From a virus, in the IMG/VR virus record IMGVR_UViG_3300021376_002797, positions 1-64,000 of that record: a DNA stretch of 64,000 nucleotides; one strand, given 5' to 3'. The notes below the pieces were generated by a model. That model ran no database searches, was not told the DNA's origin, and worked only from the letters and a program-made list of their open reading frames with translations. Within the stretch, counting starts at the first letter, position 1; every line of letters begins with the position of its first letter. Shown here piece by piece: positions 1-64,000 of this stretch. The translations under genes and the position numbers were made by a program.

Positions 1-64
1 CACAAAAAAAAATTCTGGAAAATTTTTCAGAAAATCGGAGTATTTATAATTAAACAAATATATT

Positions 65-561
65 ATGAGAACAATTAATGAATATAAAAACAGATTCAAT
101 CAATTATTGGAAATGTGAAACCATTAATTATGGAACAGGGAAAAACCCTTGTTAAATTGTTAAAAGGAAAGGAGTTAACTGGTTTTAAAAAAGATTCAAT
201 ATTACCAGAAGGAAACGGTATTAATTTTCTTTCTGACGACAATGAAATTATAATTAAAATGAGGATGTATCCAAAAAAGGGTTATATCAGCACAATAATG
301 ATGACTTCAAGTTCAGGACATTCAAAAACGGTAAAAGCATTGTATGACTCATTGGTCAATGTAGGGGATTTTAAAGACGTAGATGGAAAATATGATGATT
401 TATATGGTTTTAAATATAATGATGAGGGAGATGGTTTGGTTGGTACTGACAAAGGTTTAGGAGTATATGCTATAATAAACAATTCAACTAATGAAATAAA
501 TAAAATTTTTGATACTTTGGCTACTACATATAATAATAATAGACCAACTACTCAAAATTGA
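65..561 (+). pseudogene. Hypothetical protein whose N-terminal leader (65-118) is out of frame with the body (115-561)
   Basis: ATG at 65 follows TATTTATA (41-48) and reads MRTINEYKNRFNQLLEM-stop. VKPLIMEQ continues in another frame. An intact version of this leader occurs at 2116 (MKTILEYNKRFYQLIGSTIGDVKPLINE). Confidence 0.55.
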
Positions 562-652
562 TAATACGATGACACTTTAACCACAGCCCCTCTTTAATTC
601 AACGAATGAGGGTTTTTTTTATTTTATGGTATATTTATATTAAAATAATAAT

Positions 653-985
653 ATGAAAAGAATAATTAGATTAACAGAATCAGATCTTACAAGAATTGTA
701 AGACGAGTAATTAATGAACAGAAGGAACTAGAATCGATTTTAAATCCACAAATCAAGTTACCTTCTGTGTCCGACGGATGTGAATCTGTTTGGGAAAAAA
801 TATCGAATAACGGAGATATTATAAGAAAAAAAGGTTTTATTTGTGAACAAAAAAGGGAGGATGTTCTCGAATACCTTGTAAAAGAAATGTCAAAAAAATA
901 CCCATCAAATAATATTCCAGAAGACATGAAAGACGAAATGATAGGATGTCTAACTAAAAAATTTACAGTTTGGTGTGAATCTTAG
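653..985 (+). CDS. Hypothetical protein with MKRIIRLTESDL-type leader
   Basis: TATTTATA at 632-639; leader shared with 40536 and 50901. Confidence 0.8.
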   Translation: MKRIIRLTESDLTRIVRRVINEQKELESILNPQIKLPSVSDGCESVWEKISNNGDIIRKKGFICEQKREDVLEYLVKEMSKKYPSNNIPEDMKDEMIGCLTKKFTVWCES

Positions 986-1048
986 GGTAAAATTTAAAAT
1001 TAATATATTTATAAATAAAAAAACTTACAAAAAAATATTAATAAACTT

Positions 1049-1078
1049 AACCCCCCTACAACAAATAGGGGGTTTTTT
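1049..1078 (+). terminator. Intrinsic terminator
   Basis: CCCCCTA-caacaaa-TAGGGGG followed by a T tract. Confidence 0.8.
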
Positions 1079-1102
1079 ATTTCCTTCTATAATTATCTTT
1101 AA

Positions 1103-2029
1103 ATGAAAATCATTATTACAAAAGAACAATATAGACTCTTGGTTTTTTCTCTTCTTGAAACATTGGTTGGCAAACTTTCAATTAAAACCATTAAAGACAA
1201 ATGGAAAGAAAATAATGATAAATCTGACCATCATGATTTATATGATGAATCGGGTGAAGATATTGCAACCATTTGGGTTAAAGGTGATCTCCGTAATAAG
1301 GGTTGCAAAAAAGATTTAACACTTGAAAATGGTTTTACACAATCCCTTGAAAATTATATTCCATATTATAAACATGATATATTTTCTGAAGTTTTAATTG
1401 AATATGTTTATAAATATACAAAAATTAAATGTGACTGCATTCAATACGATTATGATTATAAACACCATGTTGAAAAAGATGATGATGGTGAAGAATATGA
1501 GTATACCGATGCTAAAACAAGAAAGTATAATGTAAAAAAGAAAAAGAAGATTAAAGAATCCGTTGATGGTAAATCTTCATTGGAAAATTTAATTCATCAA
1601 TTTTTAAATGATGACTTTAATCCTGATAAAGTAAGTGGTTTTGATACTAATTGGGGTGATCCTAAAATATTAGATTTATATCGTAAGCATGGTTCGCTTG
1701 CATTTTATATAAATGATTCTGCATCGTACATTTATTACAGTGATGGGACTTTGGAGATTATGCCTTGGGTTTTTGAAAAATTAGATTATTATTTTAATGA
1801 CCTTTGGTATCCATCATTTAAATCTTGGTTTGAAGAAAACTCTGGACTAAAAGTAAGTATGATGGTGGACTATAGAAACAACAATCGGTTGTTAGAAGAG
1901 TCCATTGATAATTCTAATATTGTTGAAAAAATAATGGAATATGCTGGCATTAAATATGATGGCCATGAGTTTCTTGGAAGATCCTATGATAATTTTGGTT
2001 TTGATTATACCGATAATGAAATTCCTTAA
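1103..2029 (+). CDS. Hypothetical protein (MKIIITKEQY leader, modular)
   Basis: 308-aa ORF; leader resembles that of 12991. Confidence 0.75.
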   Translation: MKIIITKEQYRLLVFSLLETLVGKLSIKTIKDKWKENNDKSDHHDLYDESGEDIATIWVKGDLRNKGCKKDLTLENGFTQSLENYIPYYKHDIFSEVLIEYVYKYTKIKCDCIQYDYDYKHHVEKDDDGEEYEYTDAKTRKYNVKKKKKIKESVDGKSSLENLIHQFLNDDFNPDKVSGFDTNWGDPKILDLYRKHGSLAFYINDSASYIYYSDGTLEIMPWVFEKLDYYFNDLWYPSFKSWFEENSGLKVSMMVDYRNNNRLLEESIDNSNIVEKIMEYAGIKYDGHEFLGRSYDNFGFDYTDNEIP

Positions 2030-2115
2030 AAAACTAAAAATTGCCGAAATGGGGTTTAGATTTTTTGTTATATCAGATATTTATTTTGGAGAAAATGAGG
2101 ATTAATAATTATAAT

Positions 2116-3201
2116 ATGAAAACAATTTTAGAATATAATAAAAGATTTTATCAATTAATTGGGTCAACAATCGGTGATGTAAAACCATTAATTAATGAGT
2201 CTGAAAAAGATCCTGGAACAGGAATAAATACTTATGGTTATGCTATGGGTACTTACCCAACCTGTATTGGTGCCCGTGTCATCTGTCCAGGAGGAACCAA
2301 TGGTGATTGGGAGGGATCATTACCTAAAGTGTTGGAAATATGTAGTTTAACTAACTTAACACCAGGCTCTCAAAAAAGATGGAAAAAACTTAGTGCTTCA
2401 GGAAACATATCCAATCACTGGTGCGGTTTACCATATCAATATGGTGTTGATTTACCATGTAATCTAAATGATGGTGATAGAGGGTATGAAAATATTAAAG
2501 AGGGATTATTAGGTATGGGTTGGATAACAGAGACAGATGCTAAAAGTATCAATTGGAAACCCGCAAATAAAAATTATACAACATTTAGACATGACGGTTT
2601 TAAATGTCAAGTTTTATGGAGATGTGATGGGGATCATTTAGACCATATACATGTTGGTTGTAAAAAAGAAAACCCGTCAGTTGATAAAATGTCTGAAGAT
2701 TGTACATATAAAGATTCTATTAGTAACCCTAAATTAACCTTATCCAACTTTAAAAAAATATGGGAAGATAAAGTTGAAAAAGAAATAAAAAGTATGTTTT
2801 CAATTGAAAACCCTATAAGTTATGGACCCGATTTAATCAAGGTAGTTCCATTCAAAGATGCTTATTCAACTCTTGAGTATACATTTTTAGAGTATGCGAA
2901 CATATCATTTATTGGTGATGGTACGGTGGGTGTTAGTATAATTGCCTGGGGTGAAAGAAAAATTGATGAACTAACCCCTTTTATGTTTTTTATAGATGTT
3001 TACAAATCTGACAAAAATGGTATGAGTGTTGGAGAAATAAAAAGATTCGGATTTTTTGAAAACCAAAGTATTGGTACTTTAGAAACCGCAGCGGTTGACG
3101 CTAAAAATTACTTTTTTGGTCTTTGTAAACAATTTAAAGAGTACCCATATTCTAAAGAAGGACCGAAGGAATTTGAAAATGAAAATCCATTTGAAATTTA
3201 A
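2116..3201 (+). CDS. Putative Zn peptidase (M15/DD-peptidase-like) domain protein, paralog of 14782-16050
   Basis: SNH...D...HxDHIHVG motif; ~150-aa domain shared with 14782-16050; start moved to the ATG that begins the leader. Confidence 0.55.
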   Translation: MKTILEYNKRFYQLIGSTIGDVKPLINESEKDPGTGINTYGYAMGTYPTCIGARVICPGGTNGDWEGSLPKVLEICSLTNLTPGSQKRWKKLSASGNISNHWCGLPYQYGVDLPCNLNDGDRGYENIKEGLLGMGWITETDAKSINWKPANKNYTTFRHDGFKCQVLWRCDGDHLDHIHVGCKKENPSVDKMSEDCTYKDSISNPKLTLSNFKKIWEDKVEKEIKSMFSIENPISYGPDLIKVVPFKDAYSTLEYTFLEYANISFIGDGTVGVSIIAWGERKIDELTPFMFFIDVYKSDKNGMSVGEIKRFGFFENQSIGTLETAAVDAKNYFFGLCKQFKEYPYSKEGPKEFENENPFEI

Positions 3202-3206
3202 AATTG

Positions 3207-3238
3207 TTTGACATAATTTACTGATTTTTTTATTTTTG
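3207..3238 (+). promoter_or_regulatory. Bacteroidota-type primary-sigma promoter
   Basis: TTTG(3207)-N20-TATTTTTG(3231-3238), 4 nt before ATG 3243. Confidence 0.6.
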
Positions 3239-3242
3239 AGGT

Positions 3243-3761
3243 ATGTTTCACAATACCTTTAACCCAAACCACCTACCAAAAGTTAGTAGAACCTTTTCAA
3301 ATTCAAGATACCCATTTCAATATTATCATAGATTGATTGAAGAATTTTTTTCTTTTATGTATGAAGGGATTGATTTTAGAATTATTTCATATATAGAAGG
3401 TTATAAAATATTAATATTCGATGTTAATCTATATGAACTATATAACCCTGTTACTTTTGACCCATGTTATAAAGTAAAGTTGGGAATAGATTTTAAATAC
3501 ATAAGACAATTTGAATTTTTTGAAACCTTTTATTCGTATATTCCTGACATTGTCCCGTATCTAAAATTTAAACTTATTGTTCCAAGAGACTATCATTCAA
3601 CAATTATTAATATTGATCATAATGGTTGTTTTAAAGTATTTGATTTAAATGAATTTTATATCAGAGAGGAAGGTACTAGACAATATAGAAAAAATGAATA
3701 TAATATTGAAAATAGACCGAGTAACAATATGGTTAGATATGATGATTTTGGTTGGGGGTAA
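3243..3761 (+). CDS. Hypothetical protein
   Basis: 172-aa ORF with promoter. Confidence 0.7.
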   Translation: MFHNTFNPNHLPKVSRTFSNSRYPFQYYHRLIEEFFSFMYEGIDFRIISYIEGYKILIFDVNLYELYNPVTFDPCYKVKLGIDFKYIRQFEFFETFYSYIPDIVPYLKFKLIVPRDYHSTIINIDHNGCFKVFDLNEFYIREEGTRQYRKNEYNIENRPSNNMVRYDDFGWG

Positions 3762-3774
3762 TATTTATTTTTGA

Positions 3775-4002
3775 ATGAAAGATCAATTAAAAAAAATCCT
3801 TACAGTAGTATTAGAAGAAAAATATCCTGAAGTCAAAAATATTATTCTTGTACCTGATGAGTATACCCTAAATAAATTTGACTGTATATTAAATATTAAT
3901 TACGAAGACTTTTTGAACATGGATGCAGGAGAGTTGAAAAATTTAATAAAAGATTACGCGAGATATATGGGTGCAAAAATCGGTACGGTTGTGTTCTATT
4001 AA
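3775..4002 (+). CDS. Hypothetical protein
   Basis: 75-aa ORF after TATTTAT. Confidence 0.7.
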   Translation: MKDQLKKILTVVLEEKYPEVKNIILVPDEYTLNKFDCILNINYEDFLNMDAGELKNLIKDYARYMGAKIGTVVFY

Positions 4003-4014
4003 GTATTTATTATT

Positions 4015-4712
4015 ATGGATGAAAAAATAATCAAAATTTATTATGAAAATTTTTTGGAAGATGAATATGATTTTAATGGAATTATATTAACCCCTTATCT
4101 TAATAGAGAAGGAGATAAAATTGATTGGGTGGTAGATAACCCACAAAAATTATCTGTTTCTAAATCAATCATTTTAGATTTTGTCCATGATTTATTTTAT
4201 GATTTTTGTTTGTATGTTGCATCAGGAAAAAACGGACAAATGGAAACGTATCGTGAGCTACATAAAAAAGCAACTAATTTATCTCTTACATTTAGCTTTC
4301 CAAAAGGAGATGTTTTTTTAAATCAAAAAGATAAGTTAAAACTTTCAGCATCATTAGAAAAATTAATCAAATAAATTCCAAAGTAAGGGGAGGTAATCAT
4401 TACATATTTGATATTGAAATTGAAGATTATGAGTTTGATAATACTTTTGGTGAGGATTTCTACTGTGCGTTTGAGGTTATTTTTTTATCAGGAACAAAAA
4501 ACGGAGAAAAAATAAAAGATAGTGAAATGGAAGAATGTATTGGTAATGTTTTTAGAGATGATAGTTTTATTGACTATCAGAATAATTTAATGTTTAAGTT
4601 TTGGGATTATATAGTATATAACCCACTTTTATTTAATAATAAATTAACTTATTATACTAATGATTTTATTCCTTATGATAAAAATGGAAAAAGAATTATT
4701 ATCAATTACTAA
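4015..4712 (+). pseudogene. Frameshifted hypothetical gene, paralog of 11023-11673
   Basis: One more A in the A5 run at 4358-4362 joins ORF 4015-4374 to an open frame running into 4527-4712; shares NP, F/LN and TKNG motifs with 11023. Confidence 0.6.
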
Positions 4713-4734
4713 GTATTTATAAAAAAAAGAAATT

Positions 4735-5031
4735 ATGAAAGCAACACAAAGACAACTAGAAAATTTAATTAGAAGAATAATTAAAGAACAAGAGGAAGGT
4801 GAAAATGAGTTAACAAACATTTTTGCTGAAAAAGGTTATTCTAACATTCCTGAAGCATGTAAATCAAAAACGGATCCTTCAACAGGAGAAGTAACATCAA
4901 ACGTAAAATTATGTTTTGAGGAATTCCAAAAAGCTAACCAACAAGTTATGGATATTGCAAACGCCTTGAAAGAACTTATGGATGAGAAAGGAATACAAAT
5001 GGAATCGAGAAGATTTAGAAGAAGATACTAA
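4735..5031 (+). CDS. Hypothetical protein with leader (QLENLIRRIIKEQ)
   Basis: TATTTATA at 4714. Confidence 0.75.
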   Translation: MKATQRQLENLIRRIIKEQEEGENELTNIFAEKGYSNIPEACKSKTDPSTGEVTSNVKLCFEEFQKANQQVMDIANALKELMDEKGIQMESRRFRRRY

Positions 5032-5034
5032 TCT

Positions 5035-5967
5035 ATGAACAAACTCCTTATTGAAAATATCAATCGTATTAGGAGATTAATGCTTATAAGTGAGCAAATA
5101 GAAAAAGAATGCATACAAGGCGATTGTGAAAATGGAAAAGGTATTTTAAAAATACCTGAAGATGAAAACACAGCTTCTGAAGATTTTTATAGTTTATCTG
5201 AAAAATTATTTGATGGGTATTTTATTAATGGGGAACCATACCCGGAAAGTGGTTTCGATGTAACATATAAAACATCTTATGGTGATGTTAAATATTTTGG
5301 TCATATCAATAAAGAATTTGGTATGATTGAATATGGTGAATTAACATTCCCCGATGGGACAATTTATAAGGGTGTCTTTAATCAAGAAAAACTAGGGGAC
5401 CATGTAAAGTTAGATTGTGATCGTATAATAAAAGACAATATGGTCCAAAATTGGGATCCATACACACAGAAACATAAAAATGTCCAAATAGATGATTTAT
5501 ATGATTATCATTTTTTATTACCGTTAAGAGAAAAAGAGGAAGAAGACAAAAAAAAAAGTAGGGAAGAAGAGATTCAAAAAAATATAAAAAAAAGAAAAGA
5601 GGAAGAGGATAGACTAAAACAAGAAAAAGAAGAAGTAAAAAAATCAGATATTGAAAAAATAAAAAACCAACAAGATAAAATTGAAAGTTTACTACCTAAA
5701 TACGTTAGGGATGTTCAAAACTATATTGATAATAAAAAATGTAATTTATTATATGATAAAATTAAATCTATGGTAGAAACAGGTAAGATAGACACTATAG
5801 ATAAATACAATGATTTTGAAGAACTTTGTCAAACTAAATTGTCAATTGATACTCAAACAGGTGAGCCTTATTTAGAAAAGTACTCTAAATATAATAACGG
5901 TCTTTATGATGCGATAACAAAATCGTGTTTAGATTATGATTGGGATTTTTTATCTTTTGTAAAATAG
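5035..5967 (+). CDS. MORN-like and coiled-coil protein with leader
   Basis: CIQGDCENGKG and GELTFPDGTIYKGVF MORN-like motifs. Confidence 0.6.
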   Translation: MNKLLIENINRIRRLMLISEQIEKECIQGDCENGKGILKIPEDENTASEDFYSLSEKLFDGYFINGEPYPESGFDVTYKTSYGDVKYFGHINKEFGMIEYGELTFPDGTIYKGVFNQEKLGDHVKLDCDRIIKDNMVQNWDPYTQKHKNVQIDDLYDYHFLLPLREKEEEDKKKSREEEIQKNIKKRKEEEDRLKQEKEEVKKSDIEKIKNQQDKIESLLPKYVRDVQNYIDNKKCNLLYDKIKSMVETGKIDTIDKYNDFEELCQTKLSIDTQTGEPYLEKYSKYNNGLYDAITKSCLDYDWDFLSFVK

Positions 5968-5978
5968 TTTTACGAATT

Positions 5979-6413
5979 ATGTTTTCTGAAAAAGAAATAG
6001 AAAAAATTAATAGGTTTTTATCGGACCAAACTTTTGAGTGTTCTGTGCCATTTTTTGGAATTGATGGACCTAAATATGGGATTGAATATAGATTCAAGAT
6101 TGTTGGGGAAAGAAGGATGATTTCAGTTGGCGAGTACTATATGTATTCTGAAGTTGATATAGAAATTTTAGATATTGAAGAAAAATTTAAATTATACTTT
6201 AAAATAATGGGTAAAGATTTTGATAAAGATAGGTTGGTTAGAATATTTTTTGAAAAGGAGTACACATTTAACCATGGTATAAAACAATGTATCGATGAAA
6301 ATTTAAAATATTTTACGAATGGAGATTACCCAAGAGTGACTATAAAAAATATTACAATGTCTGATGAATTATACGAAAACATTATAAATAAAGATACTGA
6401 AAATACGGCTTAG
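5979..6413 (+). CDS. Hypothetical protein
   Basis: ORF; start moved to MFSEKE to avoid overlap. Confidence 0.7.
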   Translation: MFSEKEIEKINRFLSDQTFECSVPFFGIDGPKYGIEYRFKIVGERRMISVGEYYMYSEVDIEILDIEEKFKLYFKIMGKDFDKDRLVRIFFEKEYTFNHGIKQCIDENLKYFTNGDYPRVTIKNITMSDELYENIINKDTENTA

Positions 6414-6470
6414 GACCGATATTGCTACGGCAATAAAAACCCCCATAAGTGTCGCTACCTGTGGGGGTTT
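6406..6470. terminator. Three-hairpin element including a probable bidirectional terminator
   Basis: CGG-cttagga-CCG, TATTGC-tacg-GCAATA, then AAACCCCCATA...TGTGGGGGTTT between convergent genes. Confidence 0.65.
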
Positions 6471-6477
6471 ATTATTT

Positions 6478-6903
6478 TTATTGAATATCTAAAACCTCTA
6501 AATCAAAAATAAGTTTTTGACCCGCCAAAGGATGATTGGCATCCAAAATAACACTCTCTTCTTTTATTTCTTTAACAATGAATTGAACAGGACCCATCTG
6601 TGTATCGGCTTGTAAATGCATACCAACCTCAACCTCACCTGGCATTTGTTCTTTTTTAACTTCTTGAATCATAAAATCATTGTACTTACCATATGCGTCT
6701 TCAGATTCAATCTCAACAGTTTTTTTCTCACCCACAAACATATCATGTAAACCTGACTCAAAACCTTTTATTAATTGACCTTGACCTAAAGTTGCTGTTA
6801 ATGGTTCTCTTCCTTCAACAACAGATGAATCAAAAATACTACCATCTTCTAACCTTCCTGTGTAATTGACAGTCACAGTACTGTTTGTTTCTACTTTTTT
6901 CAT
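6478..6903 (-). CDS. FKBP-type peptidyl-prolyl isomerase (SlyD/SlpA-like, with insert-in-flap domain)
   Basis: VNYTGRLEDGSIFDSS, LGQGQLIKGFE, LDANHPLAGQKLIFDLEV. Confidence 0.93.
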   Translation of the reverse strand: MKKVETNSTVTVNYTGRLEDGSIFDSSVVEGREPLTATLGQGQLIKGFESGLHDMFVGEKKTVEIESEDAYGKYNDFMIQEVKKEQMPGEVEVGMHLQADTQMGPVQFIVKEIKEESVILDANHPLAGQKLIFDLEVLDIQ

Positions 6904-6972
6904 AAAATTATTTTTTTTATAATTGTATTAAATTTTTAATTAATTGTAAAACTATTTATAAAAAAAACTATT

Positions 6973-7233
6973 ATGAATCAAAGACAAAAAGAATTAATCA
7001 GACAAAAAAACATCCTTACTGAACTGGCATATTTCGAAAAGAAATATTTAAACGAAGATGTTAAATTTACAATGGGTGCCGACAAAAAAATAATAAAGGT
7101 GGTTAATGGTTTACCATCAAAAGATATTACTCCTGAAGAGAGTTCCGAGATTTCATTGGTGAAAACAACTGACGATGATGAAAACATTTTGGCGGCAGTT
7201 GAAAAACTTAATAGAAAGTTCAGAAAAAAGTAA
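6973..7233 (+). CDS. Hypothetical protein
   Basis: TATTTATA at 6953. Confidence 0.7.
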   Translation: MNQRQKELIRQKNILTELAYFEKKYLNEDVKFTMGADKKIIKVVNGLPSKDITPEESSEISLVKTTDDDENILAAVEKLNRKFRKK

Positions 7234-7253
7234 TTTTTTATTATCTTTGTATT

Positions 7254-7550
7254 ATGGAAAATTTAAACGACTTGGGATTACCCGAAATAAAATCACTTTG
7301 TAAAAAATACGATATAGGAACTGTTGGTGACAAAAAAGGTCTCATCAAAAAACTAAAGTATTTTTTGGATCCTGTGGAAGGAACATTAAATCAACACGCA
7401 GGAAGAAAACTACCACCTAATAAAAAAATTGTGGGACTTAAAATATCTGAAAAAGATAAGTTAAATCTAATCCTTAGGAATAAAGGAATTTTTCTTTATT
7501 ACTCATTTGGGTTTCAGTATTACATGGTGGATAAACAATTAGAAGTATGA
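7254..7550 (+). CDS. SAP-like DNA-binding domain protein
   Basis: LGLPEIKSLCKKYDIGTVGDKKGLIKKL resembles a SAP motif; TATCTTTG 4 nt upstream of ATG. Confidence 0.55.
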   Translation: MENLNDLGLPEIKSLCKKYDIGTVGDKKGLIKKLKYFLDPVEGTLNQHAGRKLPPNKKIVGLKISEKDKLNLILRNKGIFLYYSFGFQYYMVDKQLEV

Positions 7551-7564
7551 TGTATTTATAGAAT

Positions 7565-8044
7565 ATGGAAGACTTATCAAAAAAATATGATGAAAGAACT
7601 CTAAGGTTAATTATTTCGACCTTATTAGAAGTATTCGAAGAAGAGAGTTTAGACTATGAAAACAATTTTGATGATACTATTTGTGATCATATAGATGACT
7701 CGTTAAAATATATTGGAATTAATATTAAAAATTGGGACGATTATACTTTTTATGTTCAACTTGTAAGAATTAACCCTAATTATAAAACTGAAAGTATTAA
7801 AGTTCCAGAATTAGGTAAGTATGAAGTGAATTTAGATGTTACACTAACTGAATCTGCGGTTGAAACTTGGAGACACGATGTTTATTCATATTTTGATCAA
7901 CAAAATTTAATTAAAGAACAATTAACAAATTATCCCGACCATTCATATTGGGAAGGTGAAATGATTGATAGAGACGTATATGACACTTACACAGATGATG
8001 TTAGAGTTTCTCACGTAGAAAGAGTTAATAAGTTTAGAAAATGA
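7565..8044 (+). CDS. Hypothetical protein
   Basis: TATTTATA at 7553. Confidence 0.75.
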   Translation: MEDLSKKYDERTLRLIISTLLEVFEEESLDYENNFDDTICDHIDDSLKYIGINIKNWDDYTFYVQLVRINPNYKTESIKVPELGKYEVNLDVTLTESAVETWRHDVYSYFDQQNLIKEQLTNYPDHSYWEGEMIDRDVYDTYTDDVRVSHVERVNKFRK

Positions 8045-9201
8045 AAAGTAGATTTGTCATATCAGAAAATGATAGACGAAGTATTTTGTCTATGTATGGT
8101 TTATTGACTGAGCAAGTAAAAAAAACAATTTCAGGTAAAGTAGTTAGATTTGGTTATTATAGTGATATAATTAGTAATACACCGGCACCTAATGTTAAAG
8201 TAGACTTATTAAAATTGGTTTCTTTGGGGGACATAGATGAATTAAGTTTAGTTGATACTCAAGAAACTGATATGTTAGGAACATTCAAATTCGAAGGATT
8301 AGACAGCTTTGAAAATTTAATTATTAGATCAAATGAAAATGATTTTTACGAAGAAAAGGAATTAAATGTCCCAAATAAAAAAGAAAACGAACAAGAAATA
8401 ACCATTCAAGTTAAGTTCAAAGAAAATAAAGAACAAAAAAATATAGACCAAACAATAAAAGAACCTTGTCATAATTATACCTCAGACAAAAAAACATTTT
8501 ACGGTAAAGCTAAATCAGAAAAATTTAATCCTAATGACGATAAATATGTTTATGATCAAATAGTAATAGATGCGAAAATAGACGCATTAAAACAATATTT
8601 TATTATTTATAATGTGTTTTTCGATATAAAGGATGAATTAATAGAAAAAATAAAAAAAGAAGACTCAATTAAATTTAAAATCGTTTGCTCAGAAAGGATT
8701 CTAAATGAAAAAAACATTTCTGTAAAATATATTACAGTCAAAATAAATAAAGAAGATTTAGATAACTTTACAAAAGAAAAACCTAAAGATGAGACACCAA
8801 AAGTCGAAAAAATAAATTTTCAAAATATTAATTTTAGAGACCTAATAAAAAAATCAAAAGATGAAAATAAATTTGCTTTTATTTTAATGACTAATTTTGG
8901 TGAGGTGGTTAGTGAAGATATTTTAAATAGACTTAATATTAATCAAGAAATGGTTAATAAAATTAATAGTGACTATATTGCGGTAAATTACATAAACGAT
9001 GAGTCAGATAAAGAAGGATATGTTTTGGCATCTAACACCTTAAATGTGTATACAATACCTTCAATTTTAGTAATAAAAGGTATAAAAGATCCTTACCCAA
9101 TATCAGGTTCATTTAGAATTATCAGTAAGAACACTGACTTTAGTGATTATTTTAATGATTTTACTAATTATTTAGAAAGAGTTAATAATTTAATCAAATA
9201 A
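8041..9201 (+). CDS. Leader-bearing protein with prealbumin/carboxypeptidase-regulatory-like and thioredoxin-like (no CxxC) regions
   Basis: TISGKV...APNVKVDL...ETDMLGTFKF; C-terminal YIAVN...NVYTIPSILVI. Confidence 0.5.
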   Translation: MKSRFVISENDRRSILSMYGLLTEQVKKTISGKVVRFGYYSDIISNTPAPNVKVDLLKLVSLGDIDELSLVDTQETDMLGTFKFEGLDSFENLIIRSNENDFYEEKELNVPNKKENEQEITIQVKFKENKEQKNIDQTIKEPCHNYTSDKKTFYGKAKSEKFNPNDDKYVYDQIVIDAKIDALKQYFIIYNVFFDIKDELIEKIKKEDSIKFKIVCSERILNEKNISVKYITVKINKEDLDNFTKEKPKDETPKVEKINFQNINFRDLIKKSKDENKFAFILMTNFGEVVSEDILNRLNINQEMVNKINSDYIAVNYINDESDKEGYVLASNTLNVYTIPSILVIKGIKDPYPISGSFRIISKNTDFSDYFNDFTNYLERVNNLIK

Positions 9202-9227
9202 TACAATATTTATAAAAAAAAACAATT

Positions 9228-9728
9228 ATGGAAAATTTAAAACAAGAGTTAAATGAAATGAAATTTTTATTTGGTTATAAACCAGGTAAAGTTATTTCAG
9301 AACAAAATATCCCTAACATGGACGAAGATATGGATGATGTTATGTTTGCAGATCCTGATGTTATGGAACCTGAAGTTAAACCTGACACCGATAGAGATGT
9401 TGAAGAAAGACCATCAAGACCAGGAAGACCTGACAGAGATCCAAGTAGATTGCCTTACACAGATCCTGATACTCACCCACAAGGTAGAAGAAGACCATCT
9501 ATGGATCATGATGAAATTGAATACGAATTAGAAATTGATAATAGACCAAGAGATGAAGTTGAATATGAATTAGAAATAGACGACGAGCCGATGATACCTA
9601 AAATTGCCGGTATGAGAAGAACAAACAGAGATGAAGTTAGTGAGCCTTTTGTTGATGATGTTGATTCTGAATATGAAAATAGTGATTTAGCAGATTTAGT
9701 AAAAAAATATTTAAGTAAGAGAGGTTAA
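9228..9728 (+). CDS. Acidic, Pro-rich hypothetical protein with leader
   Basis: TATTTATA at 9207; internal repeat DE(I/V)EYELEID. Confidence 0.75.
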   Translation: MENLKQELNEMKFLFGYKPGKVISEQNIPNMDEDMDDVMFADPDVMEPEVKPDTDRDVEERPSRPGRPDRDPSRLPYTDPDTHPQGRRRPSMDHDEIEYELEIDNRPRDEVEYELEIDDEPMIPKIAGMRRTNRDEVSEPFVDDVDSEYENSDLADLVKKYLSKRG

Positions 9729-9729
9729 T

Positions 9730-10728
9730 ATGCGAAGAAATCGATTGATTTATGAAAGACCCGTAAGTGATTACTTACCTGATGAATTTAAAAAAGGAGC
9801 AAAAGAGGCTAGTAAAAGATTGTATGACGATCCTACTAATCCAGCACCATCAAGTAATCAAGTAGGTATGTTAATGATGGGTTTACCGAGAATGGAATCA
9901 GGTAAACAACAACAATTAGTTAATCTTGCATTGGAAACATTTTATGGAATGTACCCACACATTAAAAAATTAGTGGATCAAGGTAAGATTGTTATGGATG
10001 TTCAGTTAGGTAGTGCTAATGGTAGAATGAAAACACAAACACCCGCAAGACCTTCAATCGAAAAGGCAAAAGAAACAGATCCTGACTTTGACGAAAGAAT
10101 TAAACAAAGACATTTTATTAATTCTAAAACACAAGGTAAGGCTTGGTTAGATGGTTTTGGTGCAATTAAGAAAATGAAAAGTAAAATTGAGTCCATTGAC
10201 CCAAGTCTATATCAAAATTATGATGGATTTGTAAGAGGGGCTTCAAGATTTTATTGGGAAAACACAGAAATGTTAGAAAGAATGGCAGCATCAGGTGCTG
10301 GACGTATGGCATATTGTGATGTTTATCCCGACAAATCAAAAAAAGGTGTTTGGGTTATAGAAGTTAGAGCACCTCACCTTCCATTATTAATGCATGAATT
10401 AGTTAAAGGTGCAGAATACTACGATAGTTTATTTTCATTACCTGGTCAGAAGGAAGTTGGTGATGTTTTAATGGGTATTACTGACGTACACAAACACGAA
10501 ATACAAAATATGAACTACGGTAGGTCTCTTTGGTCTAAAATCCGTTACATCTTAGAAGAATTTGTAAGCGGTTATGATAGATCTATGGAAAGTGATATTA
10601 CTTTTATGTTAGAAAGTTTAGGTCCTAAAGTATATAATAGATATATGGATGGGATTGTTAATGATAGTAAAAAAGTTATTGAGGAATTTATTGATAAATG
10701 TGAAGAATTAGTAAAAGAATTAGAATGA
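9730..10728 (+). CDS. Hypothetical protein
   Basis: 332-aa ORF containing LLMHELVKG. Confidence 0.75.
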   Translation: MRRNRLIYERPVSDYLPDEFKKGAKEASKRLYDDPTNPAPSSNQVGMLMMGLPRMESGKQQQLVNLALETFYGMYPHIKKLVDQGKIVMDVQLGSANGRMKTQTPARPSIEKAKETDPDFDERIKQRHFINSKTQGKAWLDGFGAIKKMKSKIESIDPSLYQNYDGFVRGASRFYWENTEMLERMAASGAGRMAYCDVYPDKSKKGVWVIEVRAPHLPLLMHELVKGAEYYDSLFSLPGQKEVGDVLMGITDVHKHEIQNMNYGRSLWSKIRYILEEFVSGYDRSMESDITFMLESLGPKVYNRYMDGIVNDSKKVIEEFIDKCEELVKELE

Positions 10729-10994
10729 AAAAAAATTTAACAGAATCAGACATCAATAGAATTGTCAAAAAAATTATTAATGAAGACGTTGATAGAGAAA
10801 AAATGATGGAAATGATTGACGATGTTGTCAACAGATTGAAAGAACATGGAATGAAATACTATTACGAACTAAATAAATTAAATTCTCAATACCCTACTGA
10901 AAAATATAAAAGAATGGCACCACCAAGAAGAGGTGAAATAGAACAAAGACCTGGTTTAAAAATCTCAAGATCTGTTTTTCCTGACGAAATTTAA
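10725..10994 (+). CDS. Hypothetical protein with LTESD-type leader
   Basis: MKKNLTESDINRIVKKIINE. Confidence 0.75.
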   Translation: MKKNLTESDINRIVKKIINEDVDREKMMEMIDDVVNRLKEHGMKYYYELNKLNSQYPTEKYKRMAPPRRGEIEQRPGLKISRSVFPDEI

Positions 10995-11022
10995 TATTTT
11001 TACATTATAATATTTATTATTA

Positions 11023-11673
11023 ATGGAACCAACACAAGTTAAACAACTTTTTATTGCTCTATTTGGAAAAAAAATAGAAATTTACGGACTTTTTGTTGAA
11101 TTAATTTATGTTACTAAGTCTTTTTCTGATAATATGTATGATTTTGACTTTGAAATAAAAAATCCGAACGACGTTTCTTATTATGTTGGATCGATTGATT
11201 GGGAAATACAACAATTAATTGATGAATTTACTAAATATGTTGACGTTAGAGCTATATCTGCGTCGTTTTTAACAACAGGTCAAGGTGATTTATACTTTAA
11301 TAGAGAAAAAACTGAAGAAATTGAGAACGCATTTAAGAAAGTTAATACAATAAAGTTCACAACAGGTAGTCGTACTATTGGTTATAACCGTTATGAATTA
11401 AAAATTAAGTCAGTTGGTTTTAAAAAAGGGTATGAATACGAACAAATATGGTTAGATAATATTGTTGAACCCATAAGAGCCACTAAAAATGGTAAACCTT
11501 GTGATATTGACGAAGCAATTTTACAATTTTATGAAGAATATTTACCTCAACAAGAAACTTATTGGCAATCTGAATACCTCTATCAACATTTAGACCAAGT
11601 TTTATCATCAATTCCATCTATTGGTAACAACGATATACTTTTGGAATACTCAACAGATCTATTTCGTGAGTGA
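11023..11673 (+). CDS. Hypothetical protein, paralog of 4015-4712
   Basis: 216-aa ORF after TATTTAT. Confidence 0.75.
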   Translation: MEPTQVKQLFIALFGKKIEIYGLFVELIYVTKSFSDNMYDFDFEIKNPNDVSYYVGSIDWEIQQLIDEFTKYVDVRAISASFLTTGQGDLYFNREKTEEIENAFKKVNTIKFTTGSRTIGYNRYELKIKSVGFKKGYEYEQIWLDNIVEPIRATKNGKPCDIDEAILQFYEEYLPQQETYWQSEYLYQHLDQVLSSIPSIGNNDILLEYSTDLFRE

Positions 11674-12933
11674 TTTACTACGTTTTTTACGGTGAAAAGT
11701 AATAACAAACCTGTGAACCTCATCTTGAATGGTTGCAAGCAGGTTAAAAAACTTAGAATTTTCAAATTTTACAATATTTCCGTCAGTAAAATGTAAAATA
11801 TCTGACTTGTGAGACGAATTTTTACTAATTGATACTAAATCTACCCTATTCAGTATAGAAAGTTCGTCAAAAACCCTCTTTGCTACCCCTAATTGTCCTT
11901 TACCACCATCAATAATAACCATATCAGGTAGTTTTTTCTTCTCAGATAGTAATCTTCGGAACCTGCGACGTAAAACTTCATCAAAAGAAGCGTAATCATC
12001 GGGACCTTCTACTGTTTTTATGTTAAATTTACGGTATTCAGAGGTATTTTTCTTACCATTTGTGTATCTAACAAGAGCAGATACCTGACAATCACCCCCT
12101 GTGTGTGAATTATCATACATTTCTATGTCAATAGGAGTGTTTTTTAACCCATAAGTGGTCTTAAACTCGTCTGCAAGTAGTAAATAACCACTAATTCTTG
12201 TGGTTTCTACACATTTTTCATACTTAGTAAGAGCATCTAACCTAAATTTGATGTCATTTGCCTTCTCAAACTCCAAATTCTTACTGTATTTTCCCATCAA
12301 ACGTGATAATTTACCCCTATATTGGTCAATATTAAAGGAAATTACCTGTTTTAGGTCAGTAATTGTTGAATTGTATACAAATTTATTGATATTATTAACA
12401 CATGGTGCGTCACATCTACCCATATGATACTCTAAACAAGTGGAAAACTTACTATTTTCAACATTTTCAGGTGTAATATCATAGGAACATGACCGTAAAT
12501 TAAATATATCATGTAATAATTCGTATAATTCATAGCAAATATTACTACTTGACACACAAATTAGTGGATCTGAGTCCAAATTGGCGTCATTTTTTACTTC
12601 TAAACGTGGAAAAACGTCATTTGATAAGGTTAAATACCATTTTTTTGACCGATCGTCCTTTAATTTGATGTTAAATTTAGGTTTATAGGTCTTAATTAGG
12701 TCATTTTCTAAAATAATGGCTCCATTTTCGTCTAAAGTAGTCAAAAAATCAACATCTGAGACGGTTTCTACCAATATTTTGGTCTTAGTTTGGTGATTTT
12801 TGTTAGAAAAGTACGATTTTACCCTATTTGGTAGGTATTTTGCCTTACCGATATAGATAATTTGACCTTTTTTGTCTTTAAAAAGGTAACAACCACTAGA
12901 TTTTGGGATATTCTTGAGTTTTTCTTCTAACAT
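11659..12933 (-). CDS. uvrC: UvrC-like excinuclease (GIY-YIG, UVR and RNase H-like domains; no HhH tail)
   Basis: GCYLF...IYIGKA..L..RVKSYF, PKFNIKLKDD, LEFEKA, YDNSH, DDYASF, IIDGGKGQL, DEVHRF. Confidence 0.92.
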   Translation of the reverse strand: MLEEKLKNIPKSSGCYLFKDKKGQIIYIGKAKYLPNRVKSYFSNKNHQTKTKILVETVSDVDFLTTLDENGAIILENDLIKTYKPKFNIKLKDDRSKKWYLTLSNDVFPRLEVKNDANLDSDPLICVSSSNICYELYELLHDIFNLRSCSYDITPENVENSKFSTCLEYHMGRCDAPCVNNINKFVYNSTITDLKQVISFNIDQYRGKLSRLMGKYSKNLEFEKANDIKFRLDALTKYEKCVETTRISGYLLLADEFKTTYGLKNTPIDIEMYDNSHTGGDCQVSALVRYTNGKKNTSEYRKFNIKTVEGPDDYASFDEVLRRRFRRLLSEKKKLPDMVIIDGGKGQLGVAKRVFDELSILNRVDLVSISKNSSHKSDILHFTDGNIVKFENSKFFNLLATIQDEVHRFVITFHRKKRSKSLTK

Positions 12934-12990
12934 TTTAGCTAAAATACGCATTTTTATTGTGAAAACCAGCATTTTTGACTATTTATTTGT

Positions 12991-13539
12991 ATGAAAATAC
13001 TAATTACTGAGTCACAATACCAAAAATTGGTCGAAAATATCGAAATAATTGACGATATTTTGGATAAATTAGGTAAAATTGGGTATGAAAACCTCGAAAA
13101 TAGTGAAAAAATGACACTAAATAGGTACTCAGAATGGTTAAATTCGGGTAAAAAAGGTGAATTTATGGCTGAAATTACCCCCAAATACCCCAATTTTGAG
13201 GCTAAAATAGGTGAAAAATTTACAACAAATATGAGTGATGATAGTGAATTAACCTTTACCTACGATTACTCAGATATCTCAAAACATGAAAATATACATC
13301 ATGGTACTGTTGAATGGCATGGAGAAGAATGGATAGGATTAATAGCAACTGATAAAGATGATAAAATAGTTGAAATTGATTTTGTTATAGATCAAGATTT
13401 TTATTTAGGTGGCGAAGTTGATAGTTTTAGTGAGTATGACGACAGTAATGAAAAAAGACTACAAGACGAAATAGGAAAAGATTATAAAAGATTGGAATAT
13501 TTCTTCCAAGAAGAGGTGGTACCTTATTTAACTGATTAA
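12991..13539 (+). CDS. Hypothetical protein with MKILITESQY leader
   Basis: IDDILDKLGKIGYENLENSEK (DUF6576-like by recollection). Confidence 0.7.
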   Translation: MKILITESQYQKLVENIEIIDDILDKLGKIGYENLENSEKMTLNRYSEWLNSGKKGEFMAEITPKYPNFEAKIGEKFTTNMSDDSELTFTYDYSDISKHENIHHGTVEWHGEEWIGLIATDKDDKIVEIDFVIDQDFYLGGEVDSFSEYDDSNEKRLQDEIGKDYKRLEYFFQEEVVPYLTD

Positions 13540-14136
13540 TTTTTCTTTTTTTAAGTAATCAAATAAAGATTTAGCCAATTTTTCACCAAATTTTATGTCG
13601 CTTGGGTAATGAGCCTTTGCCATTTGTCTTGAATATACTATATCATCTTTGATTTTTTTCAATTCGGTTTTTAATTTAGGGTATTTGTAAGATAAAACTA
13701 AATATATTAGATTAGATTGAGTTGAATGTCCTGACGGGTATGCAAAACCTTCCATAGATTTTAAAATGGGGTCTGCCAATTTTGGATCAACCCTAAATGG
13801 TCTAGGTCTTTTATATAAGTTTTTTAATTGTAATATTATATATCTTACATCATTAACTAATTTATTTATTAATTTAGTTTCATTTATGTTTTTTTCTTCT
13901 AAAAAGTCTATAAAGTTTTGTGAAATATTATCTTTTTCTTGTACAAATTTTTTTTTAAGATCTATTTGTTTTAAGTATTGGATTTCTCTTTTTGTTTCTT
14001 GACTATTTTCAGATGATGGTGGATTTTCTTTAAATGGAGTCAAATTAAAATCTTTGAAAATATTATTTCTATGAACCTCAATTTCTTTAATGTTCATAAG
14101 TTTTTTCATTCTCAATATTTCTTCATTCAATAACAT
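13528..14136 (-). CDS. PAP2-family (acid) phosphatase with leader
   Basis: KNLYKRPRP, YPSGHS, SRQMAKAHYPSD. Confidence 0.9.
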   Translation of the reverse strand: MLLNEEILRMKKLMNIKEIEVHRNNIFKDFNLTPFKENPPSSENSQETKREIQYLKQIDLKKKFVQEKDNISQNFIDFLEEKNINETKLINKLVNDVRYIILQLKNLYKRPRPFRVDPKLADPILKSMEGFAYPSGHSTQSNLIYLVLSYKYPKLKTELKKIKDDIVYSRQMAKAHYPSDIKFGEKLAKSLFDYLKKEKLIS

Positions 14137-14164
14137 ATTTATAAATATAAAAGTATTTACTATT

Positions 14165-14590
14165 ATGATAACAAAAAAAGATTTTTTAAACAGAGGTCTA
14201 TTATTAAGCGAACAAAAAAATACAAAAGGTGATTATGTTGAAATGATATCATTATTACTTCATTCTAGAACTCAGGCACACACATTACACTTACAAACTG
14301 AGTCTTACCCAGAACATAAAGCATTGAACGAATATTATGACGGTATTGTTGACATCATAGATGGTTTGGTTGAATCTTACCAAGGTAAATACGGAATTAT
14401 AAAGGGATATAAGTCCTATGCTTTAGTTGAATATAAATCAACAGATACAACTATTAAATATTTAAACGATTTGTGTGGTAAAGTTGAAAAGTTAAGAGAT
14501 TGTTGTAAAGATTCGTACATTCAAAATCAGATAGATACGGTATGTGAGTTAATTAACTCAACCTTATATAAACTAAGGTTTTTGAAATAA
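14165..14590 (+). CDS. Ferritin/Dps-like four-helix protein (DUF5856-like)
   Basis: HTLHLQT...EHKALNEYYD...DGLVESYQG...YKLRFL. Confidence 0.75.
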   Translation: MITKKDFLNRGLLLSEQKNTKGDYVEMISLLLHSRTQAHTLHLQTESYPEHKALNEYYDGIVDIIDGLVESYQGKYGIIKGYKSYALVEYKSTDTTIKYLNDLCGKVEKLRDCCKDSYIQNQIDTVCELINSTLYKLRFLK

Positions 14591-14781
14591 AAAAATTGGG
14601 ATAAATCCAAACGTCGGACCTATTAAATAGATTAACATAAAAGACAAAAAACAAACAAACTATTAAGTGAAAATCTTAATTTGTTTTCCCATAAACTAAT
14701 ATTGTTTTCATATTCTAAAATCTGAGAGTTTTTTATTTTGTCGTAATTCATAATTTATATTTTTACAAATATAATAAAAAA

Positions 14782-16050
14782 TCAATAATTACCGGAATAT
14801 TGCTCAAAGAATTTTTTTGGTATATTGTCGTGATTATAAGTTTTATTATCACCAATTCTTTCAGAAAGACCAAACTCTTCCATTTTTTTTAACGCCTTCA
14901 TCATATTAGGGTAGTAGGACCAATTAGAGTGATTTGACATCATTTTTACATTTGCGGGTAATGATGTTCTTGCATATGATGTTGATGGGTCAATCAACCC
15001 TACAAATTCATAACCTGAATTTATTTCATTCCAAGTTTTTTCACCTCCCTTTGAAAAACCACTAACAGACCTAATACTGTAACCGTCACCCAATTCCTTT
15101 TTTAGTTTTTCTTTTAATGTTGAAACGCCATTTTCCCAATCCGAATAAATTATATTTTTATTACTGAGATATGAATCTCCTTGTACTTTCATAAAATTGG
15201 CACCATAAGATGTGGATGGGGTACCTCCCCAAACTATATTAAATTTTTCAGAACTAGGATCACCCAATTGAATAATGTAAGTTGATTTAGTTATTGTTTT
15301 ACCCTCACTTGTTATATTTTCTTTTTTGGGATCAACAATTTTAGATTTAACACCTAAATCAACGTTGTAATAAAGACAATCCTTAGATTCTATTGGGTTT
15401 TTTGGTGATAAATTTCTACATCCAACATGTATATGATCATAATGATCCGAGTCACTTTTCCATAAAACTTGACACTTAAAACCGTTATATTTGAAATACG
15501 GATAATTACCTACATTTTTTTCCCAAGAAAGATAATCAGGATCCGTATCACTCAACCAACCCAAATTTAATAACGCCTGTTTGATCTTTAAAAATTGTTC
15601 ATCCCCTTTACTTCCACTAACAGGTAAATCAGCGGCATATTGATAAGGTAGTCCACACCAATGGTTGGATATATTGCCGCTAGCGCTTAATTTTGTTGAT
15701 CTTTTTTGTGATCCTGGTGTTAAATCAGAAAGTTTTGCAATTTTCAAAACAAGTGGTAATGACCCATCCCAAGTACCGTTGGTTCCTCCAGGACATATAA
15801 CATTACCATCAATACAAGTTGGGTAAACCCCCGTCGGCCAACCGTAACTTTCTATATCAACATCTGAGAAATCAGAATAACTCTCACTTTCACCTTGACT
15901 AAGGACATCAGTTACAGTCATATCGTCACCAATCACTGCAGAGACGTAATACTCGCCAGCAGTTTTACCTTGTAAATCCACCATGTCTTTGAACTTACCA
16001 CCTTGTTCGGTGATTTGTTTTTTCAAAATATCTAAAAGATTTAAATGCAT
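14782..16050 (-). CDS. M15-like peptidase domain plus C-terminal GxSxG hydrolase-like domain
   Basis: SNHWCG...ADL...HYDHIHVG; SGFSKGG. Confidence 0.55.
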   Translation of the reverse strand: MHLNLLDILKKQITEQGGKFKDMVDLQGKTAGEYYVSAVIGDDMTVTDVLSQGESESYSDFSDVDIESYGWPTGVYPTCIDGNVICPGGTNGTWDGSLPLVLKIAKLSDLTPGSQKRSTKLSASGNISNHWCGLPYQYAADLPVSGSKGDEQFLKIKQALLNLGWLSDTDPDYLSWEKNVGNYPYFKYNGFKCQVLWKSDSDHYDHIHVGCRNLSPKNPIESKDCLYYNVDLGVKSKIVDPKKENITSEGKTITKSTYIIQLGDPSSEKFNIVWGGTPSTSYGANFMKVQGDSYLSNKNIIYSDWENGVSTLKEKLKKELGDGYSIRSVSGFSKGGEKTWNEINSGYEFVGLIDPSTSYARTSLPANVKMMSNHSNWSYYPNMMKALKKMEEFGLSERIGDNKTYNHDNIPKKFFEQYSGNY

Positions 16051-16185
16051 AATATATAAATAAATATATAATATAGTGATTAACCTGTCTATAATGTTAA
16101 AGTTTTTCGGTAATTAGACAACAGTTTAAAAAATAATATATATTTATATATAAAAATAAAAATAAAAAAATAATAAAATTTAAAA

Positions 16186-16701
16186 ATGGCGACAAGGAAA
16201 GTTATATTAACCGAAAGAGAATTAACTTCTCTTATTGAAAGAATTATCAAAGAAACTGAAGAAATGGATTCTCATAGAGCAACTAAAAAAGACATGGTTC
16301 AAACTTTAGGTGCATTCTTTTCAAAATACAAAAATAAATTACGAGCAGATAAAGAAGATATTATGATCGCCGCCGATGAATTTGAATATGAAGAAATGAG
16401 CGAGGGTTATTTACACGAAGGTGACGAAGATGAAGATGAGGATATTGACAGTAGAAAATCTTCATTTAAATATAAAATGATGCAATTAGGTGGATTTACA
16501 ACAGCGGCTTTAGGATTTCTTGGGTTCATTGGAAGAACGATGGGTTGGTCTGAATTTGAGACAACCACTAAAATAAATCAATTTGTTGAGCAATTTGGCA
16601 CAGGAAATTATGCAGGACCAATTACTGTTGCTATGATTGTTGCTGGTTTAGGTATTGCTTTTAGAGGTATGGCTAGCAGATGGCACGAAAAAAATACATA
16701 A
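16186..16701 (+). CDS. Leader-bearing protein with two C-terminal hydrophobic helices
   Basis: ILTERELTSLIERIIKE; Gly/Ala-rich transmembrane-like segments. Confidence 0.75.
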   Translation: MATRKVILTERELTSLIERIIKETEEMDSHRATKKDMVQTLGAFFSKYKNKLRADKEDIMIAADEFEYEEMSEGYLHEGDEDEDEDIDSRKSSFKYKMMQLGGFTTAALGFLGFIGRTMGWSEFETTTKINQFVEQFGTGNYAGPITVAMIVAGLGIAFRGMASRWHEKNT

Positions 16702-16721
16702 AAAAATATATTTTATAATTT

Positions 16722-16748
16722 AAAACCCATCATACAGATGGGTTTTTT
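16722..16748. terminator. Bidirectional intrinsic terminator
   Basis: AAAACCCATC-ataca-GATGGGTTTTTT. Confidence 0.75.
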
Positions 16749-17074
16749 GTTTTTCTTTTTTCTAAATATGATTCAAGGATCACCACAATTTGATCCATTT
16801 CATTTTTTTCTTTATCTGTCACCAACTTCCAATTTTTTGTATCAAATAAATAAACATCAAAAAAATAGTAGTGACCAATTATTAACAAAATGAAAGTTAG
16901 TGGTGTTATCGGAAACATTGCAAAATATGTAATAAGCATAGATGTTAATGTAACAATAAAATTAAAAGATCTTGAGTTTGCCTTTATTAAAAATTTGTAC
17001 TCTCTAATAACTTTCTTGAGTTTTTTAGTTGGTAGGTCTTTGTAAAGGTTGGCTTCTTTTTCTATCTTTGTCAT
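16730..17074 (-). CDS. Membrane protein (two TM segments)
   Basis: Hydrophobic core; TATATTTG -7 element upstream (17091-17098, minus strand). Confidence 0.7.
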   Translation of the reverse strand: MTKIEKEANLYKDLPTKKLKKVIREYKFLIKANSRSFNFIVTLTSMLITYFAMFPITPLTFILLIIGHYYFFDVYLFDTKNWKLVTDKEKNEMDQIVVILESYLEKRKTKNPSV

Positions 17075-17284
17075 AACGATTAATTTTATACAAATATATA
17101 AAAATTATTTTAATCTAAAAAATTAATATAGTTTTTTTAAATAAATATTTGGAATGCTAAACGATAAACGGTAGATAAAAACTTATTTTATTTTAGTATT
17201 TTTTTATTGTAATTTTTTTAAATATCTCAGATGATAACGTATTTAAATGATTATACGTTTCTTTGTCTTTTACTTTATATATTT

Positions 17285-17875
17285 TTAATCCCACCACCAT
17301 TTCATTCTTTCTTTTAAAATTTTAAACAATAAATTATGCGCTTTTTCCTGATTATGTTTTGATACATAAAAGCATAAATCTTTTTTATCTAAATTAGGTC
17401 TTTCTTTCAATACTTTACGAGCACTTGATTGATATTTTTTTAAAAATTCATCATATCTTTCAGATAAAACACCAACTTCTAAAGAATGAAGGTTTTCGTT
17501 ATCTTCAATAGGTTCAAATCTAAAGTTAGAATCTTCGTAATCAAGATATTCAGTATTGTAAAATTCATCTTTAACCCTTTCAATAAGATTTAAAACAATT
17601 GTCATATCACGATTATCCCTATCAACATCAATGTGACGATTTGCATAGATTATTTCTTTTCTTTGGAATTCTATTTTCTTTTGTAAAATAGTGAAGATGT
17701 ACCAATCATCCCAATCTTTATCTTGATATAAAGTTGGTATCCATCTAAAGATATTTTTTATGCCTCCGATAAAGTATCTTATTCTCCAGTGTGTTTTTCG
17801 CCATATCCAAGCAAATACCCCTTTTCTGTTCCAAGCAGAATCTTCAGGTATTGTTAGTTTTTTGTAGTTTTTCAT
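17285..17875 (-). CDS. Hypothetical protein (Trp-rich, ends in WWWD)
   Basis: 196-aa ORF; -7 element at 17895-17902. Confidence 0.75.
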   Translation of the reverse strand: MKNYKKLTIPEDSAWNRKGVFAWIWRKTHWRIRYFIGGIKNIFRWIPTLYQDKDWDDWYIFTILQKKIEFQRKEIIYANRHIDVDRDNRDMTIVLNLIERVKDEFYNTEYLDYEDSNFRFEPIEDNENLHSLEVGVLSERYDEFLKKYQSSARKVLKERPNLDKKDLCFYVSKHNQEKAHNLLFKILKERMKWWWD

Positions 17876-18096
17876 TTTCTTCTTCTTTGTATTGCAAATA
17901 TAAAGAAAAAATAACTAATAAGTTAACAAAAATACATAAAAAAGTTTCAAATAACCAATGTCAGTCAGTTTGTGTCATTGATACGTGTGTGCCTAACCAC
18001 ATAAAAAGAACCATACTTATTCATTATCTCAATCAACAAATAGTTTAAAAATTTAACCATATTATTACTATTACGTTTATATTAATATTTATCTAT

Positions 18097-18426
18097 ATGA
18101 GTAAACAAAACTTGAACGAACCAAACCCTAATTTAAAGGAAGGTGATAGAATCATTTTAATTCACATGGACGGAGAAGAAATATCGATAGGGTCAAAAGG
18201 AATTGTTGTTGGAATTAATGGTCAACCTAGATTTAGACCTACAGATTCTGGTATGGGTTATTGGGTTGAGTTTTATGATCCTGAAGATAATAAATTCATA
18301 TCCAAACTAACTTTAATTCCTGAAGTTGATGTATGGATTTATGATAAAGATTATTATGAAAATGAACATTTAAAAGAAAGTTTATTTACCATAACTAAAA
18401 AAAATATAAACAAAGTAAAATTATAA
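18097..18426 (+). CDS. Hypothetical protein (DUF4314/SH3-like)
   Basis: LKEGDRIILIHMD...GSKGIVV...LTLIPEVD. Confidence 0.55.
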   Translation: MSKQNLNEPNPNLKEGDRIILIHMDGEEISIGSKGIVVGINGQPRFRPTDSGMGYWVEFYDPEDNKFISKLTLIPEVDVWIYDKDYYENEHLKESLFTITKKNINKVKL

Positions 18427-18428
18427 TT

Positions 18429-18947
18429 ATGAGAGGATTTTCAATGATGTCTGACGAAGAAAGAAAAAGAATAAAACAATTACATTCAACACTATATGAT
18501 GGATATGCTGTTGGTAATGTTCCAACAAATATGACACCTTTGACTGTGTATGACGCGGCACAAGATAAATTAGGTGTAACAGTAACTGCAAATGGTGACG
18601 TGAAACAATATCACAATCACAGAATTAATGAAATTGCTGCAAAAAATTTACATTATGATGAAATTGATCCGGCATATGAGTTTGATTCAGGAGGTCCTGG
18701 AGATGAAAATTTAGGATACGACGTGTATAACCAAACAAAACCAGCATATGATTTTGATTCAAAAGGTCCTGTTGATCCCTATTATGGTGGCGGTTACCAA
18801 ACAGGTGATGAAGATAGTGAAGAAACTGATTTTCAATTTGACATGGTTGATTTTGGGGATTATATTGATAGTGACAAAAAAGAAAACATTGAAGAGGGTT
18901 TAAATAAAACTATAGATATGTTTAAAAGATTTAAAAAATTTAACTAA
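18429..18947 (+). CDS. Hypothetical acidic protein with leader
   Basis: SDEERKRIKQLH; PAY(E/D)FDSxGP repeat. Confidence 0.75.
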   Translation: MRGFSMMSDEERKRIKQLHSTLYDGYAVGNVPTNMTPLTVYDAAQDKLGVTVTANGDVKQYHNHRINEIAAKNLHYDEIDPAYEFDSGGPGDENLGYDVYNQTKPAYDFDSKGPVDPYYGGGYQTGDEDSEETDFQFDMVDFGDYIDSDKKENIEEGLNKTIDMFKRFKKFN

Positions 18948-19252
18948 TGGAAGTTATAGAAATTTTATCACATTATATCGATAAAACACAAAATTTAATA
19001 AACGTTGAGTTTAGATTAGTTGGTGATAGTGATGAGGTTATACGTGAAGATTTAATTGAATATAGTTTTTATGAAGAATTCGGGTTTGATAACAAAAAGG
19101 ATTTTGAAATTTTTAATGAAATTTTAGAAGAAGACGAGGAGTGGGGTTTAGATGATGTTGATTATATAGATAATGAAGATTATTTAATCTCTTTTTTAAA
19201 TGAATACTATATTGTTTATCCTAAAAAATTACCAAAAGCAGATTATAGATAA
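18947..19252 (+). CDS. Hypothetical protein
   Basis: Translationally coupled (TAATG) at both ends. Confidence 0.75.
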   Translation: MEVIEILSHYIDKTQNLINVEFRLVGDSDEVIREDLIEYSFYEEFGFDNKKDFEIFNEILEEDEEWGLDDVDYIDNEDYLISFLNEYYIVYPKKLPKADYR

Positions 19253-20826
19253 TGAATTTATTAGAACAAATAAGAGAAATAAGAAAGTTAATTAACATAA
19301 TGGAAAATACCAAAATAGGTAGTAACGTTATGGTTATTGGAGATAGGTACGCAAGTCTACTTAGAGAAAGTGATTTTAATATCATCAATGATTTAATCAA
19401 TGAAGATATGACCATTGATATGTTAATTAACAAAATATCAAATCAAGAACTAAATGACAAAATTGATGAAATTTTTATTTCAATAGGGACAAATGATTTA
19501 TTTGATCCCGAAAGCAATATTGGTGGTTTAGTTAACATACTTTACGATTTTTACCCTAATGCTAGGTTACACCTCATTAAAGGATATGTGAATATTTTTG
19601 AATTTAATTTAAATGAATACATTGTCGAGGATGTAAAAAAAGATTCAATAACTTTTTTTGAACTTTTTAAAAAGGATGGTGTCGAATTAATTGGTGGTGA
19701 AATTACTGGAAAATTTTCATGTGTTGGTGACGATATTATAAAAACCAACTCTAATTTTATAGAAAAACTTAGGTCTTACATATTGGGATTTGTCTTCAAT
19801 TTTGAAATAAAGGACACTGCTGAAGTGGATAACAACATTTTTACTGATTTGGATATTGATGAAAAAACAGATTTTGATACAATATATGAATTTCTAGAAA
19901 TTTTTGAAAAAATTGTAAAATCAAATAACACGTATAGTGATATTTTGAATGGTAAATATGTTGGTGATGTTGAAGTTATACAAATTGCACTAATGTTTTT
20001 AGGGTATAGTGATGGTGTTATTGCAAACGGTAAATATGATGCAAACACAAAAGACGCTGTATACGATTTTCAAAGAGATAATAATTTAACAGAAACAGGA
20101 ATAGCAAATAAAGAAACGTTAACTGAAATACTTTGGGAGTTAAAGGCTAAAGGTTTTGATGAAGAAGATTTAGCACAATTTATTACAGGTTTAAAAGAAA
20201 AGAAAAAAACATACGATATTGACTCTTATAATTTAGAAAACTATTGTGACATAATCATAAATAAAATCGAGGGTGGTTATGCAAATAAGGCTCATTTTAG
20301 TAAGTTTGCAGAAACTGAAAAAAATCCAGATATGAGAAAAGCATTTGAGAACTCATCTGAAACCATGTTTGGTATTGATAGACTTGCCGGTAATTGGGAT
20401 AGTCATCCGGTTGGTGGAGATTTTTGGGATTTAATAGATGAAAATAGTGGATGGTCACCAAAATCTTCAGATAAACCAAAATGGCCTCATGGTCACATGG
20501 GCGGGTCTTTAGAGAGTAGACTTAGAAGTTATGTGTATGACATGATGTTACCAATTTTTTCTGATTTAAAAAACAAAAATTTGGATTCTGAAACTAAAAA
20601 ATTGGTGGAAGAAGACAAAAGATTAACCATGCACTTACTTTACGCTTGTTGGAATGGGTCTGGGTTTTTTGAGCAATTTTCAAATGTTTTAAATAATGAA
20701 GTTTCTAATGGTAACACAGATAGGGACTCATTATATGAGGTTGCGATTAATTCTAGAAAAAATCATAGTAATGATGCAATAAAAAAGAATGGAGTAAAAG
20801 TTGAAAATATGATCAATAGAATTTAA
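19252..20826 (+). CDS. Multidomain putative peptidoglycan hydrolase (degenerate SGNH-like, PG-binding and GH108-like lysozyme domains)
   Basis: VMVIGD/ISIGTND; NGKYDANTKDAVYDFQRDNNLTETGIA; IINKIEGGY...ETMFGID. Confidence 0.65.
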   Translation: MNLLEQIREIRKLINIMENTKIGSNVMVIGDRYASLLRESDFNIINDLINEDMTIDMLINKISNQELNDKIDEIFISIGTNDLFDPESNIGGLVNILYDFYPNARLHLIKGYVNIFEFNLNEYIVEDVKKDSITFFELFKKDGVELIGGEITGKFSCVGDDIIKTNSNFIEKLRSYILGFVFNFEIKDTAEVDNNIFTDLDIDEKTDFDTIYEFLEIFEKIVKSNNTYSDILNGKYVGDVEVIQIALMFLGYSDGVIANGKYDANTKDAVYDFQRDNNLTETGIANKETLTEILWELKAKGFDEEDLAQFITGLKEKKKTYDIDSYNLENYCDIIINKIEGGYANKAHFSKFAETEKNPDMRKAFENSSETMFGIDRLAGNWDSHPVGGDFWDLIDENSGWSPKSSDKPKWPHGHMGGSLESRLRSYVYDMMLPIFSDLKNKNLDSETKKLVEEDKRLTMHLLYACWNGSGFFEQFSNVLNNEVSNGNTDRDSLYEVAINSRKNHSNDAIKKNGVKVENMINRI

Positions 20827-20843
20827 ATATAAAAACTATTTTC

Positions 20844-21122
20844 GTGATGAAAACAATATATGTAAATTTATGTGCGAAGATATTAATAAAAAAAACTAAG
20901 TACTTTGGGTTTGTTAAAAAATACGCCTTAATCGTAGTAATACCGTCATTAAAAATAGCGAAAATAGACACAAACATTGATAATTTACCATTTATAGAAA
21001 AAGAAATTTTAATACTAGAAAAATTAAAATTATTTTCAGAAAAAAATAAATACAAAGTACAGTATCAAACAAATAACAAAAAACTAAAAAGAATATTAGA
21101 TTCCTATGGCTTTATTTTTTAG
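20844..21122 (+). CDS. Hypothetical protein
   Basis: 92-aa ORF. Confidence 0.5.
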   Translation: MMKTIYVNLCAKILIKKTKYFGFVKKYALIVVIPSLKIAKIDTNIDNLPFIEKEILILEKLKLFSEKNKYKVQYQTNNKKLKRILDSYGFIF

Positions 21123-21146
21123 GCCTTTTGAACTATTTATAAAATT

Positions 21147-21404
21147 ATGAATAGTCTTGATAAAAATATTAAAAGGATTATTGACCTAATGGAAAAAAAC
21201 ACCACTAAGAAAGAAGTGGATTTTGAAGTTGAGGAAGAGATAAGTGAGGAAGGAGAAACCGCTGGCGGAGGTTCTGCACCTTCAACGGGATACCCTACAG
21301 TTACAAAATGGGAAACAGGACTAACAAGAGGACCTGGGAATCCTATTGGAAACGCAAAAAGACAGGATAAAACAGCAAGAGGTAAAGCAAATAGACTAAT
21401 ATGA
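21147..21404 (+). CDS. Hypothetical protein
   Basis: TATTTATA at 21134; TRGPGNP/ARGKAN repeat. Confidence 0.7.
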   Translation: MNSLDKNIKRIIDLMEKNTTKKEVDFEVEEEISEEGETAGGGSAPSTGYPTVTKWETGLTRGPGNPIGNAKRQDKTARGKANRLI

Positions 21405-23026
21405 AAAATTTAGAAAAAGAATTACTAGAACAAATTAGACTTATGAATTATGATAGGTCAAAAATTTTATCTGAACAAAAACCCGATAATTTAATGCCAT
21501 ACCAATCAGACTATGGATTATCACCGAATTATACTCCCGCTGAATTAGCCGCAAATGCTCAAAAACAAGCGGAAAGACTTAAAGAGATTGATCCACACAT
21601 GATGTTACCATTACTTTCAGTAATGACTATTTGGTTACCTCCTCTCTCAGCGGCATTTGAACTTGCGGACGCAGCATTATATTTGGCAGAAGGAAAATAT
21701 TACGAAGCGGGATTAGCGGCTGCTTTCGCACTAATACCTGGAGGGGCATTTGGTACCTTAGCTAGAGGGTTTTCAAAAGCAGAAAAAGAAGTTTTAGGTG
21801 AACTTTTAGAAAGACAGGCAAAAGGTGAAACGGTTGAATTTACAGCAAAACAACAAAAACTTTTAAAGGAATTGTCAAAAAAGGAAACTCAAAATCAAAT
21901 AAAAAGAAGATTGGCTATTCAGGGATTAAAACAACTTTTTAAAGAAGCGATGTCAATAAGTGTGTTACATAGAATTATTTACAAATTAGTGACTATTGGT
22001 TATTTACCTGTAAAATTTTTAACAACTATGGGATTAACTATTGGTACCGTTTTTTATACTTGGGATGCCATAGGTAAATCACTTGGTTTATGTAATCCAG
22101 CCTCTTTGAAAATGTTACTTTTATCAGATAAAGAATGGGTTAAAAAAATTGGTGAAATTGGTCAATATTTACAACCATTTACAACCCCTTGTGAACAAGA
22201 AGCAATACTTAAAGAACTCCTTAAAAAAGGGCAAGAACCCGGATTAACAAAGGAAATGGTTTTAAACAGATTGAAGTTTATTGAAGAACAACAAAACACA
22301 TTAATTTTATCTGACGAAAATTATTCAAACATTGAAAGTCAAGAAACATTATCGGTACAAATAGCATTAAGGGCGTTAGGATATACAAAATTTACTGAAG
22401 TAAAAACAAAAATTACTAAAGTACCATACTATGTACCAAATTTTGAAAATAACAATATTGATATTAAGGCTAATTCAGGTGCCGGTAAATATAATGATTA
22501 TGACCCTTCAGGTGGTATTGGTAGGGCAAGAGCACAAACAACCGGACTTGCATCAACTGGAAGTATAAAGTCTGACCAAGCAGCAACAATGAAATTATTA
22601 TACAGAGATGAACCTATAGAAGAAAGAAAAGATGTAAATGTTAATTTCAAATGGGGTTATTATGACTACAACACCGATATGGTAGTTAGAGAATTTCAGA
22701 AAAAAAATGGTTTATCGGTTGATGGTAGTGTTGGTGTTAATACTGCAAAAAAACTATGGGAAAAAGTAAATGGCTTAAGTAGTGTTTCAGATTACGGAAC
22801 AAAAATTCAAACTTGGACAGATAAAGATAGAGAAAAACTAAAACAAGAACTTATTAAGAAAGTTAAAGAATTAGAAAATCAAAAAACACCACCAGTAGAT
22901 CTTTTAAATCAAAAAGCAACAGAAGAGCAAATTAAAAAATTAACAAAAGAAGTAGAACAAAACGCAACCGACAATATTGAAAATATGAATCCTGAAGATT
23001 GGGCCGAGGAATTAGGAATAAAATAA
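21401..23026 (+). CDS. Leader-bearing protein with hydrophobic helices and a peptidoglycan-binding domain
   Basis: ADAALYLAEG...AAFALIPG; VREFQKKNGLSVDGSVGVNT. Confidence 0.7.
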   Translation: MKNLEKELLEQIRLMNYDRSKILSEQKPDNLMPYQSDYGLSPNYTPAELAANAQKQAERLKEIDPHMMLPLLSVMTIWLPPLSAAFELADAALYLAEGKYYEAGLAAAFALIPGGAFGTLARGFSKAEKEVLGELLERQAKGETVEFTAKQQKLLKELSKKETQNQIKRRLAIQGLKQLFKEAMSISVLHRIIYKLVTIGYLPVKFLTTMGLTIGTVFYTWDAIGKSLGLCNPASLKMLLLSDKEWVKKIGEIGQYLQPFTTPCEQEAILKELLKKGQEPGLTKEMVLNRLKFIEEQQNTLILSDENYSNIESQETLSVQIALRALGYTKFTEVKTKITKVPYYVPNFENNNIDIKANSGAGKYNDYDPSGGIGRARAQTTGLASTGSIKSDQAATMKLLYRDEPIEERKDVNVNFKWGYYDYNTDMVVREFQKKNGLSVDGSVGVNTAKKLWEKVNGLSSVSDYGTKIQTWTDKDREKLKQELIKKVKELENQKTPPVDLLNQKATEEQIKKLTKEVEQNATDNIENMNPEDWAEELGIK

Positions 23027-23050
23027 GCACATATTTATAAAATAAATAAA

Positions 23051-25783
23051 ATGAAAAGTAGTGTATTAGAAGAAATAAATAGAAATAGACAACTCATGGG
23101 ATTATCTTTAATCACAGAACAAGGGGTTGCTTGGTTAGATGATTTAATAAGAAAAGGGTATCAGAGGTTTACTGGTTTAGATAATATAATAAAAAAATTA
23201 GGCCTTAAAGGTAAGGATTTAACAGATGCTGATATAGATAAAATTATTGATGAACTTCCTGATGAATTAGTTGATAGTGAGCTTAAATTAGCAGTTAAGC
23301 AAACATTAAAAAATGAAGAAAATCTTAAAAGTGCGTTAAAAAATGGTAATGATAATTTTTTATTAGAATTAAGAAAATATAAAAACGCTTCTGCTTTTAA
23401 AAATATCGTAAATCTAACGGCCGATGAAGTAAAGGCGATAGTAAAAAGGACAGTAACTAAAATGTTAGACGACGCATCGTCAAGTCTATCAATAGGATTT
23501 GATAACCTTGATTTAGCGATGACAGAACTTGTTGAAGCTTCTTTAAAAAATAGTGGGTCAAAACTAAGAAATGTTGATGAAATTTATGATATTGCAGAGG
23601 CTAGAATACAAGACATTTTAAAAGGAAAAATTAAAAATGGTATGGATTTTAATGTTGCAGAAGAAGTATTCAATAATTATAGAACTAAACTTAGAACTGA
23701 CTCTAAATTAAAAACAAAATTAGATGAAATTTCTAGTTCAGGTAGAAATTCTAATCTACAAAAAAGAACAAAGTCAATAACCGATTTTAATTCTAAAGTA
23801 GATTTACCTGAAGAATTGTTATCTAAACAAAATTGGATTGATGATACAGTGCCACCTGTTAGAGATGGTGGAGATGTTCCACCTGTTAGAGATGGTGGTG
23901 ATGTTCCACCTGTTAGAAATGGTGGTGATGTTCCATCAACCATAGATGAAGTTGATAATTATTTAGATGAAATTGATCCTCCAGGTCCTACAAGAATAGA
24001 TTTGTTCCCTGGAGGTGTACCTGATCCTACCTTTTTTACTAATTTTTGGTTCAAGTGGTGTAAAATGGGATTTTGTGAAGTTTTAATAGATTTTATTAGA
24101 TCTTTAGGAAAGACGCCAGCCGATTTTGCCGACGACATGATAAGTACTCAGGCTAGAATAACCGATTTAGTTGACAGATTAGGTAGAATGAATCCAGGTG
24201 ATGCTGGTTATACCAATTTAAAATTTGAACTTGATGGTTGGGTTAACAGGTTAAAAAGTAACACAAAAATGGTGTCAACACCACAAACAGGATTCATATC
24301 TCAGTGGGAAAATGTTAAAAATAATATAAGAACAACTTTAGGTCCGGAACACAGAGACTTAGCTGAACAAGTAATACAATACTGTGAAAATAGAGCGGTA
24401 ACTTCAGGTAATGAAACAATTGGTGAGTTTATATTATTGCTAAATCAAAAATCATCAGGGCTTGATCTTCCATTACTTTTAGATTTGAGAAAAGTTGCAA
24501 CCCCCGAATATTGGGCAAATTGGAGCAAAACAAGGGTTGTTAAATACGCTAACGAGGTTAAGGACCATTATAGAGCAGCATCCCAAAAATTTGGTGGTTG
24601 GTTTAGGGGTTTTATTACTAGTGTTGGAAAAATTTTAAAAGATTTCTTTGAAGCGGTACTTAAAAGAACTGCAAATTTTATGACTTTTGGAACTTTTAGG
24701 TATTACAAGGATTTAGTAAAAAGACTAAGAATGGGATCTTTTACTAACGCCGAAGGTTTAAAAAGATATATGTTACTATATGTTGAATTGACAATAATCG
24801 CAAACGTTGTTGGTCCATTTATCGAATACGCCGAAGATTTAATAAAAACGGCACTTGAAGTTGGAGATATAATGGAAACAGACGAAGAAAAAAAGACACC
24901 AATAGAAAATTTGTACGAAAATCTTTTAGAAAGAATTCCTGGGTTTGGTAATGAATTTGAATGGAATCCGTTATTCAACCCTCTTGGTTTTGTTCCAGGA
25001 TCAAGAGAAATCGGCGACTATTTAGGGTTTGAGCCAGCACCGCTTCCGGAATACATAGTAAGGGGAATAAGATTTATTTTTGAAAAAATAGGTTGGTTGA
25101 GTAATCAAAATAGGGCTAAGGATGTTAATGAAACAAGAAGACGGCAGTTACAATCACAATTTGAAGATATGACAAATAATTACATAAACACTATCAATGA
25201 TCAATCAGTAAGAGAATATGAAGCAAACAAAAGTCAGGTTGAAGCGAGAAATGGAAAAGAAAAAGTATTTAAAACAATTGAAAACTATTCAAACCCTATA
25301 TTCACACTTTACTACCCCGATTTTGATTTACTAACTATTGACGAAGTCAAAAGATTAAGAGATGCGTTAGTCTTCCAACCAGGTATTTCACCAGAAACTA
25401 AAAATTCTATCTTAAATAGAGAAAGAAACAAAAAAAGGTCAGTGAAAGATAAAAATGGTAAATTGGTGGGATTCTATTACCCAACAGAAAGTATAAATAA
25501 ATTCATACCTAATGATTTAGGCGAGAAAGACGGATTAAAACCATCCCCTACCGCACCTAAAGATACTAAAGTTGAATACCCTGATGTTGATTCTATGTTG
25601 AGTGATTTAAAAAATAATAACGGATACTGGGCTTTAAAAGGTTCTGATGGTAAATTATATTTATTAAAACCTAATGAAAGTGGGTTTATGTATTATTTGA
25701 CCCCATCAATTGATGAAATTGAAAAAGACCCAAATGTTAAAGTAAAACAAAATGATTTACAGAAATTTGTAGATAAATTATAA
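23051..25783 (+). CDS. Large helical hypothetical protein with leader (possible ejection/internal protein)
   Basis: 910 aa; LEEINRNRQLMGLSLITEQ. Confidence 0.75.
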   Translation: MKSSVLEEINRNRQLMGLSLITEQGVAWLDDLIRKGYQRFTGLDNIIKKLGLKGKDLTDADIDKIIDELPDELVDSELKLAVKQTLKNEENLKSALKNGNDNFLLELRKYKNASAFKNIVNLTADEVKAIVKRTVTKMLDDASSSLSIGFDNLDLAMTELVEASLKNSGSKLRNVDEIYDIAEARIQDILKGKIKNGMDFNVAEEVFNNYRTKLRTDSKLKTKLDEISSSGRNSNLQKRTKSITDFNSKVDLPEELLSKQNWIDDTVPPVRDGGDVPPVRDGGDVPPVRNGGDVPSTIDEVDNYLDEIDPPGPTRIDLFPGGVPDPTFFTNFWFKWCKMGFCEVLIDFIRSLGKTPADFADDMISTQARITDLVDRLGRMNPGDAGYTNLKFELDGWVNRLKSNTKMVSTPQTGFISQWENVKNNIRTTLGPEHRDLAEQVIQYCENRAVTSGNETIGEFILLLNQKSSGLDLPLLLDLRKVATPEYWANWSKTRVVKYANEVKDHYRAASQKFGGWFRGFITSVGKILKDFFEAVLKRTANFMTFGTFRYYKDLVKRLRMGSFTNAEGLKRYMLLYVELTIIANVVGPFIEYAEDLIKTALEVGDIMETDEEKKTPIENLYENLLERIPGFGNEFEWNPLFNPLGFVPGSREIGDYLGFEPAPLPEYIVRGIRFIFEKIGWLSNQNRAKDVNETRRRQLQSQFEDMTNNYINTINDQSVREYEANKSQVEARNGKEKVFKTIENYSNPIFTLYYPDFDLLTIDEVKRLRDALVFQPGISPETKNSILNRERNKKRSVKDKNGKLVGFYYPTESINKFIPNDLGEKDGLKPSPTAPKDTKVEYPDVDSMLSDLKNNNGYWALKGSDGKLYLLKPNESGFMYYLTPSIDEIEKDPNVKVKQNDLQKFVDKL
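23849..23935 (+). repeat. 27-bp tandem repeat x3 (VPPVRDGGD)
   Basis: Seen directly in the sequence. Confidence 0.9.
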
Positions 25784-25797
25784 TAAATAAAAAAAAA

Positions 25798-26661
25798 ATG
25801 AGCGGAAAAAGATTTGACGAAGACAATTTTAAACATTGGAAAGACACATTCAAGTTTCAATCTTATGATCCTGAAACAGGTGAATACAAAAAAGTTAAAA
25901 TAAAGACAGATGATGTAATGGACAGAATTAACCATTACAGAAAAAAATATGATGAGGATGATGCCTTTGTTCGTGCGGTTATTGATACTCACGAAGACGT
26001 TGTTAAAATCATGTTTACAAAAGATTTAGCACATTTAACAGAATCGACAACACTAGTTGGTTTAGCGAGTGTTTTACAAAGTTTAAGAGAAGGTCGTGGT
26101 GAAATGGAAATATGGTCAGTTGCTAGACCCGCAGATGGGAACTGGTTTTTGGTAAAAGGTTCTTTTAATAAAAAAGAATTAGCTAATATGGATCTTCACA
26201 AAAAAGAACCAAAAAATAGAGATACAGAAAAAATAGAAAAACCTGAAGAAGGTTTAAAAAAAAAAGAAGAAACCGCACTACAAAGACTGAAGACTAATGA
26301 AGTTTCAGGGTTAGATGGGTTACCTGTTAGAGTAAAACAAAAAGTAAGAGAAAAAATGTCACAGGGGTGGACAACAGAACCACCCCTTGAATTTTTTAAT
26401 GAATATTATACCGAAAGTGAAATAAATTCAGTATTCAACGATAAGATCAAAATTTATAAATTAAAACCAACTCAAGAATTTTTTAGTTCATTGGTTCAAA
26501 ACTCCGCTAAATTAAATTTAAAAAGGGGTTTTTGTAGATCAATTTATTTAGCTAAATCGGATAATGATATTAATGAAAAATCAAAAAAAGTTATTGACCA
26601 TATTTTAATTAAATGTAACAATAGGTATGATAATAAATTAGGAGTTTATTCTAAATTCTAA
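25798..26661 (+). CDS. Hypothetical protein
   Basis: 287-aa ORF. Confidence 0.75.
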   Translation: MSGKRFDEDNFKHWKDTFKFQSYDPETGEYKKVKIKTDDVMDRINHYRKKYDEDDAFVRAVIDTHEDVVKIMFTKDLAHLTESTTLVGLASVLQSLREGRGEMEIWSVARPADGNWFLVKGSFNKKELANMDLHKKEPKNRDTEKIEKPEEGLKKKEETALQRLKTNEVSGLDGLPVRVKQKVREKMSQGWTTEPPLEFFNEYYTESEINSVFNDKIKIYKLKPTQEFFSSLVQNSAKLNLKRGFCRSIYLAKSDNDINEKSKKVIDHILIKCNNRYDNKLGVYSKF

Positions 26662-26692
26662 TAATAAAATTTTTTTCTAATATTTATTATTG

Positions 26693-28540
26693 ATGTCAAA
26701 AAAGTTTAACATAACGGAAGAAGAAAAATTATACATATTAAAAAAATATAATTTGTTAAACGAGAGTGATTATGAAAAAATAATATATACCGACAAATTA
26801 CGTAAAACTTTTGAAGGTTGTTTTGTGAAAGGAATAACACATGTTTTTGATGGTTCAAACGGACAAAAAGATTATGGTTACCAAAAGGATATTCCTGAAC
26901 TTGGTTGGGTAAAATACGAAGGTGAATTAGACGGAAAACAAGTTAAAATTCACGGTTGTTGGGATAAATTCAAAATAATAATAGGCAAAGAAACTGGTGA
27001 AAGGGGAGACTTTGATGGTAATTATTATACAAAAAGTAATAAAGCATTTTTTGAGGGAGACGAAAGTAGGGCAAATAAATTTATGTTAGGTAAACTTAAA
27101 AATTCACCTGACTATAATTTTTATGATGAAGAATGGGAATATGTTGGTTATTTTATAAATGGTATTATTGATAATAATGATATATCTTCAGAAACTATAC
27201 CATTATCATACGATGCGGGTGCGATTTCTATAGGTGAAGAAATATCACAAATAAAATTTTCAGACGGAAACATATATACTGGTAGTTTTATTGATGGACA
27301 AATAGACGGTAGAGGTACATTTATTTTTAATAATGGTTTAAGACTAACAGGTGATTTTAAATTAAATCAAGAATTTGAAGGAATAACTTATAGTGTTGTT
27401 TTAGATAATGGTCAAAAAATAAATAATATTTTTGATTATGCGAATAAATACAAATCAGATTCTAAAAATTTAACTAAGGATGAAAGTTTGGGTTTATTAA
27501 AATCAGGTATTTTACAAGGTACGACATATTATAACATAAATTTATCGGACGAAAAAGAAAAAGTTACTAAAAAAGGAGTTTTACCTAAAGCGTTTATAAG
27601 GATTACAAATTTGGAAGATAATAAAATCTTTTTTGAACAAGTTTCAGATGATAAAGGAAAGTTCACTTTTAATGATGTCCCATATGGTAAATATTCTCTT
27701 GTTTCAAACATAAATAACACTAAAGATTTATCATTGAATGTCGAATCTTTTGAATTAAAACAAAGAGTAAAAGACGTAAATATTTTCCTTAAACCAAATG
27801 ATTCATATCAAAGATTTATAAATAGAGAATTAAAAAGGTTAAGAAATCCAGAAACGGGCGGATATAGTGTAACTGTACTTGGTAGTCCTAAATTATCGGA
27901 ATTAAATAATGAAGACATTATTGAGTACTTATTTGCTCCTGTTTATTATAATGATAAAAATGATACATGGATTTCAGATATATTAAACGGTAGATTTGAA
28001 CAAAAGTACGGGACAATAACAGATAAAGAAATGTGTATTACGCAATTGAAAAATTATGCGGATTTAATTAGAAAAATACAAAATGGCGAATTAGGTTTGG
28101 AGATGGTTAAAAATGTCGGTTTAAAATTAAGACCAACAAAAAAATATATACAAAATTGTTGGAGAACTTACCCTGACGAAATGGAAAAAAGAAAATCTGA
28201 CTTTCTTCTTGTAAGAAATCCGGGTGGAGACATTATAGAATATGCCATTGTGTTGGAAAATACAAATAAACAAGATTTTTATAATAAAAATAGTATGGGA
28301 CTCAAAAATACTATATCTAGTGTTATACACGGTTATAACGAATTGAAGACAAGAAAAATTCAAGAAAACCAAATTATTAAAAATAGGTTAAATTTTGTTA
28401 TTAATGAAAATGTTGATTCAGTAATAAATTTAATAAACGAAAAAAATATACTTTTAGAAAAAGGTTATGATGAGGATTTAATAAATTACAATTACGATAA
28501 AATAATACAAAAAAAATATCGCAGTGTTGGCGGCGATTGA
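26693..28540 (+). CDS. Leader-bearing protein with MORN-like repeats and a carboxypeptidase-regulatory-like domain
   Basis: FSDGNIYTGSFIDGQIDGRGTFIFNNG; SDDKGKFTFNDVPYGKYSL. Confidence 0.65.
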   Translation: MSKKFNITEEEKLYILKKYNLLNESDYEKIIYTDKLRKTFEGCFVKGITHVFDGSNGQKDYGYQKDIPELGWVKYEGELDGKQVKIHGCWDKFKIIIGKETGERGDFDGNYYTKSNKAFFEGDESRANKFMLGKLKNSPDYNFYDEEWEYVGYFINGIIDNNDISSETIPLSYDAGAISIGEEISQIKFSDGNIYTGSFIDGQIDGRGTFIFNNGLRLTGDFKLNQEFEGITYSVVLDNGQKINNIFDYANKYKSDSKNLTKDESLGLLKSGILQGTTYYNINLSDEKEKVTKKGVLPKAFIRITNLEDNKIFFEQVSDDKGKFTFNDVPYGKYSLVSNINNTKDLSLNVESFELKQRVKDVNIFLKPNDSYQRFINRELKRLRNPETGGYSVTVLGSPKLSELNNEDIIEYLFAPVYYNDKNDTWISDILNGRFEQKYGTITDKEMCITQLKNYADLIRKIQNGELGLEMVKNVGLKLRPTKKYIQNCWRTYPDEMEKRKSDFLLVRNPGGDIIEYAIVLENTNKQDFYNKNSMGLKNTISSVIHGYNELKTRKIQENQIIKNRLNFVINENVDSVINLINEKNILLEKGYDEDLINYNYDKIIQKKYRSVGGD

Positions 28541-28620
28541 AAAGGTAGACCAACAAGAAGCTTTGAGTAGAATCCTAGTTTCATAAACCTTAAAGAAAGG
28601 GGGGGGTGTTCCAAAATCTA

Positions 28621-28654
28621 AGAAAGGTATTCCGAAAGGAATACCTTTTCTTTT
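28621..28654 (+). terminator. Intrinsic terminator with GAAA tetraloop
   Basis: AAAGGTATTCC-GAAA-GGAATACCTTT followed by T-rich sequence. Confidence 0.85.
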
Positions 28655-28673
28655 ATCGGGGTATTTATTGTAT

Positions 28674-29447
28674 ATGGAATTTAATATCAGAAAAAAATCA
28701 ACATTACCATATTTAGAGGTGGATTTGTTTAAATCAGGAAGATTGGATTATAATTTTAAAAATACTAATTTATCTGATGCAACGATTTATTTATATATGA
28801 AAAATATCGAAACGAATGTCTATAAAATTGCAAAAGGTTTTTGTGTTTATTCTGAAGAAAGTAAATCAATTTATTATCAATTGACAAAAAAAAATACATC
28901 AGATATTGGAAGATTTGAAGTAGAGTTTAGAGTATCGAACGAACAAGGTGAAATTACACTACCATTAACTGAAAAAATTTTTGTCAACATTTTGGAATCT
29001 TTTTCAAACAGCGACTTTTGTTGTGGCCCTAATGCGGTCACCCCTGTAATCACGCAAACCCCAACACCACCAACACCGACACCAACACCGACACCGACAC
29101 CAACACCTGGACCTGCAAATCCGAATATTTACTATGGTAAATTTACAGGATCAACAATTACATCAGGTAATGTTTCAACACTTAATATTAGATATACAAA
29201 TACTGCGGTAGATACGTATGTTGATTTTGCAAATGGTTTAGGATATGGTTACATATTAATACCAACAACATTTACACAACCTTCTAATTTTGTTAATAGT
29301 GTCGGTGGATGTGATGGAATAATAATTCCAACAAATAATATAGGTTCTGTTGTTGTAAACGACATAAATGGATTCCCAGTAACATATAATGTTTATAGAA
29401 CATTTAATAGTTTTGTGGGTCAGGTATATAGTTATATGTGTATATAA
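28674..29447 (+). CDS. Virion structural protein (BppU-like N-terminus, Pro/Thr linker)
   Basis: IYYQLTKKNTSDIGRFEVEF; (TP)n linker. Confidence 0.55.
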   Translation: MEFNIRKKSTLPYLEVDLFKSGRLDYNFKNTNLSDATIYLYMKNIETNVYKIAKGFCVYSEESKSIYYQLTKKNTSDIGRFEVEFRVSNEQGEITLPLTEKIFVNILESFSNSDFCCGPNAVTPVITQTPTPPTPTPTPTPTPTPGPANPNIYYGKFTGSTITSGNVSTLNIRYTNTAVDTYVDFANGLGYGYILIPTTFTQPSNFVNSVGGCDGIIIPTNNIGSVVVNDINGFPVTYNVYRTFNSFVGQVYSYMCI

Positions 29448-32400
29448 ATGGGAAGTTTTAGTTTATCTGGCGGTGTTGAAATTATTGGGTTCATTTCCCC
29501 TACTGATAGTTTAGACACGTATGCTGTTATTGATCCATTATATGGGGTTGATGGGTTCAGGAATGTTAATTTATTAAGTGATTTAGATTTAATACCTGAA
29601 GCAAGAAGACGTGCGGGTATGGTTGTTGGTGTTAGTGGTGGAACATCATATTATAAACTTAATTCTTCGCCTTGGAATTATGACTTTTCTGATTGGTCTG
29701 TTTTTAATACTGGTGGTGGAGTATTCACAGGTGGAACTGTAACAGGTAATACAATTTTTACACAAGGAGTAACTGCAAATACGTTTTCAGCAACTACATA
29801 CGAAAATTTACCTGTAAGTGCAGTTACAAGTGGAACAGGAATATCAGCATCTACAAGTAATGGAACCGTAACAATAACAAATACTGCTCCTGATCAAACA
29901 GTAACAATTAGTGGTGGAACAGGAATCACAACAGGTGGGACATATCCAAACTTTATATTAGTTAACTCAGCACCTGATCAAACTGTTACGATATCAGGAG
30001 GGACGGGAATCACAACAGGTGGGACATATCCAAACTTTACATTAGTTAACTCAGCACCTGATCAAACTGTAACTATTAGTGGTGGCACAAATATACAAAT
30101 TCAGGGGACATATCCAAATTTTGGAATTGACTTTACAGGTACATCAGGATCTTCAGGAACTTCCGGTACTAGTGGAACAGATGGAACATCAGGTTCAAGT
30201 GGATCTTCGGGGACATCAGGATCTTCAGGAACTTCAGGTACTAGCGGAAGTGACGGTACATCAGGAACAAGCGGAACATCAGGTAGCGATGGAACATCAG
30301 GCACTAGTGGAATAGACGGAACATCAGGAACAAGCGGATCTTCTGGAACCAGCGGTAGTGACGGTACTTCAGGCACAAGCGGATCAGATGGTACTTCAGG
30401 AACTTCAGGTTCAGACGGAACTTCGGGTACTTCAGGTTCAGACGGAACTTCGGGTACTTCAGGAACTTCCGGTACTAGTGGTTCGTCTGGTACTAGTGGA
30501 ACAGATGGGACATCAGGTTCAGACGGAACTTCGGGAACATCAGGAACTTCCGGTACTAGTGGTTCGTCTGGTACTAGTGGGACATCAGGATCTTCAGGGA
30601 CAAGTGGTACAGACGGCACAAGCGGAACATCAGGATCTTCAGGAACTTCAGGTACTAGTGGAACATCGGGTACAAGTGGTACTAGTGGAACATCAGGTTC
30701 TAGCGGAACATCAGGATCTTCAGGAACATCAGGATTAGATGGAAGTAGTGGTACATCAGGATTAGATGGAAGTTCAGGTACAAGCGGATTAAATGGAAGT
30801 AGTGGTACTAGTGGTTCAAGTGGAACTAGCGGTTCTTCAGGAACATCAGGATTAGATGGAAGTAGTGGTACTAGTGGTTCAAGTGGAACTAGCGGTTCTT
30901 CAGGAACATCAGGATTAGATGGAAGTAGTGGTACATCAGGTTCAAGTGGCTCAAGTGGCTCAAGTGGTACAAGCGGATTAAATGGAAGTAGCGGTACATC
31001 AGGATTAGATGGAAGTAGTGGTACATCAGGTTCTAGTGGCTCAAGTGGCTCAAGTGGTACAAGCGGATTAAATGGAAGTAGCGGAACTTCAGGTTCAAGT
31101 GGAACTAGCGGTTCTTCAGGAACATCAGGATTAGATGGAAGTAGTGGTACATCAGGTTCTAGCGGTACTAGCGGTTCTTCAGGTACATCAGGATTAAATG
31201 GAAGTAGCGGTACATCAGGTTCTAGCGGAACTTCAGGTTCAAGTGGAACTAGCGGTTCTTCAGGTACATCAGGATTAAATGGAAGTAGCGGTACTAGTGG
31301 TTCAAGTGGCTCAAGCGGATTAAATGGAAGTAGCGGAACTTCAGGTTCTAGCGGAACTTCAGGTACTAGTGGAACATCAGGTATTGATGGAACATCGGGA
31401 ACATCGGGTACAAGTGGAACATCAGGTTCTAGCGGAACATCGGGAACTAGTGGTACTAGTGGAACATCAGGTTCTTCAGGTATTAATGGAACATCGGGAA
31501 CATCGGGTACACGTGGTACTAGTGGGACATCAGGATCTTCAGGGACAAGTGGTACTAGCGGCATATCAGGTAATGATGGGGCAAATTCATCAAGATACAT
31601 TTATGATAATGATGAATCGGCACCTGCAGATCCAGGATCAGCTCATTTTGTTGCCGACACTAACACTATTGGTAGTGTGACAACGTTCTCAATTAGTAAA
31701 GACGATATAAATAATGTCGACTTATATGCGTGGTGGTTAGTTTTAGATGACCAAATTAATAACAAGAATAGACCGGCATTTTTACAAATTATAAGAGTTA
31801 ATGATAATAGTAAATTTGGATATTTTCAAATTGATGGCATTGCTGATCAGGGAACTTATTTTGACTTAACTGTTACGTATTTAGCAGGTAACACGAGCTT
31901 ACTCAATAAAACTGCGTTTACTATAACTTGGAATACGGACGGATCAAATGGAATTGATGGAACTAGTGGTACATCAGGTAGTTCAGGAACAAGTGGTACT
32001 AGTGGAACATCAGGTATTAATGGAACATCGGGAACATCGGGTACACGTGGTACTAGCGGAAGTTCAGGTTCAAGTGGATTATCTGGTATTCATGCGGCAA
32101 GAATTCCAGGATCTGGTGGATTCATAAACGCATTAATGGTAACCAACCAACAGTTACTTTCAGTTGCACAAGGAGTAAATGCACTGAGATGTTTTCCATT
32201 TTTTCCAATGAAAACTTTTACAATAGTTAGTTATTCATTTAATGTTGTTACGGCAGTTGCAAGTTCAAATGCTAGAATATTATTTTATAGTGATCTAAAC
32301 GGCGCTCCTGATACAAAATTACACGAGTCTGCAGACATATCCACAAGTACAACAGGTGTTAAGACAACTTCACAATCATTCACATTCAATGCTGGGACAG

Positions 32401-32618
32401 CCTATTGGCTTTGCATTCAGACAAGTGCAGCTATTACCGTTAGTTGTTTTGGACACGCCGGAGGATTTGGTTGGGCTCAAACAACAGCAGGTACCCAACC
32501 AACAAATAGTATTTTATACACATACGCATTAGGTTCTGCACCATCAACGTTAACAACAACTGGTGCAAGTTATCCCTCAATAGGAGTTAACATTTTGCAA
32601 TTAATATTCACTTTGTAA
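29448..32618 (+). CDS. Collagen-like (Gly-X-Y, Thr/Ser-rich) fibre protein
   Basis: About 480 aa of uninterrupted GTS/GSS/GLD/GLN triplets, plus 28-aa repeats and a globular C-terminus. Confidence 0.85.
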   Translation: MGSFSLSGGVEIIGFISPTDSLDTYAVIDPLYGVDGFRNVNLLSDLDLIPEARRRAGMVVGVSGGTSYYKLNSSPWNYDFSDWSVFNTGGGVFTGGTVTGNTIFTQGVTANTFSATTYENLPVSAVTSGTGISASTSNGTVTITNTAPDQTVTISGGTGITTGGTYPNFILVNSAPDQTVTISGGTGITTGGTYPNFTLVNSAPDQTVTISGGTNIQIQGTYPNFGIDFTGTSGSSGTSGTSGTDGTSGSSGSSGTSGSSGTSGTSGSDGTSGTSGTSGSDGTSGTSGIDGTSGTSGSSGTSGSDGTSGTSGSDGTSGTSGSDGTSGTSGSDGTSGTSGTSGTSGSSGTSGTDGTSGSDGTSGTSGTSGTSGSSGTSGTSGSSGTSGTDGTSGTSGSSGTSGTSGTSGTSGTSGTSGSSGTSGSSGTSGLDGSSGTSGLDGSSGTSGLNGSSGTSGSSGTSGSSGTSGLDGSSGTSGSSGTSGSSGTSGLDGSSGTSGSSGSSGSSGTSGLNGSSGTSGLDGSSGTSGSSGSSGSSGTSGLNGSSGTSGSSGTSGSSGTSGLDGSSGTSGSSGTSGSSGTSGLNGSSGTSGSSGTSGSSGTSGSSGTSGLNGSSGTSGSSGSSGLNGSSGTSGSSGTSGTSGTSGIDGTSGTSGTSGTSGSSGTSGTSGTSGTSGSSGINGTSGTSGTRGTSGTSGSSGTSGTSGISGNDGANSSRYIYDNDESAPADPGSAHFVADTNTIGSVTTFSISKDDINNVDLYAWWLVLDDQINNKNRPAFLQIIRVNDNSKFGYFQIDGIADQGTYFDLTVTYLAGNTSLLNKTAFTITWNTDGSNGIDGTSGTSGSSGTSGTSGTSGINGTSGTSGTRGTSGSSGSSGLSGIHAARIPGSGGFINALMVTNQQLLSVAQGVNALRCFPFFPMKTFTIVSYSFNVVTAVASSNARILFYSDLNGAPDTKLHESADISTSTTGVKTTSQSFTFNAGTAYWLCIQTSAAITVSCFGHAGGFGWAQTTAGTQPTNSILYTYALGSAPSTLTTTGASYPSIGVNILQLIFTL
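29886..30122 (+). repeat. 84-bp (28-aa) repeat x~3, APDQTVTISGGTGITTGGTYPNF
   Basis: Seen directly in the sequence. Confidence 0.9.
30138..31580 (+). repeat. 9-bp-period Gly-X-Y repeat array
   Basis: GTS/GSS triplet codons, synonymously diversified. Confidence 0.95.
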
Positions 32619-32779
32619 TGAAAGTAAGACACGAAATATACGATGAAAATGGACTTGTAAGAGTTGAGTACATTGAAATTGATGAGCCATCTATAGAGGA
32701 GTTGATTGCACAAAAAGAGGCTGAGTTATTGGCAATGTATGAAGAATTAGAAAAATTAAAGAAAAGTAGAGAAGTCTGA
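32618..32779 (+). CDS. 53-aa protein, possible fibre chaperone (not in ORF track)
   Basis: TAATG-coupled to the fibre gene; MKVRHEIYDENGLVRVEYIEIDEPSIEELIAQKEAELLAMYEELEKLKKSREV. Confidence 0.75.
   Translation: MKVRHEIYDENGLVRVEYIEIDEPSIEELIAQKEAELLAMYEELEKLKKSREV
32711..32772 (+). repeat. Direct repeat, copy 1 (partner at 38268-38329)
   Basis: Identical 29-mer GCAATGTATGAAGAATTAGAAAAATTAAA within a ~62-bp similar block. Confidence 0.85.
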
Positions 32780-32781
32780 CA

Positions 32782-35064
32782 TTATTGATTTATAATTTTT
32801 TCTATTTCCGAAATGACCATTTCGGAAGTTATTTCTTTAGTACACTCAAATTGTCTATCAGTCCCTTTATGGTAAGGGCACCAATTCCAATCTCCGGCAT
32901 TTAGTTTTTCTTTATTAAAACAACCGTGACAAACGTTTTCATTAATAACCCTGTGACAATTTGATGACATTTCTGCAAACTTTTCACTAAAACCTGAAAT
33001 TAACACTACAGGTAAGTCACATGCCCAAGCCAACCATGATAGTCCTGAACCTAAACCAATGAAGAATTCACACGATGGAAAATCCTCAATAAGTTCTTCT
33101 AACTTGTTACCTTTAAATTTAGTTGTACCCATCGGGTAAAAATTATCCATATAACCATCTTCTTCTTTGGAATAAACCATGACTTCGTAACCAAGATTTC
33201 TTAAATAATTTACCACTTCTTGCCAACCACTTGGGTTATTCCAATATTTTGCCTGTGTTGTAGATTGCATACCTATACCTACCTTTTTCTTTTTTGGTGC
33301 TTTACTTTTTTTTACGAGTGGTTTAACCTCATTATATTCCAAACCTAAAATATCAGAGGCTGTCTGTTGTAAAGGAATACTTTTAAAATCATTTGGGTGT
33401 AAGTTTTTGTTATAGTAATCACCATCATAGAACCAACCAATTCTATATATCGCATAAATATTATGAACCGACTCACCTGGATTAACAAACTTTATGTGTG
33501 GATATTGATCAATAAAAAGATGGTTCAAAAATGTCGAAACTATTAATTCACAGTTATGTTTTTTTCTAAATTCATCAACATAAGGTATCCAAGCTAGCGA
33601 GTCACCTAAAGCAGAAGATTCAAAAGTTATCAAAACTCTTTGACCGGCAAGGTCTAAATCATATTCAAACCTATCTTCGTCATTCTCAGCAATTATTTTC
33701 CACGGAACAAAATACTGAAGACTTGTTTTAGCCCAGGTATTATTTTGTAAAGTCAAATTATAAACTACTTTTTGATTTTCAGTATCAATAAACTTAACAT
33801 CAAAATCTTTTAGGGTATCTTTAATTTCTAAAAACGCGCCATCGTGAAACAATACTGAAAATTTTGGCTTAAGTTTTTTTATAGATTTGTTTGAGTTTAT
33901 GTTATTATAAAAATCAACTAATTTATCTTTAAATTTAGCCTCATCATTTACTCCTACTTCTGTTCTATAGATTATTTTATTTATGTTATCAGCAATATCA
34001 CACTCTTTTACACAGTGAAATAATAGTATATCATCCTTATCAAACGGAATATGAGATTGGCTAAAATGACCCAATCCCCAATCATTCATATCAAGTAGAA
34101 AGTCTCCTGTTAAATTTGGATGTTGATAGAAAAAATTAACATCTTTTTCATTTCTAACATTCAGACCAACAGTAACAAGGTTTGGTGGCATTTTATGTTT
34201 CCAAAGTAGACAATTTAATAAAAGCTCATCGTGCAGAAACTCTGTTTTTCTAATTACTTGTATCTCATCAGAAAAACATATTTGTTTCCATTCCCTAAAC
34301 AGCTCTAAGTGAGTATGGTTGAATATAACTAAAAATGTTATACCATTAGGATAAGGTTGTTTGAAATTTTCTTGTTGAAATCCCATAAACTCAGAGACTT
34401 GTGGCCCTGGAATATACATACCATTAGTAATTACATAATTCCATCTTTGTTTTTGTATTATTGGACCTTCTGTAATATGAGGAATATCAAATAACGAATC
34501 TATATTAGGTCTAACTAAAATATCGGAATCAATAAATACTGCTTTTTGAACCCCTCTCTCAATCGAATCAATAAAACAAGGAGGTTTCATAAACTGCATA
34601 TACTGTGGATCCGACTCACCGTCAAAGTCTAATCTAATATTAGTAAGATTGGTAGATTTAATCCCACTATCATAATTTATGTTATAATGAATTATTGGGA
34701 TATTTGAATATCTTTCCAAACCATCAATCAATTTTTGAGTAATCCCCTCATACTTATCATTTGATATTAGTATATAAGCCTTTTCAATACCAATTGAAAC
34801 ATAATCATCTATCACCTTTACACCATTTTCATATACTCTTAAGTTCATTTTATTTTCTAAATCAACAGAATGAAATGGTGTATAGTTTAAGTCAATTATA
34901 ATTTCTTGATTTGATTCAAAAGTATAATCATTAAATATTTTACTTTGATATGAAATACTTGTTAAAACCACTTTAGATTTTACCGAATAACTTCTTAAAT
35001 TAGTAATGGAAAGTTTATTATCTACTAATCTATATTTATATAACTTGCTCTGCATAAATAACAC
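32782..35064 (-). CDS. GT-A-like domain fused to a TibC/AAH-like (autotransporter) O-heptosyltransferase
   Basis: FIDSD; SALGDSLAWIPY; FFIGLGSGLSWLAW; CHGC...WCP...FEC Fe-binding Cys pattern. Confidence 0.85.
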   Translation of the reverse strand: MLFMQSKLYKYRLVDNKLSITNLRSYSVKSKVVLTSISYQSKIFNDYTFESNQEIIIDLNYTPFHSVDLENKMNLRVYENGVKVIDDYVSIGIEKAYILISNDKYEGITQKLIDGLERYSNIPIIHYNINYDSGIKSTNLTNIRLDFDGESDPQYMQFMKPPCFIDSIERGVQKAVFIDSDILVRPNIDSLFDIPHITEGPIIQKQRWNYVITNGMYIPGPQVSEFMGFQQENFKQPYPNGITFLVIFNHTHLELFREWKQICFSDEIQVIRKTEFLHDELLLNCLLWKHKMPPNLVTVGLNVRNEKDVNFFYQHPNLTGDFLLDMNDWGLGHFSQSHIPFDKDDILLFHCVKECDIADNINKIIYRTEVGVNDEAKFKDKLVDFYNNINSNKSIKKLKPKFSVLFHDGAFLEIKDTLKDFDVKFIDTENQKVVYNLTLQNNTWAKTSLQYFVPWKIIAENDEDRFEYDLDLAGQRVLITFESSALGDSLAWIPYVDEFRKKHNCELIVSTFLNHLFIDQYPHIKFVNPGESVHNIYAIYRIGWFYDGDYYNKNLHPNDFKSIPLQQTASDILGLEYNEVKPLVKKSKAPKKKKVGIGMQSTTQAKYWNNPSGWQEVVNYLRNLGYEVMVYSKEEDGYMDNFYPMGTTKFKGNKLEELIEDFPSCEFFIGLGSGLSWLAWACDLPVVLISGFSEKFAEMSSNCHRVINENVCHGCFNKEKLNAGDWNWCPYHKGTDRQFECTKEITSEMVISEIEKIINQ

Positions 35065-36610
35065 CCATTTTATTTTCTATAATATAATCACCACAAGAAG
35101 GACTCCACTTAGATAATTTAAATTTAAAATTATTCTTTGTTAGTTTAGTAATTATATCCATTGCTTTATAATCATCATTATTATGATATTCTATAATAAA
35201 TCTTTTAACCTTTTTGATATTTTCATCTGTTATTGATTCAAAAAAATCATACTCAGCTCCTTCTATGTCAATCTTCATTAAATCAATGAAATCTTCATCA
35301 ACATAATCTTCAATGAATTTATTTGGAGTAATTGATTCAACAACTACTTTTTTACGATCGAGATTATTACCATTAGCATCAACTTCATATAAAGAAGAAA
35401 CAACAGAACCGATTCCAGGACTTAAATAAAATTCAATTTCACCGTTTTTGTTTGATATTGCCTTATCTATTATTCTAATTTTAGAGTTATTACTCCATAG
35501 TTTATTTAAAATATCTACATTAGTAGAATCAGCCTCGACCATATAAGTTTTAATTCCTCTTTCAACAAAAGAAATACTTGACATTCCATAATTTGCACCA
35601 ATATCAACATAATTTTTTATCAAAGTTATATCAAAGTCAAAAACATCATAGATACTCATATCATTAAAATCAGAAAACTCGTTAAATTTAACTTCTTTAT
35701 CTTTAATTAATTTAAACTTTTTTGATAAAGGATGCTTCCAATAAAAATCTTTGACTGAAATATTTTTAACAATAGTCTTTTCTTCTGTATAAATTTCCAA
35801 ATAGTATCCATTTTTTGAACTTTTAACATTATGCATAAATGGAGGAACAATCCAAAAAGTAACTCCATTTGACAATCCAAAATCTCTATTTAAATAAATA
35901 CAAACATCCGTGTAATAGTCAAAAATTCTTAAATGATACTCGCCATCAAGTGTAGATTTAATGAAAAATCTTTCTTCATCTTCTGAATACCAAAATTCAA
36001 CCTGACCATAATCATAAAATAGTCTATCAATTTTATTAACTCCATAAAATGATTTCTTATCAGAAAATGAATATATTCTACTTAATAAATTTTTTCTTCT
36101 CAAATCATACTCCCAACAGTTTTCTAATACATTATTTATAGAAAACATCTCATCAACCGTCTTATAAAATGTTATGTTTTCTAATAAGAAACCAACATTA
36201 GAATAAAAAGAGTTTGTGCATATCACATTACTTCCCCAATTACAGGAAACAAAATCACAACCATCTACTCTCCATTTTAGAAACTCATTAACATCATTAA
36301 TTTCTATATCATAAGTTGCTTTATAAGTCCAGTCTATATTTTGTTCCTTTAAATGATTTAATGAAATTTCAATTAAATTGCTTTCAGCCACTCCATGTGA
36401 ATACTTTCTATCATCTACTATGTTTTTTGATTGGTAAAAATACCAATCACAAAGAGATTGTAGTTCAACATCAACAGGTGAGTGACTGGCTAATATTAAA
36501 TAATAGTTTTCTCTTGATAGAATTCTAATATTTTCTTTTAATATTTCCAAACCCTCTTTGGAGTTGTGAAAATAAGTAACGATAAATCCGGTTTTAGTGT
36601 CTGTCTTCAT
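35036..36610 (-). CDS. FkbM-family methyltransferase with N-terminal GT-like domain
   Basis: VDIGANYG, MVEAD, IDLMKIDIEGAEY, IEYH. Confidence 0.88.
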   Translation of the reverse strand: MKTDTKTGFIVTYFHNSKEGLEILKENIRILSRENYYLILASHSPVDVELQSLCDWYFYQSKNIVDDRKYSHGVAESNLIEISLNHLKEQNIDWTYKATYDIEINDVNEFLKWRVDGCDFVSCNWGSNVICTNSFYSNVGFLLENITFYKTVDEMFSINNVLENCWEYDLRRKNLLSRIYSFSDKKSFYGVNKIDRLFYDYGQVEFWYSEDEERFFIKSTLDGEYHLRIFDYYTDVCIYLNRDFGLSNGVTFWIVPPFMHNVKSSKNGYYLEIYTEEKTIVKNISVKDFYWKHPLSKKFKLIKDKEVKFNEFSDFNDMSIYDVFDFDITLIKNYVDIGANYGMSSISFVERGIKTYMVEADSTNVDILNKLWSNNSKIRIIDKAISNKNGEIEFYLSPGIGSVVSSLYEVDANGNNLDRKKVVVESITPNKFIEDYVDEDFIDLMKIDIEGAEYDFFESITDENIKKVKRFIIEYHNNDDYKAMDIITKLTKNNFKFKLSKWSPSCGDYIIENKMGVIYAEQVI

Positions 36611-38222
36611 TGTGAATTTTATCTAAAATTGAATAGCCAGCCGATTGTTTAGTAACTGGAAACTCAAATATTCCTGTTTTATACTGATTTAATTTTTCAG
36701 AAAACAATAAATCAGTTACATTCCATTTACAAGTCTGATACATATTATCAATAACCTCAAATGAACGTTTTGGTATTATATAAGCGTGTGCTCCGTAAAA
36801 TTTATTAACAATCCAATAGTCCTGTTTTTTATCAACAATGTTAGTATTATTATGAAAACCAAAGGAGAACATCAATAACTCCTCATTATTGTTAAGAACT
36901 TCACAAGCAAAATTCATTTTTTTAATAAACTCAGTATAACTAACATCAATAACAGCATCACACTCAAAAATTAGTATAAAATCACTATCAGTGTTTATAC
37001 CCTGATAAAAAGCTGATTTATGAGCCAAATAACAACCATAATGACCAGGTGTTAATTTACCACCAGGTTCCAAAGAAATCTTATCGGGATATTCACAGTT
37101 TTCAGCAGGAGGTAATTCAGTATATCTCTTGTTGATACAAGTGTTATAAGTTATTCCATAGTCAGAAAGTTTTGATAAGGAAATTAAAGAAGAAATTTCT
37201 CTATCACTATCAATATCGGTTAACATGTGGTAGGCTGATGTTTTGAAATTTTCTTTAGACTGCGCTACTTCTTTAGACTGGATTTTTTTAGTCTGTGATT
37301 TTATACCTAAACTATGTTTGATTTTTTCAACATTTTCTTGTTTATTAGTTGATAAAAAACTAATATTTGGGTTATCGAAAATATTTGAATAATTTGGTAA
37401 CCACTTCATTAAAATTGGTAAATTATAGTTAAGTGCCTCAGTTATACATAATGGTTTATTCTCGAGATTCGAGGTAAATAAAAACAAATCACAAATAGTG
37501 TAAAATTTATAAACATCAGACCGCTCGCCCCAAACTCGGCAATTAGTAGGTTTATTTTCCATAAGTGGTTTCCAATATGACTCAAAATTTCCTGCTTGAT
37601 TTCCTAAAAAGTGAAACTGAACACTATCATCAAAACTTCTAGCTATTTCAAATATTTCTGCTTGATTTTTTCCAGGAGTAAATAGACCAACATTTAAGAC
37701 ATGTTTTTTGTTTGTATCAAGTCCTAATTCTGTTAAAAACATTCTTTTAATTTCATCACTTTTAACAGGATATTCAATTAAGTCAAAGTCTGAGGACTTG
37801 TCAAAATATTGAAATAAATTATACTTTGAAACAAAAAGAGATTTATCAGGAGTCGTAATTTTTTCAGAATGGTTGAATAAAGTTCCGTGAGTAGTTTCAC
37901 AAATCTTATAGTCTGACTTGTATAGTATATCTAAATATTGATGAGGTATAAAAGTTTCAGGAAACTCTTCAAAGTGTATAACATCTGGTTTTATTTCATC
38001 AACAACAGAAATAAACTTTTGTTTATCATCCATTGTAATTAATTTATTTCCAAGCAAAGACTGTATTTGAGTTCTCTGAACGACCAGTTGGCCTCCGGTT
38101 ATATTATCCCATTCAATACACCAAATATCAAATTCGTTATTTAAAACTTCTATTTTTTTTAATAAAAATTGAGGCAAACCACCTGTTGAAAGGTGTGGTG
38201 CGATGAAAAGGATCTTTTTCAT
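36594..38222 (-). CDS. GT4-like glycosyltransferase fused to a GT25-like domain
   Basis: PHLSTGGLPQ, NVGLFTPGKNQ, ENKPLCITEAL; GHYGCYLAH, LIFECDA, GAHAYII. Confidence 0.85.
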   Translation of the reverse strand: MKKILFIAPHLSTGGLPQFLLKKIEVLNNEFDIWCIEWDNITGGQLVVQRTQIQSLLGNKLITMDDKQKFISVVDEIKPDVIHFEEFPETFIPHQYLDILYKSDYKICETTHGTLFNHSEKITTPDKSLFVSKYNLFQYFDKSSDFDLIEYPVKSDEIKRMFLTELGLDTNKKHVLNVGLFTPGKNQAEIFEIARSFDDSVQFHFLGNQAGNFESYWKPLMENKPTNCRVWGERSDVYKFYTICDLFLFTSNLENKPLCITEALNYNLPILMKWLPNYSNIFDNPNISFLSTNKQENVEKIKHSLGIKSQTKKIQSKEVAQSKENFKTSAYHMLTDIDSDREISSLISLSKLSDYGITYNTCINKRYTELPPAENCEYPDKISLEPGGKLTPGHYGCYLAHKSAFYQGINTDSDFILIFECDAVIDVSYTEFIKKMNFACEVLNNNEELLMFSFGFHNNTNIVDKKQDYWIVNKFYGAHAYIIPKRSFEVIDNMYQTCKWNVTDLLFSEKLNQYKTGIFEFPVTKQSAGYSILDKIHNEDRH

Positions 38223-38267
38223 AATAAAAATATATAAAAAAACAAAGGTAAAACAAAGTATTTATCT

Positions 38268-38329
38268 CAAAAAGATGCAGAACTTTTAGCAATGTATGAA
38301 GAATTAGAAAAATTAAAAAAAAGTAGAGA
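38268..38329 (+). repeat. Direct repeat, copy 2 (orphan 3' end of the 53-aa gene)
   Basis: Reads QKDAELLAMYEELEKLKKSRDE-stop but lacks the 5' part of the gene. Confidence 0.85.
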
Positions 38330-38389
38330 TGAATAAAAGTAGAGATATTTGATATTTTATTTTCTTGTGTATTTATTAAATAAAGTTTT

Positions 38390-39421
38390 ATGGCTGACAA
38401 AAAAATATCTGAATTACCATATATTAGTGGTGGTCAAATTTCAGGAAACACTCTTGTTCCTTTAGTTACGTATTTTAGTGCGGTGTCAGGGAATACTGTA
38501 CACACATATGTTTCAGATTTAGAAAATTATTTAACAAGTGGTATTACTGTTAGTGGTAATTATTTACCATTAAGTGGTGGGACAGTAACAGGTAGCACGA
38601 GTTTCCAAAGTGGATTAACGGCAACAACAATATCTGCAACAACGTATTTAAATTTACCACAATTTAGTGGAGGTTCAGGAAACTGTATAAATGATTTTTA
38701 TGTGTCAAATATTCATTCGTGTTCACCATTAAGAATTAATCCGTTAAACGAAGGTAATGTTTATTTTGGGTTAACAAGTGGTATAACAATAGATCTAACA
38801 AACACTAGATTAGGTATTGGAACCGAGACACCTTCAGCAAACCTTGATGTTAGTGGAAAAATAAAAACAACAAATTTCCAAATGACATCAGGGGCAACCA
38901 ATGGATATGTTTTAACATCGGACGCAAGTGGTAATGCGAGTTGGCAAACATCAAGTGGTGGGTCGTTTATTAGTGGTAATCGAGGGGCTTTTTTATCAAC
39001 GCAAGATCAAATTATTGCAAGTGCAGGACAGTTAAAATCTGTAAGTGCTGACACAACGGTTGTTAGTTCAGGTATTACATTATCTGCAAATACTAGATAC
39101 ATAATTTCTAATGTTGGAAATTATAATATACAATATACGGTTCAAGTACAAAAAACTTCACCAGTATTATCAAACACATATATATGGATGCAAAAAAATG
39201 GAACGGATATTGCAAATTCAACAACTATTACAACATTAACAGGGGATACCATATTTAGAGTTGTTACAAAAAACTTTATAGAAACTGTAACCACACCAAA
39301 CACATATTATGAGTTATATTGGACCTCAGACGATAACGACACACAACTTGGTAAGGAAACAACACCACCATATGGTATTCCGGCATCACCATCAGTTTAT
39401 GTGACCATTAATCAAATTTAA
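38390..39421 (+). CDS. Tail-fibre-like structural protein
   Basis: MADKKISELP, YLPLSGGTVTG, LGIGTETPSANLDVSG, GYVLTSDASGNASW. Confidence 0.75.
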   Translation: MADKKISELPYISGGQISGNTLVPLVTYFSAVSGNTVHTYVSDLENYLTSGITVSGNYLPLSGGTVTGSTSFQSGLTATTISATTYLNLPQFSGGSGNCINDFYVSNIHSCSPLRINPLNEGNVYFGLTSGITIDLTNTRLGIGTETPSANLDVSGKIKTTNFQMTSGATNGYVLTSDASGNASWQTSSGGSFISGNRGAFLSTQDQIIASAGQLKSVSADTTVVSSGITLSANTRYIISNVGNYNIQYTVQVQKTSPVLSNTYIWMQKNGTDIANSTTITTLTGDTIFRVVTKNFIETVTTPNTYYELYWTSDDNDTQLGKETTPPYGIPASPSVYVTINQI

Positions 39422-39472
39422 AAAATATGATATTTAACTTCATTTATTTTTATATTTTCATATTTTTAATTT

Positions 39473-39952
39473 ATGAAAATATTTGTTCAAATTGCGTCAT
39501 ATAGAGATCCTGAATTACTGCCCACAATTAGGGATTGTATAAGTAAGGCAAAATATCCTGAAAACTTAACTTTCTGTATTTGTTGGTAAAGAGACGAAAC
39601 AGAATCAATGGAAGAATTTACAAATGATGATAGATTTAAAATATTAGACTATCATTGGACACAAAGTAAAGGACTTTGTTGGGCTCGTTCAGAAATTCAA
39701 AAATTATGGAATAGTGAAGAATACACTATGCAATTGGATTCACACCATAGATTTATAGTAAATTGGGATGAAGAGTTAATTGAAATGATAAAAATGACAG
39801 GCTCAGAAAAACCAATTATCACATCATATGCAGGCATGTATCGACCATCAGACAATCAATTATTAAATATTGAACCATACAAAATGAATGCGTCTAATTT
39901 CACACTAGGAGAGACAATTCTTTTTATGTTAAAACAAATACCTCTTGGGTAA
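39473..39952 (+). pseudogene. Disrupted GlcNAc-transferase (Skp1 Gnt1/GT60-like)
   Basis: MKIFVQIASYRDPEL...W-stop(39587)-RDE...KGLCWAR...QLDSHHRF; also truncated at the C-terminus. Confidence 0.75.
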
Positions 39953-39979
39953 AATTTACAGGACTAACATCGTGATAGG

Positions 39980-40453
39980 TTAAAAAAAAACACGTTCTTT
40001 GCTACCAACTATTTGTTTATACCACATACCTTTATCATCTAACCAAACATAAGGATCATCAGGAATGTCGGTCCAACCATGTTTTGTGTAGTATTCAAAA
40101 TCTTTACGTAAAAGGTTTGCTCTATGAGATGAGTGAAATTCTTCACAACCTAACCAATTAGGTAAAATAAATTCACCTTCGATGACTTCATATTCCATGT
40201 TATTTTTAAAACCACGAGATTTCCACACGTCAATAGAGTCGTTGTAATATTGTTTAAGTGCGTTTACATAATCACGCCACATTACAGAACACGGATGATT
40301 TAACCAACCCTTATATGGTTTACCATCTTTACGTAAACGACCTGTGATTGCTGATATAATTTGATAAGCCTCAACACGTTGTTTACCTAAACGTTTATTG
40401 TCTAATGATTCTAATGATTTTCTAAAATCTGAATAAGGAAGAAATGTTTGCAT
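39980..40453 (-). CDS. Pyrimidine-dimer DNA glycosylase-like protein (DenV/MSMEG_6728 family)
   Basis: MQTFLPY...LDNKRLGKQRVEAYQI...NHP...SHRANLLRKD. Confidence 0.85.
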   Translation of the reverse strand: MQTFLPYSDFRKSLESLDNKRLGKQRVEAYQIISAITGRLRKDGKPYKGWLNHPCSVMWRDYVNALKQYYNDSIDVWKSRGFKNNMEYEVIEGEFILPNWLGCEEFHSSHRANLLRKDFEYYTKHGWTDIPDDPYVWLDDKGMWYKQIVGSKERVFF

Positions 40454-40457
40454 AATA

Positions 40458-40489
40458 CAAAGATATAGTTTTTTTTTCTTTTATACAAA
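40458..40489 (-). promoter_or_regulatory. Bacteroidota-type promoter, probably leaderless
   Basis: TTTG-N20-TATCTTTG-TATT-ATG. Confidence 0.65.
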
Positions 40490-40535
40490 CTTTTTTATTT
40501 ATTGATATATTTATATGTAAAAGAAATAAAAAATT

Positions 40536-40991
40536 ATGAAAAGAATTATTAGATTAACTGAATCGGATCTTACAAGAATTGTAAGAAGAGTAATTAGCGA
40601 ATCAGAAAAACCAGCAGCAAAGGATTATTTTGTTAACGAAAATTACACTTCAATGCCAGGAGGAACAAACTTTTATGCGGTAACAAGTGTTGGTGCAGCA
40701 ACCCCAATTAATGATGCAAAAGGTAAAAGTTTCCAAGTAACAGTTTCAGGTGTTATGTATTATAGTAATAATGGTACATGGCAAAAAACCGGTACCTTCA
40801 GTGAAACACTACAACACAGATGTGGTGCCAAATCTAACTTTTGGGCGGCAGAGTGGAATGGTGGTCTTCCAGAAGTAGATACTGGATCTGCAGGATATGT
40901 ATCAAAAATAGGTGGAGGATTAGAAACAGCGTCAAATACCTACTGTAATTCAAAAGGAGTTAAAAACCAATCAAGTATGGGAATTATATAA
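40536..40991 (+). CDS. Hypothetical protein with MKRIIRLTESDL leader
   Basis: TATTTATA at 40508. Confidence 0.8.
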   Translation: MKRIIRLTESDLTRIVRRVISESEKPAAKDYFVNENYTSMPGGTNFYAVTSVGAATPINDAKGKSFQVTVSGVMYYSNNGTWQKTGTFSETLQHRCGAKSNFWAAEWNGGLPEVDTGSAGYVSKIGGGLETASNTYCNSKGVKNQSSMGII

Positions 40992-41010
40992 TAAAAAATT
41001 CGATAAAATA

Positions 41011-41036
41011 AAAAAACCCTCTATGGAGGGTTTTTT
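41011..41036. terminator. Bidirectional terminator
   Basis: AAAAAACCCTC-tatg-GAGGGTTTTTT. Confidence 0.8.
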
Positions 41037-41058
41037 ATTTTATTAATAGAGTTCTTAA

Positions 41059-41610
41059 TTATTTGTCAAAGATACTTGTATTATTATCGTTGAACATTTC
41101 ATTGAAGTCTCTTGTATCTACAGAGTATACCCCTTTGTATTCGTCACCATCCTTCCAAATAATTTGTAATTTAGGGTAGTTAGGGTTATCATTCAAGTTG
41201 ATGATCATTACTTTTTCTGTGATATCATTGTAGTACCCTGTTTTATCTGTTACTGAAAACATTGCAAAATCAGTGTTAGATTTGATCATTTTAATATCTA
41301 AAATGTATGTTTTATCAACTACAGAATCATTTTCATCGTAGTCATAAAAATGATGACTTAATATGTTCTTATCAAAATCAAAAGTATACATTTGGAATCC
41401 CTCGGTAATAGAATCACTAACTTTGTTTTTGAACGACCCAACAGACGTTGGAGATTCGGTATGATCAATTTGTTTAGTTGAATTAACAAAAATTTGTTTA
41501 GTTCCTGCCAAAGGTTGTGATTTTGGTCCTGTGAATACTCCTTTACTAACAAAAGATGAGAAAAGTACTACAGAAAAAAGTACGAAGATGGATTTGATGA
41601 TTGTTTTCAT
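41059..41610 (-). CDS. Secreted protein with signal peptide
   Basis: MKTIIKSIFVLFSVVLFSSF; promoter TTTG-N19-TATATTTG at 41647-41677. Confidence 0.75.
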   Translation of the reverse strand: MKTIIKSIFVLFSVVLFSSFVSKGVFTGPKSQPLAGTKQIFVNSTKQIDHTESPTSVGSFKNKVSDSITEGFQMYTFDFDKNILSHHFYDYDENDSVVDKTYILDIKMIKSNTDFAMFSVTDKTGYYNDITEKVMIINLNDNPNYPKLQIIWKDGDEYKGVYSVDTRDFNEMFNDNNTSIFDK

Positions 41611-41735
41611 AGGTCTTTATTTTTTAGTTATTAATTATTTACAATACAAATATATAGCTTTTATTTTAATTTACAAAAACAAAATTTATTTTTTTTTCTT
41701 TTTTTTATCCCCACCATATAGATGGGGATTTTAAT

Positions 41736-42143
41736 TGGTGGACCTAGAGGGCTCCGACTCCCTCGTCCGGATCATCTTGTTTAAAAGACGACTACATGTT
41801 TAGGTTGGCATTTTCTAATACCCCAAAATATTTGATTTTATCTTGATCAAAAACAAGTATGGTTTGTTCTTCACTATCGTAAACCAAAAACCAATAGACC
41901 ACTCAATTTCGGGTTTAGTGGTAATCTACCTTAGTCACTCCTGTTCCTGAGCGTATGTGATCCGGCTCGCGTATCCGTAAACTTCTTAAGCTACAGTTAC
42001 TTCTTGAGTTGAGATTAGACCCAAAGTCTCAAGGTTGTTTAGCACATTGCCATTTAAAATGTGAATCAGTTTTTAACGAGATTAATTCAGTCCCGACATG
42101 CTTCTTTTATTCAACCAATGCCCGTCAAATCCAATATAGGCCC
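41736..42143 (-). ncRNA. ssrA: tmRNA
   Basis: 5' GGGCCTA pairs with TAGGTCC-A-CCA 3' including G3.U70; GGATTTGACGG; resume context TTTAAAT-GGC-AAT; tag ORF 42051-41986. Confidence 0.93.
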
Positions 42144-42222
42144 CTATATCGTAATTTTATTTTCAAAGAACTTATACAAAGATAATATATTTGTTTTGAT
42201 TATCCAATATATTTATATAAAT

Positions 42223-43401
42223 ATGTTGAGAAAAAAATTTATCTTTGAAACTGACGAAGAAAAAGATGTTGATGAAATGTCTGACTATGAAAAAATCATA
42301 CGTTTAGCAAAAGGTAGACTTAGTCCTCGTGAAGTTTATTTTGAAGATTCAAACGGTAAAGATTATGGTGACATTATTGAAGTCACTTATGATGGTATTA
42401 TTTTTACTTTTGATGGTTTATCTGATTATTTACAATTCTTTTTTCCTGAAGAATATGAAGAAGGTAGTGATGGTGAATATGATGCAAGAAATTATGAAGC
42501 GATGTATTCAGGAAATTGGTCTTGGTATGAAGAGTTTTACGATAGGGATAGTCAAGATTGGGTAGAAGGGTATGTTACAGAAAGATTTAGAAAAAACCAT
42601 TTAGAATTAGTTAGAGATATTGCAAGATTTTTATCACCAACGATTTATACAAAACTTTCAAAAGTTTTAGAAGGAAAGGCGGAGTTTGATTCAGAATTAA
42701 ATATTGAAATAAGAGATTTTTTAGATACAATAAATATTGGTGATGAAATAACAGAGGCTTATACAGATGCAAATCATGCGGCAATTGTAGACGAAGTACC
42801 AAAAGGAATTGAAGATACATATTGTGATTGTTTAAGAAATGTTGGTGTTGAAAGATATAGTCAAAAATATTGTTTTTGGAAATATGAAATGGATTGGGCT
42901 TCTTGTGTAATGTTATTTGCTCGTTTTGGTACCGACGAAGATAATTTTTTAGATCTACTATTTAATGCAATTAAAAAAGAAAATATTTCACATTTACCTG
43001 AGTATTATGAAATGCAGTATCAATTTTGGGACGCCGAAAAATTTGAAAGTACTTGGAATAGTGGTGTTGAAGAAGTATTAGAAAGAAAATTAGAGGATAT
43101 ACAAACTAATACTGAAAATTATAATGAAAAATATAAAGAAATTATAGATAAAGTATCTCAAATTGGAGGAATTAATAATTGGATCTCAACAAAAGATAAA
43201 AAATACCAAATTCTTATAGATGTTATAGATCCATCTACAGGTCAAATTACATATAAAATTAAAAAACCAAATGAATGGAACACTAAGGTAGGAAAAACAG
43301 ATATTGATGGAATAATTAATATAATTTATAACGAAAAATTATTTAATATGATGGAGCACCTTGATAGATTTTCAATACTTAGAAATAAGACGTTCCTTTA
43401 G
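42223..43401 (+). CDS. Hypothetical acidic protein
   Basis: ATG after TATTTATA at 42210; the longer track ORF from 42061 overlaps the tmRNA. Confidence 0.8.
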   Translation: MLRKKFIFETDEEKDVDEMSDYEKIIRLAKGRLSPREVYFEDSNGKDYGDIIEVTYDGIIFTFDGLSDYLQFFFPEEYEEGSDGEYDARNYEAMYSGNWSWYEEFYDRDSQDWVEGYVTERFRKNHLELVRDIARFLSPTIYTKLSKVLEGKAEFDSELNIEIRDFLDTINIGDEITEAYTDANHAAIVDEVPKGIEDTYCDCLRNVGVERYSQKYCFWKYEMDWASCVMLFARFGTDEDNFLDLLFNAIKKENISHLPEYYEMQYQFWDAEKFESTWNSGVEEVLERKLEDIQTNTENYNEKYKEIIDKVSQIGGINNWISTKDKKYQILIDVIDPSTGQITYKIKKPNEWNTKVGKTDIDGIINIIYNEKLFNMMEHLDRFSILRNKTFL

Positions 43402-44418
43402 TATCTCATATAAATACACCAAATCATCATCATTTATAAAAAGTGAATTACCATAAAAAATATCTGATATTGTAATACCATCTTTTTCTTCAATAACATC
43501 GATGCTTTCTAATTGATGAACAGGGTAATCCTCAATTTCTTCATCGTCTTCAAATTGAAGTAATGAGTTCATAACTGTTTGTGGTGTATATACAATTGGT
43601 TTATATTCATACTTATATTTTTTCAAACCCAATTCTTTAACCATATTTAATCCTGCTGTAATTGCATTTTCAACATCTTCTATTGAAACAAATTCTTGAT
43701 TTGAATGCATGTTATAATAACCACATGACATGTTGATACAACAAACATCAATTTTCTTTTTTAACTGTGATATGTCTGTATAAGGGTGAGATTGAACAAG
43801 CATTTCATTTTTAAATGCATTTTCAATAGCGTCAATTGATTTAATAAAAAATTCACTATCACGTTCAAATAAACGAACTCCCGAGCATATCTCGGAGATT
43901 AAGTGATTACCAGGTGCGTCGTATTGTGTGATATACCCGACATCTTGTAAAAAGTTTTCATCACATTTTGAAGAACCGTGACAACCTGTTTCTTCTGAAA
44001 CAAAAAGACCAATTTTTACTTTATCTAATGTTTTTAATAACTCTAAACAAATAAAAATACCACATTTATCATCACCACCAATACCTGTTGGATTACCGTC
44101 TTCGGTGTAAGCTTTTAAACATGGAACCTCATCGTTACCAAACGATTTACCAAATGTATTTGGTCTAATTAGGTTTTCTTCTTTTACTATGATTTTATCT
44201 ACTTTATGATGAACGGTGTCCGTGTGTGAAATAAACATTGGATAAAATTCACCTTCGTTTAATTCACCTTTAGTTGCATATATATTCATCATACCATCTC
44301 GGTAGTAGGAGACGCCTGGAATTGTGTCTAATTCATTACAAAGATATTCTACCATATCTTCTTCTTGATATGTTTTAGAAGGGACAGATAATATTTCTTT
44401 GAATTTATTTATGTTCAT
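43372..44418 (-). CDS. Co-catalytic Zn peptidase (M20/M28/M42 clan)
   Basis: SHTDTV, GGDDKCG, SEETG, QYD, YYNMHS. Confidence 0.88.
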   Translation of the reverse strand: MNINKFKEILSVPSKTYQEEDMVEYLCNELDTIPGVSYYRDGMMNIYATKGELNEGEFYPMFISHTDTVHHKVDKIIVKEENLIRPNTFGKSFGNDEVPCLKAYTEDGNPTGIGGDDKCGIFICLELLKTLDKVKIGLFVSEETGCHGSSKCDENFLQDVGYITQYDAPGNHLISEICSGVRLFERDSEFFIKSIDAIENAFKNEMLVQSHPYTDISQLKKKIDVCCINMSCGYYNMHSNQEFVSIEDVENAITAGLNMVKELGLKKYKYEYKPIVYTPQTVMNSLLQFEDDEEIEDYPVHQLESIDVIEEKDGITISDIFYGNSLFINDDDLVYLYEILKERLISKY

Positions 44419-44466
44419 TTAATTTTTTTATAAAGATAGTATATTTATATAATAAAAACAAAAAAT

Positions 44467-45051
44467 ATGAAAAATATTTTATCAAGTTTAAATGAATATA
44501 AAAAAAGAAGGATTTTAGAGATGCATACAAATAAAAAATCATTTTTATTTGAGGCTGTTGAAAATAAAACAGTTCAATTGGATTGTGTCGCAAAAACGGT
44601 TAATGGTATTGTTGTTAGTCAGGCCGATTTATTGGCTAATTTATGTCCAGCAGCTAAAAATACAACAACCACACAAGCAGGTGCAGGTACAACACCTTTA
44701 GATACCTACGTTAGTAACATGGTTGATTGGAGAAGTAGTGTTATTAATGATAAACTTGCTTCTTTTGGGGGATCTAAAGTTAATGTTAGTGGGTCTGACA
44801 GTAATAAAATTGTTAGTTCGGTTTATATTGAAATGAAAAACCCGAAAGAGGACCCAAAAATGCAAAATTTAATAGCAACACCTACATATAATTGTGTAGC
44901 TCAGGGTACTAATTTAGCGGGAAGCGCACAATATTACGACCTATATTTCAAAAAAGGTAGTCCTGAATATAATGAATTTATGGCCGCTTGTAAATTACAA
45001 TGTCAGGCATCACAGAAAAAAATACAACAAGTTAAATATACAAAACAATAA
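44467..45051 (+). CDS. Cys-containing hypothetical protein with MKNILSSLNE leader
   Basis: Leader near-identical to that of 46341. Confidence 0.8.
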   Translation: MKNILSSLNEYKKRRILEMHTNKKSFLFEAVENKTVQLDCVAKTVNGIVVSQADLLANLCPAAKNTTTTQAGAGTTPLDTYVSNMVDWRSSVINDKLASFGGSKVNVSGSDSNKIVSSVYIEMKNPKEDPKMQNLIATPTYNCVAQGTNLAGSAQYYDLYFKKGSPEYNEFMAACKLQCQASQKKIQQVKYTKQ

Positions 45052-45060
45052 ATAAATAAT

Positions 45061-45591
45061 ATGAAAAGAAAAATTAGATTAACGGAATCAGAACTTTATA
45101 GATTAATAAGAAGGGTTATATCTGAACAAACAACAAAACAAGTAACAGTAACTGTTGATTGTACTGCAAAAACATTAGACACAATGGCAATGACAGCACC
45201 AATGATTACTAAATACTGTACAGAGACGAAGGGTACAACAACTCAAACATTAGCTCAAGAATATAAAATGACTAGAAAGGATCAAATTATTTTAACAAGA
45301 GCCGAATTAGATTCAATTGGCGCCTTTAGTGCTGAGGTTATAATAGATAGTTCTGATAAAGTTTCAGGTGTTTCTTTTAAAATGAAAAAAGAATTAACTA
45401 ACCCGTCAAGTATGGGTGGTGGTATTGCACAACCTTTTTATTCTACCGCCGATGGTGCAGGACAAGGAACAGGTAGAGTTGCGGGTGGAGTAACACAAAT
45501 TAAACCGTATGTTGATGCGGGAGTAACGACTGCAGAAGCGGTAAGAAAATTAGGTGAAAAACAAGCTAAGGCTTCCCAAAGCTTTAAATAA
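45061..45591 (+). CDS. Hypothetical protein with RLTESEL leader
   Basis: Shares the DCxAKT...C...TTTQ segment with 44467. Confidence 0.8.
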   Translation: MKRKIRLTESELYRLIRRVISEQTTKQVTVTVDCTAKTLDTMAMTAPMITKYCTETKGTTTQTLAQEYKMTRKDQIILTRAELDSIGAFSAEVIIDSSDKVSGVSFKMKKELTNPSSMGGGIAQPFYSTADGAGQGTGRVAGGVTQIKPYVDAGVTTAEAVRKLGEKQAKASQSFK

Positions 45592-45606
45592 AAAAACAAT
45601 AATAAA

Positions 45607-45636
45607 AAAAAAGGAACCAATTTGGTTCCTTTTTTT
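45607..45636. terminator. Bidirectional terminator
   Basis: AAAAAAGGAACCA-att-TGGTTCCTTTTTT. Confidence 0.8.
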
Positions 45637-46237
45637 ATTTATATAACATTCTAATAACTTCTTTATCTATTTTAGATAATTGTTGTGTTGTGGTGTAACC
45701 TTCGTAAAAGATACTATCTTCGTAAGTCCAAGAGTCGTTTGCTAAACCTAACGATTGTGTAATTTCTTCAATTATTGCATGTTTTTTATCTAAAGATGAA
45801 ACATCATTTCTAATAAAAATTTTTACATTATCGATAATAATAGTACCACTATAACTATAAATTAAACAATACCCATTACAACTAACGTATTGTAACTGAT
45901 TATAAACATATTTAGAGTTAAAATTATTAAAATCACCAAAATAAACAATTGAATTTGCTTCCGATTTATTTTTTACAATTGTAATTTTTATACTACCAAT
46001 TAATGTATTTAATTCTGTTATTAGACTTTTTACATTGATTAAATCTTGGTTAGTGTAGTAACCATCCAAATACATTTTAATATCTTTATCCCACTTTGTT
46101 ATTTTATTAGTATTATCACCTTTCATTTGATCACTACCATAAGCAACCTCATTGAAATAAGATTTAATTTGTTCTTGTGTTTGACAAACAGAAAATAAAG
46201 TCATAAATAAAAATAAAGAAAGAATAAAAATTTTCAT
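45635..46237 (-). CDS. Secreted DUF2927-like protein
   Basis: Signal peptide; HAIIEEITQSLGLAND...SIFY; promoter at 46264-46294. Confidence 0.75.
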   Translation of the reverse strand: MKIFILSLFLFMTLFSVCQTQEQIKSYFNEVAYGSDQMKGDNTNKITKWDKDIKMYLDGYYTNQDLINVKSLITELNTLIGSIKITIVKNKSEANSIVYFGDFNNFNSKYVYNQLQYVSCNGYCLIYSYSGTIIIDNVKIFIRNDVSSLDKKHAIIEEITQSLGLANDSWTYEDSIFYEGYTTTQQLSKIDKEVIRMLYK

Positions 46238-46340
46238 ATGAGTTATATTAAATAATTATAATACAAACTTACGAAAACTTTTTATATCTACAAAACTATT
46301 TTTTAAAAAAAGATATATTTATTAATAAAATACAAATTTT

Positions 46341-47120
46341 ATGAAAAATATTTTATCAAGTTTAAACGAATCTGAAAAAAGAAGGATTCTTGAGATGCAT
46401 TATAGGACATCGGGTAGACATTATTTGAATGAACAAACACCAGACACAACACCAGCATTCCCAACATCCGGTGTTGAAAAGGATCTTAATTTTCCTGTGG
46501 ATCAAAACATAATAACAAGCCTCAAGGTTAATACTAATGAATTTACAACAAAGGTACGAGTTACTTTTAATCACGATACAGGGGCATCTACCGCAATGTT
46601 AGTTGGAACACCTAAAACAGGACCGTCAACGACATGGAAATCGTCATTTGATTGTAAATGTCCTACATCAACTAGTCCAGACGCAGATATAAGTTCAACT
46701 TACGGATTTATAGAAAAAACATCTGGTTTTAATGGAACTAAAGAAAATCTTAATGCCAATACTACAGTTTCAGGTCCAATGATTCAAAAATGGATTAAGG
46801 AGAGATGTGTTGCGTATTTAAAAGATAAAAAAAAATGTGGACCAGTTCTTGCAACAAGAGGTGAACTGAACGCTCTTTACACAAGGACAACACCAACGGA
46901 TATTCAACCGGGTGACAGAAAAACAATTTGTACATTTGTTAGGGCAAAACAAGGATTTATTGGAATGGATTACCTTTACGATCAAAGAAAAATAATGGAT
47001 AATTTTCTAAGTAATATTGCATTTTATGCTCCTGGAACAGATCAAGAAACTTTTGATAACACTAGCTCTCAAGATTTAAGTGATAAAGGAGAACTATTTT
47101 GTAAAGGTTGGGGATTATAA
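46341..47120 (+). CDS. Cys-containing hypothetical protein with EKRRILEMH leader
   Basis: MKNILSSLNESEKRRILEMH...LNEQ. Confidence 0.8.
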   Translation: MKNILSSLNESEKRRILEMHYRTSGRHYLNEQTPDTTPAFPTSGVEKDLNFPVDQNIITSLKVNTNEFTTKVRVTFNHDTGASTAMLVGTPKTGPSTTWKSSFDCKCPTSTSPDADISSTYGFIEKTSGFNGTKENLNANTTVSGPMIQKWIKERCVAYLKDKKKCGPVLATRGELNALYTRTTPTDIQPGDRKTICTFVRAKQGFIGMDYLYDQRKIMDNFLSNIAFYAPGTDQETFDNTSSQDLSDKGELFCKGWGL

Positions 47121-47141
47121 ACCCAATAAAATAATAAAATT

Positions 47142-47167
47142 AACCCACCCCAATAAGGGTGGGTTTT
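47142..47167. terminator. Intrinsic terminator between convergent genes
   Basis: AACCCACCC-caataa-GGGTGGGTTTT. Confidence 0.75.
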
Positions 47168-47617
47168 CTATTTACGTAAATTAAAATGATTTACAATTAA
47201 CAATGTTGATTCATTATTTACAATATCATAAAATAAAAGATGAATGTATGAATCGTTATCATCTATATTAAATTTTGCGATAAAACTATAGGATATTTCT
47301 TTTTTATTTAATTTTATTTTTGATTCCACTGTAATACTATCATTATTTTTGATAACACTATCAATCTTGAATGTTCTTATTTCTGTTTCAGTATTAGGGT
47401 AAGAACTTATTTTAAGTAAAGACGAATCTAAATCAAATATAAAAATTTCTTTTAGTTTTATGTCTTTTTCTGTTTCTGTGTAATCACAAATTGGTGTTTG
47501 AAACGAGGACCGACCTAATTTACCATATAAATCAACTCTATATATTTCAAATATGATTTTTTGTGAAAATGAAAAAAAGGATGTGAATACTAATAAAAAT
47601 AAAAAAAAAGTTTTCAT
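47168..47617 (-). CDS. Secreted protein with signal peptide
   Basis: MKTFFLFLLVFTSFFSFS|Q; promoter at 47644-47674. Confidence 0.75.
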   Translation of the reverse strand: MKTFFLFLLVFTSFFSFSQKIIFEIYRVDLYGKLGRSSFQTPICDYTETEKDIKLKEIFIFDLDSSLLKISSYPNTETEIRTFKIDSVIKNNDSITVESKIKLNKKEISYSFIAKFNIDDNDSYIHLLFYDIVNNESTLLIVNHFNLRK

Positions 47618-47675
47618 AAATAGTTTATTAAATGATTATAATACAAATATATAAAAACTTTTAATATTTACAAAA

Positions 47676-49892
47676 CTATTTTTTACGTTTTGTTGGTTTT
47701 TTTATTTTAACTTCAGTTTTTTTATCTTTTTCGTTATATGATAAAATGAATTTTGAACCTTTTTCAGGGTTGTCACTAATTACTTTATCAGTAACCGCAT
47801 CATCGACCCACTTTTGAATGGTTCTTTTCAATATACGAGCACCGAATCTAGTGTCAGTACCAACACCTATAATGTGTTTTTTTAATGTCTCATCGACCTC
47901 CAATTCAAAATCAATTAAAGAAACTCTTTCATACACTTTTTCAAGTTCCAAATCAACAATTTTTAATAGGTCGGTCTCATTAAGATCTTTAAAATAAATA
48001 ATTTCATCAAACCTATTTATAAATTCAGGTGCAAACTTTTTAAATAATTCTTTTTCTAATAGAGATTTTATCTCCTCTTCCTTTTTCTCAACTTTTGAAT
48101 TTGTTGCAAATCCAACACCTGTACCAAAATCTTGAACTATCTTTGTTCCAACATTAGATGTCATTAAAATAATACAGTTTTTGAAATTGATTTTTCTTCC
48201 GTGACCATCAGTTAAAAATCCTTCATCTAACATTTGTAAAAATACGTTAAATATTTCAGGATGTGCCTTTTCAATCTCATCTAACAAAATAACAGAATAT
48301 GGTTTGTTTTTAATTTTATTTAAAAATGGTGATCCATCTTCATACCCAACATAGCCTGGTGATGTTCCTGTGAGTTTTGATGTTGCAATCTTATCTGAAA
48401 ATTCACTCATATCTAATCTAATAAGTGCGTCTTCAGTATTAAACATATGTTTCGCTAATTGCTTAGCCAACTCAGTTTTACCAACACCTGAATTACCAAT
48501 TAATAATCCACTAAATATTGGTTTTTTAGGGTCATTTAATCCGACCTTATTTCTTTGTATTGCTTTTGATATTTTTGCAACTGCATCATCTTGACCAATA
48601 ACTTTTGTTGATAGCGTATCTTTGAGTGTTTTTAATTGTTCTGTCTCATCTGTTGATATTTTTGATATTGGTATTTTTGTAATAAGTGACGCGACATCAT
48701 ATACAATATCTTCTGTAACTTCTCTTTTGAATAAATTTCTATTTTTTTCAAATTCCGCCTTTTCTCTTTCTAAATCATTCAAAACTTTTCTTTCCTTATC
48801 TCTAAGATTTGCCGCTTCCTCGTATCTTTGACTGTTTATTACTATAACCTTTTCTTCTTTGATTTCTTGAGCCTGTCTTTTTAAATCTTCAATAATTTCA
48901 GGTAATTTTATTTCAACTTGTGATCTAGCTCCAACCTCATCAATAATATCAAACGCCTTATCAGGAAACTCTCTATCTGTGATGTAACGGTCCGCTAACT
49001 CAACACATAGTTTTAATATATCATCACTATAAGTTACTTTATGGTGATCTTCATATCTATCTTTTGAATTTTGAAGTATCTGTAAGGTCTCTTCTTTTGT
49101 TGAAGGGTCCACCATTACTTTTTGGAATCTCCTTTCAAGTGCACCATCTTTTTCAATATTTTTTCTATATTCTTCTAAAGTAGTTGCACCAATACATTGT
49201 AGTTCTCCTCTTGAAAGTGCAGGTTTAAATATATTTGAAGCATCCATCGATCCTGAGGCATTTCCCGCACCAATCATTGTATGGATTTCATCAATAAAAA
49301 TTATAATATCGGGGTTATTGTATAATTCTTCCATAATCACTTTCATTCTTTCTTCAAATTGTCCTCTATATTTTGTTCCAGCAACAATTGATGTCATATC
49401 TAATGAAACAATCCTTTTACCTGATAAATTTTGAGGACAATCACCCTCAAATATTTTCTTTGCTAAACCTTCAACAATTGCCGTTTTACCACAGTTATGT
49501 GAAACCACACCATTTGATATGTATTTTCTTTCATTATCTAACACCTCAAGATCAAAAGTATTATGAACACCAATCTCTTCTTTCTCAATAACCTCATGTA
49601 GGTTATTATCTTCAAAATAAATTGAGTTTCCAACATTTAAATTTTTTAATCTTAACCAATATGAATCATTCATAAATTCAACAAAATCATTATCACTTGT
49701 TTGCCCAACTTCAACTAAATGGTCTTCAGATCCTGAAAGTTCAGACCCGTTTGATAGTTTTATTTTAAAACAATTTTTATTTTGTTTTTTATATAAATTA
49801 CCAACAAGTTTATAACCCGACGGAGTTTTAATTTTGTATGTCCCACCTTCGTTTTTTACAAGGTTAAAAAATTCTTCAATTTTAATTTTCAT
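47676..49892 (-). CDS. clpC: IntC (133 aa) fused to the C-terminal part of a ClpC-like AAA+ chaperone
   Basis: ...SHN|CGKTAIVEGLA, GTKYRGQFEER, FIDEIH, LERRFQ, UVR-type M domain, GNSGVGKT, LLDEIEKAH, RFGAR. Confidence 0.92.
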   Translation of the reverse strand: MKIKIEEFFNLVKNEGGTYKIKTPSGYKLVGNLYKKQNKNCFKIKLSNGSELSGSEDHLVEVGQTSDNDFVEFMNDSYWLRLKNLNVGNSIYFEDNNLHEVIEKEEIGVHNTFDLEVLDNERKYISNGVVSHNCGKTAIVEGLAKKIFEGDCPQNLSGKRIVSLDMTSIVAGTKYRGQFEERMKVIMEELYNNPDIIIFIDEIHTMIGAGNASGSMDASNIFKPALSRGELQCIGATTLEEYRKNIEKDGALERRFQKVMVDPSTKEETLQILQNSKDRYEDHHKVTYSDDILKLCVELADRYITDREFPDKAFDIIDEVGARSQVEIKLPEIIEDLKRQAQEIKEEKVIVINSQRYEEAANLRDKERKVLNDLEREKAEFEKNRNLFKREVTEDIVYDVASLITKIPISKISTDETEQLKTLKDTLSTKVIGQDDAVAKISKAIQRNKVGLNDPKKPIFSGLLIGNSGVGKTELAKQLAKHMFNTEDALIRLDMSEFSDKIATSKLTGTSPGYVGYEDGSPFLNKIKNKPYSVILLDEIEKAHPEIFNVFLQMLDEGFLTDGHGRKINFKNCIILMTSNVGTKIVQDFGTGVGFATNSKVEKKEEEIKSLLEKELFKKFAPEFINRFDEIIYFKDLNETDLLKIVDLELEKVYERVSLIDFELEVDETLKKHIIGVGTDTRFGARILKRTIQKWVDDAVTDKVISDNPEKGSKFILSYNEKDKKTEVKIKKPTKRKK
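49494..49892 (-). mobile_element. Split intein C-fragment (IntC), no endonuclease
   Basis: Block B SGSEDHLV, block F TFDLEV, block G YISNGVVSHN, +1 Cys. Confidence 0.9.
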
Positions 49893-49916
49893 ATTTTTTA
49901 TTTAATTTTTTTTATT

Positions 49917-50210
49917 TCACATAGTTTCAATATTGTGACTATCTGCGTCAGAAACTTTTTCAATTTCAATCCAAGTATCGCCTAAAACACAACCTGGTTC
50001 ACCTAATATAATAGGGTTATTTTTCTTTCTTCTTGAAAGGATTTGTGCAATTCTATTAATCTCATTTTCTCTACCTACAACAGGATCTAATTTTCCTTCT
50101 TCAGCTAGTTTTATAAGGTCTCTTGAAAAGTTATCTAAAACAGGGGTTTTAGTTTTTGTTTCTGTTTGTTTATTTTTTGATTTTTCCATATCGTCAAATG
50201 ATTCAATCAT
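49917..50210 (-). CDS. clpC: N-terminal part of the ClpC-like chaperone (73 aa) fused to a 24-aa IntN
   Basis: LDNFSRDL...[13 protein letters not shown]...[16 protein letters not shown]|CVLGDTWI. Confidence 0.92.
49920..49991 (-). mobile_element. Split intein N-fragment (IntN, 24 aa)
   Basis: Block A C1-VLGDTWI followed soon by a stop. Confidence 0.88.
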
Positions 50211-50284
50211 AATAATCTTTTTAATTTTTTATTTGTTTAAAAGTTAATTAAATAAAGACCAATAATCAATATTTTTTATTTTTT

Positions 50285-50317
50285 TGTCATCATGTCAGAT
50301 ATACTGACATTTTGTCA
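50285..50317. promoter_or_regulatory. TGACA/TGTCA palindromic operator-like array
   Basis: ATGTCAG-atata-CTGACAT overlapping TGACA-ttt-TGTCA in the divergent intergenic region. Confidence 0.55.
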
Positions 50318-50407
50318 TGTTATAATTTGAAAACATTAAAATTTACTTATTTGGCATTTATTTGGTGTAAAATCTTACCAAAATAAACTTATAAATAAAA
50401 TAAAATT

Positions 50408-50773
50408 ATGTTTAGTAGAAATTTTGAAAAATTATTTAATGAACTATGGTCATCAGATCCATTTTTTAATGGTGATAATTGGGAAAGAAAAAACTATAAG
50501 TCCGAAGATGGTAGTATTTCATTTACTTACATTACAAACAAACGAGGAGGACTGAATAAACAAGATGAAATATCATTATTAAAACAAAAACTTGATATTG
50601 CAGTTGATGAACAAAATTTTGAGGAGGCGGTAGAACTCAGAGACAAAATTAAAAATTTAGAGAAAAATAAAGAAGAATTTACAAAACTTAATAAAGAACT
50701 AGATGAATGTTTAAAAAAACAAGATTTTGAAAATGCAATCAAATTAAGAGATAAAATTAGAAGTTTAAAATAA
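50408..50773 (+). CDS. Tandem UVR (UvrB/UvrC motif) protein, putative ClpC adaptor
   Basis: AVDEQNFEEAVELRDKI and CLKKQDFENAIKLRDKI. Confidence 0.85.
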   Translation: MFSRNFEKLFNELWSSDPFFNGDNWERKNYKSEDGSISFTYITNKRGGLNKQDEISLLKQKLDIAVDEQNFEEAVELRDKIKNLEKNKEEFTKLNKELDECLKKQDFENAIKLRDKIRSLK

Positions 50774-50795
50774 AAATGTTCTTATTTTAGTTTTG

Positions 50796-50824
50796 AACCT
50801 GTCCGTGAGGATGGGTTTTTTTTT
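50796..50824 (+). terminator. Intrinsic terminator
   Basis: AACCTGTCC-gtga-GGATGGGTT followed by a T tract. Confidence 0.75.
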
Positions 50825-50900
50825 GATTTATGGTTTTTTTTATTAATCGTTATATTTATTATAAAAAGATAATAAAAAAATAAAAATAACAAAAAAAATT

Positions 50901-51215
50901 ATGAAAAGAGTTATTAGATTAACAGAATCAGATCTTACAAGAATTGTAAGACGAGTTATTAAAGAATCAAAAGGGGTTATAAATGAGGCGTATGAGCCTG
51001 GTGCCACATTCGAAGTGGGCGAAATAACATACACTATTGAAGGTAGAGGCACTTTAGGACCTAATGGAGAACAATGTTTTTTCACAATGCAATTCAATGG
51101 TGGCGGTAAAAGATATGACGTAAGTGAAAAAACAATCAATAATATTCAAGATGCGAATTTAAAAGCGACTCTTCAAACTATTATGAGAACAGTAAAGAGA
51201 GAAATAGGTTGTTAA
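50901..51215 (+). CDS. Hypothetical protein with MKRVIRLTESDL leader
   Basis: Leader near-identical to those of 653 and 40536. Confidence 0.8.
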   Translation: MKRVIRLTESDLTRIVRRVIKESKGVINEAYEPGATFEVGEITYTIEGRGTLGPNGEQCFFTMQFNGGGKRYDVSEKTINNIQDANLKATLQTIMRTVKREIGC

Positions 51216-51649
51216 TTTAAGATAAGTAAATTATTTTTATTTGCAAATTTTAAAGTCGTTGAGTTATAATCTTTTTCAAAATAAAATTGTTTTACACTTT
51301 TTTCATTCTTATTAAGATTAATAGTTAAACTAATATATATTTTTGATGAGGGGTCTGAAGATCCCTCATTGTATTTTATATTAAATACGTTATAACTAAT
51401 CGTATCAATTGATAATATTTTATCAACACTTTTGAATTTACCTAGTTTAGTTGTAATTATTTTTTTATCAAAATCAATCATAAAAGTTTGATTTATATCA
51501 ATATTAAATCCATTACCTAATAAATTTTTTTCACCGACATTACCAAAAGATGATGAAAAATTAAAACTGGAAACAATCACAAAAATTGATTGGGACATTA
51601 AATTAAGTGATGCGATTGTAAATAATAAAGTTAAAATCAAATTTTTCAT
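51212..51649 (-). CDS. Secreted protein with signal peptide
   Basis: MKNLILTLLFTIASLNLMS|Q; TATATTTG at 51683-51690. Confidence 0.75.
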   Translation of the reverse strand: MKNLILTLLFTIASLNLMSQSIFVIVSSFNFSSSFGNVGEKNLLGNGFNIDINQTFMIDFDKKIITTKLGKFKSVDKILSIDTISYNVFNIKYNEGSSDPSSKIYISLTINLNKNEKSVKQFYFEKDYNSTTLKFANKNNLLILN

Positions 51650-51742
51650 GAGGTTTAATTTTTTAGGTGAATAATTATACTACAAATATAATCATTTTTC
51701 TTGATTTAAAAAACTTTTCTAATATTTTTAGAATAAAAAATT

Positions 51743-51991
51743 ATGGCAATTAAAAGAACTGATATTAACGGAACCAAAATTACTTGTGAAATAGAATCAA
51801 GTAACCTTAAAACAACTATATACGACACCGAATCTAATAAATTAATAGTGGAGTTCAAAAACGGATTTAAATACGAATACGATGAGGTCCCCCATAATAT
51901 CTACGCACAGTTTAGATTATCGGATTCCCAAGGTAAATTTTTCAATACCCAAATTGCAAAAACATTCAAATACAAAAAATTAGATAAATAA
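51743..51991 (+). CDS. KTSC domain protein
   Basis: ESSNL...YD...LIVEFKNG..YEY.EVP...SQGKFFN. Confidence 0.88.
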   Translation: MAIKRTDINGTKITCEIESSNLKTTIYDTESNKLIVEFKNGFKYEYDEVPHNIYAQFRLSDSQGKFFNTQIAKTFKYKKLDK

Positions 51992-52013
51992 TTTTCACGC
52001 CATATTTATATAC

Positions 52014-52766
52014 ATGGCAAGTTCTGAAAAAATAATAAATAGTTTTTATCTTCAAGACGAATTTAACCCAAATGTGTGGGATAATTCCGACAATCCAAAA
52101 ACGGTAAAACTAAAACCTGAAATTAGAGAAAGACTTTTAAGAGTTGCAAATCTTTTTATTGAATTTTTAGATACGGATCTTTTTATTCAAGATGTCATTT
52201 TTGTAGGTTCACTTGTTGGTTACAATTGGAGTGAATTTTCCGATTTTGACATCCATATATTAATCGATCTTGATGAATCAGAAAATAGAGAAATGACAGA
52301 AGAGTTGTTCAGACTTAAAAAAACAGTGTTTAACGCAGCTCACGACATTTTTATAAAGGGTTCTGAAACGGAATTATATGTACAAGACGCAAATGAAAAA
52401 AATGAAAGTCAAGGGGTTTATTCTTTATTAAATGACGAGTGGTTAAAAATACCAAAAAAAGAAAATTTCAAAGTAGATAAGAAAAAATTAATGACCAAAG
52501 TTGACCAATGGATGGATATTATTGATGGTGTTTTGGAAAATGCCGAAGATGAAGATATTGAAGATGCTGTTAAACTTGTAAAAAAATATAGAGAAAAATT
52601 AAGAAAATATAGAACTTGTGGATTACAAAAAGAGGGTGAATATTCTTATGAAAATTTGGTCTTTAAATTTTTAAGAAGAAACGGTTATATAGGAAAATTA
52701 GAAAACTTTAAAAACGAGTTTATAGATAAAAAACTATCTTTAGAACAAGAAAATAAAGAATACTAA
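52014..52766 (+). CDS. Pol-beta superfamily nucleotidyltransferase
   Basis: GSLVGYNWSEFSDFDIH...ELYVQD. Confidence 0.8.
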   Translation: MASSEKIINSFYLQDEFNPNVWDNSDNPKTVKLKPEIRERLLRVANLFIEFLDTDLFIQDVIFVGSLVGYNWSEFSDFDIHILIDLDESENREMTEELFRLKKTVFNAAHDIFIKGSETELYVQDANEKNESQGVYSLLNDEWLKIPKKENFKVDKKKLMTKVDQWMDIIDGVLENAEDEDIEDAVKLVKKYREKLRKYRTCGLQKEGEYSYENLVFKFLRRNGYIGKLENFKNEFIDKKLSLEQENKEY

Positions 52767-52806
52767 ATAAATTACTATTTATTGATATATTTATATATAA
52801 AAAACT

Positions 52807-52998
52807 ATGCCGACAACTGCTTGTACAGATAATTATTATAACACCGTAGTAGTAGGGTATGTCCCTGGAACAGGTGATACGGTAGGTCAAGTAGTAACAT
52901 TTACTACACCTAAACCTGAATGGACAGACGCAAATAACCAACAGGCAAAACAGTGTAATGCAGTTGCTCTTGGCGGATTTAATGGACTAAACAATTAA
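52807..52998 (+). CDS. Hypothetical small structural protein
   Basis: TATTTATA at 52788. Confidence 0.65.
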   Translation: MPTTACTDNYYNTVVVGYVPGTGDTVGQVVTFTTPKPEWTDANNQQAKQCNAVALGGFNGLNN

Positions 52999-53010
52999 AA
53001 AAACAAAAAA

Positions 53011-54339
53011 ATGGCAGATTTAAAACCTTTAGGTAGTGAAAAATTACAAGGTATGGAAAAAATTAACCGTATCATGGAGATTGCTAGATATAAAGAAACA
53101 CCTAAAAATTTAGTCAACGAAGTTTCATCAGTTGATTATACTATAACTTTGGCTGACGGTAAGACTTATGGTATAGTTAAAGAAAAATTAGGTTATATAA
53201 TTAAAAGTGGATTGAATGAATCAACAATGGATTATGTTGATATTATGAGACACAGAAAACACTACAGGTCATATTCTGAAGCTATGAAAAAACTAAACTT
53301 GATGGCATCTGAAATCAATAGAGTTACAGGTTATGATGAAAATATTTCGTTAATTGGTGAGCAAACTGACTTAAAAAAAAAATTCGTATTAAAACTTCCT
53401 AAACCAAAAGCAGATAAACCCGCTGGAGAAACCACACCACCAGCACCTCCTACTGGTGATATGGGAGCACCACCTGCGTCTTCTGAACCCCCTGCACCTC
53501 CTGCCGGTGATATGGATATGGGTGCACCACCTGCACCTCCTGCCGGTGATATGGATATGGGTGCACCACCTACTGGTGATACAGGAACACCACCAACAGA
53601 CGATATGGGATCACCCAATGATGATAACATGGGAATGCCACCAACAGATGATATGGGAATGGCTGAAACACCTCCACCCCCTATGGATGATATAGGAATG
53701 GAAGACGAAGGTGAAGAAGAGCCACAAGGACCAACTGGTTTAAAATCAATTCAAAAATTAACAGGTAGATTAAGTCAAAAAATTCGTGCCTTTGAAAAAG
53801 AAAAGGGTATGGATTCTCAAGACATTAAATATGTTTTAAATTCAATAATTTCAGCATTAGAACTTGAAAACTTAGACGAAGACGATAAAGATGATATAAT
53901 CTCTAAATTTGACGAGTCTGATGAGTATGGTGAAGAAGGTGCAGGAGAATTGGATTTAGGAGATGAAGATACAGGTATAGAAGATAATATGGATATGGGT
54001 AATGATATGGGAGGTACTCCACCCCCACCACCAGCAAATAATATGATGGAATCAAAAGTAGATAAATTATTAAAATCATACTTCAAAATTTCTGAAAAAG
54101 AAAAACCAATTTTAGAAGAAAAGAAAAAGAAAGACTTCTTAAAACAAAAACTACAAAGACTTGATGTAAAAAAAGAATTTGTAAAATTAAGTGAAAGTTT
54201 ATCACAATTAGAAGCGGCAAACGAATTTCACAAAAAATATAAAAACGCTAAATTTATTGGTAAAACAAATAAAGAAAATTTAGTTTTTGTTGTTGAAGGA
54301 AAACAATATAGAATAACACCAAGAGGGAGGGTTATATGA
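53011..54339 (+). CDS. Hypothetical protein with Pro/Gly/Asp-rich linker (head module)
   Basis: 442 aa; includes a 39-bp tandem repeat at 53491-53568. Confidence 0.8.
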   Translation: MADLKPLGSEKLQGMEKINRIMEIARYKETPKNLVNEVSSVDYTITLADGKTYGIVKEKLGYIIKSGLNESTMDYVDIMRHRKHYRSYSEAMKKLNLMASEINRVTGYDENISLIGEQTDLKKKFVLKLPKPKADKPAGETTPPAPPTGDMGAPPASSEPPAPPAGDMDMGAPPAPPAGDMDMGAPPTGDTGTPPTDDMGSPNDDNMGMPPTDDMGMAETPPPPMDDIGMEDEGEEEPQGPTGLKSIQKLTGRLSQKIRAFEKEKGMDSQDIKYVLNSIISALELENLDEDDKDDIISKFDESDEYGEEGAGELDLGDEDTGIEDNMDMGNDMGGTPPPPPANNMMESKVDKLLKSYFKISEKEKPILEEKKKKDFLKQKLQRLDVKKEFVKLSESLSQLEAANEFHKKYKNAKFIGKTNKENLVFVVEGKQYRITPRGRVI

Positions 54340-54755
54340 ATTTAGTTTATGTTAATGAATTAGGTCCTAACTATAAAGGTGATAATATATATGAGTTTAT
54401 ATTTTCTGATTTAGATGACGTGTGGGGAGATGATTGGGATGCAGAACCGGCATCAGGAAAACCATCACCTCCTGATATTAACTATATAAAAAGAGTTGGG
54501 GCATTAAAAAATTCAGAAATTGAGTTAGAATTAATTCAAAACTCGGATTATTTTGGTGTTTACGACGCAATTGACGGTGTTATATCTTTAGCGTGGGAAA
54601 AGAGTGATAGTGATGAGATATTAATTAATAAAAGAAAAAGACTTGTTTTTCAATACGGAGAAAGTGTTGAAAGTGTTGAAAACAAATTATATGAACGAGA
54701 CATCGTATTAAAATGGGAAAAAAACTTAGTACAAGATGAAACATATGAATCCTAA
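54336..54755 (+). CDS. Hypothetical protein
   Basis: Coupled ORF (ATGA overlap). Confidence 0.75.
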   Translation: MNLVYVNELGPNYKGDNIYEFIFSDLDDVWGDDWDAEPASGKPSPPDINYIKRVGALKNSEIELELIQNSDYFGVYDAIDGVISLAWEKSDSDEILINKRKRLVFQYGESVESVENKLYERDIVLKWEKNLVQDETYES

Positions 54756-55509
54756 AATGGTTAGACTACTACATGAAGGGTTTTCTATCTCAACTTTAGA
54801 AAACTTAACTGAAGGTCAGTTAAATTTGTTGTATGAAAAGACTAAAAAGGTAAAAAAGGAACCTAAAGAGGCCGAACAAGTAACAAAAACTATTACCGCA
54901 ACAAAATATAAACCCGAAGAAATAGCACAGTTTAAAAATCCTGATGGTTCCTATAGCATACCCCAATCTGAAGGGGAAGTAACGGAAAGAGCAAAATCAA
55001 AAAAACAACAACAGTTTTTTGGTATTGTAAGAGGTATGCAAAAAGGAGAAATACCTAAAAAAGGTGAAGCAGGAAAAAAAGCCAAAGAGATGGATCCTAA
55101 AGATGTTAAAGATTTTGCGTCAACAAAACACAAAGGTTTACCAAAAAAAGTTGAATCAAAAGAAGGTTCAGAAAAATTTATTCAAAAAGCAACTAAAAAA
55201 ATAGAAAAAAAAGGAACTGAAGGCAAATTCGGTAGATGGTGTAAAAAAGAAGGTTTGGATTCTGACGGTGAAGTTACTAAAAAATGTATTTCAGCAGCAA
55301 TGAAATCAGATGATCCTGCGGTTGTTAAAATGGCAAATTTTGCAAAAAACATCGGTGGTTTTAAAGGTTCAGAACACAAGAAAAAAACAGAGTCAAAAGA
55401 AAATGTAAAAAAACTTGAAGAAAACATTTTAAGACTTATTGAAGATTATTTACCTCCACATACAACAAAAGGTGAATTATTAAGAACAATTAAAAGTATT
55501 AAAAGATAA
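54736..55509 (+). CDS. Basic hypothetical protein upstream of terminase
   Basis: AKSKKQQQFFG...DVKDFASTKHKGLP motif recalled from T4-like phages. Confidence 0.7.
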   Translation: MKHMNPKMVRLLHEGFSISTLENLTEGQLNLLYEKTKKVKKEPKEAEQVTKTITATKYKPEEIAQFKNPDGSYSIPQSEGEVTERAKSKKQQQFFGIVRGMQKGEIPKKGEAGKKAKEMDPKDVKDFASTKHKGLPKKVESKEGSEKFIQKATKKIEKKGTEGKFGRWCKKEGLDSDGEVTKKCISAAMKSDDPAVVKMANFAKNIGGFKGSEHKKKTESKENVKKLEENILRLIEDYLPPHTTKGELLRTIKSIKR

Positions 55510-55512
55510 TGA

Positions 55513-57288
55513 ATGTCTTTATCAAGGGAACAAGCCTTATTGGAATACGCCAAATGTGTAAATGATACTCCTTACGCACTTAAAACATATTTACAAACTT
55601 ACGACAATACACAATCAAAATATGTCCCGTTAGAATTATTTATCGACCAAGTTACGTTAGTAAAGGATTATGATAGTTACGAAGAGAACATCGCATTAAA
55701 ATACCGTCAGGCTGGTGTTTCTACAGTAACATCAGCATGGGCATCAAAGAGGTTGGTATTTGCTAAAAAAGAAAAACCTGAAAAAATCCTGATAATTGCA
55801 AACAAAATGGACACTGCCGTTGAGATGGCAAATAAAGTAAGAGCGTTTGTAGATCAATGGCCGAAATGGATGGGTGTTGGTTTTTCTGTTGAAAAAAACT
55901 CACAAAGACATTTTAAACTAACAAACGGTTGTGAAGTGAAGGCGGTTGCAACATCAAAAGACGCTTTACGTGGTTATACACCAACTATATTGATATTTGA
56001 TGAGGCGGCATATATTAATGCCGACGAAGACTTTTGGTCTGCATGTATGGCGTCTCTTTCAACCGGAGGTAAAGTTATAGTAATATCAACACCAAATGGA
56101 TTCGACCCAATTTATTATTCTATATATAGTCAGTCTGTTAAAGGTATGAATGACTTTAGAATTACTGAAATGTATTGGTTTAGGGATCCTAGATATTCTA
56201 AAGATTTAAAACTCATTAAATGTCGTGATATTGTGCATTATATGTTAAATAGGGCCGACTATAAAGATGAAGAAATAACCATTGATTATGGTAACATTAA
56301 AGTTAATGAAAGAAACTTTGAAGAAATTAAACAAAAAATAGAAAATGGTGGGTATAAGGCTTATAGTTCATGGTTTGAGGCCATGGCTAAAAAGTTAAAA
56401 TTTGATAGAAGGAAAATATCACAAGAACTTGAATGTAACTTCTTAGGTTCAGGAGATAATGTAATTCCTGCAGAAACTATGAAAAAAATTAAAGATAAAC
56501 ATATTAAAGAACCTGAAAATAAATTTATGGGTGGAGTTCTATGGCAATGGAAAGAACCTGTTGCCGATCACCGATATATAATGGGTATGGACGTTTCACG
56601 AGGCGATAGTGAAGATTTTACAACATTTACTATTATTGATTTTGATGAAAGAGAACAGGTTTTGGAATATTTAGGAAAGGTTCCACCTGATGTTGTGGCA
56701 GAAATTGCATATAAATGGGCAACCATGTATAATGCATTTATTGTGACCGATATTACAGGAGGTATGGGTGTTGCAACATCAAGAAAACTACAAGAACTAG
56801 GATATAAAAATTTATATGTCGATGGAGTGAATCCCACAGATAAATGGAAATGGGACCCTAAAGCAAACGAAAAGATACCAGGAATTAATTTTAATTCCAA
56901 AAGAGTTCAAATTGTTGCGGCATTTGAAGAAGCGTTAAGACACGATTTTGGTGTTAGGTCTCAAAGATTATATAATGAATTAAACACATTTGTTTATGTA
57001 AACGGTAGGCCTGATCACCAAAAAGGGCAACACGATGATTTGATTATGTCATTAGCAATGGCTTTATATGTTGCAGAAACATCTTTTTCAAAATTAGAAA
57101 AAGCAACGGAACACGCAAAGGCAATGATTGATTCGTGGACAACGGATAAAAATGAATATAAAGATTCCTCGGCCAATTTTAATCCCGGTTTACCTGTTAT
57201 GACAGGATTACACGAATACTCTAGTGGTCAGGTTAGTAAAAGTGATTATGAAAAGTATTTATGGTTATTCGGAGGAAAAAGAGTTTAG
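55513..57288 (+). CDS. Terminase large subunit (T4 gp17-like)
   Basis: KYRQAGVS, LIFDEAA, ISTPNG, GMDVSRG, HDDLIMS. Confidence 0.95.
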   Translation: MSLSREQALLEYAKCVNDTPYALKTYLQTYDNTQSKYVPLELFIDQVTLVKDYDSYEENIALKYRQAGVSTVTSAWASKRLVFAKKEKPEKILIIANKMDTAVEMANKVRAFVDQWPKWMGVGFSVEKNSQRHFKLTNGCEVKAVATSKDALRGYTPTILIFDEAAYINADEDFWSACMASLSTGGKVIVISTPNGFDPIYYSIYSQSVKGMNDFRITEMYWFRDPRYSKDLKLIKCRDIVHYMLNRADYKDEEITIDYGNIKVNERNFEEIKQKIENGGYKAYSSWFEAMAKKLKFDRRKISQELECNFLGSGDNVIPAETMKKIKDKHIKEPENKFMGGVLWQWKEPVADHRYIMGMDVSRGDSEDFTTFTIIDFDEREQVLEYLGKVPPDVVAEIAYKWATMYNAFIVTDITGGMGVATSRKLQELGYKNLYVDGVNPTDKWKWDPKANEKIPGINFNSKRVQIVAAFEEALRHDFGVRSQRLYNELNTFVYVNGRPDHQKGQHDDLIMSLAMALYVAETSFSKLEKATEHAKAMIDSWTTDKNEYKDSSANFNPGLPVMTGLHEYSSGQVSKSDYEKYLWLFGGKRV

Positions 57289-57326
57289 TTTAATTTTTAT
57301 CTGACTATTTTTAAAATAAAAAAAAT

Positions 57327-59120
57327 ATGGCACAAGAAAAATATACGGTTTGGCAAAGGTTAGGTAGAGTGTTCGGTCCTAATTCAACAATGGACCAACA
57401 ACCACCTGTTTTTAAATTCGATAAAAAAGAATTATTAAAAACAACAAACAAGCAAGAATATGAAACTGAAAAATTACAGTCTCAACAAACAATGTACATT
57501 GGTAAGCAATGGCAAAAAGTAGAAAGTAATTTATATCAACAAGCGGTTTATTATGAACCAACAAGAATGGCGTCATATTATGATTATGAATCTATGGAGT
57601 ATACTCCTGAGATTTCTGCCGCTTTGGATGTATATGCTGAAGAATCGACTACACCTGACCAAGATGGTTATATTTTAAGAGTCTATTCAGAATCGAAAAG
57701 AATCAAACAAGTGTTAACAGATCTTTTTACAAATAAGTTAGATATAAACACTAATTTACCTATGTGGATAAGAAACACATGTAAATTCGGTGATAATTTT
57801 ATTTATTTAAAATTGGACCCTGAAAATGGTGTTGTAGGTTGTCAACAATTACCAAATATCCAAATAGAAAGATTGGAAAAGGGTATGAGATTCCAGCCCG
57901 ACAAGTATTCACAAGAAATGGAAAATGATGCGTTAAAATTTGTTTGGAAAGAAAAAAACATGGAATTCAACACATGGGAAATTGGCCATTTTAGAATTTT
58001 AGGTGACGATAGAAAATTACCATACGGAACTTCAATGTTAGAAAAAGCGAGACGTATTTGGAAACAATTACTTCTATGTGAAGATGCCATGTTAATATAT
58101 CGTTTATCGAGAGCACCTGAAAGAAGAGTTTTTAAAGTATTTGTTGGTAATATGGATGACAAAGATGTTGATGCATACGTACAAAAAGTTGCAAGTAAAT
58201 TTAAAAGAGACCAAATATTAGATTCAAAGACAGGTAATGTGGATATGAGATATAATCAAATGGCGGTTGACCAAGATTATTTTATTCCTGTTAGAGATCC
58301 AGCAGCATCAAATCCTATAGAAACATTGGCAGGTGCTGCAAACATGGCAGAAATTGCAGATATCGAATATATTCAAAAGAAATTAGTTACAGCATTAAGA
58401 ATACCTAAGGCTTATTTAGGTTTTGAAGAAGCGGTTGGTGATGGTAAAAATTTATCATTATTAGATATTAGATTTGCAAGAACAATTAATAGAATACAAA
58501 AATCTATGATTGCAGAATTAAATAAAATTGCAATTATACATTTATTTTTATTAGGATTTGAAGATGAATTAACAAACTTTACATTATCATTAAATAACCC
58601 ATCCAAACAAGGTGAATTATTGTCATTAGAGATTTGGAAAGAAAAAATAACACTATATAAAGATGCGACCGCAGAGATTGCAAAATCATTATCACCTGTT
58701 TCAGCATCTTGGGCTAAAAAACATATATTAGGATTTTCGGATGAAGAAATCAGATTAGATGTTCAACAACAAAGAGTCGAGCGAGCAGTTTATGCTGAGT
58801 TAGAAAAAACTGCAGAAGTTATTACAAAAACAGGTTTATTTGATAATATCGACAAACTTTATGGTAAAAAAGAGGGTGAACCTGCGGGAGATGCCGCCGC
58901 AGCAGGTGCACCACCTGAAGGAGGGGCACCACCACCACCTGAATCAGGAGAAGAAGCACCACCACCACCTGCAATGCCAACAGAAAGATTAGTTAGAAAA
59001 GATTTAGATTTATTATTAGAAGAAACCTTAATTAGTGGTTCTGACTACATGGATTTATCTAAAGGAAGACTATCTTTGGACTTAATTGATAAAAAATTGA
59101 AAGATTTAATCGATAAGTAA
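57327..59120 (+). CDS. Portal protein (T4 gp20-like)
   Basis: EDAMLIYRLSRAPERRVFKVFVGNM, DYFIPVR, DIRFARTINRIQ. Confidence 0.95.
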   Translation: MAQEKYTVWQRLGRVFGPNSTMDQQPPVFKFDKKELLKTTNKQEYETEKLQSQQTMYIGKQWQKVESNLYQQAVYYEPTRMASYYDYESMEYTPEISAALDVYAEESTTPDQDGYILRVYSESKRIKQVLTDLFTNKLDINTNLPMWIRNTCKFGDNFIYLKLDPENGVVGCQQLPNIQIERLEKGMRFQPDKYSQEMENDALKFVWKEKNMEFNTWEIGHFRILGDDRKLPYGTSMLEKARRIWKQLLLCEDAMLIYRLSRAPERRVFKVFVGNMDDKDVDAYVQKVASKFKRDQILDSKTGNVDMRYNQMAVDQDYFIPVRDPAASNPIETLAGAANMAEIADIEYIQKKLVTALRIPKAYLGFEEAVGDGKNLSLLDIRFARTINRIQKSMIAELNKIAIIHLFLLGFEDELTNFTLSLNNPSKQGELLSLEIWKEKITLYKDATAEIAKSLSPVSASWAKKHILGFSDEEIRLDVQQQRVERAVYAELEKTAEVITKTGLFDNIDKLYGKKEGEPAGDAAAAGAPPEGGAPPPPESGEEAPPPPAMPTERLVRKDLDLLLEETLISGSDYMDLSKGRLSLDLIDKKLKDLIDK

Positions 59121-59141
59121 TATTTATATATAAAAAATATT

Positions 59142-59873
59142 ATGAGTACTTTTGGGAACATCAAAACAAACATAGAAAATACTGCGGTAGAATTGGCTAA
59201 AAAATCAAGTTTTAAAAGATTTATTAGTGAATTCAATTGGTTAGTTTTAAAAAATAAAGACCTTTCTGAGTTATACTACATTTATGATGATTTATCATCT
59301 AAAAACGGAATATCGGAAGACATTGCAAATGAATACATCAATGAATCTATAGAATATTCACAAATATTAATAGAAAATCAAACAAGAAACATTAACCAAT
59401 TAAATCTTTGGATTAACTCTTGGAATGAATCAATAGAAAATAATTACTCAGACATAGACAATGCAATTTATAAAAATGGGATAAAAAATTTAGAGTCAAT
59501 TTTAGAATCCAAAAAAAATATTAAAAATATTATAACAAAAGAAGAAAAAATAAAAAACATTACTAAAAGTGTAAAAATACCAATTTCTTCTATGGTGAAA
59601 ATTGCTAACCAAAATTTAAAAAAGGAAGTTGAAAATTTAAATGAAAACGATAAAAAAGAATTACAAGAAGTTTTAAATTTAACTAACGAGGATTTAAAAG
59701 AAAATTTCAATAACTTGAAAAAAGTGGTGTTGGAAAATTTGAAAGGGTCTATTAACGAATCAACTGATAGTGATTTACAAAACACCATAAATGAAACAAT
59801 TAATAAGATTAAGGAATCTAAATGTAGTCATTATGATTATTATAAATTAAAAAAATTAAATTCAGGATTATGA
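59142..59873 (+). CDS. Hypothetical head-module protein
   Basis: TATTTATA at 59121. Confidence 0.75.
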   Translation: MSTFGNIKTNIENTAVELAKKSSFKRFISEFNWLVLKNKDLSELYYIYDDLSSKNGISEDIANEYINESIEYSQILIENQTRNINQLNLWINSWNESIENNYSDIDNAIYKNGIKNLESILESKKNIKNIITKEEKIKNITKSVKIPISSMVKIANQNLKKEVENLNENDKKELQEVLNLTNEDLKENFNNLKKVVLENLKGSINESTDSDLQNTINETINKIKESKCSHYDYYKLKKLNSGL

Positions 59874-60124
59874 TAAAATTTTTCAAATCATTACTCGGTT
59901 CGGGCACCCAAACACTTTCTTCAAAAAGATTTACAGGAATTATTTGTGTTATTTCGTTAGTTATTGCACTATTTGTTTCTATGTTTTCTGGAGGTAAATA
60001 TTGTGCTAACGACGGATTGGTTGAGGTAGTTGGTTTATTAGCATTCGGGTCTTTGGGATTAACCTCAACAGAGTCTATTTTTGGAAAAAAATACGACAGT
60101 GATAAAAATCAAGAATCCAATTGA
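59870..60124 (+). CDS. Small two-TM membrane protein (holin-like)
   Basis: SSKRF followed by two hydrophobic helices. Confidence 0.6.
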   Translation: MIKFFKSLLGSGTQTLSSKRFTGIICVISLVIALFVSMFSGGKYCANDGLVEVVGLLAFGSLGLTSTESIFGKKYDSDKNQESN

Positions 60125-60297
60125 TTCTTTTGTTTATATTTTGCTTTTTTAATCTGAGCCCTTCTTTTTACGGAGGGTTTTTTATATTCTTGTCTTTCTT
60201 GTAGTTTTTGAATTTGTTTAGTTTTATATATTTTAAATTTATATAACTTTAAGGCCTGCTCAATCGACTTTTCATTTTTTACTTCAACTATAATCAT
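60109..60297 (-). CDS. rpsU: Phage-encoded 30S ribosomal protein bS21
   Basis: MIIVEVKNEKSIEQALKLYKFK...ERQEYKKPSVKRR; TATTTATA upstream (60317-60324, minus strand). Confidence 0.9.
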   Translation of the reverse strand: MIIVEVKNEKSIEQALKLYKFKIYKTKQIQKLQERQEYKKPSVKRRAQIKKAKYKQKNQLDS

Positions 60298-60342
60298 AAA
60301 TTTTTTTGGTTTGAAATATAAATATAAGTAATTTTTCAAATT

Positions 60343-60373
60343 TTGACAACATATAAAAATTTTATTATAATTG
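60343..60373 (+). promoter_or_regulatory. Host-type promoter
   Basis: TTGACA-N17-TATAAT, which also reads as TTTG-N20-TATAATTG. Confidence 0.6.
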
Positions 60374-60403
60374 TAAAAAACATAAACTTGTAAGGTATGA
60401 AAA

Positions 60404-60853
60404 ATGAAAAAAGGAAAAACATCAAAATTAAACATTTTTGATGATGCAAAATGTCACTACGGAACAGTGGACTCAAAAGAATTAAGATCACTGTATATAG
60501 TATTACAAACATGGGTAGAACCAATAGTCGATGGGGAAAATTGGACAAAAATAACAGGATTAATTAAAAGACAAATTTTACACACATTATTGGAAGTCGT
60601 TGATTTTACAACTTTTGAAAAAAAACAAATAGTTGATTTAGATTTAAGAACAAGCGGAATCCAAAGAAACAAAAAAAGTTTTTTAAACTTAGAAATTACA
60701 TTATTTGTTCATAATAATAAAACAGATTTTAAATCACTAATTTTACGTTCAAAATTAAAAAAAATCATATCATCAGTATATCATGATGATTTAAAAAAAT
60801 CAAAGTATTTTACTTTAAGCCTTACAAAAAATAAAGAAACACAATTAATATAA
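60404..60853 (+). CDS. Hypothetical protein
   Basis: 149-aa ORF. Confidence 0.75.
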   Translation: MKKGKTSKLNIFDDAKCHYGTVDSKELRSLYIVLQTWVEPIVDGENWTKITGLIKRQILHTLLEVVDFTTFEKKQIVDLDLRTSGIQRNKKSFLNLEITLFVHNNKTDFKSLILRSKLKKIISSVYHDDLKKSKYFTLSLTKNKETQLI

Positions 60854-60873
60854 TATTTATCATAAAAAACATT

Positions 60874-61584
60874 ATGAAAATATTAGGACCAAATGATACA
60901 GGTAAGGGCATCCTTGTCGAATGGGATGCCGGAGTTATTAACCCACATGAATATAGAAACAGGCAAGTAATAAAAGAATCTTACGGTCAGTTAGACTATT
61001 CTAAACCCTTTGTTTTTTATGCAACTTTACAAAAATACGGTGTTCCAAATAGAAACGGGAGAATATACCCAAAAAAAATTCTTGAAAGGGAAGCAGAAAA
61101 ATATAAGGAAATGATTAATCGCGGTATGTCGATATCCGAACTTAACCACCCTGAATCTTCACTTATTGATTTAGATAGGGTTGCACATCTCATAACCGAC
61201 GTATGGTGGGAAGATAATATATTAATGGGTAAAATTAAATTATTAACTTCACCAGGCTTTCATGAAAGAGGTATTATTTCATCTAAAGGCGATGTTGCGG
61301 CAAATATGATGAGACAAGGTGTAACTATGGGGGTCTCTTCTCGTGGTGTCGGATCACTAGTCAAAAAAGGGGAACAAAATGAAGTTCAGGATGACTTTGA
61401 ATTGATTTGTTTTGACTTAGTTTCTTCTCCGTCAACACCTGGAGCATATCTTTATTTAAATAAAGAAGATAGACCAAAATATGAAGAAAAACTTACTGAG
61501 CACGAAAATATAGAAATTTCATCAAATCCTTTAGGTAAATCTGTTGACTTAATGAGAAGATTATCCGATTATTTGGATAAATAA
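60874..61584 (+). CDS. Prohead core protease (T4 gp21-like)
   Basis: NRNGRIYP, ELNHPE, GVSSRGVGS, FDLVSSPSTPGA. Confidence 0.93.
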   Translation: MKILGPNDTGKGILVEWDAGVINPHEYRNRQVIKESYGQLDYSKPFVFYATLQKYGVPNRNGRIYPKKILEREAEKYKEMINRGMSISELNHPESSLIDLDRVAHLITDVWWEDNILMGKIKLLTSPGFHERGIISSKGDVAANMMRQGVTMGVSSRGVGSLVKKGEQNEVQDDFELICFDLVSSPSTPGAYLYLNKEDRPKYEEKLTEHENIEISSNPLGKSVDLMRRLSDYLDK

Positions 61585-61596
61585 AAAAATTGAATT

Positions 61597-61806
61597 ATGG
61601 ATGAAAAATATTTTGTAGCAAGAGTAACAACCGATATGGTCGATGAAAACACAGGAAAAGTCAAAAAAATTAAAGAAGAAAAATTGGTTAGAGCCTTTTC
61701 ACCAACAGACGTTGAAGCAAAAATCACAAAGGCTTATGAAACTTACAAAATGGATTGGAGAATTACTGCGGTTGTAGAAAGTAAAATTGATGAAGTAATC
61801 GAATAA
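61597..61806 (+). CDS. Hypothetical protein (DUF4494-like)
   Basis: GKVKKIKEEKLVRAFSPTDVEAKI...ESKIDEV. Confidence 0.65.
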   Translation: MDEKYFVARVTTDMVDENTGKVKKIKEEKLVRAFSPTDVEAKITKAYETYKMDWRITAVVESKIDEVIE

Positions 61807-61837
61807 AAAAACTAAAAAAAATATAAATTGTTTTTCG

Positions 61838-61862
61838 AGGTGACCTTACAGTCACCTTTTTT
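61838..61862 (+). terminator. Intrinsic terminator
   Basis: AGGTGAC-cttaca-GTCACCT followed by a T tract. Confidence 0.75.
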
Positions 61863-61958
61863 ATTTTATTCTATTTTTTCTAAACCCCTAACTTTTTACA
61901 ACATTGATATATTTATTGATAAATAAACGATTAGCGTAATGCAAATTTATTGAAGAAC

Positions 61959-63485
61959 ATGGAAAATAGTAAATCGATAGTTGAAAACACTTTATTACAA
62001 ATTAAAGCGGTTGAAGATGCTATCAGCGAAAACGCAAAAGGAATACTTGCTTCAACAATGAAGGAAGAAATCAGCGAACTTGTAAGAGAATCATTAGGTT
62101 CTAAAAAAAGAAAAATTCGCGAACAAGAAGAAAACGAACCTGAAGCAGAAGTAGATGCTGAGGTTGAAACTGAAGAGGATCCGGAAGGAACAGAAGAACC
62201 TGAAGTTGATGTCGATGTCGATGTTGATGATGAGGGTGAAGAGCCTATGATGGGTCAAGAACCTGTGATGGGTGATAATGAGATGCCTCCGTTAGATATG
62301 ACATCTGCACCTATGAGTGACGTACTTAAAGTATTTAAAGCGATGGGTGATCAAGATGGTATTATTGTTGCCAAAGATGAAGACGATTTTTATCTTAAAG
62401 ATGGTGAAAATGAATATATTATAAGAACGGGAGCCGATGAAACAAATACTCAAACACAAATGGGACAAACGATGGCAGAGAGTGTTTTGTATGAATTAGT
62501 TTTGAATGAAGATTCAGTACCTCAAGCAGATTTTAATGAAGATTTAGATACGTTTGGAAGTGATTTTGAAAATTTAGAAACTCACATAGAAGAAGACGAT
62601 TCAATTTATGAATTAAATTTTAATGAGGGTGAAACTTACGAAGAAGTAGATGGCGTTTCTTGGTACGAGGATTTAGGCGAAGAAGAATACAACGAACAAA
62701 AACGAGATTCTATGATGTCTGAACAACCTAATGTTCCACCTACATACGAAGTCGATATGGACGAATTAGCAAATGTAATGGAATCGTTCAAGGATAAAGG
62801 AATTGGGGTGGGTAAAGCTAAATTTTCTTACGAAAAACAAAAGGGAGGTTTTAAAGAAGACAAAAAATATGCTGGAAAAACATCATCTAAAGGTCCTAAA
62901 TTTAATTACCCTAAAATCAAACATGGAGTTACTGAAACTGAAATGGATGAGGAGGAATTCGAAGGATGGGACAGAGAAGAAAACGAGGGTATGATGATGG
63001 AACCTAAAGAAGCATCAAGAACTATGACATATAGAAGGAGAGCTGAAAGAGGTAGAGTGACCGCACCTAAACAAGTAAGAAAAGAGTCAGTAGATGTTGA
63101 ATTAAATTTATTGAGAGAGAAAAATGAAGAATATAAAAAGGCTTTAGATTTCTTTAGAACTAAATTAAATGAAGTTGCGGTCTTTAATTCAAACTTAGCA
63201 TATTCCACAAGATTGTTCACAGAACATTCAACTACAAAACAAGAAAAAATAAATATTTTAAGAAGATTTGACGGAGTTGAGTCTTTGAAAGAATCAAAAA
63301 ACCTTTACCAATCAATTAAAAAAGAATTAGATGGAAATACTAATGTTGGTGTTGTGACTGAATCTATACAGAGAAAAGTTGTTAAAACACCACAAACAGG
63401 TTCCGCAGCTAATTTAATTGAAAGTAAAACTTATGAGAATCCACAATTCTTGAGAATGAAGGATTTGATGACAAAAATTAAATAA
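61959..63485 (+). CDS. Prohead scaffold/core protein (T4 gp22-like position)
   Basis: Acidic and coiled-coil; lies between protease and capsid genes. Confidence 0.75.
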   Translation: MENSKSIVENTLLQIKAVEDAISENAKGILASTMKEEISELVRESLGSKKRKIREQEENEPEAEVDAEVETEEDPEGTEEPEVDVDVDVDDEGEEPMMGQEPVMGDNEMPPLDMTSAPMSDVLKVFKAMGDQDGIIVAKDEDDFYLKDGENEYIIRTGADETNTQTQMGQTMAESVLYELVLNEDSVPQADFNEDLDTFGSDFENLETHIEEDDSIYELNFNEGETYEEVDGVSWYEDLGEEEYNEQKRDSMMSEQPNVPPTYEVDMDELANVMESFKDKGIGVGKAKFSYEKQKGGFKEDKKYAGKTSSKGPKFNYPKIKHGVTETEMDEEEFEGWDREENEGMMMEPKEASRTMTYRRRAERGRVTAPKQVRKESVDVELNLLREKNEEYKKALDFFRTKLNEVAVFNSNLAYSTRLFTEHSTTKQEKINILRRFDGVESLKESKNLYQSIKKELDGNTNVGVVTESIQRKVVKTPQTGSAANLIESKTYENPQFLRMKDLMTKIK

Positions 63486-63560
63486 AAATAAACTTTTTTA
63501 AAAAACTGTATATTTATATACATAAAATAAAAAAAATAAACTCTAATTAAAAATAAAAAA

Positions 63561-64000
63561 ATGGGAGCATTATTAGAATCAGGTCTTGTTGGTAACATAG
63601 GTTTGAAACACCTTAAAGTTATCAAAGAAGATACAATTAACAAATGGGATAGATTAGGATTCCTAGACGGTCTTAAAGGACACGTTAAAGAGAACATGGC
63701 ACAATTATATGAAAATCAAGCATCTCACCTAATTAACGAAGCGGCTGCGACTGATAGCTCAGGTTCATTTGAAACTGTAGTTTTCCCAATCGTAAGACGC
63801 GTATTTTCTAAATTATTGGCTAATGATTTAGTATCAGTACAAGCAATGAACTTACCTATCGGTAAATTGTTCTACTTCGTACCTAAAATTCAAAGTTATC
63901 AAGCGGCAGGATCAAACTCTATTGATCATTATCCACCAATCGGCGGACCAACTTCTCCAAATTCAGATCCTACTCAAGGGTACACTGACGGAAGTAAAAA
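63561..64000 (+). CDS. Major capsid protein (T4 gp23-like), 5' part
   Basis: MGALLESG...KW..LGFL...LYENQ...FPIVRRVF...VSVQAMNLPIGKLFY; runs off the window end. Confidence 0.93.
   Translation, partial: MGALLESGLVGNIGLKHLKVIKEDTINKWDRLGFLDGLKGHVKENMAQLYENQASHLINEAAATDSSGSFETVVFPIVRRVFSKLLANDLVSVQAMNLPIGKLFYFVPKIQSYQAAGSNSIDHYPPIGGPTSPNSDPTQGYTDGSK

Follow-up and report, generated by a model that had tools for sequence, protein, structure and literature searches.

A start-less complement of the 16S rRNA tail in a conserved 3′ UTR element of bS21-type freshwater phages

The ribosomes of Bacteroidia hide their anti-Shine-Dalgarno (anti-SD) sequence, in line with what the original prediction on this locus had taken as established for Bacteroidota; rpsU, the gene for bS21, is described as the sole carrier of an extended SD in Bacteroidia, and a 13-bp SD–anti-SD helix excludes bS21 (PMC9976891, PMC13000457; PMC13000453). 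In initiation, this anti-SD is known to be used only when bS21 regulates its own synthesis via the extended rpsU SD. What could be, then, the role of a long complement of the 16S rRNA tail that lies in a phage and is followed by a terminator rather than by a start codon? The question is raised by the 20-mer AGAAAGGGGGGGGTGTTCCA, found at positions 28594–28613 (plus strand) of a stretch of 64,000 nucleotides, here called the window, which opens the IMG/VR record IMGVR_UViG_3300021376_002797; the record is 95 kb long and represents a 32% complete phage genome. Since the core of the element can pair with the whole 16S tail and no gene starts after it, its probable role is not to start translation but to dock onto ribosomes or onto a sequence of the phage's own GOLLD RNA that mimics the tail.

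Anatomy of the intergenic element

The 20-mer lies in a 133-nt gap between the stop codon of a 616-aa gene (26690..28540, plus strand, from the ORF list) and the ATG at 28674, and it occurs once in the window, both strands being searched with up to 3 mismatches tolerated; none of 100 shuffles held a match. The stretch had been described as GC-richer, free of a start codon at SD spacing and closed by a strong terminator, and all these features were recovered: the GC content is 0.34–0.38 over 28500–28649, compared to 0.16–0.29 in the nearest flanking intervals; ATG, GTG and TTG are absent at that spacing; and the 20-mer is followed by a terminator-like hairpin (28622–28649) with a T-run, a type of site of which the scanned region holds 2, against 0.2 expected from shuffles. 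The GTG at 28606 was considered as a start and rejected, since it abuts the G-run, its frame ends after two codons in the relative L350, and indels between relatives destroy this frame. The next gene (ATG 28674) has its own promoter-like motif, GTATTTAT (28661..28668, plus strand), outside the RNA element; among the 102 ORFs of the record that reach 100 aa, 24 have such a motif within the 40 nt upstream, the expectation being 0.024 per 40-nt stretch. A TATTTAT promoter-like motif also stands directly before the ATG of the 616-aa gene and, as a whole, the motif precedes both neighbouring genes and is absent before the element.

The 616-aa protein gave weak MORN and transthyretin-like matches in Pfam, Pfam and PHROGs being uninformative, and no usable match in the protein atlas. 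By blastn, the region 26690–29447 had no match in the GenBank phage collection. At the gathering score of Rfam 15, the sole match in the window was a tmRNA located elsewhere, with none on the element, and a search of 28440–28720 returned a best E of 0.33, covering the terminator only.

The element is laid out as a covarying hairpin (P1), the motif ATAAACC, an unpaired core, the motif ATCTA and a covarying terminator. P1 (28557..28582, plus strand; GAAGCT...AGTTTC, loop type G-GUAG-A), drawn from the minimum-free-energy fold, shows two-sided changes at 8 of 8 pairs (RNAalifold and pair counts, 45 sequences). The intrinsic terminator (28620..28654, plus strand), identified by the terminator scan and by covariation, shows them at 9 of 10 pairs, with 92% of cells paired (45 sequences); its arms, GGTATTCC and GGAATACC, have an extended A/T-rich base and are followed by the T-run. 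Taken together, P1 and the terminator had 85.7% of cells paired, compared to 66.1% in shuffles (0 of 500) and to 41–56% with the partners slid, although the significance of such shuffle tests is overstated because the sequences of the family are related. Between the two hairpins lie, on the plus strand, ATAAACC (28583..28589), the core AAAGAAAGGGGGGGGTGTTCCA (28592..28613), which is the start-less extended SD and is predicted to be unpaired in the consensus fold, and ATCTA (28616..28620). The two short motifs are invariant in alignment A1, where the search pattern imposed them, and ATTAACC replaces ATAAACC in L535, a relative retrieved through its protein. In most members, ATCTA is followed by a purine. 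The middle stretch gave no additional covarying pairs, and a pseudoknot between GUAG of the P1 loop and AUCUA was discarded, as it showed no compensatory change and AUCUA is kept where the loop is GUAA. Upstream of P1, two stems read from the sequence, ATCGC (28518–28522)/GCGAT (28533–28537) and GTTGG (28526–28530)/CCAAC (28550–28554), occupy 28518..28554 of the plus strand and straddle the stop codon TGA (28538–28540); they are restricted to the subgroup of the window, and relatives keep both of them with other letters (TTCGT/ACGAA, CCGTT/AACGG and TACCATC/GATGGTA are examples, read by eye).

A non-coding family behind one phage gene

The element was expected to be conserved in related phages and, indeed, it belongs to a covarying non-coding family, unmatched in Rfam, of 63 IMG/VR contigs from ~300-kb freshwater phages of the bS21 type, in which it is far better kept than the flanking proteins. 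The family was collected by a pattern containing AAAGAAAGGG, ATAAACC and ATCTA; the invariance of these three motifs and part of the energy statistic reported below are therefore due to the search. Indels between groups leave no conserved reading frame in the element. Each genome carries one strong copy (84–118 bits in R1, with the next matches at E > 0.02), a second R1 match in G001 being merely a terminator, and 596 Gb of bacterial genomes gave 3 chance-like matches to the pattern, all without hairpin or terminator context.

A homologue of the 616-aa gene precedes the element, on the same strand, in 46 of 46 unique loci, and 40 of the 45 upstream proteins fall in a single BLASTP cluster; the element is thus a 3′ UTR. 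The locus had been proposed to be either a small RNA or a 3′ UTR: its position and conservation bear out a non-coding sequence that forms the 3′ terminus of the upstream transcript, whose existence we infer from this arrangement, and a small RNA could possibly be produced from it by processing. In the group-C alignment, the upstream proteins share only 21–29% identity with the reference, whereas the RNA core is nearly invariant; moreover, when relatives were retrieved starting from the protein, all 25 homologues were followed by the RNA, which fits the pattern exactly in 24 cases and is degenerate in 1. Downstream, the next gene is convergent and of HNH type in 20 of the 46 unique loci, a co-directional gene follows in subgroups A and B, and no co-directional gene is conserved.

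The G-run of the core varies between 4 and 8 G across the family. The GGAGG predicted for some relatives was encountered as GGGAGG where the window has G8. The length of the run, for which a check had been recommended, is G8 in contigs from two lake runs (X1 and X14), while X24, a roughly 95%-identical strain from the run of another year, has two fewer G, and the X13 contigs break at the run.

Complementarity to the 16S rRNA tail and to GOLLD RNA

The Bacteroidota 16S tail quoted in the original prediction, extended to a 20-mer, was retrieved in at least 120 genome records, mostly of Bacteroidota and often small, rRNA-sized contigs. With this Bacteroidota tail, which may not be that of the host itself, the element forms 15 contiguous pairs at −24.9 kcal/mol (RNAduplex), where about 12 or more had been anticipated, and the core of the window ranks first among 38,100 30-nt segments taken from the two strands of the 95-kb record, which average −4.6 kcal/mol (sd 2.6). 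All of the 45 unique members reached −17 to −30 kcal/mol, and the family averaged −22.8, whereas permuted tails gave −9.1 (0 of 300), part of this difference being imposed by the search pattern. However, the segment of the core left free by the search pattern can pair with the tail as well, and none of 500 permuted 9-mers was as good. The complement spans the entire tail beyond the purine run, including TGTTCC opposite GGAACA; in L361, 17 of 17 positions pair with the tail, with one G-U, the commonest version of the core, GGGGGTATTCC, has an A-C mismatch and, owing to the variable length of the G-run, pairing in most members involves a bulge or G-U pairs.

An exact complement of the tail, GAAAGGAGGTGTTCC, was found in at least 115 loci of viral contigs, mostly as ordinary SDs directly before an ATG, and none among the matches listed has the architecture of the element. 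Two loci, L148 and L152, looked similar at first and were dropped for their coding-like context. Members of the family account for 12 of the 99 loci with AAAGGGAGGTGTTC and, among the matches listed, for 16 of the at least 116 loci with ATAAACCN{2,6}AAAGAAAGG.

Among five host rpsU leaders examined, three carry an SD of the AAAAGAAAGGAGGT type, at −20 to −23 kcal/mol, and two have no strong SD; the tail complementarity of the element equals or exceeds that of these leaders. The element has the run of consecutive pairs (at least 9–13) and the energy (below about −13 kcal/mol) of an rpsU-type SD, and what follows it is a terminator in place of a start codon and an rpsU ORF. That the phage encodes bS21 was confirmed by a PF01165 match (E 2.4e-11; 60130–60288, minus strand) in the gene at 60109..60435 of the minus strand, 31 kb from the element; its probable true start is the ATG at 60296, preceded by an A-rich leader without SD. 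We found bS21 in three of four near-complete relatives, and one 96%-complete relative has the element and no detectable bS21.

A second candidate partner is GOLLD, a large phage-associated RNA for which, to our knowledge, no function has been described. In both near-complete genomes of subgroup A, to which the window belongs (G002 and G003), a newly found motif in the 5′ part of GOLLD resembles the 16S tail and is complementary to the element; the site precedes the Rfam core of GOLLD by about 430 nt and is predicted to form 19–20 contiguous pairs with the element of the same genome, at −33.0 and −31.7 kcal/mol, respectively. The motif stands in a conserved GOLLD-5′ context at 46 of 64 pattern loci, and GOLLD lies 410–450 nt downstream, on the same strand, at 20 of 20 loci tested. 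With this type of site, the element of the window would pair at −38.7 (44-nt site window) to about −42 kcal/mol (longer windows), that is better than with the 16S tail. GOLLD was not found in the window's own record, which is 32% complete, and the partner site for this phage is therefore predicted from its relatives only.

It is conceivable, even if rather unlikely in our opinion, that the element exists solely to pair with another phage RNA, the GOLLD 5′ part, for antisense regulation, tethering or joint assembly, and that its likeness to an SD facing an anti-SD is secondary. Besides the sites before GOLLD in G002 and G003 and their conserved context, this is suggested by a complementarity that extends over bases outside the reach of the 16S tail (the block TTAAAG and, for one of the subtypes, also the 3′ arm of P1, TTAGTTTCA, ATAAACC being looped out), and by the matching of element and site subtypes, as GGGGGG meets CCCCCC in G002 and the sample-matched L385/L620 and L396/L579 are mutual best or joint-best partners. 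On the other hand, GGGGGG meets CCTCCC in G003, giving G-U instead of a covarying pair, the conserved TGTT after the G-run of G002 pairs with the 16S tail and not with the GOLLD site, and an inverted duplication could have left an inherited complementarity. Moreover, the GOLLD region of the other two groups (G001, G004 and G005) lacks such a site, as does the whole genome wherever the scan was extended to it, although complementarity to the 16S tail is preserved in their elements; the absence of GOLLD from the 32% complete record of the window also weakens the case for a pure RNA pair.

The search for a partner in the 95-kb record returned the element's own antisense strand only, and a site at 841–870 was discarded because it is inside a plausible 110-aa gene. 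Whole-genome scans of G001 and G004 gave nothing distinct, the best match in G001 being a terminator in a 680-bp ORF-free region. None of ten further fragments (26–71% complete) had both GOLLD and the element, and, when metagenomes were scanned for sites of the GOLLD type whose longer C-run would fit G8, 36 matches were obtained, 0 of them in a GOLLD context.

Possible role of the element and comparison with known systems

The reading that we tentatively favour, while giving it slightly less than an even chance, is that of a start-less super-SD pairing with the liberated anti-SD of host 30S subunits and, in the subgroup of the window, with the GOLLD mimic of the tail. The mRNA of the 616-aa gene would end in this structured element, in which a conserved purine-rich stretch, judging from the predicted fold, would be exposed between P1 and the intrinsic terminator, as a copy without start codon of the extended SD that Bacteroidia hosts use for rpsU only. 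It would act by base pairing with sequences of the anti-SD type, and its general target would be the 16S rRNA 3′ tail of host 30S subunits in which this tail is free, either because they are already without bS21 or because bS21 is lost when the long helix forms, as for the rpsU mRNA. The RNA might serve, in this way, as a ribosome-docking decoy or modulator that disturbs the bS21 circuit of the host, with SD-independent bS21 being provided by the phage itself; for the subgroup of the window, the exposed stretch could also be sequestered or regulated by the GOLLD 5′ look-alike. A counterpoint to docking on 30S subunits is that the anti-SD is occluded on replete Bacteroidia ribosomes.

A phage lineage carrying bS21 keeps a start-less copy of the rpsU signal under strong selection, and this offers a handle on two questions, namely the purpose of phage bS21 and the reprogramming of ribosome composition by phages; in addition, the 16S-tail look-alike represents a testable partner for GOLLD RNA. 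The in-vitro translation and cryo-EM systems existing for Flavobacterium johnsoniae are suited to testing these ideas.

We judge improbable a further proposal, in which the two RNAs would jointly imitate the SD/anti-SD pair, the end of the phage mRNA being the super-SD and the GOLLD 5′ part, in one subgroup, the copy of the 16S tail. The super-SD would pry the 16S tail from the bS21/bS18/bS6 pocket, with host bS21 evicted or bS21-free subunits captured, the host rpsU circuit starved and the ribosomes opened to the SD-independent bS21 of the phage; the GOLLD mimic would act as a timed antidote or sponge or, alternatively, the element–GOLLD duplex would be a bS21-binding platform like P6 of OLE RNA. 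If true, this would provide the first molecular partner for GOLLD RNA and a mechanism for phage bS21.

It is also quite doubtful that the element is an ordinary 3′ UTR/terminator module, whose single strand is a protein-binding or RNA-stability/processing signal and whose anti-SD complement is incidental to a purine-rich tract balancing the terminator U-tract. The element is always 3′ of one gene family and ends with a terminator, and ATAAACC, ATCTA and GUAG of the P1 loop are conserved outside the 16S pairing, but the complement covers the tail as far as TGTTCC, and its unconstrained segment beats 500 of 500 permuted 9-mers. Similarly, the core of subgroup A is a near repeat of the terminator 5′ arm, AAGAAAGGT(A/G)TTCC, and another terminator of G001 also has an SD-like arm; however, the site of the window tops all segments of the record, other terminators included, and its core is like the host rpsU leaders. 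Finally, a working SD or attenuator, serving the downstream 257-aa gene, a tiny ORF (AUC-UAA start-stop) or the control of terminator read-through, is hardly credible: ATC followed by TAA or TAG lies 8–10 nt past the core in most members, the terminator 5′ arm starts right after this start-stop and the next gene is co-directional in subgroups A and B, but the ATG at 28674 is 60 nt past the core and is separated from it by the terminator and by a promoter-like motif of its own, AUC does not belong to the regular start codons, and both the start-stop and a ribosome-sensed attenuator were rejected, as the convergent gene follows in 20 of 46 loci and C or T after ATCTA gives TAC or TAT in place of the stop in 7 of 45 members, so that the start-stop is not general.

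Going back to a start-less super-SD that would dock on 30S subunits, a first term of comparison is STAB-SD of the Bacillus thuringiensis cry3A mRNA, an SD without start codon located near the 5′ end of a Firmicute mRNA, which stabilises the mRNA via 30S binding and blocks 5′ decay. The phage element is likewise SD-like and not used for initiation, and it would hold a 30S subunit; by contrast, it is at the 3′ end of the mRNA, after the stop in 46 of 46 loci and before a terminator, and its phage probably infects hosts whose ribosomes normally ignore SDs.

The phages match, as a lineage, those encoding bS21 that were described for freshwater Bacteroidetes (Chen et al. 2022, PMC9723584): the genomes are of about 300 kb, have a low GC content and come from lake water, and their bS21 gene is read from the reverse strand amid genes of the forward strand; the terms UTR, non-coding, terminator and tmRNA are absent from the main text of that paper, which therefore does not describe the RNA of the element. 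In the literature, mostly at the level of titles and abstract openings, we found no description of a phage RNA with a start-less SD, nor did titles and abstract openings on GOLLD and Shine-Dalgarno mention a tail-like motif in GOLLD. With GOLLD (RF02032), the relation is that of a predicted partner site in its transcription unit in relatives, the element itself not being GOLLD. A non-ribosomal duplex imitating the mRNA–16S pairing, in a system that includes bS21, is P6 of OLE RNA, in which the SD/anti-SD mimic is intramolecular and bS21 binding was demonstrated (PMC12054373); the duplex predicted for the phages, instead, would be intermolecular and join the 3′ UTR element to the 5′ part of GOLLD.

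The element and the extended rpsU SD of Bacteroidia, Flavobacteriales included, share a long, near-complete complement of the 16S tail (15 contiguous pairs, compared to 9–13 bp in rpsU; PMC9976891, PMC13000457; PMC13000453), the SD-blind Bacteroidia setting and the sequence, which is AAAAGAAAGGAGGT in the host leaders and AAAGAAAGGG(A/G)GGT in the element. Differently from the rpsU signal, the element belongs to a phage and to a 3′ UTR that ends with a terminator, is not followed by a start codon or an rpsU ORF, and is flanked by a conserved hairpin and by additional invariant motifs.

A putative RNA element conserved downstream of one family of genes

The viral record, whose first 64 kb form the window, comprises 95,278 bp and was estimated by CheckV to be 32% complete, and it is therefore a fragment of a phage of ~300 kb; it carries a tmRNA gene at window 41736-42143 on the − strand (full-length match to the Rfam model RF00023, 83 bits). 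On the + strand, an ORF of 616 aa (26690..28540) is separated by a 133-nt gap from a gene of 257 aa (ATG at 28674), which is followed by the gene of a collagen-like protein of 1056 aa. The original prediction had described in this gap a GC-richer stretch with a 20-mer in front of a strong terminator and no start codon at Shine-Dalgarno (SD) spacing, and this description was borne out. The GC content is 0.34–0.38, compared to 0.16–0.29 in the nearest flanking windows; the 20-mer AGAAAGGGGGGGGTGTTCCA (28594-28613, + strand), which occurs once even when up to 3 mismatches are allowed, precedes a terminator-like hairpin (28622-28649) and a T-run; start codons are absent at SD spacing, a GTG at 28606 abutting the G-run in a frame that stops after two codons in the related locus L350.

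Four related contigs, retrieved through the downstream protein, all contain the same intergenic element, and all four carry AAAGAAAGGGAGGTGTTC, the GGAGG version that the original prediction expected in some related phages, where the window has a run of eight G. The family was enlarged by pattern scans and then by one pattern made from shared motifs, which matched 63 viral contigs as against 3 context-less sites in 596 Gb of bacterial genomes. In the alignment of 44 unique viral versions and the window, the common layout consists of a hairpin, P1 (loop usually G-GUAG-A/U), ATAAACC, 2–6 nt, AAAGAAAGGG with a run of G or A, T(G/A)TTC(C), ATCTA, a terminator hairpin and a T-run. The RNAalifold consensus includes P1 and the terminator only, and the middle stretch is predicted to be unpaired. 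The proposed check of conservation and covariation turned out positively: for a slightly extended structure, 17 of the 18 pairs are changed on both sides and 85.7% of the cells are paired, compared to 66.1% in shuffles (0/500) and 41–56% with slid partners. No Rfam family matched the element (best E 0.33, confined to the terminator). A covariance model found exactly one strong copy (84–118 bits) in the window's record and in each of five large relative phage genomes (G001–G005); the next-best matches had E > 0.02, and one of them, once inspected, was a plain terminator.

As for the position of the element, ATAAACC is preceded in 46/46 unique loci, at a distance of 13–155 nt, by the end of an ORF on the same strand that is 198 aa or longer, and 40 of 45 upstream proteins fall in one BLASTP cluster. 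When the search started from the upstream protein, and not from the RNA, 25 loci were retrieved, 24 of them already covered by the RNA pattern; the last, L535, showed a slightly degenerate element (ATTAACC ... AAAAAAAAGGGGATATTCC). The downstream gene is not conserved, being a convergent HNH-type gene in 20 loci, a homologue of the 257-aa gene in 11 and different in the others. Moreover, the whole 95-kb record has 102 ORFs 100 aa or longer, and in 24 of these the 40 nt ahead of the ORF contain the motif (A/G)TATTTAT (0.024 expected per stretch), mostly 4–5 or 13–15 nt before the ATG (for example, window 26677-26689 and 28661-28668), and is probably a phage promoter element with very short leaders; it stands before both neighbouring genes and not before the element. 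Since the upstream gene is conserved, the downstream gene is not, and the promoter-like motif is absent, the simplest reading is that the element terminates the transcript of the upstream gene, rather than leading the next one; of the small RNA or 3' UTR originally proposed, this favours the latter, from which a small RNA may also be processed. We observed that it is a real, conserved, single-copy, structured and non-coding element.

Two further features of the locus were noted. In the largest group, one or two HNH-type endonuclease genes are convergent to the element (L337 2568-4015, − strand, and 19 other family loci) and are likely mobile insertions beside the terminator. Covarying stems surround the upstream stop codon (window 28518-28554; relatives L002-L005 and L037), which in the relatives falls at differing places within a similar Y/F-R-x-V-G-G-D reading, and they may represent either a structured RNA or a context for read-through.

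Complementarity to the 16S rRNA tail

The 3' end of the Bacteroidota 16S rRNA (tail) as quoted in the original prediction, extended to a 20-mer, was present in more than 120 genome records among the matches listed, mostly of Flavobacteriaceae, Flavobacterium, Polaribacter, Bacteroidales or Cytophagales. We compared it by RNAduplex with every 30-nt window on both strands of the 95-kb record (38,100 windows; mean −4.6, sd 2.6). The first rank went to 28586-28615, with 15 contiguous pairs and −24.9 kcal/mol, where about 12 or more had been predicted. The second-best complement (53659-53688, − strand, −22.5 kcal/mol) lies opposite an ORF of the forward strand, in antisense, and probably arose by chance.

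All 45 family members are predicted to pair with the tail at −17.1 to −29.8 (mean −22.8), while permuted tails average −9.1 and 0/300 reach the observed mean; this statistic is partly built in, because AAAGAAAGGG belonged to the search pattern. The unconstrained segment was therefore tested separately against the nine 5'-most tail bases, giving −9.1, compared to −3.2 for permuted 9-mers (0/500) and −2.0 for shuffled segments (0/200), counts that are not probabilities, since the member sequences are related. The core is complementary to the tail in all three groups of the family, and its sequence is constant while the flanking proteins diverge: in the group-C alignment the upstream proteins are merely 21–29% identical to the reference, and the RNA core is nearly invariant. 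Weak points are the length of the G-run, which varies from 4 to 8 across the family, and one A-C mismatch with the tail in the commonest version, GGGGGTATTCC. The eight G of the window were found again in contigs of two lake runs; instead, a related strain of another year has six, and in one assembly the contigs are interrupted there.

According to PMC9976891, the anti-SD is tucked into a bS21/bS18/bS6 pocket on Bacteroidia ribosomes, and an extended SD occurs in rpsU alone, where it is read by bS21-free ribosomes; PMC13000457 describes on rpsU mRNA a 13-bp SD-ASD helix that excludes bS21, lost from 65% of replete particles. Among five Bacteroidota genomes from the tail scan, three rpsU leaders have an extended SD (−20.4 to −22.6 kcal/mol), one of which, AAAAGAAAGGAGGT, closely resembles the phage core, and the other two have none. 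The phage does encode bS21, as had been claimed (PF01165, E 2.4e-11, 60130-60288, − strand), probably starting at ATG 60296 (− strand) and ~62 aa long, and not the 108-aa ORF; unlike host rpsU, its gene has an A-rich leader with no SD. bS21 was found in four of the five large relatives (three of four of those at least 90% complete); in G003, 96% complete, the element is present and bS21 was not detected. In its lineage the phage agrees with the bS21 phages of freshwater Bacteroidetes described in PMC9723584, whose genomes measure 293–331 kb and encode bS21 on the reverse strand; the main text of that paper does not mention such an RNA.

A tail look-alike in the 5' part of GOLLD

Within the 95-kb record, nothing convincing emerged as a second phage RNA partner. 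A degenerate tail-like search of the relatives gave a match in G003 upstream of the GOLLD RNA (RF02032, 277 bits), which is present in all five large relatives and absent from the window's fragment. The window's subgroup has two near-complete genomes, G002 and G003, and in both of them the element is complemented by a site of the same genome that precedes the GOLLD Rfam core by ~430 nt (−33.0 and −31.7 kcal/mol, 19–20 contiguous pairs). No such site lies there in G001, G004 and G005, of the other two groups, and whole-genome scans of G001 and G004 revealed none elsewhere. The site belongs to the 5' part of GOLLD, within a variable insertion of ~85 nt that is flanked by a conserved 5' hairpin and by a conserved GGGCCGTGTATGGTCC; the insertion is missing in G001, and G004 and G005 have other sequence in its place. 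A TAACTTTG box ~90 nt upstream of the site fits the Bacteroidetes −7 promoter consensus. A complete 321-kb relative has an ORF-free region of ~680 bp with short repeats (G001:C1:205617-206300).

The site pattern, TAAC(0-2 nt)C(T/C)CCCTTTCTTTAA, was found in 64 viral loci (L570-L633), 46 of which (25 unique versions) share the same GOLLD-5' context, and GOLLD starts 410–450 nt downstream on the same strand in 20/20 site loci tested. The look-alike of this subgroup is AACACCTCCCTTTCTTTAA. The motif AACACCTCCCTTTCT reproduces the tail of the 16S rRNA but for an additional C, the counterpart of the additional G in GGGAGG elements. One subtype has its complementarity in two blocks, the 3' arm of P1 TTAGTTTCA and TTAAAGAAAGGGAGGTGTT, between which ATAAACC is looped out. 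Element subtypes correspond to site subtypes, as GGGGGG with CCCCCC in G002, and the sample-matched pairs L385/L620 and L396/L579 are mutual best or joint-best partners; in G003 a GGGGGG element is found with a CCTCCC site. The window's element reaches −38.7 (44-nt site window) to about −42 kcal/mol (longer windows) with this type of site, compared to −24.9 with the tail; in the local fold prediction, an A-rich run upstream pairs with half of the site. The GOLLD region of the window phage itself was not found in the fragments, and scanning metagenomes for a site with a longer C-run yielded chance matches only. In the window's group the core is complementary also to the GOLLD look-alike.

We infer that the element would act by pairing of its core. 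Tentatively, we favour pairing with the ribosomal tail, with GOLLD as an additional partner in the window's subgroup, because complementarity to the tail is shared by the whole family and copies host rpsU. A purely antisense role towards GOLLD is placed lower and appears unlikely, since only one subgroup has the site, which is itself an imitation of the tail. Less probable still is a 3' UTR devoted to protein binding or stability, and a functional SD or attenuator is very improbable.

Comparison with known systems

In the literature searched, no paper was found that describes this RNA or a tail-like motif in GOLLD. Lacking a start codon, the element is not an rpsU initiation region; nor is it a STAB-SD, which lies at the opposite end of the mRNA. 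In its predicted working it would resemble an SD without a start. For the idea of two RNAs, the nearest precedent is the SD/anti-SD mimic in P6 of OLE RNA, which is bound by bS21 (PMC12054373).

Follow-up and report, generated by a model that had tools for sequence, protein, structure and literature searches.

A predicted naturally split intein in the first Walker A motif of a phage ClpC-like unfoldase

The locus described here raises the question of how an unfoldase driven by ATP can be made from a gene that is broken within its first ATP-binding loop, and why such a break is kept. In the window, the whole 64,000-nucleotide stretch of viral DNA that was analysed (its source is a tailed, probably jumbo, phage), a ClpC-type unfoldase is encoded by two adjacent minus-strand genes, and the break between them lies in the Walker A motif of the first nucleotide-binding domain (NBD1). 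We consider it highly probable that the element at the break is a genuine class-1 intein, naturally split at the S1 site, in the P-loop of a phage ClpC, that it is of mobile origin and later lost its endonuclease, and that it persists without a regulatory role.

Gene anatomy and the ClpC-like host protein

The upstream ORF (50210-49917, minus strand) translates into 97 residues, comprising 73 residues of Clp NBD1 and a 24-residue IntN that ends at a TGA stop, and the downstream ORF (49892-47676, minus strand) into 738 residues, comprising a 133-residue IntC, Cys+1 and 604 more ClpC residues. The parts of the locus are as follows, with the basis of each assignment in brackets.

49992-50210, minus strand: N-extein, the first 73 residues of the ClpC-like ATPase and the start of NBD1, ending in IILGEPG, the first half of Walker A (NCBIfam, orthologue alignment)
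49917-49991, minus strand: IntN, 24 residues (Cys1 to Met24) and the TGA stop, with block A followed by an acidic, His-containing tail (alignment, dN/dS, model)
49893-49916, minus strand: spacer of 24 nt, A-rich, with a second in-frame stop (TAA), too short for a gene (sequence)
49494-49892, minus strand: IntC, 133 residues, with helix alpha1, block B S55-E-D-H58, block F D114 and block G H132-N133 (profiles, alignment, model)
47676-49493, minus strand: C-extein, with Cys+1-GKT, the rest of NBD1, a short UVR-like middle region, NBD2 with G-V-G-F, the D2-small domain and the stop (Pfam)

The insertion point is thus GEPG-CGKT of the NBD1 Walker A motif, with Cys1 of block A directly after GEPG, and every feature of the two-gene arrangement given in a preliminary description of this DNA (73 residues plus a 24-residue IntN, a 24-nt spacer, and a 133-residue IntC followed by CGKT) was recovered when the sequence was read again. 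The exteins add up to 73 + 605 = 678 residues, the same length as the intein-free orthologue L009, and 66 of 76 intein-free orthologues read GEPG-CGKT with a native Cys, identical to the predicted spliced product. The earlier proposal that splicing would rebuild GEPG-CGKT and a 678-residue protein therefore agrees with what the intein-free orthologues encode.

Residues 9-74 of the N-extein ORF match the NCBIfam ClpK/ClpB/ClpA models, and the N-extein is 75-97% identical to close intein-free orthologues (at least 85% identity in the C-extein) and 54-81% identical to more distant ones. Pfam assigned AAA, AAA_lid_9, AAA_2 and ClpB_D2-small to the C-extein; two AAA+ modules with Walker A and B motifs and a D2-small domain are present. 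An intein-free orthologue aligned with residues 150-805 of Staphylococcus aureus ClpC (E 2.9e-199), and the N-terminal Clp_N domain is absent, the alignment beginning at residue 150 with about 20 residues before NBD1. Like the Firmicutes ClpC proteins (S. aureus, 6em9; Bacillus subtilis, 3j3s), the phage protein has two AAA+ modules and a short UVR-like middle region. In the alignment with S. aureus ClpC, its G-V-G-F falls in the F-A-G-F loop region, the position of the ClpP-docking loop. Unlike the Firmicutes proteins, it lacks Clp_N, carries GEPGCGKT (Cys for Val) as its Walker A motif and is encoded by a phage.

The A-rich leader of the downstream gene has no Shine-Dalgarno sequence, as is usual for genes of this phage. 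A scan for promoters and terminators gave hits at chance level, no minus-strand terminator was found between the two clp genes, and the two are probably co-transcribed and separately translated. ARAGORN found neither a tRNA nor a tmRNA in the window, and the record yielded no further copy of the intein family.

Identity of the intein and its closest known systems

Profile searches, as the preliminary description had proposed, supported the assignment of the insert: among the ORFs of the locus, TIGR01443 (intein_Cterm) scored 17.0 bits against a cut-off of 15.6, and TIGR01445 (intein_Nterm) gave a weak match over profile positions 16-81, the first approximately 15 positions being missing from the ORF. 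A sequence search of the PDB returned the gp41-1 intein as the best match (E 3.7e-6), with VidaL at E 1.7e-3. In the IntC, block B reads GSEDH, block F FDLEV and block G VVSHN, after which comes CGKT. Among 36 family members, no substitution occurs at G26, H58, D114, H132 or N133, and at least 90% have S55, a Ser in place of the usual Thr of block B. Every clp allele with a close intein retains both Cys1 and Cys+1; the +1 residue, Cys in the window, is Cys, Thr or Ser across the intein family. The window IntN is 79% identical to those of L002 and L004.

For structure prediction, the two chains were treated as one in a read-through fusion of IntN, nine spacer codons and IntC, aligned with 43 relatives. 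The resulting model has a HINT fold (predicted pLDDT 88.9, pTM 0.82), with high confidence over IntN residues 1-15 and pLDDT above 90 over most of IntC; the last approximately nine residues of IntN are conserved, yet were modelled with low confidence. All of the top 50 Foldseek matches were inteins or BIL domains, VidaL being the best (E 2.1e-11, target-normalised TM 0.90) and gp41-1 the next. The break falls between a strand at model residues 12-18 (IntN) and a helix at 43-53 (IntC), that is, after beta2 and before alpha1. By its block A, B, F and G residues and its predicted HINT fold, the element is thus assigned to the class-1 inteins, and blocks, profiles and modelled fold agree with the earlier identification of a naturally and atypically split intein in the NBD1 Walker A motif of a ClpC-like ATPase without an N-domain.

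A split after beta2 and before alpha1 defines the S1 site, the type represented by VidaL and PolB16, and known natural atypically split inteins have an IntN of 15-37 residues (PMC13014065). With its 24-residue IntN, 133-residue IntC and two separate genes, the window intein fits the S1-type atypical split on the strength of sequence and model. VidaL (PDB 6vgv/6vgw), reported as atypically split with a 16-residue IntN (cited in PMC13014065), is likewise Cys-dependent and split at S1; blocks B, F and G lie on its long IntC, and its alpha1 aligns with residues 2-13 of the window IntC. The two differ in that they share 22% identity, that the window IntN has 24 residues with a conserved acidic, His-containing tail, and that the host gene here encodes a Clp unfoldase with the insertion in its P-loop. 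AceL-TerL and GOS-TerL, reported with an IntN of 25 and 37 residues, respectively (cited in PMC13014065 and PMC10189870), are also natural inteins of phage origin that depend on Cys and combine a short IntN (24 residues in the window against 25 in AceL-TerL) with a long IntC; they are, however, split after alpha1 (S2) and reside in the terminase large subunit, whereas alpha1 belongs to IntC in the window. In the literature searched, we found no description of a natural intein in ClpC or ClpB, which is weak negative evidence only.

For the association of the halves and for the chemistry and rate of splicing, we infer the following course. The acidic 24-residue IntN (net charge -5) would dock on the lysine-rich N-terminal part of the 133-residue IntC (net charge +8) and complete the HINT fold; a thioester at Cys1, attack by Cys+1, cyclisation of Asn133 and an S-to-N shift would then leave a peptide bond between the exteins. 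The opposite charges and the read-through model hint indirectly at such an association. The spliced product would be a 678-residue ClpC with an intact P-loop, GEPGCGKT, and NBD1 would not bind ATP before splicing. The predicted intein is Cys-dependent, has an IntN of 24 residues, a size suited to a peptide synthesiser, and has many diverged, orthogonal relatives at P-loops, all of which make it a candidate for use in protein semisynthesis.

An allele series with and without a homing endonuclease

Comparison of clp alleles in related phages, another step proposed earlier, recovered intein-free, contiguous and split forms. The closest relatives, with exteins 96-98% identical to those of the window, are intein-free, and in the extein tree three split alleles are scattered among intein-free ones, a distribution that needs 3 changes. 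L107 is a contiguous cis-intein allele. In many sister alleles (L085, L088-93, L098, L099, L101-103, L106, L109, L110, L115, L116, L121 and L135), an ORF of 382-402 residues lies between the intein halves, L004 also bears an endonuclease gene at this position (L004:1833-3011), and some others retain only a remnant of it. In the intein tree (133 columns, moderate support), alleles with a minimal spacer and those with a remnant are scattered among the endonuclease-bearing ones. The window has no endonuclease gene, its 24-nt spacer lying at the endonuclease site of the sister alleles.

The inter-half ORF belongs to a family of about 98 relatives, whose profile matched the catalytic domain of I-Bth0305I, a Vsr-like EDxHD endonuclease (3r3p; PMC3239194), with E 9.4e-6. 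Members of the family carry DUF559/MTES_1575, and some are called Vsr endonucleases in their sources. The 392-residue inter-half protein alone gave no match in Pfam, PHROG or the PDB, and its single-sequence fold was poor (pLDDT 40.6); its N-terminal approximately 290 residues carry no assignment. By family-level sequence similarity, the inter-half ORF is identified as a Vsr-like (I-Bth0305I-type) homing endonuclease gene, which, unlike in the window, is present in the sister alleles only.

This arrangement recalls the 'fractured genes' of Dassa, London, Stoddard, Schueler-Furman and Pietrokovski (2009), among them gp41-1 and gp41-7, the latter without an endonuclease; with one exception, those inteins are canonically split, with an IntN of 88-105 and an IntC of 33-54 residues, and their hosts are enzymes of DNA synthesis and repair and a terminase (PMC2677866). 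As there, a conserved enzyme gene is broken by a split intein, here with both parts on one strand in the window. Given an endonuclease between the halves in L004, L088 and other sister alleles and only 24 nt at the same place in the window, the window allele corresponds to a fractured gene in its final, nuclease-less state, similar to gp41-7. What differs is the chaperone host, which adds the Clp/Hsp100 quality-control motor to split-intein hosts that have hitherto been mainly replication, repair and packaging enzymes, and the range of states in a single orthologous phage gene: an empty site, a contiguous intein, an endonuclease-bearing form, a decaying endonuclease and a minimal spacer. The clp series makes the 'gene-breaking' model of split-intein origin directly testable. 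As to the direction of the steps, the conserved clp P-loop codons may have been invaded by a mobile intein whose halves flanked a free-standing Vsr-like/I-Bth0305I-type endonuclease gene, and this gene may later have been deleted in the window lineage, leaving 24 nt. The scatter of the intein among near-identical intein-free alleles and its travel with a homing endonuclease gene form the pattern of a selfish mobile element.

Conservation of the split and its competing explanations

The same codon is split in at least 30 related viral contigs, with stop and start kept, different stop codons and spacers of 6, 7, 11, 29, 71, 121, 243, 360 and about 1200 nt, the longest of about 1217 nt. Ratios of dN/dS, which are approximate because dS is saturated, were 0.09-0.13 for IntN, 0.055-0.115 for IntC and about 0.03 for the exteins, indicating strong purifying selection on either half of the intein (about 0.06-0.12). 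A profile of IntC matched 113 cluster representatives. The C-terminal junction is covered in 93 of these, 52 of which begin with a long IntC and 57 of which have it before GK[ST]; at least 30 further clp loci carry the split intein as well. Judged from these sequences, the family is common at P-loops of phage ATPases, and the preliminary description overstated the rarity of inteins with a short IntN.

The earlier suggestion of a post-translational switch on phage proteolysis proved unsupported; what the locus offers is a further, conserved case of a selfish element of a known kind. Such a switch would mean that the split intein is kept to time or condition ClpC activity, for instance through the redox state of Cys1 and Cys+1 or unequal expression of the halves. 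Other inteins are known to splice conditionally, both nucleophiles here are cysteines, the P-loop of unspliced NBD1 is necessarily inactive, as follows directly from the sequence, and purifying selection on the halves continues once the endonuclease gene has been lost. That selection, however, is expected anyway, because an intein that failed to splice would destroy ClpC; moreover, the closest relatives do without the intein, its distribution is patchy and linked with a homing endonuclease gene, and no match to ClpP (PF00574) was found in the 95-kb record, itself about 32% complete. We therefore regard adaptive retention as improbable. Equally improbable is co-option after endonuclease loss. 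Since an NBD1 P-loop would form only through trans-splicing that depends on Cys1 and Cys+1, fragment stoichiometry or redox state would then gate ClpC in the infected cell, and the conserved His-containing IntN tail would be a docking or tuning element absent from VidaL-type inteins. Under the preferred explanation, what keeps the mobile intein in place is the phage's need for spliced ClpC together with the rarity of precise loss, rather than any regulation.

Loss of splicing, which would leave the phage without ClpC or with two non-covalently joined chains, appears very unlikely. The case for splicing comes from conservation and a predicted fold, and block B has its Ser instead of Thr; on the other hand, all catalytic residues are kept, H58, D114, H132 and N133 without exception in the 36 family members, selection acts on exteins and intein alike, and clp alleles keep the split arrangement although their inteins differ by more than 50%. 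An insert of 157 residues in Walker A is, besides, incompatible with ATP binding. A pseudogene was ruled out by the same retention of catalytic residues, purifying selection and conserved arrangement.

Least credible of all is a single continuous protein with a cis-intein, produced by sequencing or assembly error, stop recoding or programmed read-through: the two window ORFs do share one frame, nine codons apart (the stop codon and the 24-nt spacer), and L107 is truly contiguous, but the window gap holds two different stops, TGA and TAA, and the same split recurs in diverged contigs, so that a single sequencing error is insufficient, as had been argued before, while relatives use TAA TAA or TGA, gaps of 10, 14 and 32 nt in relatives, counting the stop codon with the spacer, are out of frame, identical contigs (L002, L003 and L005) came from three samples, and code 11 leaves terminase, portal and the other long ORFs uninterrupted.

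Organization of the locus and comparison with intein-free alleles

Translation of the ORFs and NCBIfam searches agreed in every detail with the preliminary description of the two ClpC genes, the spacer and the intein blocks. The first gene ends in the N-piece of the split intein (IntN) and the second begins with its C-piece (IntC).

Features of the split ClpC locus
50210-49917, minus strand: N gene, 97 aa; the first 73 aa are the start of Clp NBD1, followed by the 24-aa IntN and a TGA stop
Spacer: 24 nt between the two ORFs, in frame, containing an additional TAA
49892-47676, minus strand: C gene, 738 aa; 133-aa IntC, then CGKT and the remainder of the two-ring Clp ATPase

The 97-aa protein matched ClpK/ClpB/ClpA over residues 9-74, and the first 133 aa of the 738-aa protein carry the motifs GSEDH, FDLEV and VVSHN. 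The intein-profile search that had been proposed returned intein_Cterm above the cut-off at residues 112-134 of the 738-aa protein, together with a weak intein_Nterm match that misses the first ~15 positions of the profile, as it should if these are encoded by the other gene. The IntC gene starts behind an A-rich leader without a Shine-Dalgarno sequence, the same as other genes of this DNA.

When viral contigs were searched with the 738-aa protein, 80 loci were found, and in 76 of them the N- and C-exteins (the flanking ClpC parts) adjoin directly, without an insert. Of these 76, 66 have GEPG-CGKT at the junction, exactly the product expected from splicing; Val takes the place of Cys in distant ones only. 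The rebuilt P-loop and the length of 678 aa predicted earlier for the spliced protein thus match the intein-free orthologues, including one of 678 aa (L009). The other four loci represent two distinct alleles (L002 = L003 = L005, and L004), in which the same intein is cut at the identical codon. A second scan with the family alignment as query added ~30 split clp loci, and intein-free, contiguous and split alleles were all present among the related phages. Nearly all split clp loci have a 24-aa IntN. It terminates with TGA or TAA, and the gaps between IntN and IntC measure 6, 7, 11, 24, 29, 71, 121, 243, 360 or ~1200 nt, in or out of frame. The varied gaps, frames and stops are not explained by a single error, stop reassignment or read-through; that one sequencing error cannot explain the split, as previously argued, was borne out by the same split codon occurring with differing gaps and stops.

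Class, fold and family of the intein

By sequence, IntC matched the solved inteins gp41-1 (E 3.7e-6) and VidaL (E 1.7e-3). Aligned with 35 relatives, IntC shows no variation at G26, H58 (block B), D114 (block F), H132 or N133 (both block G), and hardly any at S55. The fold was modeled on the locus translated through both stops, each read as Gly, giving a cis version, with 43 relatives that included truly contiguous ones. The predicted read-through fusion had a mean pLDDT of 88.9 and a pTM of 0.82; IntN residues 1-15 form the first strands with confidence, confidence is low over the linker and the final ~9 residues of IntN, and IntC starts with a short strand followed by helix alpha1. Foldseek with this model returned inteins only, with VidaL on top (E 2.1e-11, target-normalised TM 0.90), followed by gp41-1, DnaB inteins and NrdJ-1. 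Natural short-IntN inteins are split at S1, after beta2 (VidaL, PolB16), or at S2, after alpha1 (AceL-TerL, GOS-TerL), and their IntN is 15-37 aa long (PMC13014065). The ClpC split intein is of the S1 type with a 24-aa IntN and of the VidaL kind: VidaL is the closest match to its predicted fold and has the same split site, whereas AceL-TerL and GOS-TerL are split at S2. Electrostatic docking of split-intein halves is known, and the net charges of IntN (-5) and of the first 50 IntC residues (+8) are consistent with it. The last 8-10 residues of IntN (window 49920-49946; tails in L083-L135 and L114-L125) keep the pattern ..[DN]xx[TS]H[NK]IE.. across clp alleles, a tail that is missing from the contiguous allele L107; where the host gene is an unrelated AAA+ one, the 24-aa IntN again has a His at about position 19-20.

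A profile of IntC searched against 1.84 billion representatives matched 113 proteins. The C-terminal junction is covered in 93 of them: 52 start with the long IntC within 30 residues of the N-terminus, and 57 have GK[ST] behind the +1 residue (C, T or S). Other Clp proteins are among the hosts, as are, to judge solely by the sequence past the junction, apparently P-loop ATPases of several further kinds. The same 24-aa IntN also closes non-Clp AAA+ genes in viral contigs (e.g. ...GxPG-CVLxDTKIKI...), where a different endonuclease gene or its remnant comes next. P-loops are known intein hot spots (PMC4760082). Given the family counts, short-IntN split inteins are thus far less rare in phage metagenomes than one would gather from the few characterised examples, and the preliminary description overstated their rarity.

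One Clp homologue (L145) is cut elsewhere in Walker A, after GEPGVGK and before T, by another split intein whose IntN measures 45 aa; its gap is 30 nt long (stop of the N fragment ~2974-2976, spacer 2977-3006, IntC start 3007). In a non-Clp AAA+ ATPase (L118:1834-3909, plus strand), 31 residues resembling a leftover PD-(D/E)xK nuclease motif (..DFIVDG..VEVKPK..) connect the 24-aa IntN to IntC in frame; Arg replaces the P-loop Gly before Cys1, and a second intein-like start (..APCVVGSTRININ..) lies downstream.

Endonuclease genes and origin of the split alleles

The 1216-nt gap of the split allele L004 contains a same-strand 392-aa ORF, with an overlap of 11 nt at the IntC start. Pfam, PHROG and PDB searches with this ORF itself gave no match; it has ~98 relatives, and a profile from 42 relatives matched the catalytic domain of the homing endonuclease I-Bth0305I (3r3p, 'mobile intron protein') at E 9.4e-6. 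Family members carry DUF559/MTES_1575, and some sources name them Vsr endonucleases. The ORF is present in sister alleles, not in the window. A homing endonuclease gene standing free between the halves of a split intein is the arrangement that Dassa et al. (2009, PMC2677866) describe for fractured genes.

State of the endonuclease gene between the intein halves
Intact, 382-402 aa: L085, L088-93, L098, L099, L101-103, L106, L109, L110, L115, L116, L121, L135
Broken: L086
Remnants: L094, L104, L111-113
Short gap of 6-71 nt, no detectable endonuclease match: window, L083, L095, L097, L100, L105
Contiguous 829-aa clp allele, intein in cis: L107:2728-5217, plus strand; 19 IntN-like residues run directly into IntC

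Directly after the IntN stop of L004 (L004:1785-1840) lie a short hairpin (GTGG-tatttc-CCAC) and an extended -10-like box (TGTATAAT) upstream of the endonuclease gene, recalling the control elements that arrive together with the endonuclease according to Dassa et al. (PMC2677866).

The three split alleles of the extein tree stand apart from one another among intein-free ones, requiring three changes, and the nearest kin of the window allele are the intein-free L009 and L011. In the intein tree (133 columns, moderate support), minimal-gap alleles and the single contiguous allele are scattered among endonuclease-bearing ones; this contiguous allele, L107, nests among split alleles and may therefore have arisen by re-fusion once the endonuclease gene had been lost. 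The simplest reading of the origin of the clp alleles is that a mobile intein-plus-endonuclease unit would home into the conserved P-loop codons, its endonuclease gene would decay repeatedly, and the halves would now and then fuse again. On this simplest reading the window allele would be an endonuclease-less end state, resembling the endonuclease-less gp41-7 allele (Dassa et al. 2009, PMC2677866).

Predicted splicing and the ClpC host protein

Among the window, L002 and L004, dN/dS was 0.09-0.13 for IntN, 0.055-0.115 for IntC and ~0.03 for the exteins, with synonymous sites saturated (dS > 1). The low values of IntN and IntC therefore indicate purifying selection on both halves at the sequence level. 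We consider it likely that the element is selfish and that the two gene products would associate and trans-splice by the standard class-1 route (Cys1, Cys+1, Asn133), yielding the predicted 678-aa ClpC. The preliminary description had raised a post-translational switch on phage proteolysis, which is unsupported and seems unlikely: the intein is absent from near-identical phages, its occurrence tracks an endonuclease gene, and since failed splicing would destroy ClpC, the halves should be under selection in any case. An inactive intein is contradicted by the conservation data and is quite improbable; a continuous protein made through error or recoding, contradicted likewise, is hardly credible.

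Inteins of the atypically split kind, fractured genes and insertion at P-loops are all known already. The literature searched turned up no report of a natural intein in ClpC or ClpB. The chief value of the clp alleles lies in offering a natural series for the gene-breaking model, and the ClpC split intein is a possible tool for semisynthesis.

The window belongs to a 95-kb IMG/VR record (CheckV completeness estimate 32%) that encodes a portal protein and the large subunit of the terminase. Contigs related to it extend to 257-380 kb, and the virus is therefore probably a jumbo tailed phage. ARAGORN found no tRNA or tmRNA gene anywhere in window 1-64000, and no ClpP was found in the 95-kb record. 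The intein-free orthologue L009 aligned to residues 150-805 of S. aureus ClpC (E 2.9e-199): the phage protein lacks the N-domain and keeps both AAA+ rings, with a short UVR-like middle region and G-V-G-F at the position of the ClpP-docking loop. It may work with a protease, such as host ClpP, or as an unfoldase in its own right. Adjoining the ClpC N gene and divergently transcribed, window 50408-50773 (plus strand) encodes a protein of 121 aa in which the UVR (UvrB/UvrC) motif occurs twice (Pfam PF02151, E 2.9e-16); the protein is possibly an adaptor-like partner of the N-domain-less ClpC.
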